DNA of 42,079 bases from a virus (lineage: Duplodnaviria; Caudoviricetes): the IMG/VR virus record IMGVR_UViG_3300004633_000006, positions 1 to 42,079 of that record; one strand, given 5' to 3'. Below are positions 1 to 42,079 of this stretch, piece after piece. The notes beneath the pieces were generated by a model. The model did no database searches, was not told where the DNA came from, and worked only from the letters and a program-made list of their open reading frames with translations. The number at the start of each line of letters is the position of its first letter. Positions within the stretch are counted from its first letter, which is position 1. The position numbers were made by a program, and so were the translations under genes.

Positions 1-201
1 GCAGCCCGAGCAGTACGAGCAGTCCGAGCAGTCCGAGCAGCCCGAGCAGTCCGAGCAGTCCGAGCAGCCCGAGCAGCCCGAGCAGTCCGAGCAGCCCCGG
101 CAGCCCCGGCAGCCCGAGCAGCCCCGGCAGCCCGAGCAGCCCGAGCAGTCCGAGCAGTCCGAGCAGTCCGAGCAGCCCGAGCAGTCCGAGCAGCCCGAGC
201 A
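1..201. repeat. 9-bp tandem repeat (GCAGCCCGA/GCAGTCCGA/GCAGTACGA/GCAGCCCCG) encoding C-S/R-x on the minus strand
   Basis: 22 contiguous 9-nt units read directly, no spacers. Confidence 0.95.
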
Positions 202-300
202 GTTCTTGAGGCTATCAAGTGCTCGCTGGGCGTCCTCTTTAGTGCCCCAATATTCGACGGAGCACCTGTTGCCATTCTGGTCGCTGATCCATGTGGTCAT
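1..300 (-). CDS. 5' part of an origin-spanning Cys-x-x repeat protein (continues at 42058-41543, about 271 aa in total)
   Basis: AAGGAG RBS and ATG at 300 overlapping the upstream stop (ATGA); reads MTTWISDQNGNRCSVEYWGTKEDAQRALDSLKNCSGCSDC...; in frame with 41543..41905 across the join; absent from the ORF track. Confidence 0.85.
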   Translation of the reverse strand, partial: MTTWISDQNGNRCSVEYWGTKEDAQRALDSLKNCSGCSDCSGCSDCSDCSDCSGCSGCRGCSGCRGCRGCSDCSGCSGCSDCSDCSGCSDCSDCSYCSGC

Positions 301-617
301 TGTGATTTCTCCTTGGCCAGCAGAGCCTCGGCACGGGCAAGGGCCTGACCGAAGGTCCATGAGAAATGATTTTCGATAGTGTCGGGTGGACCTAACGACA
401 GATCGTCCCATCCGGCAGGCAAGCTATTATCGGTAATGAACTCATCAGATTCTGCCACACACCAATGACGAGAGCTAACGCAAATCGGAGCGCGAACTAC
501 CGTTTGAATGTACTGAGCCAATAGGCACTCGCATGGATCGCCATAGTCGTATAGGCCTTCTGCCGGCTGTTTCCTCAGCCACTCCACAAGGGCCTCGGTC
601 GAGAATGGATCGGTCAT
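297..617 (-). CDS. hypothetical early protein (106 aa, MTDPFST...)
   Basis: GAGGAG RBS before ATG 617; stop overlaps the next start. Confidence 0.8.
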   Translation of the reverse strand: MTDPFSTEALVEWLRKQPAEGLYDYGDPCECLLAQYIQTVVRAPICVSSRHWCVAESDEFITDNSLPAGWDDLSLGPPDTIENHFSWTFGQALARAEALLAKEKSQ

Positions 618-618
618 T

Positions 619-780
619 TTATTCTCCTCGTCGAATGCGACGCTCACGATATTCATCACGCAGCTCGCGATAGAGATCGTTAACAGCCTTGTTTTTTTCT
701 TTATTTGACAATGACGGATCGCTCAAGATTTCATCTTCTTCGCGATCAACCGCATTCCAGTTTATGCGCGGATTGCTCAT
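619..780 (-). CDS. hypothetical early protein (53 aa, MSNPRIN...)
   Basis: AAGGA RBS; tight packing with neighbours. Confidence 0.7.
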   Translation of the reverse strand: MSNPRINWNAVDREEDEILSDPSLSNKEKNKAVNDLYRELRDEYRERRIRRGE

Positions 781-929
781 TTTTCGTCCTTCTGCGGTTC
801 GCCGAACAGTCGGACCATTTCGCGCTCGCAAGCGTCGAACCACTTATCGACCACCAGGCGTCGATCGTGTTTGTCGGATGCGGGGTGACATATCTTCACC
901 AAGAGCCATCTATGTGTGAGATTTAGCAT
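777..929 (-). CDS. hypothetical early protein (50 aa)
   Basis: ATGA overlap with the downstream gene; start uncertain. Confidence 0.45.
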   Translation of the reverse strand: MLNLTHRWLLVKICHPASDKHDRRLVVDKWFDACEREMVRLFGEPQKDEK

Positions 930-975
930 TTTGAGCCCCGACTTTCCATCCGTCCTCCGTTCCACCAATCTCACG

Positions 976-1025
976 TTGACAACGATGTGATATCTGATAT
1001 TGTCGCCTCTGTCAATACCGATATC
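976..1025. promoter_or_regulatory. overlapping divergent sigma70-type promoters with GATATC boxes
   Basis: Plus: TTGACA 976-981, 16 nt, TATTGT. Minus: TTGACA 1015-1010, 17 nt, TATCAC. Lies at the strand switch with a GGAGG RBS on each side. Confidence 0.75.
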
Positions 1026-1045
1026 GAAAAATTCTGGAGGACGAT

Positions 1046-1219
1046 TTGGGCAGGCCAAAACTTTACGAGGAACAAATGCCGGCGCGGTTGCCTCAGGGCA
1101 CCATGGCGCGGATGGATGCGGTATTGCAGGAAAACGAGACCCGCGCCGATCTGCTGCGCAGGGCAATCGACCGGGAGATTAAGCACCGACGGGTCAATGG
1201 AAAGAAGGGGCGCGGCTGA
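1046..1219 (+). CDS. ribbon-helix-helix (Arc/CopG-like) regulator, 57 aa
   Basis: GGAGG RBS and TTG start; MGRPKLYEEQMPARLPQGTMARMDAVLQENETRADLLRRAIDREIKHRRVNGKKGRG fits the beta-alpha-alpha pattern; below the ORF track cutoff. Confidence 0.75.
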   Translation: MGRPKLYEEQMPARLPQGTMARMDAVLQENETRADLLRRAIDREIKHRRVNGKKGRG

Positions 1220-1434
1220 TGATGCCTAAGCCGTCTGCGAAATATCTTCACTGCGGGCCGCTTATGCTGGCCAAGTTGACCCACAAATTCGAGGGAATTG
1301 ACGACACCGAATTCCTGGCGATTCAGGATGCCGTTTGCCGCATGACGTGGACCGAACAAGAGATGTATCGACAACACTACATTCGCCTGTTCGGGATGCT
1401 CTCCGGTAAGAAAAGAAAAGGCAGGAAGCGATGA
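1219..1434 (+). CDS. hypothetical protein
   Basis: Coupled to the RHH stop (TGATG) and to the next gene (ATGA). Confidence 0.7.
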   Translation: MMPKPSAKYLHCGPLMLAKLTHKFEGIDDTEFLAIQDAVCRMTWTEQEMYRQHYIRLFGMLSGKKRKGRKR

Positions 1435-1634
1435 CCGATGAGACTTTCGTTCTAGAGATTGTGATCCTCTCGACAGAGGATGGCTTTAGAGTCGCCATGC
1501 GCTCCGATGATGGCATCATTGGGCAATCCGTGCTTTTTTCGGACAAGGACACCGCAACTATGCTCGCTTCCGAAATGGAAAGACGGGCAAGAAAAATTGC
1601 CTCAGATTACATCGCCCGATCGAGAACGTTATGA
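1431..1634 (+). CDS. hypothetical protein
   Basis: ATGA coupling, AGGA RBS. Confidence 0.7.
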   Translation: MTDETFVLEIVILSTEDGFRVAMRSDDGIIGQSVLFSDKDTATMLASEMERRARKIASDYIARSRTL

Positions 1635-1709
1635 AAACGAGACCCGCGCCGATCTGGGCAATCGACCGGGAGATTAAGCGTAGGCCAGCCAATGGAAAGA
1701 AGGGACGCA

Positions 1710-2435
1710 ATGAGCAACACCAATGCCGTGATCGTACCGACTGTCGTCGACGAGCCGATGGATTTCACCGTGATCGCAACCAGCCCAAAGGATATGGAGG
1801 CCGGTCAGCGTTCGCTGATTCTGTGGGCTGCACGCAAAATCCAATCTCTCAAGAATGAGAGTGCTGAAGCAAACGAGCAATTAGCTCTTCATCAGCAGAA
1901 AAAGTGGGACCAGAAGGGATGGCGCAATCAGCTTGCCAAGATCGGACGGCGTATAGACTTCTATCGCAAGATCAAAATGGCCCTGGAACACGGCTACTAT
2001 ATCGTTCCTCCGTTCCCGATCGATATTTTCGCGATCAGGACAAAGCGCACGAACCCGATACCGCGGGATGGAAAGTATAAGTTTGATCGGCGGCTACAGT
2101 CTGCGCAAATCTTGCCTGCTGGCCATGGACGCTATGTCAGTGACCAGCCGATACAGGCCTCCTATGGGGATGTCACGGACGATGGAAAGCAAGTGACGCG
2201 CTATTATGCGGACAACTTCAGGGACGTCGACTTTCCCTTCAAGCTCGCGCGGGCGGAAATCCGTGAGGCAACCGACAAGGCGTTGGAGTTGAAGTTGTTC
2301 GATCAGCTCGGGGTGCTGCCTGCTCGTCGCGGAGCTGATCCGATAGTGTGCGGCCAAATCTTGAGCCCCGACAAGCGATCTGACGCTCCGATCACCTTCT
2401 TTATCGCTTGGTGGATAGATACGAGGACGCTATGA
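1710..2435 (+). CDS. hypothetical protein with N-terminal coiled coil
   Basis: Long ORF; ATG 1710 after AAGGGA preferred over 1692. Confidence 0.8.
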   Translation: MSNTNAVIVPTVVDEPMDFTVIATSPKDMEAGQRSLILWAARKIQSLKNESAEANEQLALHQQKKWDQKGWRNQLAKIGRRIDFYRKIKMALEHGYYIVPPFPIDIFAIRTKRTNPIPRDGKYKFDRRLQSAQILPAGHGRYVSDQPIQASYGDVTDDGKQVTRYYADNFRDVDFPFKLARAEIREATDKALELKLFDQLGVLPARRGADPIVCGQILSPDKRSDAPITFFIAWWIDTRTL

Positions 2436-2764
2436 TCTTAGCTATCTCCAAGCCCCACAAGTACCGCGCCGAGCCCACCATTGTCGACGGCATCCGCTTT
2501 GCAAGCAAGAAGGAGGCGAAGCGATATTCTGAACTGCTGTTGTTGATGAAGGGACGGGAGATTACCGAAATAGAACTACAGCCGCGGTTTCCCATCGAAA
2601 TTAACGGCCACTATATCTGCACCTATGTCGCCGACTTTAGGTATCATATTACGAAGCCTATTCGGCCGGTTATCGAAGATGTGAAGGGCGTCCGCACGCC
2701 GCTGTACAAGCTGAAAAAGAAGCTCGTCGAGGCCCAGTATGGAATCAAGATCGTGGAGGTTTGA
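2432..2764 (+). CDS. DUF1064-family PD-(D/E)XK endonuclease (putative resolvase)
   Basis: KY...VDGIRFASKKEA, ELQPRF, YVADF, IEDVKG motifs; ATGA overlap. Confidence 0.85.
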   Translation: MILAISKPHKYRAEPTIVDGIRFASKKEAKRYSELLLLMKGREITEIELQPRFPIEINGHYICTYVADFRYHITKPIRPVIEDVKGVRTPLYKLKKKLVEAQYGIKIVEV

Positions 2765-2902
2765 AATTGGCGTGGCAATAATGATGACTCCTGGGCCGGA
2801 TGGCCGCAATTTTGGCAAGCAGACTAACATCACGCCAGGTCTGCGATCGAGGGCGGCTGCAATTATCCGCGACCGATTTGGTTATCTCACAGCGAGGTTT
2901 GA

Positions 2903-3097
2903 ATGACGAAGTTTTCCATGCCAAGATGCCTCGTCTGCGGTCGCGAGTGTGGCAACAACATCTGCCCAGAGCACTGGCGCCAGCTTCCTCTCCCCCTTCG
3001 CCAGCGATGGTGGCGGGAGACCAACTACGCCAAAGATCCACCGAGTAAAGAACTCACCGATGAACTGAAGAGGCATTTCAATGCCACAAGCATCTGA
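2903..3097 (+). CDS. small zinc-finger protein
   Basis: CxxC...CxxHW pattern; GAGG RBS. Confidence 0.65.
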   Translation: MTKFSMPRCLVCGRECGNNICPEHWRQLPLPLRQRWWRETNYAKDPPSKELTDELKRHFNATSI

Positions 3098-3225
3098 TGA
3101 ACTTCGCGATAAGATGGGAGAATACTTCGGTGATCGCATCGACACGATTCGGACAAGTACCACAGAGAAATGAGGAAGGCTGGGCGCACGCGAACAATTC
3201 AGCCAGACATTCCGGGGACCGTCCG

Positions 3226-3807
3226 ATGACGGGACTAGACCACGGCGCCCAGTCGGGCCGTCACGCACTCAAAGAGCGTGGGATGGATCTCTACGAGACC
3301 CCGGACGTCGCGGTCCATGCGCTGATTCGCGCCGAGCGGCTGCCACGGGTGATATGGGAATGCGCCTGTGGTCCTGGTCGCATCGTCAACGTGCTGCGAT
3401 CCTACGGCCACATGGTCTATGCGACCGATCTGGTCGATTACAAATGCCCCGATTCGGAATCGCGCGTGGACTTCCTGATGGAGTGCCCTCCGTCGTTCGC
3501 CATCGGTGCGATCGTCACCAATCCGCCGTTCAAGCTGGCGGACCAGTTTGTGGCGCATGCGCTCAGACTGGGCATCCCCAAGGTCATCATGCTGCTGCGG
3601 CTGGCGTTCCTCGAAAGCGAGCGCCGCAGCGATATCCTCGACAACGGACTGCTGGCGCGCGTGTACGTGTTCAGGAAGCGCCTGCCCATGATGCACCGCA
3701 ACGGATGGACCGGCCGGCTGTCGACCAGCGGCATGGCGTTCGCCTGGTTCGTCTGGGAGCTTGGCCAGCAAGGGCCGGCGACTATACACCGCATAAGCTG
3801 GGAATAG
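3226..3807 (+). CDS. DNA amino-methyltransferase (N6-adenine type)
   Basis: DLYETP, WECACGPG SAM-binding motif, IVTNPPF catalytic motif, AFAWFVW. Confidence 0.85.
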   Translation: MTGLDHGAQSGRHALKERGMDLYETPDVAVHALIRAERLPRVIWECACGPGRIVNVLRSYGHMVYATDLVDYKCPDSESRVDFLMECPPSFAIGAIVTNPPFKLADQFVAHALRLGIPKVIMLLRLAFLESERRSDILDNGLLARVYVFRKRLPMMHRNGWTGRLSTSGMAFAWFVWELGQQGPATIHRISWE

Positions 3808-3809
3808 AA

Positions 3810-4661
3810 ATGAGATTGATCCGCGTATTCCCGCGCAAAACTAAGGCAACGCCGGACGATACTCTTTCCTATTTTGGTCCACCCGACTTGTTCGCCGAAG
3901 CGGACGAAGTACATGTGTCTGTGACATTCACCAATGATAAACCTCTCGCCGAACGGTTGGCCGAACAATGGAAGTATGTCGCGGCGGTCAAGATCGGTGG
4001 TGTCGCCTATGGCGATCGGGGAAATGAATTTGTGCCGGGTCGCTACATCAAGCCGGGATACATCTTTACGTCCCGAGGATGCCCGCGCCGATGTTGGTTT
4101 TGTTCGGTATGGAAGCGCGATCCTGTGCCGCGCTTGCTTCCGATCATTGATGGCTGGAACATTCTTGATGACAATCTTCTCGCATGTCCTCGCCCCCATG
4201 TTGAGGCTGTTTTTTCCATGCTGCGACAGCAAAAGCGTCGTGTGGAATTCACCGGAGGGCTTGAGGCGCTGTCACTTCAGGATTATCAAGTCGATCTGCT
4301 CGCCAGCCTGCGACCGCGTCCAAATATGTTTTGGGCCTATGATCCGGGCGACGTATTTGAAACACTTGAAAGCGCCAGTAAACGTCTGCTTGCTGCGGGT
4401 TTTACGGCTGAATCGCATCGGATGCGCGTTTATGTTTTGATTGGATACCCGAAAGACACCTTCGAGCTTGCCGAGATCAGATTGCAACAGATGCTCTCAA
4501 TCGGATTCACGCCAATGGCAATGTTGTGGTCGCCAGAAACTTCATCGCAGGAAAAGTATCGACCATCGCCTGAGTGGCGTGGTTTTCAAAGGCGATGGGC
4601 AAGACCGGCAATCATTCACTCATCATCAGGGCGTTTGACAAGGACGCGGAGTGAAGCCTAA
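3810..4661 (+). CDS. radical SAM protein
   Basis: SRGCPRRCWFC (CxxxCxxC), DDN, YVLIGYPKDT; start 3810 just after the MTase stop. Confidence 0.85.
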   Translation: MRLIRVFPRKTKATPDDTLSYFGPPDLFAEADEVHVSVTFTNDKPLAERLAEQWKYVAAVKIGGVAYGDRGNEFVPGRYIKPGYIFTSRGCPRRCWFCSVWKRDPVPRLLPIIDGWNILDDNLLACPRPHVEAVFSMLRQQKRRVEFTGGLEALSLQDYQVDLLASLRPRPNMFWAYDPGDVFETLESASKRLLAAGFTAESHRMRVYVLIGYPKDTFELAEIRLQQMLSIGFTPMAMLWSPETSSQEKYRPSPEWRGFQRRWARPAIIHSSSGRLTRTRSEA

Positions 4662-5200
4662 AAAGGTGATGCCCACCCGCGTGGTCAGGGGGTGGGCACC
4701 GATTGTCCGTGCTTTGGCTCGCCGGACGACGCCTACGGCCCTGATATGCACTCCAGCGGCCCGTACGTCAACCCCAGCCAAATCCAAATCGGATCCTGAC
4801 CCTGACCGCGGCGCGTGTCGACGCCTACGGACACCGGGGCGCGCGCCTGTGAGCGATCTACCGGGGGCCTGGCAAAGATCGAGTCCCGGTCCGCAAGGCA
4901 CGAGGGACGCCAGCAGGGCGGCAGAGGGCCCTGGAAGTAGGTGCCGATCGGATCGGGGCTGTCCCCAAGATCCGGGCCTCGAGGCGACGGCCGGCTCGGT
5001 GAGCAGGGTGATCGTTGAGGGGGAGGACCGACCCCGCATGCGCGTGGGGCCGGACTTCCTATGCCTCAAAAGCTCCGACCTCTCAATGAGCAGACTCCAG
5101 AGAAGCAAGGAAGAAAGCAGGGATCTAAGTACGAATCGGTGTTGCGCGTTGCGCGTGGGCGGGTGCAGGCTGCGGGTTCTCACACAAACAAGGGGGTCGC
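4662..5200 (+). other. structured non-coding interval (candidate ncRNA or replication control region)
   Basis: No credible ORF; many complementary segments including a GCAA tetraloop hairpin at 4883-4908. Confidence 0.4.
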
Positions 5201-5203
5201 GCG

Positions 5204-5746
5204 ATGATGGACGTTCGGGTTCTGCGCGCCGGCGGATTGAGCGATGCGGAGATCGTGAAGATTTTGGAGCTCGAACAGCAGGAAAGAGCGGCAGCGCGCC
5301 GGGAGACAAACCGAAAAAGCCAACAAAAACATAGGGCGCGTAAGCGTGTCATGGCTGACGTGCTGACAGGTGACGATGATCTCACGCATGCGCGTAGGGG
5401 GGCCCGGGGAACCAGGCTGCCCGAGGACTGGATGCCTTCGCTGGCTGATCAGGATCGCGCGTTGGCCATTGGGCTGAGCGAGAGGCAGATCCAGACCGAG
5501 GGCGAGAAGTTCCGCGACTACTGGCGCGCGCGCGTGGGGGCGAGGGCCACATCGACGAATTGGTCGCTGAACTGGAACAATTGGTGCCGCAACGCGATGG
5601 AAAGGTACGGGAATGGACGAAATGGGCACGGAATCAACGGGAAACGAAGCGCCCTCGAGATCGCCGGAGAACTTGCCGACGAAATACGCGCGCGCGAATC
5701 TGCGGCGGGCATTGGCCGATCGCCTGATCTTTTCGGAGGCCGTTGA
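5204..5746 (+). CDS. replication initiator-like protein with DnaT-like C-terminal domain
   Basis: Basic coiled segment, then GTRLPEDWMP...FRDYW...WNNWCRN typical of phage initiator C-termini. Confidence 0.65.
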   Translation: MMDVRVLRAGGLSDAEIVKILELEQQERAAARRETNRKSQQKHRARKRVMADVLTGDDDLTHARRGARGTRLPEDWMPSLADQDRALAIGLSERQIQTEGEKFRDYWRARVGARATSTNWSLNWNNWCRNAMERYGNGRNGHGINGKRSALEIAGELADEIRARESAAGIGRSPDLFGGR

Positions 5747-6365
5747 ACTGATCGGTCAGCTCATCGCCTGCTACCCGAACGGGGGCGGACAAGAGAAGTC
5801 CTATATCGGGGCGCTCGCCGCCGTCTTGGTCGAATATCCGCGTATGGTGGCCCAAGAGTGCTGTGACGTGACGAAAGGGGTGGCGCGGACCAGCCATTTC
5901 CTGCCCACGCCGGCCACGCTGGTGGCATTTTGCGACGCGCGTAGGGAGCACCTCACCTCGTGGTCCCAGTCGGCTGACAAGGCCGCCCGGCACAGCAAGC
6001 CGTATCCCATCGGCGGAAAACCTGGGGATAACTTCGGCGTGCCCCTGACGACTCGCGCCACGCGCGTAGGCCTGATGGAGCATTACCGCCTTACCGTGAT
6101 TCCGCCTGGATGGGACGCCATCGACGTCTGCCAAGCGGCGGCCCGGCATGGTGATGGGTTAGCCGAGTTTGCCGAGGACGTGGCCGCCGGGCGAGCCGAT
6201 TGGCGCCGCGCGTCGGCTATGCGGACGGTGGGTCAGTCCGCTCGCGCGTACCACGCCCCCACCGCGGCCGACCTGCGCGAGCTCTACGCCAAGAAACTTG
6301 GCGAGACGGCGGACCATCTCGCCCATGGGACCATCTACGAGGGGGCGCCGCTACTGGATGACTGA
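5613..6365 (+). CDS. putative helicase loader / replisome partner
   Basis: Overlaps the initiator end; LIACYP...LVEYP...FLPTPATL pattern; position. Confidence 0.5.
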   Translation: MDEMGTESTGNEAPSRSPENLPTKYARANLRRALADRLIFSEAVELIGQLIACYPNGGGQEKSYIGALAAVLVEYPRMVAQECCDVTKGVARTSHFLPTPATLVAFCDARREHLTSWSQSADKAARHSKPYPIGGKPGDNFGVPLTTRATRVGLMEHYRLTVIPPGWDAIDVCQAAARHGDGLAEFAEDVAAGRADWRRASAMRTVGQSARAYHAPTAADLRELYAKKLGETADHLAHGTIYEGAPLLDD

Positions 6366-6440
6366 CAGCATGCCGAGCAACCGGACGAGCGCTAATGCGG
6401 CCATGATGAACAGCACACCGTCGATGCAATCGCGGATCAT
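6351..6440 (-). CDS. 29-aa membrane peptide
   Basis: MIRDCIDGVLFIMAALALVRLLGMLSVIQ; ATGA coupling; not in the ORF track. Confidence 0.5.
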   Translation of the reverse strand: MIRDCIDGVLFIMAALALVRLLGMLSVIQ

Positions 6441-6610
6441 GGCTGTGCCGCCGGCAGGGTGAGTACATATCGTCGACTCACTCCGAATCCGCGTCGCTCT
6501 ATTTGCGGATTCTCACACTCGGAGACGAGACCCGACGCAAACATGTGCTCAAGGTAGCTTTCTGCATCACATCGCTTCCTGAATGAAGCGTAGTCGTATC
6601 TAGCGTCCAT
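6437..6610 (-). CDS. hypothetical early protein (57 aa, MDARYDYASF...)
   Basis: GGAG RBS and ATG; my own translation; not in the ORF track. Confidence 0.7.
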   Translation of the reverse strand: MDARYDYASFRKRCDAESYLEHMFASGLVSECENPQIERRGFGVSRRYVLTLPAAQP

Positions 6611-6622
6611 GGTGATTCTCCA

Positions 6623-6817
6623 TCAGAACAGGTTGAGTTGATTGCGTTCGGAGCTGAACAGGCCGAGATCGCAGGGTTGCTGTAAGCGCTTGGACAAAAG
6701 CTTGGCATCGGCCAGCAATTGAGTGCGGGCCTTGGCGGTTTCCGGCGGCACGCACGGCAGGTTTCCCTGCCGCACGGTGCCCGATCGGATTTCATCGATC
6801 GTCAGGTTGATGGCCAC
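6623..6817 (-). CDS. small early protein with C-terminal QLNLF (beta-clamp-binding motif)
   Basis: Ends DLGLFSSERNQLNLF. Confidence 0.65.
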   Translation of the reverse strand: MAINLTIDEIRSGTVRQGNLPCVPPETAKARTQLLADAKLLSKRLQQPCDLGLFSSERNQLNLF

Positions 6818-6820
6818 GGC

Positions 6821-7021
6821 TTACTGCTTTCGTCCGATCAAATAGTGCGGGTAATTCGTCTCGCAGCGAATGCCGTTGGCTCTCGCAAGTAGAGAAGCAT
6901 CGCAATCGCTGATCGGTCTTTCGCTGTCTGTGGACGAACAAGCGTCACAGCGTTCAATTGCCAGTCGGCCGTCATCTCTCTCGGATATCACATAGCGCTT
7001 ATCTTGGCAGAATTGACACAT
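6821..7021 (-). CDS. small zinc-binding protein (66 aa)
   Basis: GGAGG RBS; CQFC...CDAC. Confidence 0.75.
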   Translation of the reverse strand: MCQFCQDKRYVISERDDGRLAIERCDACSSTDSERPISDCDASLLARANGIRCETNYPHYLIGRKQ

Positions 7022-7032
7022 GTCATCCTCCA

Positions 7033-7269
7033 TCAGAACGGGATTTTGCAGTCGTCGGGTAGCTTGTTCCACTCGTAATCCGCGGCCACGCCTAACCAGT
7101 GGTCGTGGAAAACTGCTTTCAGTCTGGAGCGCAAGAGTTCCAGGTCGTCGGTCGGATCGGGCCGCTTGACGTCCCAGCCCTTGGCGGACTTGCCTACGTG
7201 CTGGCCGCGATTGCGGCGGACCTGAGCTTGCTCGCGCAATTGGTCCGCGTTGTCGGTCATCCAGGACAT
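7033..7269 (-). CDS. small early protein ending DDCKIPF
   Basis: AAGGAA upstream; SSB-tail-like terminus. Confidence 0.7.
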   Translation of the reverse strand: MSWMTDNADQLREQAQVRRNRGQHVGKSAKGWDVKRPDPTDDLELLRSRLKAVFHDHWLGVAADYEWNKLPDDCKIPF

Positions 7270-7272
7270 GGT

Positions 7273-7500
7273 TCAGGCCCGTTCCTTGTTGGCGCGGATG
7301 ATGGGGCACATTGAATACGAGCCGAACGGCTTGAATTGCTCGACTCCATCGACGGTCTTTAGGCCACGCTTGACGCGCTTGCCATGAGCGATAGTTGTGA
7401 TTGTCTTGTCCGTTCGATCGAGTATCGTAAACGAGAAAATGCATTCCCAATCTGCGATTGATCGAGTTTCGTAGGATTTACCTACTTCGAATTTCATCAT
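7273..7500 (-). CDS. hypothetical early protein (75 aa, MMKFEVGKSY...)
   Basis: GGAGGACACC RBS. Confidence 0.8.
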   Translation of the reverse strand: MMKFEVGKSYETRSIADWECIFSFTILDRTDKTITTIAHGKRVKRGLKTVDGVEQFKPFGSYSMCPIIRANKERA

Positions 7501-7535
7501 GGTGGTGTCCTCCATGTTGGCGAGTGGTCGCCGCT

Positions 7536-7557
7536 GATAGCGCTCGGAAGCGCTATC
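7536..7557. other. intergenic hairpin (possible RNA processing or stability site)
   Basis: GATAGCGCT-CGGA-AGCGCTATC, perfect 9-bp stem, no U tract. Confidence 0.6.
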
Positions 7558-7565
7558 GACTGCGA

Positions 7566-8036
7566 TCACACCAATTCGAGAAGGATGGAACCGTCGCTAC
7601 CGAACACGGTCACATTGCCATGGTCATTGACGAATTTGCAGTCTTCTCCGAGGGCCTTGGCGCCGTCCGAGTCTTCGACGTGCGGCAATTCTTCGATCGA
7701 GTCATGTGATGGCCAGAACCCAAAATCCGCACCATCGCCTTCGTGTGTGCCGAAATAGCAGTAGGGCGGAGCGAAGTTTTGCAAAGCGTCGGAAAGCTCT
7801 TCGATTAGATCGGACGCGATGTCATCCGGATCAGAGAAGTTATCGTCCTCATCGCATAATTCACGTGCGTCCCGCACTATCTTGAGGTAGGCGTCACGTT
7901 CTTTGCGCCTGTCGTCCGAGCACCATTCTTCTGCGTTGTCCTGCACGCACCATTCGAGAGTGTCCGCGAAAGCGTCAAGCAAGTCATCGTCCCGCAGAGT
8001 GGCAGTCGAGACAGAACCTAGTGAAGCGTATTTCAT
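7566..8036 (-). CDS. highly acidic early protein (156 aa)
   Basis: GGAGGACACC RBS; about 40 Asp/Glu by hand count; YCYFGTHEGDGADFGFW. Confidence 0.8.
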   Translation of the reverse strand: MKYASLGSVSTATLRDDDLLDAFADTLEWCVQDNAEEWCSDDRRKERDAYLKIVRDARELCDEDDNFSDPDDIASDLIEELSDALQNFAPPYCYFGTHEGDGADFGFWPSHDSIEELPHVEDSDGAKALGEDCKFVNDHGNVTVFGSDGSILLELV

Positions 8037-8061
8037 GGTGTCCTCCGTTGTGGCGAGTGAT

Positions 8062-8250
8062 TTACCAAGCTTCCTTGCTGATGTAGACAAGGTGCGGCGT
8101 CGATACGTCGACCACGCATTTAGTCCACCCAGAACCCACGGCAGGCTGCCGTGTCGTAATTTCGAGTCGGCCGAAATGGGTTGAATCGTAGCCGTCAGGG
8201 GCATGAACGCGTTCCCAGCGAGTGACGATTCGGCGGCGCGTGCGTGTCAT
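8062..8250 (-). CDS. hypothetical early protein, first gene of the second leftward operon
   Basis: GGAGGACACC RBS just downstream of the promoter. Confidence 0.75.
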   Translation of the reverse strand: MTRTRRRIVTRWERVHAPDGYDSTHFGRLEITTRQPAVGSGWTKCVVDVSTPHLVYISKEAW

Positions 8251-8276
8251 CGGCGGTGTCCTCCATCTGAGGGAAA

Positions 8277-8320
8277 GAGATATCGCATACTATCGATCAC
8301 CAGTCAATAGGAGATATCGA
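8277..8320 (-). promoter_or_regulatory. leftward early promoter flanked by GATATC boxes
   Basis: TTGACT at 8307-8302; GATATC at 8279-8284 and 8313-8318. Confidence 0.65.
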
Positions 8321-8431
8321 CAAAGGCAAAATATTTCGCTAGGGCACTATCGGGACAATGGAGGACAGAAGATGTTGACTCGTCGCAAGGTGCTCTCGGG
8401 CCTGATCGCAGCGCCGGCGCCCAATTAAGGC

Positions 8432-8459
8432 ACAAATGCCCTAATATATTATGGAACAT
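8432..8459 (+). other. partial dif-like site (XerD-type arm TTATGGAACAT at 8449-8459, degenerate XerC side)
   Basis: TTATGGAACATTT (8449-8461) is a perfect 13-bp inverted repeat of 9082-9094. Confidence 0.55.
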
Positions 8460-8489
8460 TTTCGCAAAAGACATAATGTTCACCAACGA

Positions 8490-8502
8490 AATCAACACAC
8501 TA
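8490..8502 (+). promoter_or_regulatory. IHF-like site AATCAACACACTA
   Basis: One mismatch to WATCAANNNNTTR. Confidence 0.45.
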
Positions 8503-8702
8503 GCACCCCTCTTGACAGGTAACAAATTCCTACCCACAGACTCGCGCGCGGCTCACAAGCAGGCAGCAACCGTACCCTACAGCATCCCTAAGGCTGTCCT
8601 GCAGCTGTCCTGCACACCCCACAGCCGGTCACAGCCGCCCGGCTCTCAAGCCCTCGGTAGTGCCCAACCCACAACCCTACCGAGGGCGCCCATCTGGCCC
8701 AC

Positions 8703-8888
8703 ATGATCTGGCACCTGCACTGCTCCGAGGAACTCGCCCAACAACTCGGCATGATCCCAAGCCCACAGCTGCATCGCCCCCACTTCAGATTCCCCATCTA
8801 CGACGCGCCACCCGACAACAGTATCAGCGTTCCCAGCTGCGGCTACTACTGGCCAGTGGACGAAAGCCTCGCCAAGCGAGCAGTGTGA
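8703..8888 (+). CDS. hypothetical protein between the dif-like arms
   Basis: 61-aa ORF downstream of TTGACA at 8512-8517; weak RBS. Confidence 0.4.
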   Translation: MIWHLHCSEELAQQLGMIPSPQLHRPHFRFPIYDAPPDNSISVPSCGYYWPVDESLAKRAV

Positions 8889-9051
8889 TTTGCCCATCCG
8901 ATTGAGCTCCAGATGAGCGGCAAGAGAGCAGAGGTGATTTGCTCCCGCACGGTTCGCCAGCTCGAGCTTGGCCGCGATCGCTGCACACCGGTTGCTCTGC
9001 CGTGCTGATGACGTGTGCTTTTGGTGCAAGAACTGCGCTGCACGTGAAACC

Positions 9052-9064
9052 TAGCTCATTGATA
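9052..9064 (-). promoter_or_regulatory. IHF-like site TATCAATGAGCTA
   Basis: One mismatch to WATCAANNNNTTR, at the same position as in the 8490 site. Confidence 0.45.
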
Positions 9065-9083
9065 TCATTAGCTAATCAGACAA

Positions 9084-9111
9084 ATGTTCCATAAATAGGA
9101 TTATGCGAACG
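9084..9111 (-). other. dif-like XerC/XerD recombination site
   Basis: CGTTCGCATAA-TCCTAT-TTATGGAACAT: 11-6-11 architecture with GCATAA / TTATG inner ends as in chromosomal dif. Confidence 0.8.
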
Positions 9112-9374
9112 TGTGAGCAGGCGCAGCAATATGCTGTGATCTCAGGGGGTTAGGTGGCTGATGCCCTGGGACCGGGGCGCCGGTGGGTTTCCTGGGGCCG
9201 CGGCCAGTCGATGGGACTGAGCGGCGAGAAATGTCGAGACCCCATCCGTACCCCGCCCCAAGGATTTTCTGGGAATGTCCTTGCCTGGGGCTGTACAGGG
9301 GGCAGTTTTTGGTGATATGTGACGTTGCTCTCGTAAGTATCAGCGGAATTGATGGATCGGCTCGGGAAATTGAC

Positions 9375-9620
9375 GTGACTGATGAGTCGAAGAACCCGCC
9401 GTTCATCAAGGCGCAGATGGCAGGACGTCGGATCGGGTATTTGCGGGTGACGCATTTCAATCGAACGGATCATGCGGGCTTGGTTTTGTGGCTGTGCCGG
9501 TGTGATTGTGGTGCGCATGTTTGGAAGTCGGGTGACAATCTGCGGCGTGGTTTGGTGAAGTCGTGCGGCTACGGGCATCGGTACAACTGGCGACGACACA
9601 GGGAATGGAGGGCGAGATGA
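9375..9620 (+). CDS. zinc-binding domain of the type found N-terminal to HNH/AP2 endonucleases (stand-alone or truncated)
   Basis: WLCRCDCG...NLRRG..KSCG; no nuclease domain follows; GTG start inferred. Confidence 0.65.
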   Translation: MTDESKNPPFIKAQMAGRRIGYLRVTHFNRTDHAGLVLWLCRCDCGAHVWKSGDNLRRGLVKSCGYGHRYNWRRHREWRAR

Positions 9621-9751
9621 CCAGTGAAGTTCTTGGTTGGATGCAGCATGTGGGCATGTCGCTCATCATTCTCGGGCTGCTTATGCTTGCGCTTGGAATC
9701 GGTCTCTGCATGACCGAGACGGCCATCTGGATGGCGCAAAATCCACGATGA
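9617..9751 (+). CDS. small single-TM membrane protein
   Basis: GGAGG RBS, ATGA overlap, hydrophobic stretch. Confidence 0.6.
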   Translation: MTSEVLGWMQHVGMSLIILGLLMLALGIGLCMTETAIWMAQNPR

Positions 9752-9760
9752 CAAATCTGC

Positions 9761-11680
9761 ATGGCGCCACCTCGCAAAGTTAACCCGCATCACCGTGATC
9801 CGCGGCTGCCCGACGTCAGCCTGGCGAGCAATCAGAAATGGCTGCCGCTGTTTCTCGAGTTCACTACCTACATGTCGATCAGCTCCAAGGAGCTGGAGGG
9901 GCACCAGAGGCAACCGCTGTCGCAGATATTGTATCGGTCGCAGAAGGTTTTCCTCGAGGAAATCTGCGAGGGGCTCGACCGCGGCATTCATGACTTCAAG
10001 TGCCTCAAAGCACGCCAGCTCGGCATGTCGACGGTCAGCCTGGCGATCGATGTGTTCTGGCTCACCGTGCACGAGAAGCTGCAAGGCGCTCTGGTGACCG
10101 ACACCGAGCCCAACAGGGAGAAGTTTCGTGTCCTCATCGAGCAATACATCGAGTCGCTCCCACATGGTCTACGCGTGGGAATCCGCCGTCATAACCGAAA
10201 CATGCTTGAACTCAATAATGGGAGTTGCCTCGATTACCTGGTTGCGGGAACGAAACGCGGCAACACCACGCTCGGCCAGTCCCGAGCAATCAATTTTCTC
10301 CATGCTACCGAGATCGGAAGCTGGGCCTCCCACGAAGGAATAGCGTCGCTCACCGCGTCGCTGGCGCAGAAGCATCCGGATCGGCTGTACATCTGGGAGT
10401 CGACGGCGCATGGGTACAACGACTGGCATGACATGTACCAGGAAGCGCGCGAGGACGCGCTGACGCAGAAAGCGTTCTTCATCGGGTGGCATCAGAAGGA
10501 GGATTACTCGTTCCAGCTCGGCACGCAGGAGTACGACAAGTACTGGGATGGGCAGATGGACGACGAGGAAATCCGTCTGTGCACCGAGGTGAAGCAGCGG
10601 TACGGGGTGGAGATCACGACGGGCCAGATTGCCTGGCATCGCTGGTACCGGACGGCGAAATTGCCCAATGCCGACCTGATGAACCAGAACTATCCGTGGA
10701 CCGAGGATCAGGCTTTCATCCTCTCGGGCACGAGCTTCTTTCCCCTGCGGCGGCTGGCCGACAACATCAAGTACGTCAAGGAGGCGAAGACTGCGTTCAA
10801 GGGCTATCGCTACCACATGGGCGAGAATTTCCTCGCGACCGAGATCGAGCAGGTGACGCGGCCGAACGAGGCTGAGCTCCGCATCTGGGAAGAGCCCAGC
10901 GTGCATGGGGTCTATGCCATGGGGGTCGACCCGGCCTATGGGCGCGGCGAGGACGAGAAGGACAATCACGCGATCGAGGTGATCCGCTGCTATTCCGACA
11001 AGGTGGTGCAGGTTGCCGAATATGCGACGTCGAACCCGGAGACGCGGCAGCTCGCGTGGGTGATGGCGCACCTGGCCGGCGCCTACAAGAACTGCATCAT
11101 CAATGCCGAGATCCAGGGCCCGGGCATGGCCCTGATGAACGAGCTGAAGCACCTCAAGCAATTGCTCGAGTTCGGGCAGCTCAGGGCGGTGGCGAAGAAT
11201 CTCGGGATGCAGGAGATTTTCGATTGCGTGCGCTGGTATCTCTACCATCGGCCCGACTCGATGGCGGGAAATTACATGTACAACTTCGTCACCACCAACA
11301 ACACGAAGTTGACCATGCTCAACGAGTTGCGCGACAACTACTCGCTCAACATCATGGAGCTGAGGTCGATCCACCTGCTGCGCGAGATGGAGAAGGTGGT
11401 GCAGGACGGGAACAACATAGCGGCGTCGGGCCGGCACAAGGACGATCGCACCTTCGCCATGGGGTTGGCCAACAAGGCCTACATCGATCGGATTCGGGTG
11501 AGCCTGATCGCCAGCGGAATGACGTTCGCGGTGGCGCAGGAGCACGAGCGCGCACAGGCGGCGTCGCCGCAGGCCACCATGATGGCGCACGTTGTCGGGG
11601 ATTTCTTTCGCGGCAAGCAACTGCAAAAGGCGGATGAAGCCTTTCGACTGGCCTGGAGAGAAGGAGGAGTCATCACATGA
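9761..11680 (+). CDS. terL: terminase large subunit
   Basis: LKARQLGMST Walker A, FLHATE Walker B, ESTA coupling motif, GVDPA and HKDDR nuclease acidic residues. Confidence 0.95.
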   Translation: MAPPRKVNPHHRDPRLPDVSLASNQKWLPLFLEFTTYMSISSKELEGHQRQPLSQILYRSQKVFLEEICEGLDRGIHDFKCLKARQLGMSTVSLAIDVFWLTVHEKLQGALVTDTEPNREKFRVLIEQYIESLPHGLRVGIRRHNRNMLELNNGSCLDYLVAGTKRGNTTLGQSRAINFLHATEIGSWASHEGIASLTASLAQKHPDRLYIWESTAHGYNDWHDMYQEAREDALTQKAFFIGWHQKEDYSFQLGTQEYDKYWDGQMDDEEIRLCTEVKQRYGVEITTGQIAWHRWYRTAKLPNADLMNQNYPWTEDQAFILSGTSFFPLRRLADNIKYVKEAKTAFKGYRYHMGENFLATEIEQVTRPNEAELRIWEEPSVHGVYAMGVDPAYGRGEDEKDNHAIEVIRCYSDKVVQVAEYATSNPETRQLAWVMAHLAGAYKNCIINAEIQGPGMALMNELKHLKQLLEFGQLRAVAKNLGMQEIFDCVRWYLYHRPDSMAGNYMYNFVTTNNTKLTMLNELRDNYSLNIMELRSIHLLREMEKVVQDGNNIAASGRHKDDRTFAMGLANKAYIDRIRVSLIASGMTFAVAQEHERAQAASPQATMMAHVVGDFFRGKQLQKADEAFRLAWREGGVIT

Positions 11681-11901
11681 CGGGCGAGATCTACGAGGCT
11701 TCATCCATGGAGACCGACCGCTTCGGTCCTGCCGAGGGCCGTGAGCTGATAGTCTGCGATCGCGCGCAACAGGTGATCGACCGGGCACTGCGCGAGGGCT
11801 GGATCATTCTCAATGGTCCATCGGCCAGACTGTACCTCGAGCAGGCGATCCGCGACGTTCTGGTGCAAGAGGTGCGTGCCGGCGGACCATGGAAACTGTG
11901 A
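11677..11901 (+). CDS. hypothetical protein
   Basis: GGAGGAG RBS, ATGA overlap. Confidence 0.7.
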   Translation: MTGEIYEASSMETDRFGPAEGRELIVCDRAQQVIDRALREGWIILNGPSARLYLEQAIRDVLVQEVRAGGPWKL

Positions 11902-11905
11902 AGCC

Positions 11906-12436
11906 ATGATCCGTCGCACCTACGAATGCCTGGAGTGCCGGCAGGAATTCGAGGTCACCTGTGAGAGCAGCGATCCCGATCCCGACTGCCCGCGGTGCGC
12001 CAAGGTGCTCGAGTGGCGGCCCGGCATGTTCGCGATCACCGGCACCAAGTCCAAGGCCATGGATGTGACGCAGCAGATCCTCGAGCAGGACTTCGGCATG
12101 TCCAATTTCCGCGACAACCAGCGGGAAGGGGACATCGCGGCGATCGTGCCGGAGAAGACCGCAACCGCGCGCAATGCCGAGATCCAGCAGCTATCCGAGG
12201 CTGCGCAGGCGATGGGCACGCCCATGAGTGACGAGCAGAAGAACATGGCGACCCAGTTCTGGGGTGGCGGCAATCCCAGTGGCACGGGCGCCGAGGTGCT
12301 TCAGCACGGTGTGAATCTGGCTAAGCAATCCATGGCGGAGGTCAACGCCGCAGGCCTCAACCCCATGAAGCTGTTGCACGACGCCGGGAAGGCGGGCCGG
12401 ATGCCGATGAAGATCAACGTGGTGGCGCGGGCCTAG
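11906..12436 (+). CDS. FmdB-like zinc-ribbon protein
   Basis: YECLECRQEFE...CPRC. Confidence 0.75.
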   Translation: MIRRTYECLECRQEFEVTCESSDPDPDCPRCAKVLEWRPGMFAITGTKSKAMDVTQQILEQDFGMSNFRDNQREGDIAAIVPEKTATARNAEIQQLSEAAQAMGTPMSDEQKNMATQFWGGGNPSGTGAEVLQHGVNLAKQSMAEVNAAGLNPMKLLHDAGKAGRMPMKINVVARA

Positions 12437-13455
12437 CCCGATCGGCCGTTGACCATGATCGCGGCCACGCCGTTGCCGCCCTCCTTCCACAGCAGAGGTT
12501 CGAAGTCGTCCAGGTATTCGCGGATTTTCTGTGCCGGCAGAAACGTGACGTGCTTCGGTGAGTAGGCATTCCAGTTGTTTACCACATGCCGGACCAGCGG
12601 CAGCTCCGCGTTATAGAATAATTTCATGATGTGGTAGTAGAAAAACCGCTGTAGATTGTAGCGTCCCGCCTTGATCCCGAGACAGTCGATATCGTGCGGG
12701 ATGACCAGCGGTTCCTCGATCTGGCCGAGCGCGATCCCGAGCATGGTGAGCGCCTTGGTAGCTTCAAATCCGGCCTCCGGCGGCATGTTGGAGATTACCG
12801 ATCGCAGGTAATCGTCGGTGAGCTTCCGGATCGGCTTCTGTTCCGTGTAAACCCAGGTGATGAACAGACCTTCCTTCTTCAGGACGCGCCGGCATTCCTG
12901 AATCGTCACGTGCATGTCGAGCGAGTAGTGCAGGACGCCGGGGCAGAACACGACGTCAAACGATGCATCGGCGAACGGCATCGCTTCGGCCTCGCACTGC
13001 ACCAGCCCGACGGGCAGGTCGTGCCGCTCGAAATCGTCGCGCGCCTGGTCGATCGCTCCCGACATGTCGAGACCGATGTAGGTCAGGGAAGAAAAATTGC
13101 TGTGGAAAAATGCCCGTCCCGCCACGCCGGACCCGCAGCCGACATCGAGCACCCGGGAACTGTCGGGGATCTCTGGCCGGTCCTCGATCGGGAACATGTC
13201 GGCGAACACCTCGCGCTGGAACCGATCGCTCGCCTCTCCGTCGTAGGCGCCCGGCGTTTTCCAGTGCCGGTCATAGAAGCTCGAGGTGTCTGACAGGCGC
13301 CGGTCGACCAGGCCCCAAGCGCGCAAGATCCCGCCGTGCATGGAGTAATTGCGGCCGCGCAGACGCAGAGGAGATCCCGGCGGGGGCAGCGAGAATCCGA
13401 GAATTTCCTCAAGCGGGTGAGGTGTTTGCTTGGTTTCCTTCAGCAACAGGGTCAT
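12433..13455 (-). CDS. class I SAM-dependent methyltransferase (small-molecule/sugar type), moron-like
   Basis: VLDVGCGSG, GLDMS, MPFADASFDVVFCPGVLH, RVLKKEG; AAGGAAG RBS before ATG 13455. Confidence 0.85.
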   Translation of the reverse strand: MTLLLKETKQTPHPLEEILGFSLPPPGSPLRLRGRNYSMHGGILRAWGLVDRRLSDTSSFYDRHWKTPGAYDGEASDRFQREVFADMFPIEDRPEIPDSSRVLDVGCGSGVAGRAFFHSNFSSLTYIGLDMSGAIDQARDDFERHDLPVGLVQCEAEAMPFADASFDVVFCPGVLHYSLDMHVTIQECRRVLKKEGLFITWVYTEQKPIRKLTDDYLRSVISNMPPEAGFEATKALTMLGIALGQIEEPLVIPHDIDCLGIKAGRYNLQRFFYYHIMKLFYNAELPLVRHVVNNWNAYSPKHVTFLPAQKIREYLDDFEPLLWKEGGNGVAAIMVNGRSG

Positions 13456-13503
13456 GGACGATCTTCCTTTTGATCTATCGGTGGAACGGGTGTACACAGT
13501 CCA

Positions 13504-13533
13504 TTGACGCAACACGGGTTGCGCGATCGTAAT
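13504..13533 (+). promoter_or_regulatory. putative promoter for the portal
   Basis: TTGACG-18 nt-CGTAAT in the gap between divergent genes. Confidence 0.4.
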
Positions 13534-13547
13534 GCCAGAGGGCAATC

Positions 13548-15200
13548 ATGCGACTGCCGCGCCGTAACATCGGCCCGTGGGCCAAGGATCTGATCGACGA
13601 ATGCAAGGCCAGCGTCGAAGCGCGCCGGGATCTCAACCGCCTGTGGGTCATGTACTACTATGGCGGCACCAACGACGGGTCTTCCGCCGTCTACAATCGC
13701 ACCTTCTCCCATATCGATCGCCTCGCCTCGTTCCTCTTTTCCCCGACTGACGCGCGCTTTTCTCTTGAGGGTGATCCGGCCGAAGATCCCAAGTCGCTCG
13801 ATATCCTCGACGCCGCCGGCCGTCACCTTAATCGGGAATTCCACCGTTGCAATTGCGATCTCACTTTTGCCGCCGCCGTCAACTGGGGATTGGTCAAGGG
13901 GTGCGCGCTGGTCAAGCAATTGTGGGGCCACGAGGGGCTCGAACCGTGGCTGGTGCAGCCGGAAATGTTCGCCGTGCTGCGCGAGGACATCAGCGATCTC
14001 GACCGGCAGGACGCCTTTGTCGAGACCACCTATATGACGCGAGCGGCGTTCTCGCGCACCATCGCCGAGCACCCGAATCGGCGCGAGTTGATGCGCTCGG
14101 TCGCGCAGACCTTGAAAGCGAAGGAAGACGACGATCCGACCGCGGACAACTACCTGATGCAGATCGTGGTCGGCGGCACCGCGCCGGTGTCAACCACGCA
14201 ATCGGCCGGCAACGCCATGGTCAACTTCTCCAGCGTGCCGCGGCCCATGCTGGCGCCCGAGGTGGCGAGCCGACTGGTGCGCCTCGAAGAACTGTGGGTG
14301 GTCGACGACGAGCGGCAGGATTACACGACGATTCGCATGGTCGAGGACGTGGTGATCGAGGGCGCCGAGCGTCGCCGCAACCTGTCGGGGGTCAAGGGCG
14401 AGCAACCCTATACCAAGGTGTGCCCGAACGAGGTGGATGGCTATTTCTGGGGCCTGTCCGAGATCGCAGCGGTGTACAAGCTTCAGGAATTGTTGAATTC
14501 CCAGATGAAAAGATTGCAGGAAGTCACTGCACTGAAAGCCGATCCTCCGCGAGCCTTCATCGGCTTTACCGGCATGACCCAGGAGAAGTACAATGCGCTG
14601 CGTGTGCCCGGATCTATGATTTCTGAAACAGATCCAAACGGTAAGATCGAAACGTTGTCACCTGAGGTACCGCCGGAACTTCTCATCGAGAGGATCAACT
14701 CGACGATACAATACTTTGACGATGTTGCAGGATTCACCCCGATCATGATGGGAATGGGCGATCAGGGCGTGCGCAGTCAGGCGCAAGCGCAAACTCTCGC
14801 CCGTAACTCATCGCCGCGCATGAGAGATCGGGCGTTGCTGGTCGAGCGCCAGGCGGTGGAATACGGCGAGTACAGCCTGAAGCTGCTCGCGGCCAAGGAT
14901 GCGGAAGTGCGCATGACCGAGGGCAAGCAGGAGTTCGTCCTGTCGCAGTTGCCGGAGAACTACCGCACCGCAATAGACAGCCATTCGTCATCGCCGGCAT
15001 TCCAGGAGGACAACCGCAATCTGGCGGTGGGCCTGAAGAAGCTCGGCGTGATCGACGACGAGGACACGATCGCCATGGTGCATCCGCCGCACGAGGATCA
15101 CCTGATAATGAAGGCGCGGGCCAAGGCGAAGGCGCAAGCCGAGCTGATCGCGAAGCACCCTGAGCTGCTGCAAAAGGGCGGCAAGAAGAAACCTGCTTGA
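13548..15200 (+). CDS. portal protein
   Basis: 550 aa, helical; YFWGLSEI...LQELLN clip/stem pattern; between TerL and scaffold/capsid. Confidence 0.85.
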   Translation: MRLPRRNIGPWAKDLIDECKASVEARRDLNRLWVMYYYGGTNDGSSAVYNRTFSHIDRLASFLFSPTDARFSLEGDPAEDPKSLDILDAAGRHLNREFHRCNCDLTFAAAVNWGLVKGCALVKQLWGHEGLEPWLVQPEMFAVLREDISDLDRQDAFVETTYMTRAAFSRTIAEHPNRRELMRSVAQTLKAKEDDDPTADNYLMQIVVGGTAPVSTTQSAGNAMVNFSSVPRPMLAPEVASRLVRLEELWVVDDERQDYTTIRMVEDVVIEGAERRRNLSGVKGEQPYTKVCPNEVDGYFWGLSEIAAVYKLQELLNSQMKRLQEVTALKADPPRAFIGFTGMTQEKYNALRVPGSMISETDPNGKIETLSPEVPPELLIERINSTIQYFDDVAGFTPIMMGMGDQGVRSQAQAQTLARNSSPRMRDRALLVERQAVEYGEYSLKLLAAKDAEVRMTEGKQEFVLSQLPENYRTAIDSHSSSPAFQEDNRNLAVGLKKLGVIDDEDTIAMVHPPHEDHLIMKARAKAKAQAELIAKHPELLQKGGKKKPA

Positions 15201-15226
15201 CTTTCAACTATATGTACGTCTACGTT
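15197..15226 (+). promoter_or_regulatory. putative promoter for the head genes
   Basis: TTGACT-18 nt-TACGTT followed by two hairpins. Confidence 0.4.
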
Positions 15227-15315
15227 CGCGCGATGCGTCAACCCTTGGGGGGTTGAGGCGCTCTAGTGCCGCGGTAAACTCGATCCCAGCGGCGCACAAA
15301 CCAGGAGAGAACGAG

Positions 15316-15357
15316 ATGGCGCGACGTCGGAAGCACAAGCGGGGTCGTCGGAAGTAA
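15316..15357 (+). CDS. 13-aa protamine-like peptide MARRRKHKRGRRK
   Basis: AGGAG RBS, ATG...TAA in an otherwise empty gap. Confidence 0.55.
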   Translation: MARRRKHKRGRRK

Positions 15358-15384
15358 CCCGCTTCATCCGGCGCGGGAGACCCC

Positions 15385-15768
15385 GTGCCTGATTCTGCTG
15401 CACCTTCATTGACCGGGCAGCCTCCCATGGGGGCGAGCCCGGTCGGTGTTCCGACCGGCTCACCGGGCACGAGCGCCAATGCGCTGGCCCAGGTGCGCGA
15501 GGCGCTGAAGCTTCTCACTTCGGTACTGCCGAACCTGCCGCCCGGGTCCGACCCGTACAAGGCGGTGTACGACGCGATCGGCAAGATTTCCAAGCACGTC
15601 TCGCCCTCGGACGAGGTGCCGGGCGTGCAGCAGACCGCATTGCGCAATCTGCAACGAACTGCCCAGCAAGATTCCATGATGCAATCGGTCATGCGTTCCA
15701 TGGGTGGCGCAGGCGGCGCAGGCGCGTCACCGCCCCCTCCAGCCGGCGGCGCGCCTGCTGCCAATTGA
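15385..15768 (+). CDS. head-module hypothetical protein (Pro/Gly-rich termini)
   Basis: GGGAG RBS and GTG; position. Confidence 0.7.
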   Translation: MPDSAAPSLTGQPPMGASPVGVPTGSPGTSANALAQVREALKLLTSVLPNLPPGSDPYKAVYDAIGKISKHVSPSDEVPGVQQTALRNLQRTAQQDSMMQSVMRSMGGAGGAGASPPPPAGGAPAAN

Positions 15769-15781
15769 AGGAGACAAGACA

Positions 15782-15997
15782 ATGGCTCGTTGGCCCAATC
15801 CTACCTACAACCGGATCATCGAAACCGATCCGCAGATCGTCAAGGTGCCCGGCGCTTCGTCGGAAGTCGTCGGCGGTATGGGCTGGGGCGCCCGCACCTC
15901 GCTGTTTGGGTTTCTCGCCGGCGATCCCAAATCGCAAAACCCCTCCAAGCCGTCCGCCCCCGAGATCTCGATCTCTCACGTATCGTCGAAGGGCTAA
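15782..15997 (+). CDS. head-module small protein
   Basis: AAGGAG RBS before ATG 15782. Confidence 0.7.
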   Translation: MARWPNPTYNRIIETDPQIVKVPGASSEVVGGMGWGARTSLFGFLAGDPKSQNPSKPSAPEISISHVSSKG

Positions 15998-16000
15998 GCA

Positions 16001-16528
16001 ATGGCCGAAGTCGATGATGTCGAGCTGGCCCGCCTGCGCAAGGCGCAAACCCTGATCGACGAACTGCTGCGATCGCCCAAGACCAAGCGCAAGACCGAGC
16101 GGGCGATCAAGGAGATTCATCCCGAATTCATCGCCAGTGATGACTTCGACGAGCCGATTCGTGAGGAAATCAAGGCGATCGGCGACAAGCTCGATTCGTT
16201 CCTCGAGCGGCACAAGACCAGCGAGGAAGACGCCAAGCTCGAGGCGGCCTTCACCCAGCTCCGCGTCGACGGCGGGTTCACTGACGAGGGCATCGACAAG
16301 ATCAAGCAGATCATGGTCGACCGCAAGGTGGCCGACCCGTTTGCCGCTGCCGCCTATTACGAGAAGCACAACCCGCCGCCGGCGCCGCAGAAGCCCTCGA
16401 GCTTCAACGGGCTCGGGTGGGGGTTCGGCGCCAAGACCGACGATGAGGATGCCAAGCTGCTGTTCGATGATGAGGACGCCTGGACCGACAAGCAGGTCAT
16501 GGCGCACTTCAACGAGCAGTCGAAGTAA
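16001..16528 (+). CDS. capsid scaffolding protein (putative)
   Basis: Acidic, helical, directly upstream of the capsid gene. Confidence 0.7.
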   Translation: MAEVDDVELARLRKAQTLIDELLRSPKTKRKTERAIKEIHPEFIASDDFDEPIREEIKAIGDKLDSFLERHKTSEEDAKLEAAFTQLRVDGGFTDEGIDKIKQIMVDRKVADPFAAAAYYEKHNPPPAPQKPSSFNGLGWGFGAKTDDEDAKLLFDDEDAWTDKQVMAHFNEQSK

Positions 16529-16544
16529 ACGATAGGGGGCTAAA

Positions 16545-17627
16545 ATGCCGCAATTAGGCGTAGGCATAGTGCCGTCCGGCGCGGTCGGAAACGAGCTTTC
16601 CGCACTCACGCGCCGCGCTTTCGTCCCGCGCCTGGTGGTGCAACTCTACAAGTCGACGCCCCTACTGTCGCTGCTGCTGCGCAATGCCCAGCGGGCGCGC
16701 GGCGGGGTGAGCCAGGTCACGATACCGGTGCAGGGCGGCTCGTTCGTCCAGTTTTCCTGGTCGGACTATTCGGGCGTGTTCCCGCAGCCGCAGGTGCTCA
16801 CTGCCGCCCAGAACGCCGAATTCAACCTCAAGCTCGGCGTCGTGCCCGTTCCTTTCATGGGGATGGAGGCGTTGATCCAGTCGTCGGAAGCCGTCGTGCC
16901 GATCTTGAAGGCCCGCATGGCGGACGCCAAGACGGTGGCGGTGCAGTCGATCTCGACATCCCTGCTGGCCTCGGTCAATAACCAGGCCATCCCCGGCCAG
17001 CAACAGGTCGACAACCTGTTCGAGGCGACCGATGACGGGACCAGCGTCACGAGCTATGGCGGCATCAACCGCACCACCGCCGGCAACTCCTTCTGGAAGG
17101 GCCAGCTCGTTACCCTCGGCACCGCGTCCGCCATCCTGACCCGGTCCTCCTTCATCCGCTACCTCGTGCAGGCATCGGTCGGCTCGGCCACCGGCAACAC
17201 GGTCAACCCGAAATTCGGCGTGTCGACCGGCGGTGGCGGCGAGGCGCCGGATTTCGTGGTCATGAATCCCGGCGACTGGACGACCCTGATGCAGGACTTC
17301 ATGTCCCTGGAGTCGTTCCGGACCATGCCGGGGACGCGCTACGGGCTAGAAGACCCGATCAATGCTGGGTTCCGCGGCCTGATGCTCGGCAACACCCCGA
17401 TCTTCATGGACCCGTTCTGCCCGAAGGGCACCGCCTACGTCATCAATTCCCGCTATCTCGCGCTGTACATGTCGGAAGACGCGCCGTTCGCGTTCTCCGG
17501 GTTCTACAGCGCCATCCCGAATCTGCAAATCGCCAACATCGGCGTCCTGATCGTGGCCTTCAACGTGATTTGCTCGAAACCGGCGGCGATGATGCAGCTC
17601 ACGGGCATCACCGGCGGCGCGTTCTAA
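16545..17627 (+). CDS. major capsid protein
   Basis: 360 aa; RAFVPRLVVQLYKSTPLL start, PDFVVMNP, PIFMDPFCPKGTAYVIN typical of HK97-fold MCPs. Confidence 0.9.
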   Translation: MPQLGVGIVPSGAVGNELSALTRRAFVPRLVVQLYKSTPLLSLLLRNAQRARGGVSQVTIPVQGGSFVQFSWSDYSGVFPQPQVLTAAQNAEFNLKLGVVPVPFMGMEALIQSSEAVVPILKARMADAKTVAVQSISTSLLASVNNQAIPGQQQVDNLFEATDDGTSVTSYGGINRTTAGNSFWKGQLVTLGTASAILTRSSFIRYLVQASVGSATGNTVNPKFGVSTGGGGEAPDFVVMNPGDWTTLMQDFMSLESFRTMPGTRYGLEDPINAGFRGLMLGNTPIFMDPFCPKGTAYVINSRYLALYMSEDAPFAFSGFYSAIPNLQIANIGVLIVAFNVICSKPAAMMQLTGITGGAF

Positions 17628-17639
17628 CAGGGGGCAGCA

Positions 17640-18800
17640 ATGGCAATTCCTCGAATCGGTGGCGCGGGCATCGGCCTCAGCCTGACCGGAGCTCTGGCGG
17701 GGCCTCTGCCGCAAGGCGGGTCGTTCGCTCCCAGCCGCGGGTCCAATGCAGTCACGCTCACGGCGAGCGAGTGCTTCGTGATTCCGGCCGGCACCTACCT
17801 GATTGCGACCGGCCCGTACACCTCGATTCAGTTCCTCGATCCGGTCTCGTCGCTGTGGCGCACGGTAGACGCGGCGGCTTCGCTCCAGCCTCTCGCCGTT
17901 GATTCGGACGGCGGCAACTGGCGTCTTGCCAACGTGACCGGGTGCCCGGTGGCCGCCATGGTGGTTGCGGCCGGCTCCGGCCTGACCAACGGTATCGGCA
18001 CTACCGCAACTGGTCTCACGGTCACCGCCTCCGCGGGCGGGTCCGTGTGGCAGCCGGTGGTCGGCGGCGCGATCAACTCTACCGTCACCATAACAGCGGG
18101 AGGTACTGGTTACCTGTTCCCGCCCATCCTCGTGGTCGATGCCCCGCCGGCCGGCGGCATCCAGGCGACCGCCGTGTGCACGATCTCCGGCGGCATTGTC
18201 AATTCGGTGTCGGTCGTCAACCAGGGCGCCGGCTATGTCACAGCGCCCAACATCACTGTCATCAACGATTTCCGCGACACGGCCGGCTCGGGCTGTGTCC
18301 TCACCGTGAACGCCACGCTGGCGGCCTCGGGCGCTCTGACCGCACTCTACCCGACCAACCAGGGAAGCCCCCTGACCTCGACCCCGACCCTGACATTCTC
18401 TCCGGCGTCGACTCTCAACGCGCTGGTCATCATGAACTACGTGGTGACCGGGTTCACCATCGGGTCGGGTGTCTCGGGTGCCGGTTATGGCAACGCCCAG
18501 CCGTTCCTGGTCATCACCTCGGGCGGCAAGGCGCAGTCGGCGGCCGCAGCGAACACGGCCGGTCCGATCTCCGACCTCAACATGACCCAGCCGCGCATGG
18601 CGCAGTTTGCCGGCACCAGCACGGCGGGCGGCAAGATCCAGGTCTCCGGCTCGGTGCCGATCGATTACGGGTTCGGTTTCCAGGGATCAGGCCCTTATGG
18701 AATCGTCCTTGCGGGCGGCTCGGGTCTCGCGACGACTGTGGGTCAGGTGACAATGACCGTTGGCGGTGTGGCGGATACGAGTTACATCCAGCCGATCTAA
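17640..18800 (+). CDS. Gly/Thr/Ser-rich virion protein (capsid decoration candidate)
   Basis: Follows the MCP; TITAGGTGY / VVNQGAGYVTAP beta repeats. Confidence 0.7.
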   Translation: MAIPRIGGAGIGLSLTGALAGPLPQGGSFAPSRGSNAVTLTASECFVIPAGTYLIATGPYTSIQFLDPVSSLWRTVDAAASLQPLAVDSDGGNWRLANVTGCPVAAMVVAAGSGLTNGIGTTATGLTVTASAGGSVWQPVVGGAINSTVTITAGGTGYLFPPILVVDAPPAGGIQATAVCTISGGIVNSVSVVNQGAGYVTAPNITVINDFRDTAGSGCVLTVNATLAASGALTALYPTNQGSPLTSTPTLTFSPASTLNALVIMNYVVTGFTIGSGVSGAGYGNAQPFLVITSGGKAQSAAAANTAGPISDLNMTQPRMAQFAGTSTAGGKIQVSGSVPIDYGFGFQGSGPYGIVLAGGSGLATTVGQVTMTVGGVADTSYIQPI

Positions 18801-18831
18801 ATCCCTCCGCCCCGGAGGGGTAGGAGGGATT
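18800..18831 (+). promoter_or_regulatory. hairpin that sequesters the RBS of the next gene
   Basis: AATCCCTCC (18800-18808) pairs with GGAGGGATT (18823-18831); AGGAGG at 18822-18827; ATG at 18833. Confidence 0.65.
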
Positions 18832-18832
18832 C

Positions 18833-19603
18833 ATGCAGCTTTCAGAGCTTGCGGGTCACGTCGTCAGCTTCGCGCCGCTGGTCGACATCACGTCGGCGAT
18901 CGGATTCGACCAGAAGATCAGCAATACCCGGTCGTCCATGCGGCGCGGTCTGCCGCTGGCGCTTGATCTGCCCAAGGCGGATGAACAGGAGATCGCCATC
19001 GTCTCGGGCGGCTCGTCTCTGACCTCGTTTCTTTCCCTGGTGTCGACGTTTCCGGCCATCATGGTGTGCGGGTCGGCGCACAACTACCTGATTCGATGCG
19101 GGATCATTCCCACCTACTGCATCATCCTCGACGCCTCGCCGGACGCGGCTGATCTCATTCATCCTCATGTGGACGTGAAGTACCTGGTCGCGTCTTCTTG
19201 TGATCCAGCCACCTTCGACATCATGTCGGCGTATCAGACCTACATCTGGCATTCGGCCGGCGAGGTGCCCTACGTCCTGCTCGAGGGGCAGGACGCGGTT
19301 GGCGGCGGCTCGTCAGTGACGCTGCGCGCGATCGGCCTTGCGCAGATCCTCGGCTACAGCCAGCAGCACTTTTTCGGTTTGGACTCGTGCTTCATGGGCG
19401 GTGAGGAACACGCCTATCAGCATCAGCCGAACCGGCCGGTGCCGTTCGACATCAAGTACAACGGAAAGATGTTCCGGCTCACCGCTCCGCTGCTGTTGCA
19501 GGCGCAGGAATTCGCGCAGATCACCTGCGACCACGGCACGCTGTTCAATCCCAAGGTCTATGGCGACGGCCTGATCGCCGAGATGATGAAGGTGCCGACG
19601 TGA
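18833..19603 (+). CDS. Maf/DUF115 (MptE-like) family protein, putative glycosyltransferase
   Basis: IAIVSGGSSL, GIIPTYCIILD, GGGSSVTLRAIGLAQILGY, FFGLDSCF. Confidence 0.8.
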   Translation: MQLSELAGHVVSFAPLVDITSAIGFDQKISNTRSSMRRGLPLALDLPKADEQEIAIVSGGSSLTSFLSLVSTFPAIMVCGSAHNYLIRCGIIPTYCIILDASPDAADLIHPHVDVKYLVASSCDPATFDIMSAYQTYIWHSAGEVPYVLLEGQDAVGGGSSVTLRAIGLAQILGYSQQHFFGLDSCFMGGEEHAYQHQPNRPVPFDIKYNGKMFRLTAPLLLQAQEFAQITCDHGTLFNPKVYGDGLIAEMMKVPT

Positions 19604-20292
19604 CCCAAGCGTCAGTCTTTCAGGTGATTCGCGGCGCGATGCCCAAAAAGCTGATCGAGGATGCGGCTTCAGCCGCGCATTCGTTCTTTGCCTATTCCGA
19701 CACGTTCCGCTGGCCCGGTCAGATGGGTGATATCGCTCGCCTCCAAAACGGGGTGGCGCTGACCAAGATCAACGCCGACGTTTCGTGGGAGGTCGAGGAA
19801 TTGCGGCAATTGATCGATGAGGCTGTTTTTCTCCTTGGGATCGCCTATGAGCCCGAACCCCGTGCTGGCTTGCGCGCGATCTATGACTGCACGTCGGTGC
19901 GCCGGCAACACGCCGTTGGCGGCACACCGCTGCCGTGGCATCAGGACGCCTGTCCGATGGGAACGGAGAATCCGGGCGATGGGCTCGTGTTCTGGATTCC
20001 GCTCACCGAGATCGATGACACCACACCATCGCTGGAATTTATGCCGCAGAGGGGTGTGCTGCCGCACGGCTCACGGAAATCCTTCTCCGCCCTACTGTCC
20101 GAACCGGTCGGCGAGATCATCAGGTGCCCCGACATGAAGATCGGTGACGTGCTGATGTTCGGACTCGACATTATTCACCGGACCTACATCCCGGCCGCGG
20201 CCACCAGGGTTCGCTATTCGTGCGATCTGCGCGTTGGCTCGCCGGAATATCTCGGGCGGCATCCCGAATACGAGGTGATGTCATGTGGCTGA
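19600..20292 (+). CDS. 2OG-Fe(II) dioxygenase, PhyH-like
   Basis: PWHQD, WIPL, GDVLMF, HRT, RYSCDLR. Confidence 0.85.
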   Translation: MTQASVFQVIRGAMPKKLIEDAASAAHSFFAYSDTFRWPGQMGDIARLQNGVALTKINADVSWEVEELRQLIDEAVFLLGIAYEPEPRAGLRAIYDCTSVRRQHAVGGTPLPWHQDACPMGTENPGDGLVFWIPLTEIDDTTPSLEFMPQRGVLPHGSRKSFSALLSEPVGEIIRCPDMKIGDVLMFGLDIIHRTYIPAAATRVRYSCDLRVGSPEYLGRHPEYEVMSCG

Positions 20293-21158
20293 TTTCCCTT
20301 CCCGCCTGGGGCAGTCATCACGTCGATACTCTGCTGAAATTCACCATTCCGTCGCTGATAGCGTGCGATCCTCCGGACGTCGAAATGCGGGTGGTGGTCC
20401 ACACGGACCAGCCAGACAAGGTGACGGAGGCGCTGTCGGGGGTTGAAACTCTGCCCGTCCCCGGAAACGGATCGTACCTGAGCATGAGCGCGGCGCACCG
20501 CGAGGTGATCGGTCTAGCCCAGCCGGGCGATTACGTGACCTTGATGTGTGCGGACGTGATCTTCTCGCGCGAGTGCTTTGCGGCGACTGAGCGGCGTTTC
20601 AAGGAAGGGTACAAGGCGGTGGCCTGCATCGGCACTCGCACCATCGGTCCGCTGTTCGGCAATCCGCCGCCTATTGGTTATTCGGCGGGCGAGCTGCTCG
20701 ACTGGTCGATGCGGCACCGCCATCCAATCATCACGCAATGCTTCTGGCCGCAGGGGCGGACGGCCATCCCGAGTCAGATCTATTTTGAGGACGAGAAGGG
20801 TGGAATTGCCGCGCGTGTATTCACGCCATGCCTGTTCGCCGTGGTTGCCGACCGCAATCTGGCGTTTACCGGCACTATCGACCGCGATCTTCTCGAGTGC
20901 TTCAGGCGTGAGGAAATCCATATGGTCACCGGGCGGGACGAGCTCGCCGTTGTAGAAGTCTCGCCCTACCTGAAAAGCTTCGGCCATGCCGAGTGTACCA
21001 TGTCGCCGGCCTACATCGCGAAGTGGGCGCGACAGAGCAACATGCACGATCTCAATTACTGGTTCTTCTCGCACCGGATGGAGATCACCGGGGACGCGGG
21101 CAAGAACGATGAGGCGCCGTTCTACGACATAATGCGGGAGGCAGGACGCCCATGCTGA
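20283..21158 (+). CDS. putative glycosyltransferase (GT-A-like)
   Basis: PAWG...PSL, VVHTD, LMCADVIFS acidic motifs; assignment tentative. Confidence 0.5.
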   Translation: MWLISLPAWGSHHVDTLLKFTIPSLIACDPPDVEMRVVVHTDQPDKVTEALSGVETLPVPGNGSYLSMSAAHREVIGLAQPGDYVTLMCADVIFSRECFAATERRFKEGYKAVACIGTRTIGPLFGNPPPIGYSAGELLDWSMRHRHPIITQCFWPQGRTAIPSQIYFEDEKGGIAARVFTPCLFAVVADRNLAFTGTIDRDLLECFRREEIHMVTGRDELAVVEVSPYLKSFGHAECTMSPAYIAKWARQSNMHDLNYWFFSHRMEITGDAGKNDEAPFYDIMREAGRPC

Positions 21159-21967
21159 CGGCCTACTACGACCTAAACCTGAGCCCGCCGACGTTCGAGC
21201 TGGTGTCGTTCATGCTGCGCGTGGAGCAGGAGCGGCGCCGGGTCGGCGAGGAGCAGGTCAAGGTGGTGTTCCTGCCAGGTCACCGGGACGGATTCCGTCA
21301 TGACAACGCGTGGCCGCATAAGCCGGAAGGCAAGAAGGTGATGCTGCAAAACGTCGCCATCCCGATCTGCAAGCTGCTGCCGGCTTGCGTAGGGGTGGAA
21401 ATGGCGGATGGACCGCACATGGCGCCGTGGCCGATCTTCGGCGTGCGGGCGCGTGAGTACGGACACGATCGCTTCGTGTCGGCGTTTTCCGAGGTGGGCG
21501 GCTGTTTGCGGTCGCCGGATGAATATCCTGCGACCATGCAGGGAATGGTGACGATTACGCTGCGGCAGGCGGAACACTGGCCGGAGCGCAACAGCAAAGT
21601 CTCCGAATGGCTCAAGGCCGCTGATGCCTTCACCAAGATGGGGCTGTCCGTTCTGATAATCCCCGATTGTGCCATGCCGATCAACGAGCGGGTGACGACC
21701 TACCGCGGCGCCGTGATGAATTTCTTCGTGTGCAACGGTCCGGCGTTTCTGTCGTTCGGCTGCGATGCTCCAACCATGATGTTTCGTCCGACCAATGATA
21801 TTCTGGGCGGGGTGTTCAGCTCGCAACACTGGCAGGTTTGTGGTGTAGAGCCCGGCAGGCAGATGCCAAATTGTCCTTCACATCAGCGCATCGTGTGGGA
21901 GGACGATACGGCTGACGCAATCGTTGGGGCGTTCGAGCGGTACGTGGACATGAGGGTGTACTCCTGA
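21152..21967 (+). CDS. putative glycosyltransferase (GT-B-like)
   Basis: VTITLR...RNS...W, AVMNFFVCNGPAFL...PT resembles the C-lobe of GT9/GT-B enzymes; tentative. Confidence 0.5.
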   Translation: MLTAYYDLNLSPPTFELVSFMLRVEQERRRVGEEQVKVVFLPGHRDGFRHDNAWPHKPEGKKVMLQNVAIPICKLLPACVGVEMADGPHMAPWPIFGVRAREYGHDRFVSAFSEVGGCLRSPDEYPATMQGMVTITLRQAEHWPERNSKVSEWLKAADAFTKMGLSVLIIPDCAMPINERVTTYRGAVMNFFVCNGPAFLSFGCDAPTMMFRPTNDILGGVFSSQHWQVCGVEPGRQMPNCPSHQRIVWEDDTADAIVGAFERYVDMRVYS

Positions 21968-22890
21968 TGCCGGTGCTGTCCGCATATGTCACGCAGACGC
22001 AGTTTTTTCTGCATGATCCCAACGCACAGGCTTATGCGCTCTCGTCTGTGCAAAGCCAGATCAACATTGCCCGTTCCCAGGTCGCCGGCGAGGGGGAATG
22101 TGTTCGCGCTCTGCTGTCCGGCGGGGTCATCACGTCTATCAACTTGACCAGCGGCGGTTCGGGCTATAGCGGAACGACGGGTACGGTCAACTTCTCGGGG
22201 TCCGGCAACCAGGCGTTCGGCACCGCGGTGATTTCCGGCGGTGTGGTGCAGTCGGTGACGCTGACCAATGGAGGGTGGGGCTGGCTGACGGCGCCGACCA
22301 TCACCGTGACGGACGCCAACGGGACCAACGGCGGCGCGGTTGTTACTTCGACCATCGACAACAGTGCGTCGACCGTCGCAACGCAGGAAGCTTATAACTT
22401 CTCGACTCTCAACACGCTTGCCTCGCGGACGTCCGGCGTGTCCCAGGTGATCGGCATCAACTCGATTGCGGCTCAGTGGGGATCGGGATCGGTCTACAAG
22501 CCGATGCTTCGCCGCCGTACCTGGTCCTGGTATCAGGCTAATTGTCGCGTCTATTCCATATCGGCGATGAATTTTCCCGCCTACTGGTCGCAGTTCGGGC
22601 AGGGAATCAACGGCTCGTTCTACCTGTTCCCGATTCCCGGTCAGGTCATGTCAATGGACCTCGATACGATATGCTTGCCGGTCAATTTGAGTGACGACAC
22701 CACGCCGGACGCGATTCCCTATCCGTGGTCGGATGCCGTTCCTTATTATGCGGCGTATCTCTGCTATTCGAACTCGAGTCGAGCAGATGACGCGACGCGG
22801 ATGTTCAACCTTTATGAATTGCAGATGGTTCGAGCGCGCAAGATGACCGAGGGGTCGGCGTTCGTTCCCGATCAGTACGAGGGGTCGTGA
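21967..22890 (+). CDS. head-tail adaptor protein with an inserted Gly/Ser/Thr-rich beta domain
   Basis: Helical ends (INIARSQV; IPYPWSDAVPYYAAYL), FYLFPIP; insert of SGGSGY repeats. Confidence 0.7.
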   Translation: MPVLSAYVTQTQFFLHDPNAQAYALSSVQSQINIARSQVAGEGECVRALLSGGVITSINLTSGGSGYSGTTGTVNFSGSGNQAFGTAVISGGVVQSVTLTNGGWGWLTAPTITVTDANGTNGGAVVTSTIDNSASTVATQEAYNFSTLNTLASRTSGVSQVIGINSIAAQWGSGSVYKPMLRRRTWSWYQANCRVYSISAMNFPAYWSQFGQGINGSFYLFPIPGQVMSMDLDTICLPVNLSDDTTPDAIPYPWSDAVPYYAAYLCYSNSSRADDATRMFNLYELQMVRARKMTEGSAFVPDQYEGS

Positions 22891-24629
22891 TGCCGATTCC
22901 GCCCCTTCCAGATACACCCAAGGGTGAAGCCCCGAAAACATGGCACATCCAGCAATTTTCTGGGATCAACACTAATGCCAGCCGTCCGGCAATCGCCGAT
23001 AACGAATTTTCGTGGCTGCAAAATTATATGCCGATTGGCGACGGCAATATGAGGACGATGTGGTCGAACGGATCGGTGATCTTCACGGCACCGATCGGCA
23101 AGACCATCGTCTATTACTACTTCTTCAACATATCGACCATCCAGCAATGTGCAGTTTTCCTGTCGGATGGCACCGCAGTGCAAGTGAACCCGGTAACGCA
23201 GGCAACAGTCACGATTTCCTCTAACGCCAATGAGTTTTACGCAGGCGGATCGCTGCCGGCGGCAACGCAGTGGAATGCTTCGGGAATCATCATCGTGTGC
23301 GAGTCGCAGAATCCCAACGGATATTTTGCGTGGGATGGATCGACGCTGTTTCGTCCGGGTCAGAATGCTCCCTCATGGCTGACCAACCAGACGGCTACCG
23401 TCATGCCATCGGGCATTCACGGCAATGCGGTCGAGACTTACCAGAACCGAGCTTGGGTGACCACGCCTCCGTCGGCAGGATTCCCGTCCATCATCTCGCA
23501 GTCCGGGGCGGGCAATGGCGCAACCTTTTCTGTCCCGGCCGGAGGTGGGTCGACGCCGCAACAGGATTCGTCACTGCGGGCGACGTTTGTTGCTGTGCGG
23601 CAGGCCAATGGGTTCCTGTACTACTTCGGCGACTCATCGATCGGCGTAATTTCCAATCCGCAGACGTCGGGCGGTGTCACTTCGTACAGCAATCAGAATG
23701 TAGATCCTCAGTCCGGCACGATCTGGCCCGGATCGGTGCAGCAGTTTACGACGACGATCGGAGTCGGCATCATGTTTGCTAATCCGCAGGGTATTTATCT
23801 GATCGTCGGCGGGATCGCGCAGAAGGTTTCGTCTGATCTAGATACCTTGTTTGCCAATGCGGACTTTGCCACGCTAATCCCCACGGCGTCATGTGCCGTC
23901 ATATTCGGGGTCAAGGTTTACTGCCTGCTCATCCGGACCAAGGATCAAAATGGAAATTTTGCCAATGTCCTGTGCATGACTGACGGCAGGGTCAAGGAGG
24001 GCGGCTTCCGCTGGTTTCTCGGCTCGCAGGATCGCACCTTGTCGATGGTCGCCACTAACGAGGTAAATTCGATCCTGCAAACATGGGGGAGTGACGGAAC
24101 TACTCTGTTCCAGTGCTTCACGACTCCGTCCGCCACGCTTGCCAAGTCGATACAGACCAAGTTTTTCCCCGGAGGGAGTCCGGCGGAATTCATCTTGTTC
24201 AAGAAGCTATATCGCTTCTATTTTGTAGCGCGGGACAATGCTGGATCGGGGATCATTTTCTCGGGCACGTTTGACAGCGACTTCGCCAACACGGCAATGA
24301 TTATCAACTCTCTGACCGCGGTCAATCAGCAGGGCAACGCGCTGCAAGCGCAGAACATTGCCAATCAGAACCTCTATCCCGTCACATTCGGCATCATCGC
24401 GGCAGGATCGGGCGCGATCCAGTTCACCAATTCGTCCGGCGGTGTCATCAACTTCACAAACGTTTCGGGCGGGATCATCGTGTTCTCTGTGGCCTCTCTG
24501 CTTGTGCCGATGCTGGATGCGACGTGCTACGGTCGGTTCATAGGCGCGACGCTCGGATCGATCAGTGCGGACTTCACGCTTGTTTGCCTGACCATGTTGT
24601 ACAACTACGACGCGCCATACGGAGGCTGA
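22890..24629 (+). CDS. tail nozzle / head-closure protein (P22 gp10-like)
   Basis: About 580 aa, beta-rich; FSGIN start, YQNRAW; position after the adaptor. Confidence 0.7.
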   Translation: MPIPPLPDTPKGEAPKTWHIQQFSGINTNASRPAIADNEFSWLQNYMPIGDGNMRTMWSNGSVIFTAPIGKTIVYYYFFNISTIQQCAVFLSDGTAVQVNPVTQATVTISSNANEFYAGGSLPAATQWNASGIIIVCESQNPNGYFAWDGSTLFRPGQNAPSWLTNQTATVMPSGIHGNAVETYQNRAWVTTPPSAGFPSIISQSGAGNGATFSVPAGGGSTPQQDSSLRATFVAVRQANGFLYYFGDSSIGVISNPQTSGGVTSYSNQNVDPQSGTIWPGSVQQFTTTIGVGIMFANPQGIYLIVGGIAQKVSSDLDTLFANADFATLIPTASCAVIFGVKVYCLLIRTKDQNGNFANVLCMTDGRVKEGGFRWFLGSQDRTLSMVATNEVNSILQTWGSDGTTLFQCFTTPSATLAKSIQTKFFPGGSPAEFILFKKLYRFYFVARDNAGSGIIFSGTFDSDFANTAMIINSLTAVNQQGNALQAQNIANQNLYPVTFGIIAAGSGAIQFTNSSGGVINFTNVSGGIIVFSVASLLVPMLDATCYGRFIGATLGSISADFTLVCLTMLYNYDAPYGG

Positions 24630-24630
24630 C

Positions 24631-25800
24631 GTGACGTTCCCGACGACATTTGCAAATCTGGCGGCGGGAAATCAGCCGGCGTCCCTGATCGATACGATGT
24701 TCAGTATTACCGGAGCCATGGGCGCAATTCCCTGCACCGCTACCGGGACTAATGCCATAACCCTGACTCCTCTAACCAATTATTACCTGCCTCCATCTTA
24801 TGCGAATTATCAGATAGTTTCCTTTGTTGCAGCGGCCAGCGTTACCGGGACAGTGACGATCAGGATCGGCGCTCTGGCGTTCATCAAGCTGTTCATGCCC
24901 ACCGGATTGCAGGCTAATTCCGGGGATATAATCATTAATACGTTTTACATCGCGGCATTCAACGCGGCGCTAGACAGCGGCAATGGCGGGTTCATCATCT
25001 TCAATGCCTCTACGCCGTCCGTCATCCAGCCGGTTCGCGGCTCTGCTAAGAATCTGCTGATCCAGAACGGCGGAACGCCGGACACACAGGTGGCGGTGAC
25101 GGCGGACGAGGTGATGCTCGAGACCGCAGGAGGCGGAGCGGCGAAAGTCTCCACCGTCAGCCTCACCATATCGACCGGGGCAAGCGGCGCGAACGGCCTT
25201 GATTCCGGTTCTATCGTGGCCAACACGTTCTATTCGGTGTGGGTCATTTTCAACGGTTCGGTGACGGCCGGTCTGCTGTCCCTGTCGGCAACGGCTCCCA
25301 CGTTCCCGTCAGGATACATCTACAGCGCACGAGTGGGATGGGTTCGCACCGGGGCGGCGTCGACCAATCTTCATCGCATCATTCAAAAGGGGAATGATGC
25401 TCAGTTCGTGGTCACGCCGGCAAGCCAGACCACGGCATTGCCGGTGATAGCAGCGGGTCTTGGAAGTTTTTGGACGGCTCGATCGACAACCCCGTTCGTG
25501 CCGACTACGGCGTCAAAGATTAAAGTCGTTCTTGCGTCAACTATCGACACGACGGGCGGAGGGTCGAGTGACAACAGTTCGGGAGTCGCGCCAAACAACA
25601 ACTATGCAACGTCGATAGCAAATTCTCCCTATCCCTTGATCGGGTTAAAGATAACGGTTGTTGGAAACATTGGCGTAATTACTTCGAATGAAACTGTCGA
25701 GATGGTTCTGGAAAGCGGGAACATTTACACGGGCTCTACGGGGGCCGGCATCAATGCCGTACTGTCTGCTTTAGGGTGGACCGACAACATCGTCTTGTAA
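24631..25800 (+). CDS. tail fibre / virion protein
   Basis: GANGLDSGSIVANTFYSVWVI motif common in fibres; GGAGG RBS. Confidence 0.7.
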   Translation: MTFPTTFANLAAGNQPASLIDTMFSITGAMGAIPCTATGTNAITLTPLTNYYLPPSYANYQIVSFVAAASVTGTVTIRIGALAFIKLFMPTGLQANSGDIIINTFYIAAFNAALDSGNGGFIIFNASTPSVIQPVRGSAKNLLIQNGGTPDTQVAVTADEVMLETAGGGAAKVSTVSLTISTGASGANGLDSGSIVANTFYSVWVIFNGSVTAGLLSLSATAPTFPSGYIYSARVGWVRTGAASTNLHRIIQKGNDAQFVVTPASQTTALPVIAAGLGSFWTARSTTPFVPTTASKIKVVLASTIDTTGGGSSDNSSGVAPNNNYATSIANSPYPLIGLKITVVGNIGVITSNETVEMVLESGNIYTGSTGAGINAVLSALGWTDNIVL

Positions 25801-25813
25801 AAGGAGACAATCA

Positions 25814-26068
25814 ATGTCTGGAAATGTGAAGCATACGAACGAGATCGGGCCAGTTCGGGTTCGTATCAATCGGGACGATGCCGGCAATCCCTCCTATGCC
25901 GGTCCGTTTGCCAATCTTGTCAAAGGCAGCGCGGTGCAGATCACGCCCAACGGAGTGGCTCGTGATGAAGACCCGTCAGAAGCGTTCGGCATCACCGGAT
26001 CACAAAGCGGGTTTCCCAATCCGGTCATGCCGACGCGATGGCCTCGAGGAAATCGTAGTGGGGAATGA
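25814..26068 (+). CDS. hypothetical protein
   Basis: AAGGAG RBS, ATGA overlap. Confidence 0.7.
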   Translation: MSGNVKHTNEIGPVRVRINRDDAGNPSYAGPFANLVKGSAVQITPNGVARDEDPSEAFGITGSQSGFPNPVMPTRWPRGNRSGE

Positions 26069-26790
26069 GCGGCTTTCCGCATACGTTTGCGACGTATCCC
26101 GGCGGGACGTTCCCGGCGGCCGACTGGGATACGAATTGGCTGTTTGTCGGAAAGCTTTCGAATATCTTCTGCACGGCGTCGGGAAGCAACAGTATCTCTC
26201 TGACCCCGACTGGAACCTCGCCGACCGTTACCGCCTATCAGAGCGGTATGAAATTCACCTTTATCGCCGCGTCGACCAGCTCCGGAGCGGTGTCGATCGC
26301 TGTAGCAAGCCTGCCGTCTCTACCGGCATTCGATCAGACCGGGGTGGCCATATCGGCCTCGAGTGCGATCACGTCGGGGACATATTATGAGGCTGTCTTC
26401 GATCAGACCTTGAACAGCGGAGGCGGCGGGTTTCGCGTACAGGGCGGGATCAGCCTTGGTGCAAGCTACACCATGGTCACGGCTGCGGGGAACTACACGG
26501 TGCAAAGCACCGACAGCACGATTCTCATGAACAAGACCGTGGGGGCGGCGACCAGCATCATTCTTCCGACCAGCTCTACGCGTGCAACTCCGGTCACGGT
26601 CAAGGATTACAAGTATGATGCCAACACCAACAACATCACATTCGTGCCGCAGACCGGCGAGACCATCGACGGGTTCAGCGCAGCCGCGGCGATCACCAAT
26701 GGCGTGGCGTTGATCGACATCAACGGCGGATTCAAAACGTTGGCACCGCTGACCTCGGGTGGGTGGTACGTGATAGGAATCGGAATATGA
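26065..26790 (+). CDS. tail fibre / virion protein, N-terminal paralogue of 24631..25800
   Basis: FPHTFA...CTASGSNSISLTP...DQTLNSGGGGF versus FPTTFA...CTATGTNAITLTP...NAALDSGNGGF. Confidence 0.75.
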   Translation: MSGFPHTFATYPGGTFPAADWDTNWLFVGKLSNIFCTASGSNSISLTPTGTSPTVTAYQSGMKFTFIAASTSSGAVSIAVASLPSLPAFDQTGVAISASSAITSGTYYEAVFDQTLNSGGGGFRVQGGISLGASYTMVTAAGNYTVQSTDSTILMNKTVGAATSIILPTSSTRATPVTVKDYKYDANTNNITFVPQTGETIDGFSAAAAITNGVALIDINGGFKTLAPLTSGGWYVIGIGI

Positions 26791-28598
26791 GAACATGGTT
26801 TTATGCTGTTGTTCTGGCGCTGTTCTGTGCGCCGGCTTTCGCGCAGACGATCGCTCCCGGTCATGTGATCGGAAACGGGACATCTGCTGCTCGGTCCGCA
26901 ACCGACTCCACGATGACGGGGATTTTCGATCAGGCGTTCTGTGCGACTAACACCAATTTCGTGTACCGATCTTCCGGCACCTGGCAGTGTGCAGCGACCC
27001 TGCCTTACAGCCAGATTACCGGGGTTCCATCGTTCGTCAACCAGACGTTCACGACGCCGGGGGCGGTGTCGACTCTTACTTTGACCAACACGCCTCTGCC
27101 GACAGACAAGAAGCAACTATCCATCTTTTTCGACGGGGTGGCGCAACATCCGAGCACATGGTCGATAAACCTGGGAAGCGGCGTCATCACCTTCAACACT
27201 ACGATCCCCGCTAACGTTCAGGAAGTTTTTGCCGCATGGTCTGCTCCGATATCGTCGGTCGGCGTGTCATCCATTGGGAATCTGACCGGGGCTGTGGCGG
27301 CCGGATTGGGCCTTACGGCAAAGTCCGGCGACAACAGCATCAATTCTCAGGGGGCAGTGACGATCAACGTCAAGCTGCCGCCCTATAACGCGGTGGATGA
27401 CTGCTCGACGAACAACACGACGGCATTTCAGAATGCAATCACCGATGCAGCGGCCTCTGGCGGGCCGGCGGTTATCTACATCCCGCCGGTCACGAGCGGC
27501 GGCGGTTGCTACAAGGTGGGGGCGATCAATGCCACCAAGAAAAGCAATCTCATTATTCGTGGAAATGGAGACGCAAGTCTTCTCGAGCCTGTGGCCTTCT
27601 CTACGACCAATCATATTTGGTGGGACATATCCGGATCGACCAATGTCACTTTTGAAAATTTCAAGGTACAGTATGACGGGGCAACGGTGCCTGCCATTCT
27701 GTTCCTGGTTGCAGCCGTAAATGGGTTCACCGGAGACGTGATAAGCGGGATTCGCTTCCGGCAAGTCAACATGGACGCTCAAGCGTCTACCGCTCTGGTC
27801 TATGTTTACGCCGTGTCATGGCCTACCGGGAGTCGACTTGGCGCCGGTGGTTTCCAGTGCTACGATTCGACATGGGTTCAAAGAAAAAACGGCTCGTTCA
27901 ATTCCAATCCCACCCTGCGAACGTCCGTGCTGTCTCTCAATGGGATCAATTCGGCGAGTATCGCTAGCGACTATCAAACGCTAACGGTGGCGGTTCCAGG
28001 CAACAATTCCATTCTACTTGAGAACTGCAATCTGGTCGATTCACCAGCAGGGTTTGGCTCGGGAGTGGTCGACAACAATGGGTCTTTGATTGCGGTGACG
28101 ACGGGGGTATTTGTTTCAAATGCCGGTTCTGTGCAATGTGTCTGCTCTATGGATTCGGTTTTCTACACCAACAACGAGGGGTTCACGTTCAACAACACGG
28201 CATTTGTTGCTCCGGATGGGTCGGTCACTGTGCAGTACTGGAATGTGTTCGGTGGCGGAGCGAACGGCGAATTCACCATGAATGGTGTGTTCTGGTCGGT
28301 GCCGACGGTCAACTTCATAGGATGGGACCCGGCTGTTGGCGGAGTGGGCGGGATTGCGCACTGGAACGTTATCTCGCCTGACGTCGGCGGAAATCCTGGC
28401 GCTTTGAATTTTGCGCAAACGACTTTTGCCTGCTCTGTTCCTGCCGCGACAACGTGGATCGCGACGTCGAAGCTAGAGCTGGCCGATGGCGCGAACAACA
28501 TACAGGCGTGCGGAAACATCGATTCGCACACGATCATTCAGAATCCAGGAACCGTGGCGCTACCCGGCGGCGCCGTAGACAACTCACATCACTTCTGA
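26787..28598 (+). CDS. tailspike-like beta-helix (pectate-lyase-fold) protein with a signal-peptide-like N-terminus
   Basis: INVK.PPYNA..D...NNTTAFQNAI..A...IYIP...Y...IIRGNG; starts MRTWFYAVVLALFCAPAFA-Q. Confidence 0.8.
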   Translation: MRTWFYAVVLALFCAPAFAQTIAPGHVIGNGTSAARSATDSTMTGIFDQAFCATNTNFVYRSSGTWQCAATLPYSQITGVPSFVNQTFTTPGAVSTLTLTNTPLPTDKKQLSIFFDGVAQHPSTWSINLGSGVITFNTTIPANVQEVFAAWSAPISSVGVSSIGNLTGAVAAGLGLTAKSGDNSINSQGAVTINVKLPPYNAVDDCSTNNTTAFQNAITDAAASGGPAVIYIPPVTSGGGCYKVGAINATKKSNLIIRGNGDASLLEPVAFSTTNHIWWDISGSTNVTFENFKVQYDGATVPAILFLVAAVNGFTGDVISGIRFRQVNMDAQASTALVYVYAVSWPTGSRLGAGGFQCYDSTWVQRKNGSFNSNPTLRTSVLSLNGINSASIASDYQTLTVAVPGNNSILLENCNLVDSPAGFGSGVVDNNGSLIAVTTGVFVSNAGSVQCVCSMDSVFYTNNEGFTFNNTAFVAPDGSVTVQYWNVFGGGANGEFTMNGVFWSVPTVNFIGWDPAVGGVGGIAHWNVISPDVGGNPGALNFAQTTFACSVPAATTWIATSKLELADGANNIQACGNIDSHTIIQNPGTVALPGGAVDNSHHF

Positions 28599-28608
28599 GG
28601 ACAAGAAC

Positions 28609-29784
28609 ATGAGAAAAGGACTTTTCACGATTGGCATGTTCCTGCTCCTGTTCGGGCTGACAATTCTTCTGGCCGCGCCCAACACGACGCAGCCCAATCC
28701 GAACATGATCAATGCTATCGGCGCAAACAAGTGGATCGGAAACTCTACCGGCAGCAGCGCGAGCCCACTTGAGAATGCATGGTCCTCGTGTCCTGACACC
28801 GGAGGAAATCATCTTAACTACACCAATGGCTCGGGGATCAGCTGCGGCACCTCGTCGAGCGGAGGAACTGCGCAGATTACTATTCCCGCACAGGGAAGGG
28901 TGACTCTCACGTCAGCCACTCCGGTTCTGACTTCGACCGTCAGCGGCGCCACGACCGTTTATTATACTCCGGCAGTCGGGAATCTGGTCCCGATCTACGA
29001 CGGGTCGAATTTCAATCTCACGGCCTTTGCCGAAGTGTCCCAGGCGACGACGGACTCCACAAAGTCGCCTGCCGCGGTGGCGGCCAGCTCGGTCTACGAT
29101 ATCTTTTGCTGGGTTGATTCTGGACCCACCAATCGGTGCACGCGGGGCCCGGCATGGACCAGTGACACGGCGAGATCGGCCGGCACGGCTCTGACTCGTG
29201 TCAACGGGATTCTACTCAACAACGCATCCATCACCAACGGTCCAGCGGCATCGCGCGGCACCTACGTGGGAACGATCCGAAGCAATGGGTCATCGCAGAT
29301 TGATTACATCATAGGAGCCGCCGCATCGGGAGGTACTGCCGGTTTCCTGGGGGTATGGAATACATACAATCGAGTGAGCGGTGTTGCTAACGTAACTGAT
29401 AACGGAGCTTCCTATACTTATACGAGCGCAACCATAAGACAGGCGCGAGCAAGTGCAGGAAATCAGGTGACTTATGTTGTTGGACTTGCCGAGGACGCCG
29501 TTGTGGCTCAAATTACTAATCGGTTTGACCTTGTTGCCGCAACTGCCGCAAGTGCTGCTGGTGGATTGGGATTTGATTCGACAAGCACGTTCACCCAATC
29601 AGTTCTAACCCTGGTTTACAATCCTACTTCCAATGTCGTTATTGGTATAACTGCGGGGGGACTATCATTTGCTCCCTCTCTCGGTGTTCATATTATTTCT
29701 AGGAACGAGAAATCAGATGGAGTCAATGCAAATACATTCGATGCCAACAATACGGATTCTCTCATCGTAACGGTGAGGAATTGA
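28609..29784 (+). CDS. fibre-like virion protein with hydrophobic N-terminus
   Basis: QGRVTLTSATPV...YYTP..GN..PIYDG, TYVGTIR, GVWNTYNRV; starts MRKGLFTIGMFLLLFGLTILLA. Confidence 0.7.
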   Translation: MRKGLFTIGMFLLLFGLTILLAAPNTTQPNPNMINAIGANKWIGNSTGSSASPLENAWSSCPDTGGNHLNYTNGSGISCGTSSSGGTAQITIPAQGRVTLTSATPVLTSTVSGATTVYYTPAVGNLVPIYDGSNFNLTAFAEVSQATTDSTKSPAAVAASSVYDIFCWVDSGPTNRCTRGPAWTSDTARSAGTALTRVNGILLNNASITNGPAASRGTYVGTIRSNGSSQIDYIIGAAASGGTAGFLGVWNTYNRVSGVANVTDNGASYTYTSATIRQARASAGNQVTYVVGLAEDAVVAQITNRFDLVAATAASAAGGLGFDSTSTFTQSVLTLVYNPTSNVVIGITAGGLSFAPSLGVHIISRNEKSDGVNANTFDANNTDSLIVTVRN

Positions 29785-29786
29785 CC

Positions 29787-30098
29787 ATGCCTCTGGCCAA
29801 CATCTCATCCGAGCCGGACAAGCTGCACCAGGCAGCCTATGACTTTGCCCACTGGCAGGATCATCTCGAGATCATCAATGCCGCAAAGAGGGTTCTCAAC
29901 ATCAGCCTCAACATTACAGCGATCTTTCCCGTCATCAAGAAGGACGCTTCATGGAAGCGACGTCACCAGTCATTGCACGACGACATGAATTCAGCTCTCG
30001 GAACAAGCGGTGCGGACCTCACTGGAAATATGGACAAATCGTGGTACGATCAGAACTATCGGGAGCATTCGGCGGCTCGGTCGGTTTTGGGGATCTAG
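29787..30098 (+). CDS. hypothetical His-patterned protein
   Basis: GAGGA RBS; HxxxH repeats. Confidence 0.65.
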   Translation: MPLANISSEPDKLHQAAYDFAHWQDHLEIINAAKRVLNISLNITAIFPVIKKDASWKRRHQSLHDDMNSALGTSGADLTGNMDKSWYDQNYREHSAARSVLGI

Positions 30099-30101
30099 GC
30101 C

Positions 30102-30785
30102 ATGGCAACGGCGATTGACAGCTCGGGAGCCCCTACCGGATTTGCGGGGTTGCTATCGCAAAACCCCAATCTTCTGTCGGGGGCGGCCGGATTGGCGGGC
30201 ATCGGAATTTCCAGCCTTCTGTCGAATGAACGTGGTCTTCCGTTCCAGGGATCTCTGACGTCGGCGGCCGGCGGGATCACGGCGGAGGCCGGCAATGTCG
30301 TAGGAGAGGCACAGGTCGCACACGAGCGGCAAGGTCAATTGTTCGGGACCGGTACCGATCTTCTCTCGAGCATTCAATCCGGCCAGCTCCCGCCGGGGGC
30401 GGAACAGTCGGTACAAAATCAGATCAACCAATCCATCCAGACCGTCAAGGCGCGCTATGCGGCCCTGGGCCAGACCGGATCGACGATGGAGGCGGACGCG
30501 ATCGCCAACATCCAGAACCAGGCGACGGCGCTTCGCTTCAGCATCGCTCAGCAGATGGCACAGCTCGGCGAGCAGACCATCGGTCAGTCGTTGCAGGCGC
30601 TTGGGATTTCTCAGCAAGGATACACGTCAGCAGGTAACTTGTTTGGAGAGCAGGCCAAGGTGTTCAGCGACTTGATGGCTGCGCAGATGAAGCAGGATTC
30701 GTCGACTCAGGACACCATCGGCAAGTTTGCCTCGGCGATCGGTGGGGCATTTGCCAAGGCGGCACCAGGAATAGCGGCATTGTGA
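30102..30785 (+). CDS. DNA ejection / internal virion protein
   Basis: Gly/Ala/Gln-rich helical; GQTGST; first of three coupled genes after the fibres. Confidence 0.65.
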   Translation: MATAIDSSGAPTGFAGLLSQNPNLLSGAAGLAGIGISSLLSNERGLPFQGSLTSAAGGITAEAGNVVGEAQVAHERQGQLFGTGTDLLSSIQSGQLPPGAEQSVQNQINQSIQTVKARYAALGQTGSTMEADAIANIQNQATALRFSIAQQMAQLGEQTIGQSLQALGISQQGYTSAGNLFGEQAKVFSDLMAAQMKQDSSTQDTIGKFASAIGGAFAKAAPGIAAL

Positions 30786-30786
30786 C

Positions 30787-32175
30787 ATGGCAGACGCAAG
30801 CGACTACACGACTCCGGCGACTTTTGACGAGCGTTTTTCGACACCGCCGCCCTCACCTTCGGCCGACTCCGGTTCGCCGTCATCCGCGCCATTGTCCCCG
30901 CCCACGGGAATCTCGCAGTCCGAGATCGATTCCCTGCTCAAGCAGAGGACGGAAGCGACTGATACCGCAATCGGCACCATCAAGGATCTCGGCAAGCTGC
31001 GGTCGGAGCTCCTGACCACTCCTACTCCGCATCCGGCGCACGCCAAGCTTCAGGACATCCCCAAGGCACCTCAGGACAATTACCGGGACGTGTTCAAGGA
31101 ATCGTCCCCCGGTCTCGTGTTCGCAACGCTGATGGGTTCGCTGATGTCGCGCCGGCACGGCATGGGCGCCATGGCGGCGGCCACCGGCTACATCGAGGGA
31201 TTCCAGAAGGGCGACAAGGAGGTGATCGAGCGCAACCGGCAGAAATGGAGCGATAGCGTCGACCAGGTCATCAAGCAGAATGCGGTCGAGAAAGATCGCT
31301 ATGACATGGTGTGGAACGACACCAAGTTGTCGATGCAGGACAAGCAGGCCAAGCTTCAGGCGATCGCCGCCTCGATCGGCGACCAGCAGACCATCACCGC
31401 CCTGCAAACCGGCAACATCGACTTCGCCAAAGAGCTGATCCACCAGCGTGACCAAGCGGCGCAGAAGCTTTTCGAAACCAAGGTGAAATATGGCTCGGAA
31501 GGCGGGCTGAGCGATCAGGACGTTGACTTCGCCGCGCGGCAGGCTTTGGCCAAGGGCGGCGTGCTGCCGCCGTCGATGTTCCGCGGAATGCAGGGACCGC
31601 AGGATCGGCGCCGCGTCATGGCGCGGATGCGGGAAGTGGCTGAAGAACAGGGAATCAAGCCGGAACAGCTCGCCCAGATCGAGCAGAAATTCAGGGCGGA
31701 CACGGCCGGCCTGACCTCTGAGGCCAGAACGGCGGGAACTGCCGCGGCCAATATCGAGCTCATCATCCGCAACGCCCATGCGGCCATCCCGCAGGCTCTG
31801 GCCATGTCGGACAAGCTCGACCGAACCCGGTTCGTGCCGCTGAACAAGCTGTTGCAGGCGAGCGAGGCATCGGTCAGCGACCCGGATCTGAAGGAATTCC
31901 GCCTTGCAAACCTGCAATTGGCCGAACTGTGGGCTCGAGCCATGAACCCGCGCGGAGTGATGCGCGAATCAGACCGCAGTCTGGCGCTCGACATGCTGAG
32001 CACGGCGGACAGCAAGGAGACCTACAAACGGGTCATCGGGCAGCTCAAGGCGTTCTTGGAGCGGGAACAGGAGTCAGTTCGCGGATTCAGGGAAGGCAAG
32101 CCCATGGGCGGTGGCGCCAATGACGCCGCGTCCATGAGCGATGAAGACCTCAAGAAGAAGCTCGGGATCAAGTGA
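30787..32175 (+). CDS. DNA ejection / internal virion protein
   Basis: Helical, 462 aa; GVMRESDR; ends MSDEDLKKKLG. Confidence 0.65.
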   Translation: MADASDYTTPATFDERFSTPPPSPSADSGSPSSAPLSPPTGISQSEIDSLLKQRTEATDTAIGTIKDLGKLRSELLTTPTPHPAHAKLQDIPKAPQDNYRDVFKESSPGLVFATLMGSLMSRRHGMGAMAAATGYIEGFQKGDKEVIERNRQKWSDSVDQVIKQNAVEKDRYDMVWNDTKLSMQDKQAKLQAIAASIGDQQTITALQTGNIDFAKELIHQRDQAAQKLFETKVKYGSEGGLSDQDVDFAARQALAKGGVLPPSMFRGMQGPQDRRRVMARMREVAEEQGIKPEQLAQIEQKFRADTAGLTSEARTAGTAAANIELIIRNAHAAIPQALAMSDKLDRTRFVPLNKLLQASEASVSDPDLKEFRLANLQLAELWARAMNPRGVMRESDRSLALDMLSTADSKETYKRVIGQLKAFLEREQESVRGFREGKPMGGGANDAASMSDEDLKKKLGIK

Positions 32176-34157
32176 TGGCCGACGATCGCCAGCAACTTCT
32201 CTCAGAGGCTTACCGGCGCGGTATCCTGCCGCCTGACATGAAATCTGCCTACGAGGAAGCCCAGAAGCGCAACATCGTCCAGGGGAGCGAACCGTCGTTC
32301 GGCGAGGAATTTCTGCACGGGATGGCGGATCCTGTCCTGGGCGTCGCCCAGATGGTTTCACGTGGAACGGGTCTCGGGGCTTCCGCCGCGGCACCCCGGC
32401 CGGGCCCGTCCGCGCCGGCCGAAGGCGTCAAGACCGAGCAGAAGGTGAGGCCGGCCGAGCCCGAGGGGATGACCGCCGGCCGTTTTCTGGGGAATCTCGT
32501 GACCGGGGCGGGGGTGGGCGGCGCCGCGGCGTCGTTCGTGCCGCGAATCATCACCCCCATGACCCGTGCCGTGATTGCCGGCGGCATTGGAGGCGTATCC
32601 CAGCCGGTAGACCCCGTGAAAGAAGAGTCATTCTGGCGTGAAAAAAGCCGCCAACTCACGGAGGGCGCGGTCCTCGGCTATGGCCTGAGCGTGGCCGGAA
32701 AGGGCGCGTCGCTCGGGCTCGAGAAGCTCGGGGACTTCCTAGTGCGGAAGTATCCTGAGAACATAATGACGCAAGCCGTTGGAACTGTTCTGAAAAGGAT
32801 CGATCAGGACAGTAAGTACGGCGCCCCGACCGCCCAGCAAATGCTCGATCTGGTCGACGCGGCCAATCAGGGCGGCAAACCCATGGCGATCGCGGACTTT
32901 GCTGGCAAGAACCTGCGGTCGCTCGGGGGGCACGTTGCGCGGGCACCGGGCGAATCACGTCAGATGGCCGAATCGTTCCTCACCAAGCGGGACGAAGCGG
33001 CGGCAGAGCGCCTGCACGCCGATGTTGATCGGTACGTGTCCAGCGGCGCTACCATGTTCGAGACCACCGAGGCGCTTCTGAGCGCCCGCAGTGCTGCGTC
33101 TAAGCCGCTTTATGCCGACACTGACAAGCTCCAAGGGGTGTGGTCGCCCCGTCTTCAGCAGTTCCTTGAGAACCCCGATGTCGCCCGCGGCATGGCGCGC
33201 GGCTACCATATCGAACGGCTCAACTCGCTCGCGGAGGGGAGGAAATTCGATCCGACCATGATGGGGGTGGACCTCGATGCCGAGGGCAACATCAAGCTTC
33301 TCCGAACCCCGAATATGCGGGTTCTCGACATGGCCAAGCAGGGACTTGACGCCATGGTGGCGGAGGAACGCAACGAGCTGACCGGACGTCTGTCCAGCCT
33401 GGGGGTGGCGCTCGACCGGGTTCGGCGGGCCTACGTGACCGAACTGGACGGCCTCGACACGTCCGGGGTGTACCGGAAGGCCCGGGAGGCATGGAGTGGC
33501 CCTTCGGCGAGCCTGGATGCCATGCGGGCGGGCCGGCAGGCATTCGGTCAGTCTCCGGAGGCGAATCAGGCGTTGGTCAATGACCTTTCGGCCAACGATC
33601 AGGAATTCGCCCGCGTTGGATTGGCGGACATGCTGCGCGAGCGGCTCGGCAAGGCGGGGTTTAATTCGGACGAATCACGCGCCCTGATTCGCAATCCGTG
33701 GATGCGCGATCAAATGCGTCCATTCTTCAAGTCTGACAAGGACTTCAACAGCTTTGTTGATTCTGTTTCTAGCGAAAACATCATGGCCAAGACCAAGAAC
33801 GATTTGCTCAAGGGGTCGCAGACGGCGGAGCGGCTCGCCGAAGATGAGAGTGAGAAGGCCAGCACCATGGCCAGTGGAGCCCGGATCGCCCGCAGCTTGG
33901 TGGAGGCCCGATTCTTCACGGCAATTGGCGAAATGTGGCGGCTGCACCGGGATGTGTCGCGGCGGCCGGACCCGCAGCTCAACGAGGCGATCGCCAAGCT
34001 GATGTTCGCCCCGGATATTGCGCAGACCGACCTCGGGCGGCGCCTGCTCACCTCGCCGCCTCTGCCGGTCGGCAACTACCTCGCTGGGCCGGCCGCTGCG
34101 GGGCAGGATATCGTAGCACCGGCGGTGGCGGCGGGCAGCGGAGAGGCGGTCAGGTGA
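32175..34157 (+). CDS. DNA ejection / internal virion protein (large)
   Basis: LLSEAYRRGILPPD start, Gly/Ala hydrophobic segments, LDMAKQGLD, YRKAREAW. Confidence 0.7.
   Translation: MADDRQQLLSEAYRRGILPPDMKSAYEEAQKRNIVQGSEPSFGEEFLHGMADPVLGVAQMVSRGTGLGASAAAPRPGPSAPAEGVKTEQKVRPAEPEGMTAGRFLGNLVTGAGVGGAAASFVPRIITPMTRAVIAGGIGGVSQPVDPVKEESFWREKSRQLTEGAVLGYGLSVAGKGASLGLEKLGDFLVRKYPENIMTQAVGTVLKRIDQDSKYGAPTAQQMLDLVDAANQGGKPMAIADFAGKNLRSLGGHVARAPGESRQMAESFLTKRDEAAAERLHADVDRYVSSGATMFETTEALLSARSAASKPLYADTDKLQGVWSPRLQQFLENPDVARGMARGYHIERLNSLAEGRKFDPTMMGVDLDAEGNIKLLRTPNMRVLDMAKQGLDAMVAEERNELTGRLSSLGVALDRVRRAYVTELDGLDTSGVYRKAREAWSGPSASLDAMRAGRQAFGQSPEANQALVNDLSANDQEFARVGLADMLRERLGKAGFNSDESRALIRNPWMRDQMRPFFKSDKDFNSFVDSVSSENIMAKTKNDLLKGSQTAERLAEDESEKASTMASGARIARSLVEARFFTAIGEMWRLHRDVSRRPDPQLNEAIAKLMFAPDIAQTDLGRRLLTSPPLPVGNYLAGPAAAGQDIVAPAVAAGSGEAVR
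32354..32369. other. parS-like ParB-binding palindrome inside a coding region
   Basis: gGTTTCACGTGGAACg; the inner 14 nt match the universal parS type TGTTTCACGTG(A/G)AACA. Confidence 0.65.
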
Positions 34158-34585
34158 TGGCGGCTAAGAACGCGAAAACCTCCAAGCGAGACGAGTTTGT
34201 TTCCGATATGGACAGCTTCGCCAAGGAATTGATGTCCTTAGCGAAGGGTGTTAACGAGGGCGTTGAAGTATCGCTGCAAATGCGGCTAGAGGTGTTCCGT
34301 CAACTGGCGTCATGGGTGGCGATCAAGAATCGACTGAGCGATGATCCCGATGGAGGCGCGCTTGACGAGCTCCGCAACCGGCTCCGATCGACCAAGGGTC
34401 CGCCTGGTGGCGGAGCGGCCCGTAATCCCCACCCCGGCGGCAACCCTTTCAATTCGTCCTGGAACAGGTTCGGAAAGCACTACCCCGACGGAAACGGAGG
34501 ACCAGCCCTCGACGCCATCAAGCGAACACTACCACGACCAGATGCTGGCGACGTTGTCGACGCTGGCGATGATCTTGAGTGCTAG
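34157..34585 (+). CDS. hypothetical helical protein (terminase small subunit candidate)
   Basis: TGATG coupling; short helical hairpin plus basic disordered tail. Confidence 0.55.
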   Translation: MAAKNAKTSKRDEFVSDMDSFAKELMSLAKGVNEGVEVSLQMRLEVFRQLASWVAIKNRLSDDPDGGALDELRNRLRSTKGPPGGGAARNPHPGGNPFNSSWNRFGKHYPDGNGGPALDAIKRTLPRPDAGDVVDAGDDLEC

Positions 34586-34733
34586 GTCGCTGTCCCTGCT
34601 GTCGGTGGTCGGGGCGTTTGTTCTGGCGTTGATCGCGGTCATCGATCCGACGATTCTCAAGCTGGCGGTGTCGGGGGTGTTCGATCTCGCCGTGCTCATT
34701 CCGACCGTCGCCCTGTATTTCAAGCGCGGGTGA
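34341..34733 (+). CDS. membrane protein with 2-3 TM segments (start uncertain)
   Basis: Hydrophobic C-terminal 60 aa ending YFKRG; overlaps the preceding gene. Confidence 0.6.
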   Translation: MIPMEARLTSSATGSDRPRVRLVAERPVIPTPAATLSIRPGTGSESTTPTETEDQPSTPSSEHYHDQMLATLSTLAMILSARSLSLLSVVGAFVLALIAVIDPTILKLAVSGVFDLAVLIPTVALYFKRG

Positions 34734-34737
34734 TTTG

Positions 34738-35013
34738 ATGTCGCTCACCGCGCCAAACGCAGCACCATGGAGGCCTAACATGCCCTGGGGACCATCTGAC
34801 AGCATTCAGGACGCGGTAGCGTTGACGGCGGGCGCCGCCACTATCCGCACCACCCGGTCGGTGTTCGTCGGCGGGTCGGGGAGCCCGGTGTTCACCATGG
34901 CGAGCGGCAATTCTGTGACGTTCTCCAACGTTCCCAACGGGACATGGCTGCCGATCCAGATCACGGCGTTCACTGCGGCCGGCGGAACAACGGGGGTCTT
35001 GGCCCTGTACTGA
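34738..35013 (+). CDS. capsid spike-base protein (RcGTA Rcc01079-like)
   Basis: TRSVFVGGSG....MASG.SVTFSNVP.GT.LPI....GVLALY. Confidence 0.7.
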   Translation: MSLTAPNAAPWRPNMPWGPSDSIQDAVALTAGAATIRTTRSVFVGGSGSPVFTMASGNSVTFSNVPNGTWLPIQITAFTAAGGTTGVLALY

Positions 35014-35177
35014 TGAGAGAAAAGCCTTTCCTGATCTTGTGGTGGTTGACGCTATTCATTGCGTTCCTGTTCTCGTTTTCCCTGCCCTGGTTCCTGTGGA
35101 TTCCGTGCCAGATCCTCATCTTTGCGGCATGGATGATTTTCGGGGCTGGCTACATCGGGAACTACATCCGGCCATGA
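35013..35177 (+). CDS. small 2-TM membrane protein
   Basis: Coupled start and stop; very hydrophobic. Confidence 0.65.
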   Translation: MREKPFLILWWLTLFIAFLFSFSLPWFLWIPCQILIFAAWMIFGAGYIGNYIRP

Positions 35178-35404
35178 ATCCAGGAGCAGGCGAGGAAACC
35201 GCAAAGGCGGTCGGTTCGTTCTTCGAATCGATGAAATCGCAGCCGGTGGTTCTGGCGCTCATCGTCGTGATATTCGGACTCATGTCCCTGCTGGGATACA
35301 TCGCGCACATTCGCGCCGTGGCCAATGCGGATGAACGAGCCCAAGCTGAGCGCGAGCGTGCGCAATTCATATCGGCCGTCGAAGCTCTAGCGAAATGCAA
35401 ATAG
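35174..35404 (+). CDS. single-TM protein with coiled tail
   Basis: ATGA coupling; QPVVLALIVVIFGLM. Confidence 0.65.
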   Translation: MNPGAGEETAKAVGSFFESMKSQPVVLALIVVIFGLMSLLGYIAHIRAVANADERAQAERERAQFISAVEALAKCK

Positions 35405-35414
35405 GGAGAAGCAG

Positions 35415-35693
35415 ATGATTCCCGACACTCGAGCGATCATCGTCTACTGGATGATGATTTCCTCCTTCGCCATTCTCGTCCTGTTCTGGTGGCGCCCGCC
35501 CGATCCAACCAACCAACTCTTGAACACCCTGATCGGCATCTATGTGAGCACCGGGTTCATCACCGCACTCCAATGGTGGATGGGTTCATCGAAGGGTTCA
35601 GAGGACAAGAACGCACCGCTAATCGCCGCCGCCACGAAGAACGGAGATACGCCAGCGCCGCCTCCCACATCTCCGAAGGAGCCTACGCCATGA
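35415..35693 (+). CDS. holin (putative)
   Basis: Two TM segments followed by WWMGSSKGSEDK, a common holin-type ending; GGGAG RBS. Confidence 0.65.
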   Translation: MIPDTRAIIVYWMMISSFAILVLFWWRPPDPTNQLLNTLIGIYVSTGFITALQWWMGSSKGSEDKNAPLIAAATKNGDTPAPPPTSPKEPTP

Positions 35694-36244
35694 GAGCAAT
35701 CATCGTTGTCGCCTCTCTGTTCCTGTGCGGTACGGCTCATGCACAGCCGGCCGGACTTCCCAAACTTGCGCGTGAGGCAGCACTGAAGGTGCTTGCCAAG
35801 GTGCTCCAATCTCCTGATGCCCAGAGCGATCTTCAGAACGCGCTCAAGCTCGCCAATGCGGTTACGCCGCCCGACTATTCGGGAAAGTGCTGGCAGGCGA
35901 TGCTCGATCTGGGGACTACACTACAGACGGCGCCGCCAAAGGCAGGACTATTCACTCTGTACCAAGAGAAGCGAAACCTGACGATCGCCCCACCATCACA
36001 GCAGGAACAGGATTTCCATGTCGCCTGCTCGCCGATCTTCACCGATATTTCTGCTGATGTTGTGGGCATGAGCGCTCTGATCGGCATCAGCCTTCCCAAG
36101 TTTGCCCAGCGTGATGATGTGATGTCGCGGGTGGCTCTGGGCTTGGCTAAGCGCTACCGCGTCAATTTGGCGGTCCTCGGGATTTCAGATGCGTCGTCAT
36201 CTCAACGCCAGCGCAGAAAGACGACGGCGGTAAGGCTGCAATGA
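35690..36244 (+). CDS. exported protein
   Basis: Signal-like MRAIIVVASLFLCGTAHA-Q; AAGGAG RBS. Confidence 0.65.
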   Translation: MRAIIVVASLFLCGTAHAQPAGLPKLAREAALKVLAKVLQSPDAQSDLQNALKLANAVTPPDYSGKCWQAMLDLGTTLQTAPPKAGLFTLYQEKRNLTIAPPSQQEQDFHVACSPIFTDISADVVGMSALIGISLPKFAQRDDVMSRVALGLAKRYRVNLAVLGISDASSSQRQRRKTTAVRLQ

Positions 36245-36414
36245 CCGAGATATTCCGGATCGGCAAGAAGCTGGTCATCCGGGCCGCGGAGGATGTTGTT
36301 TTCATCGAGATTTTCTGCCGGGACTCCTACGAAGCTGTGGTCCTGTGCGAAGACCTGATAGCTCGCGGAAAGAGCAAGGAGGGTTTTGCTTTAAGAGTAT
36401 TTGGGTCAGAGTGA
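36241..36414 (+). CDS. hypothetical protein (57 aa, MTEIFRIGKK...)
   Basis: ATGA coupling; not in the ORF track. Confidence 0.6.
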   Translation: MTEIFRIGKKLVIRAAEDVVFIEIFCRDSYEAVVLCEDLIARGKSKEGFALRVFGSE

Positions 36415-36522
36415 TATCGTGAAAGTTTTCGGCATAGACCATAACGGATCATGTCATTGTATTTTAAACACAAAATGTTACCGTGAAACGCATAACTGAG
36501 GCCCGTCACGGGGTATTGACAT

Positions 36523-36897
36523 ATGGTTGAGGGTCGCAGAGACCGTACCGAGGACAAGGCGCGAGGCGTCCTGCAACCCGAGGATATTGACGCTATCGTA
36601 AAATTTGCCACTGCCGCCCGCCCATTGCACGAGATCGGCCCACACATGCACGAATTCGTGCGCCTTGTCGTTGGGATCGCCCCTTACGTTGACGACGTCA
36701 TCAGACTTTCTAAGCACGCCGGTGATCTGGCCGACCACGCCGAGGGTATAATAGCTGATGCGGAGGACAAGAAGTGGTGGAAGGGCCTCCGTCGCCGCGG
36801 GAAGTCGTTTGTGGCCACGGTGGCGTCGATCCTTGGAGCGATATGGGCCTACATCCTGATAAGCGACCACTGGTGGAAAGGAGGGGGGCATCCGTGA
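36523..36897 (+). CDS. C-terminal TM protein (holin-like)
   Basis: Soluble N-terminus, basic patch, single TM. Confidence 0.6.
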   Translation: MVEGRRDRTEDKARGVLQPEDIDAIVKFATAARPLHEIGPHMHEFVRLVVGIAPYVDDVIRLSKHAGDLADHAEGIIADAEDKKWWKGLRRRGKSFVATVASILGAIWAYILISDHWWKGGGHP

Positions 36898-37385
36898 GGT
36901 GGCTGCCGAGCCAGGCGGCAACCGTGACGGCAGCCGCCGCGGTCGCTGCCCTGCTGGCCTACGTGTCGTTTTCGATCTATGACCGATCTCGGATCTTGAA
37001 AAGAACCCCACCGATTGCCTTCCTGGGCGGCTCGATCGAGCCCAACGATGTGTCGTCACCGTCGACGGTGACGCTGCGGCGCAAAGTACGGTGGGATTTC
37101 AATTGCCAGCGAGTCGTCAACGATCGAGAGATCATCGACTTGGAAAGAGTCGTTCACAAGTTAGAGCCCGACTACATTTCCCCGCCGGAGCTTGCAGCTC
37201 TCCCGTCTGATCCGGCCAAGCCCGAAACATATCATATCGTTAATAGCGAAAAATGGATGATGATCCCGTCGCATCTGCCGGCAGGCGAGGCTCGATATAG
37301 GGTCAATACGTGCCTGACGTGCGGAGAGCTGAGCAATGAGCCTATTTGTGTTCAGGCTCCCGAGCTCTCGTTCACCGTACGCTGA
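36894..37385 (+). CDS. N-anchored periplasmic beta protein (lysis-associated?)
   Basis: GGAGG RBS, GTGA overlap, N-terminal TM, Cys pairs. Confidence 0.6.
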   Translation: MRWLPSQAATVTAAAAVAALLAYVSFSIYDRSRILKRTPPIAFLGGSIEPNDVSSPSTVTLRRKVRWDFNCQRVVNDREIIDLERVVHKLEPDYISPPELAALPSDPAKPETYHIVNSEKWMMIPSHLPAGEARYRVNTCLTCGELSNEPICVQAPELSFTVR

Positions 37386-37999
37386 AGGCCTTTATCGAAC
37401 AAGGCGGCCTCGTGCGCGCGGCGCCGCCACAGGTCGCCGCCCCGCGGCCACAAGCGCTGCATCGACAGGATGTCGTGCGGGATGGCCGCGAAGTTGCCGG
37501 CGGCCATGTGCGCCCGGATCGCGCGCCCTTCGGCATAACGGGCGCCCGGGTCGACGAATACGCCGGCGCCTCGGTTGTAGGCGAGGCTCACCAGCGCGCC
37601 CAGCGACGTTGGCGAAAGCTTGTCGGTGTTCTTGAGATATGCCTTGACTCGAGAAACCCACTTGGGCACTTCGCGCGTCGTGAATTCCAGCATCGCCTCG
37701 TCCCATGTGATCGTCACGCTTCCGCCGTGCGCGCGGACCCACTGGTGTGCCGCTTCGCCCTTGATGCCGCATGCGCGCTTGATGGCCGCGATCGTCTCTT
37801 CCGACACGATGCCTTCCCAGTCTTTCTCGGCCTCTGCCTGAGTGACATAGCCGCAATCGTAGCCGATGCCGATCGTCGGACCGCTAGCACCTTCAGGCCA
37901 CTCGAAGTGGGTGTAGTGCTTTTCGTAGTACGCCTTGTCGGAATCTTCCTCCCTGACGATCAGGTCAATAGCGTCCTGGGAGATTAGTGGGTCAGTCAC
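37352..37999 (-). CDS. endolysin (lysozyme fold)
   Basis: IVREE, SGPTIGIGYDCG, ALVSLAYNRG, RRRAHEAALF. Confidence 0.9.
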   Translation of the reverse strand: MTDPLISQDAIDLIVREEDSDKAYYEKHYTHFEWPEGASGPTIGIGYDCGYVTQAEAEKDWEGIVSEETIAAIKRACGIKGEAAHQWVRAHGGSVTITWDEAMLEFTTREVPKWVSRVKAYLKNTDKLSPTSLGALVSLAYNRGAGVFVDPGARYAEGRAIRAHMAAGNFAAIPHDILSMQRLWPRGGDLWRRRAHEAALFDKGLQRTVNESSGA

Positions 38000-38361
38000 G
38001 GATGGTCTCCTTCAAATCGCTCACTGAATGTCGCCGGTTCCAGCTCCGGCCATATACCATATCGAGGATCAGGCTGCGGCATCGGAATGGCCCCTGCCTC
38101 GCTGGGGAGAGACAGGGGCCGCGTATCACGTATGTTGTTGGATTTGGAACGGGGCATCACCTTCCTTTCTGCTGTTCGTCGGGAGGGGATCGTGTGGCGC
38201 ACATCGCGCGCCTGTGGGTGCCAGCATCGGCCCGCCGTCGATCGATAATATCGGCAGTAGCCGGCATCCGATGCAATGCACTGGGATCGAGTCATGCACG
38301 CCGACCCGAATGCCGGCGAGACGACGAAGAAAAAGGCGATGATGAATCCGAGGTGTTTCAT
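37996..38361 (-). CDS. exported Cys-containing protein
   Basis: Signal-like MKHLGFIIAFFFVVSPAFG; ATGA coupling to the endolysin. Confidence 0.6.
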   Translation of the reverse strand: MKHLGFIIAFFFVVSPAFGSACMTRSQCIASDAGYCRYYRSTAGRCWHPQARDVRHTIPSRRTAERKVMPRSKSNNIRDTRPLSLPSEAGAIPMPQPDPRYGIWPELEPATFSERFEGDHP

Positions 38362-38365
38362 GGTT

Positions 38366-38544
38366 TTTACGATCTTCGATTTCGGTTCTCTCTGTGACGA
38401 CGACTCGCTTACCAGTGTTTATCTCCAGTCTCGATCTTTTTTCTCGGTTCTCTCAACCGTTACAGCTCGTTCCGCAACCTCGGTGCTCTTGGGTTCAACG
38501 ACTCGCTCAAGGGCGCCGGTACTATCTGCTTGGTCGGCTCAATC
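38366..38544 (-). repeat. degenerate 18/36-nt periodic array
   Basis: Ten 9-mers of two alternating types separated mostly by 9 variable nt. Confidence 0.7.
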
Positions 38545-38931
38545 GTTGGTTATGTTTGTTGCCTCACTATCGGACGCTACTCGATTTTCCAGATGATTCA
38601 TCGCCTCGTCGTTGGCCTTGCGCAGGGCGTCCTCAAGCTCGCACAGTCCCTTGGACATCAGGTCGCTCATGACTTGACGGGCCCGCTGCGTGCGCTCCTC
38701 GTAGGCGTCGATCAGGCGAACGAGAACCAGCTCACCGCGCTTGGCCTCGGATACCAGCCGGTTCACGTCAGAAATCACAGCTTCTCCCGTCCTCTCCACG
38801 CCGGCACACATGGATGTGACCTTGGTCTTGATCTCGTCCGCGGACTGCGGCGGGTTCGGCCGGCGCATGACGGGAGGCATTGGCGCCGGTCCGTTGTCGC
38901 CTCGTTTGAAGACTCCCATGAAGTACTCCAT
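38539..38931 (-). CDS. hypothetical coiled-coil protein
   Basis: Coupled to the SSB stop; true start may be MGVF at 38919. Confidence 0.7.
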   Translation of the reverse strand: MEYFMGVFKRGDNGPAPMPPVMRRPNPPQSADEIKTKVTSMCAGVERTGEAVISDVNRLVSEAKRGELVLVRLIDAYEERTQRARQVMSDLMSKGLCELEDALRKANDEAMNHLENRVASDSEATNITND

Positions 38932-39323
38932 CAGAACGGGATTTCGTCGTCCAGATCCTCGTCATTGCGCCGCGGCTGGTCGTCTCCGTTTTCCTGGGTG
39001 ACGACGGCAGCCTTGCGGGATGCCTTGGGGATCTTGACCCGGATGGCCTCGACGCTGCGCCCCTGAAAATCAACCTGGGTCGGATACAGGACGATCGGGT
39101 TGCCGACCCAGCCTGACGTTTCGTCGCCGTAGACAGCGGATATATTGTTGGCGTTGGTCTTGTTGAGCACCAGGCCTTTTTTGGTTCCCTGAAAGTAAAT
39201 CACGGGCTTGACGTCATCGCCGATATCCTCGGTGACGACCTTCGCGATGACGAGCGTCACCTGACGATCTCCTAGTTCTGCTGCACGCACGTACTTGGAG
39301 GGAAATACGTCTGAGATTTTCAT
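38931..39323 (-). CDS. ssb: phage single-stranded DNA-binding protein
   Basis: FPSKY, LVLNKTN...YGDET..W.G; acidic tail DLDDEIPF; AGGAG RBS. Confidence 0.75.
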   Translation of the reverse strand: MKISDVFPSKYVRAAELGDRQVTLVIAKVVTEDIGDDVKPVIYFQGTKKGLVLNKTNANNISAVYGDETSGWVGNPIVLYPTQVDFQGRSVEAIRVKIPKASRKAAVVTQENGDDQPRRNDEDLDDEIPF

Positions 39324-39348
39324 TTCGGTTCTCCTGTTTGAGTTGAGC

Positions 39349-39388
39349 GGGGTGGTCCGCTTCCTGGGTCCACTTCACGGACCACCCC
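39349..39388. other. hairpin upstream of ssb
   Basis: GGGGTGGTCCG / CGGACCACCCC, 11-bp stem, 18-nt loop. Confidence 0.55.
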
Positions 39389-39659
39389 TATCCGCCGCAT
39401 CTTCAGCCGGCTTTACGGCGTTCGGCGGTACACGTCGCGGCGCAAATACGGGACAGAATCCCATGTTGATATTCGCGCAGCGGTTATAGTGCTCTCCTGT
39501 CCACACGGTTCGGGACACGAACCCATGGCCCTTCGGCCTAGGGAACTTGAGACAGAGCCAGTAGTATTCTTCCTTGTTGCGAGTTGCCGGGTGGACATGA
39601 TCGCAGTCCTCGCACCATGTCACGTTCTGGCGCTCGCTGTCGCTGATCATTATCGGCAT
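39375..39659 (-). CDS. Cys-rich hypothetical protein
   Basis: CEDC..., RCANIN..FCPVF. Confidence 0.7.
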   Translation of the reverse strand: MPIMISDSERQNVTWCEDCDHVHPATRNKEEYYWLCLKFPRPKGHGFVSRTVWTGEHYNRCANINMGFCPVFAPRRVPPNAVKPAEDAADRGGP

Positions 39660-39662
39660 GTC

Positions 39663-39830
39663 TCACTCATCAAACTGCCCCTCCTCGATCGATGTAGCTT
39701 CCAGGTCGTCACGACTGACAAATCCGTGCCGCTTGTGGCATCTAGTGCATTCGCCCCAAGTGCCAGTTTCGTCCTCGGCTGTTATGCAGGATCGACAGCG
39801 CCCGAAGTAACAAAGGATCGCATCAATCAT
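39663..39830 (-). CDS. small zinc-ribbon protein (55 aa)
   Basis: AAGGA RBS; CRSC...CTRC. Confidence 0.65.
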   Translation of the reverse strand: MIDAILCYFGRCRSCITAEDETGTWGECTRCHKRHGFVSRDDLEATSIEEGQFDE

Positions 39831-39984
39831 CGAACTGTCCTTTCTCGATCTCGACAACACGAACAGAAATAGCGCCGCGGTTAACAGCCGCCTCTCGCGA
39901 TTTATGCAGAGTAGCGTGAAAAGAACCGTCTGGTGCGCGATATAGAGCAACCCACCTCACCGGCTTGGTCGGGTCAAAGGTCAT
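39823..39984 (-). CDS. hypothetical protein (53 aa, MTFDPTKPV...IEKGQFDD)
   Basis: GGAG RBS; my own translation; not in the ORF track. Confidence 0.65.
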   Translation of the reverse strand: MTFDPTKPVRWVALYRAPDGSFHATLHKSREAAVNRGAISVRVVEIEKGQFDD

Positions 39985-40231
39985 GGCTTTTCTCCAAGAA
40001 ATGAATTTTTGTGAGCAATTCTGGAATGGCGTTTATCAGTTCAACAATCGCCTTCCGTTGCTCCGTATTTCCAGCGCAAGCAAAACAATTAGCAAGTACG
40101 CGATTCCCTGAAGCGATGACTTGCTCATGGTCGTAACTGCGCTGGGCCACCCTCCAGGGAAGCGGGTAGTCTTTCTCCAACAATGCAAGCGCTTGCTTTA
40201 GGTCGGTCGGGTCAAAGGGCTTGTCGGTCAT
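39974..40231 (-). CDS. hypothetical early protein
   Basis: PLPWRV...IVELINAIPELL; ATGA coupling. Confidence 0.7.
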   Translation of the reverse strand: MTDKPFDPTDLKQALALLEKDYPLPWRVAQRSYDHEQVIASGNRVLANCFACAGNTEQRKAIVELINAIPELLTKIHFLEKSHDL

Positions 40232-40422
40232 TTCAGGGTTTCCGTTTTTGCGAGGATGTCAGGGAGTTCCCGCTCCAAGAGCCGAAAAGCAAAAGCCTCA
40301 AAGGTTCTTTCAACGACTTCAGCCATTGGTATTTTGTGCATTTGGGACATCTGAAAAATGAGCTGATGCGTTTCTGGCCTTACGTTCAGCACAAGCCGCA
40401 CTTTTCCTTGCCCTACAGGCAT
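40228..40422 (-). CDS. second ribbon-helix-helix protein (64 aa)
   Basis: GGAGG RBS; KVRLVLNVRPETHQLIFQMSQMHKIPMAEVVER. Confidence 0.65.
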   Translation of the reverse strand: MPVGQGKVRLVLNVRPETHQLIFQMSQMHKIPMAEVVERTFEAFAFRLLERELPDILAKTETLK

Positions 40423-40512
40423 TTTGTATCCTCCATTTGAGCTGCGGCCTGCACCGGACCATGAACCCGTGCCGCAGAGCCCACAGGGCACAGTCGATTG
40501 CAATGCGGGGTT

Positions 40513-40731
40513 TCATTGGGGATCGTCCCTAGCTGTGATCCTGGCCACCGGAATGCCGAGCACGGTGAACACATCCTCATCGATTTCGGAAATCTGAATA
40601 TCATCACGGTGGCATTCGAATTCGAGCTGGATGACACCGCGAGTCCAAGTACCGACCGCGTTAGGCCATTCCGCACCGAACCATGACCACGCGATGCAGC
40701 GGCCGTCGAGGTGGTTAATGGAGAGGATCAT
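40513..40731 (-). CDS. hypothetical protein
   Basis: GGAG RBS, ATGA overlap. Confidence 0.6.
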   Translation of the reverse strand: MILSINHLDGRCIAWSWFGAEWPNAVGTWTRGVIQLEFECHRDDIQISEIDEDVFTVLGIPVARITARDDPQ

Positions 40732-41546
40732 AGCATCTGCTCCGTGAGCGGAAGCCACTGGCAACCAGGGGCTTTCATTTCTATGAGAATTTGCACGATG
40801 TCCTCAGCATAGGACGACAACGCCTCATCGCCGCTGCCACCTGCGGCGTCGGCGGCGGCGTCGGCGGCGTAGGCGGCGGCGGCGGCGGCGGCGGCGTAGG
40901 CGGCGTAGGCGGCGGCGTCGGCGGCGTAGGCGGCGGCGTCGACGGCGGCGGCGGAGGCGGCGGAGGCGGCGTAGGCGGCGGCGTCGGCGGCGTAGGCGGC
41001 GGAGGCGTAGGCGGCGGCGTCGACGGCGTAGGCGGCGGAGGCGTAGGCGGCGGCGTCGACGGCGGCGGCGGAGGCGGCGGCGGTCTTTTTTGCCTCTAAT
41101 GCTGCCTTTGTCGATGCATCGTGTTCGCATCGTGAAGCGGCACCTAGCAAAACTTGTTTGTGCTTCGGATCGCGATGGATTGAGGCGGCATAGCGAAGTG
41201 CAAGCGGGACTGATTTGGTTAACGCATAATCGACAACGCGACGCACAAATTCTTTTTCATCCAATGTGGCCGCGCTTCCGAGTTGCGCGACCGCAAGACG
41301 GCGCAAGCCTTTTGCGCGCGTCTCGTTTGAGGACCAACTTGCGTCATTCAAACGAATTTTCAATGAACGCAATGCAGGCGCGACACATTGAGGTTTGTCA
41401 CCATGAGGCAAACCAAGTGCAAAGCAAACTGCGGCCTCAACGCACATTTGACCGGGAATTTGATTTCCGAGACCGCTGGTCAGACCAGCATCCACAACGT
41501 CAAGCAATTTGCGAACGACTGACTCATTCACATCCATTTCGCTCAT
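40728..41546 (-). CDS. Ala-rich repeat protein
   Basis: Globular N-terminus (MCVEAAVC..LGLPHGD.P.CV), about 80-aa AAAY/AAAD tract at 40843-41082. Confidence 0.85.
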   Translation of the reverse strand: MSEMDVNESVVRKLLDVVDAGLTSGLGNQIPGQMCVEAAVCFALGLPHGDKPQCVAPALRSLKIRLNDASWSSNETRAKGLRRLAVAQLGSAATLDEKEFVRRVVDYALTKSVPLALRYAASIHRDPKHKQVLLGAASRCEHDASTKAALEAKKTAAASAAAVDAAAYASAAYAVDAAAYASAAYAADAAAYAASAASAAAVDAAAYAADAAAYAAYAAAAAAAAYAADAAADAAGGSGDEALSSYAEDIVQILIEMKAPGCQWLPLTEQML

Positions 41547-42079
41547 TGTGATTTCTCCTTGGCTAATAGCGAAGCCTCGGCCTCGGCCATACGCTTCATG
41601 TCGGCAAGCGCAGTTTCGTTGTCCTCGAAAAATCTCACGGGACTTATTTTGGGCAATGATGAGCTGGCGTCGTAAATCTTCATTGCCGCCAATGGCGTAT
41701 CGAAGAAAGCTTCTAATTTCCTGCCGGCATCACCCGCCAATGTAATCACCCATCCTGCACGGCAGTGCGCTTGTTCACAGGTGTGCCATGTTTTCATGTT
41801 GAATGCGTGGGGCTTTGACGCTGCCTCATATACTCGCTGATGGATGTTATCGATTACTGGGACCGCAGGCAGTGGCTTTGCCTGTGATGTTTTCGTAACG
41901 CCCAAGCAGCCCGAGCAGTCCGAGCAGCGCGAGCAGCGCGAGCAGTCCGAGCAGTCCGAGCAGTCCGAGCAGCGCGAGCAGCCCCGGCAGCCCGAGCAGT
42001 ACGAGCAGCCCGAGCAGTACGAGCAGCCCCGGCAGCCCCGGCAGCCCCGGCAGCCCGAGCAGCCCGAGCAGTACGAGCA
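41543..42079 (-). CDS. 3' part of the origin-spanning Cys-x-x repeat protein
   Basis: Repeats followed by the domain MKTWHTCEQAHCRAGWVITLAG. Confidence 0.85.
   Translation of the reverse strand, partial: CSYCSGCSGCRGCRGCRGCSYCSGCSYCSGCRGCSRCSDCSDCSDCSRCSRCSDCSGCLGVTKTSQAKPLPAVPVIDNIHQRVYEAASKPHAFNMKTWHTCEQAHCRAGWVITLAGDAGRKLEAFFDTPLAAMKIYDASSSLPKISPVRFFEDNETALADMKRMAEAEASLLAKEKSQ
41906..42079. repeat. 9-bp tandem repeat, continuous with 1-201 on the circle
   Basis: Units in unbroken 9-nt phase; the last 21 nt duplicate bases 1-21. Confidence 0.95.

Follow-up and report, generated by a model that had tools for sequence, protein, structure and literature searches.

A dif-like recombination site just ahead of the packaging operon of an uncultured soil phage is predicted to be the place where host XerC and XerD close the genome after injection, a reading to which we give about even chances. 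The strongest signal behind it is positional: across unrelated phages such a site lies at a fixed place upstream of the terminase. The window, by which we mean the whole stretch of DNA analysed, is the tailed-phage record IMGVR_UViG_3300004633_000006 from soil metagenomes, a complete circle of 42,079 bp in which one open frame crosses the record ends. The full 11-6-11 site (site B) occupies 9084-9111 on the minus strand, 650 bp upstream of terL, and reads CGTTCGCATAA TCCTAT TTATGGAACAT (XerC arm 9101-9111, spacer 9095-9100, XerD arm 9084-9094). A lone XerD-type arm (site A) lies at 8449-8459 on the plus strand, inverted with respect to B and preceded by AATATA (8443-8448). A preliminary description had reported the 28-bp site and the identical inverted arm, and our analysis confirmed both in sequence and arms; its picture of a dif copy on a phage that has no detectable recombinase and probably borrows XerCD stands, but the three uses it proposed for the site fare poorly, and the position upstream of the terminase had been missed.

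Judged by its sequence, site B is a genuine Hyphomicrobiales-type dif core. The consensus core of the order, CGCATAA-N6-TTATGGAA(C), was present in 339 of 401 Hyphomicrobiales genomes, mostly once and with reversed controls near zero; an estimated ~3300 GTDB stretches contain it, the 120 matches listed being mostly Hyphomicrobiales. The dif sites of Agrobacterium, Brucella and Mesorhizobium given in Table 1 of PMC2731167 have the arms of site B, so that the earlier assignment to a Rhizobiales XerD arm was correct. Site B further has the features expected of an Xer site: two host-matching arms, a spacer within the 6-8-bp range, a non-coding location and conservation relative to its surroundings (28/28 identical in the relative L323, where the flanks match at only 14/19 and 51/60). 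It shares the 11-6-11 layout and both arm cores with the chromosomal dif/XerC-XerD/FtsK system of Hyphomicrobiales but differs from it in lying on a 42-kb phage, in its non-host spacer, in the IHF-like box that lies 19 bp past its XerD arm, and in that no KOPS polarity was seen in the phage, where the motifs are too few to judge (3 forward, 2 reverse).

The spacer is where phage and host part. TCCTAT matches the common host spacers at no more than 2 of 6 positions (120 host sites listed), and its XerC-side and XerD-side 3 bp are each shared with 1 of the 120 listed host sites. Likewise, none of 28 terminase-adjacent viral spacers is identical to one of the 13 host spacers that occur at least twice among those 120. 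The comparison of the 28-mer with host dif sites that had been proposed as a check succeeded for the arms but not for the spacer. A spacer foreign to the host is what would be expected of a site that recombines with itself. From the arms we predict the host of this phage family at the level of the order, Hyphomicrobiales, and no more narrowly. One family member, L290, has its dif 3.25 kb upstream of terL, placed as in its kin, with a different XerD arm, TTATGTTAAAT, which we take to be of the beta/gammaproteobacterial type; this divergence suggests a match between the site and its host.

Our evidence on position comes from the 99 IMG/VR stretches in which the dif core was found, a set in which both arms and the exact 6-bp spacer are fixed by the search pattern itself and which probably includes a few chance matches in coding DNA. 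We took 50 records of at least 27 kb and analysed 48 of them, among which 7 encode a tyrosine recombinase and 14 encode ParA. terL could be placed in 31 (its 5' ends set manually and approximate); 17 were dropped, including four with only weak ATPase-like matches. In the ParA-less records dif lay 0.05-6.6 kb upstream of terL in 18 of 21, where 3.4 would be expected (binomial p 4e-12, uncorrected for kinship), as against 0 of 10 ParA records with dif within 7 kb upstream (Fisher p 6e-6), the ParA phage-plasmids keeping it ~40 kb from terL. The terL-adjacent phages span several terminase groups, some of them related, so that these p-values overstate independence. In these phages terS often lies no more than a few hundred bases away. 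Five of the 18 encode their own tyrosine recombinase, so that dif does not merely take the place of an attP. The split between terL and ParA offers a simple rule for separating phage-plasmid dif sites from packaging-linked ones.

Within the phage's own terL family (405 viral stretches, 1616 proteins) the site is far from universal. Full sites occurred in 7 of 74 upstream and 0 of 80 downstream regions, 4 of the 7 coming from the seed alignment. In a metagenome scan seeded only by the phage terL, 6 non-identical loci reached at least 1 kb upstream of the gene and 4 of these had the full site, and large or near-complete records picked by terL alone carried it in 1 of 14. Presence was scattered on a quick terL tree (11 changes versus 12.0 when shuffled). 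Only a minority of the family, then, has the site, which is either dispensable or host-specific. A different motif, an ATAA-N6-TTAT palindrome with a GC-rich middle (GGTACG, CCACCG), was seen upstream of terL in G462, G464, G466, L274, L278, L281 and L290, family members mostly without a full dif.

The gene map places the Xer region at a divergent boundary. Small leftward genes (7036-8250, minus strand; 7566-8204 matches phrog_29605) lie on one side, and on the other the packaging/virion operon begins with terL (9761-11680, plus strand, 639 aa), which was identified by tblastn to annotated terL records, by profile hits to T4 gp17 structures and by its 405-stretch viral family. An HNH-endonuclease-like fragment (9183-9620, plus strand; phrog_374) that differs among relatives sits between site B and terL. 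A sigma-70 promoter and terminator scan of 7900-9800 returned nothing, and blastn against cultured phages gave no match for 7000-12000 and a best E of only 8 for the 81-bp site. The earlier finding of no recombinase gene was upheld: none was detected among the 121 phage ORFs against PHROGs and Pfam, and six-frame searches with PF00589, PF00239, PF03837 and PF04404 were negative for the phage under conditions in which positive controls were detected. Together these ORF-profile and six-frame family searches detected no integrase, resolvase, RecT, Erf or ParA, and the ORF profiles no recognisable repressor. A divergent recombinase may have escaped detection, since most early ORFs match no family; one of the phage's ORFs, 1692-2435, had no usable match in a protein atlas. 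Side features of the map are a zinc-ribbon ORF (11813-12436) conserved between terL and a conserved 550-aa ORF at 13548, and a SAM-dependent methyltransferase gene (12433-13545, minus strand) opposed to the direction of the late operon.

The preliminary description had also noted inverted IHF-like boxes 30 and 19 bp from the two arms. Using the IHF consensus WATCARNNNNTTR, we found both with one mismatch each: TATCAATGAGCTA at 9052-9064 (minus strand), 19 bp past the XerD arm of site B, and AATCAACACACTA at 8490-8502 (plus strand), 30 bp beyond arm A. With 41 one-mismatch boxes genome-wide the pair by itself is not above chance, but the box at 9052-9064 gains support because the 19-bp offset recurs in relatives. 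A box with at most one mismatch to WATCAR-N4-YTR lay exactly 19 bp past the XerD arm in 11 of 74 viral sites (near-duplicates removed, the phage's own included) compared with 1 of 118 host sites, and no other offset on that side and in that orientation exceeded one viral site. On the XerC side such boxes are scattered over several offsets; the sharp fixed-distance box is that of the XerD side. A query with XerD arm and box, free of the XerC arm, returned 25 stretches, and the XerC arm was present in all 7 with a GC content above 50% and in 0 of the 18 low-GC ones. The 30-bp box is 12/13 identical in L323, the change falling in an N position, and its spacing has a single parallel (31 bp, in L042), which leaves ~30 bp weakly established as a fixed distance. 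The proposed link of one helical turn between the 19- and 30-bp boxes has just that one other instance. A class defined as a lone arm with an IHF box at 28-33 bp was not supported; its 27 viral stretches were mostly low-GC and chance-like, with only L376 (= L042) relevant.

Recombination of the site with a second copy of itself is indicated by its host-type arms, its free spacer unlike the host's and its placement where the packaging operon begins. We favor the possibility, at roughly even chances as stated above, that the phage uses host XerC and XerD, the likely actors as had already been suggested, to join two copies of site B carried in the repeated ends of its genome. Packaging would start just upstream and so place site B inside the terminal redundancy; XerCD would bind and recombine it, with IHF perhaps bending the XerD-side flank as an accessory factor and easing the need for FtsK; and joining the two copies at the repeated ends of injected DNA would close the genome. 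Phages that package by the headful or the DTR route have genomes with repeated ends, and P1 packages terminally redundant DNA (PMC11769102); Cre/loxP can replace dif (PMC11724359). Consistent with this idea are (i) the host-type arms; (ii) the 19-bp box; (iii) the location upstream of terL in phages devoid of ParA and, in our phage, of any detectable recombinase; (iv) the divergent dif of L290 at the same place and (v) weak terL matches that include Stx phages, described as headful packagers in PMC7317114. Precedent for such a job comes from elsewhere, for P1 closes its terminally redundant ends by loxP/Cre. The likeness to P1 lies in the predicted joining of two copies near the packaging start; here, in contrast, the phage is known from contigs, there are no plasmid partition genes, and host XerCD would act in place of a phage-encoded recombinase, so that it would at best work like P1 without belonging to that type.

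Several observations weigh against closure of the genome by XerCD. The assembled contigs that the analysis covered gave no genome-end signal; no terS was recognised upstream of terL among the conserved ORFs of the family and no pac was identified. The site is patchy, in 1 of 14 records chosen by terL and scattered on the tree, and in the wider sample it lies up to 6.6 kb from terL, farther than a terminal redundancy normally reaches unless pac shifts together with dif. Two relatives have dif alongside enzymes of their own (Erf in G008, a serine resolvase in G013), terL is only ~24% similar to headful packagers, and the region upstream of terL is also just a large non-coding boundary. XerCD recombination at dif requires FtsK (PMC11724359), whereas the phage shows no KOPS polarity, and accessory sequences known from other Xer sites flank the XerC arm, not the XerD arm as the phage box does. 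Accessory placement sets the order of strand exchange, as Bregu et al. reportedly found in 2002.

If host XerCD does close the genome, tailed dsDNA phages that process their own ends would be a third kind of XerCD exploitation, next to integration (filamentous and satellite elements) and the keeping of monomers (plasmids); this would explain how some phages lacking a recombinase circularise, and the fixed 19-bp IHF-like box would be a new accessory arrangement. A bolder generalisation, which we regard as speculative and rather unlikely, is that dif and an IHF site set 19 bp off its XerD arm form a portable cassette at the packaging start of many unrelated, lytic-looking alphaproteobacterial tailed phages and embody a third mode of Xer control, in which IHF would replace FtsK or PepA and switch XerD on at phage DNA ends while lone XerD arms such as site A would load or hold XerD nearby. 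In the literature covered, subscription journals being largely outside it, we found no account of a terminase-linked dif in tailed phages; cases exist for IMEXs, microviruses, non-tailed phages and plasmids.

It is also possible, if doubtful, that site B keeps replicating circles monomeric through host XerCD, either during early theta replication or in a carrier or episomal state. This too predicts host arms with a free spacer, and it could draw on the DnaT-like replication initiator of the phage (5204-5746, plus strand, from PHROGs and Pfam profile searches) and on the ParA phage-plasmids that share the core. Plasmid Xer sites use accessory DNA-bending factors, in cer (ColE1) and psi (pSC101) PepA with ArgR or ArcA, acting on the XerC side (PMC11724359). 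Site B resembles cer and psi in its borrowed XerCD, in a spacer unlike chromosomal dif and in a site for a DNA-bending factor at a fixed distance, but its box is IHF-like and on the XerD side, and the element that carries it is a ParA-less tailed phage. Multimer resolution leaves the placement upstream of terL unexplained; site B lies ~3.4 kb from the initiator and not across the genome from it; and there is neither ParA nor a recognisable repressor, nor a member of the family in any of 401 host assemblies. The plasmid-type dimer resolution that had been suggested for an episome also sits badly with the ParA phage-plasmids, which combine a partition system with a dif site remote from the packaging genes; our phage has neither.

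Site A has to be considered with another alternative, which we hold to be unlikely, namely that XerD (with or without XerC) and IHF form a platform, free of crossover, that shapes DNA at the packaging start or at the divergent early/late promoters. The 11-mer of site A, TTATGGAACAT, is identical to the arm of site B; the two hold the only exact TTATGGAAC in the 42-kb genome and lie in a perfect 13-bp inverted repeat (8449-8461 and 9082-9094, 620 nt apart), a second exact 11-mer within 1 kb being expected 0.0004 times by composition. The preliminary description gave site A a degenerate XerC side. Scored against the host XerC-arm matrix, that side reaches -31.5 bits in the 6-bp register, where 90% of phage 11-mers score as well; only with a 4-bp spacer does it stand out (1.4 bits, top 0.26%). 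Site A therefore has no XerC arm at the 6-8-bp spacing that defines an Xer site, and from its sequence we read it as a lone XerD-binding site or a decayed dif, not as a crossover partner. It is nevertheless kept, in L323 and in related-strain contigs that match only 8443-8497, and conservation of an arm of this kind counts in favor of a binding platform.

Lone XerD arms were found at 9 of 64 viral dif loci, where 1.55 would be expected, as against 2 of 78 in hosts (0.65 expected), and in 4 of 74 upstream regions of the family (for the upstream count, none in 10 simulations each). They occur downstream too (3 of 80), with mixed side and orientation, which speaks against a platform, as does the fact that full sites keep both arms and the exact 6-bp spacer, including in family members found by terL alone. 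On the other side, IHF is known to act at the packaging sites of lambda and P1. L302, L270 and G462 each have a lone XerD arm where close kin carry a full site. In L016, L026/L055 and L041, which have ParA or are phage-plasmid-like at 80-118 kb, a lone XerD arm faces a full dif 84-100 bp away, in the same inward geometry as the A/B pair of our phage but closer; in L016, L041 and the family member L238 the lone arm is followed by a GC(G/C)GCTTGCGGCCC-like sequence.

Integration at host dif, in the manner of a tailed IMEX, was among the earlier proposals and is in our view improbable, whether through B or through A, whose spacer AATATA differs by no more than one base from 36 of the 120 listed host spacers. 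In its favor, no integrase was found, the soil hosts may be unsequenced, and site A with its near-host spacer would be the mirror image of the TLC-type attP, which has an intact XerC side and a degenerate XerD arm (PMC5357621). The phage resembles the IMEXs (CTXphi, VGJphi, TLCphi, GGI) as a mobile element with a dif-like site and no integrase of its own, and CTXphi likewise has two inverted sites (PMC5357621). Yet the spacer of B lacks homology to host dif, its halves each matching 1 of 120 listed host sites; the arms are 620 nt apart instead of 90 nt; and the element is a dsDNA tailed phage. The search for related prophages found no family terL, and hence no integrated copy, in 401 genomes of the host order, where there were only two weak 76-bit matches. 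Among 29 family records an integrase occurs in 1 and none is classed as a provirus, and of the best 120 of the 1616 terL relatives 118 are on contigs below 44 kb (one is on 100.6 kb and one is without a length). The five terL-adjacent phages with a tyrosine recombinase of their own also fit poorly with integration by XerCD, and the contigs of five runs contained no host-phage junction at site A or B. As a separate matter, a CTXphi-like single-strand hairpin was considered and rejected; the arms pair in the fold, but z is -1.67 (20 shuffles) and the spacers are unpaired.

The last of the earlier proposals, XerCD inversion of the 620-bp segment as an early/late switch, is very improbable: the perfect 13-bp inverted repeat and the mirrored IHF-like boxes, both kept in L323, would suit it, but A has no XerC arm in register, the spacers AATATA and TCCTAT share 0 of 6 positions, the orientation is the same in L323, L326 and all contigs compared, no second arm facing inward at such a distance turned up elsewhere in the family, and the contigs, from which assembly drops rare forms, contained neither a flipped form nor a strand-switch joint at A or B. 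In run X6 one contig breaks at site B because a related strain has the site in common but departs from the phage sequence after 9113.

Two further observations concern other loci. A gene of ~270 aa runs across the record ends (minus strand, 41543-42079 continuing into 1-296); a 9-bp tandem array within it encodes Cys-x-x repeats, and its C-terminal part matches phrog_31265. Beside it, a 272-aa ORF (40728-41546, minus strand) bears an extended Ala/Tyr/Asp repeat encoded by another tandem array (40843-41083). Among the 150 host matches listed of 374, a pair of same-strand dif cores 33 kb apart (L369 and L370, at G402:C203:174795-208134, Hyphomicrobiales) flanks a defence island with dnd, GmrSD, AbiE, Mrr and a tyrosine recombinase, which is IMEX-like and contains 0 virion genes in the 22 ORFs scanned.
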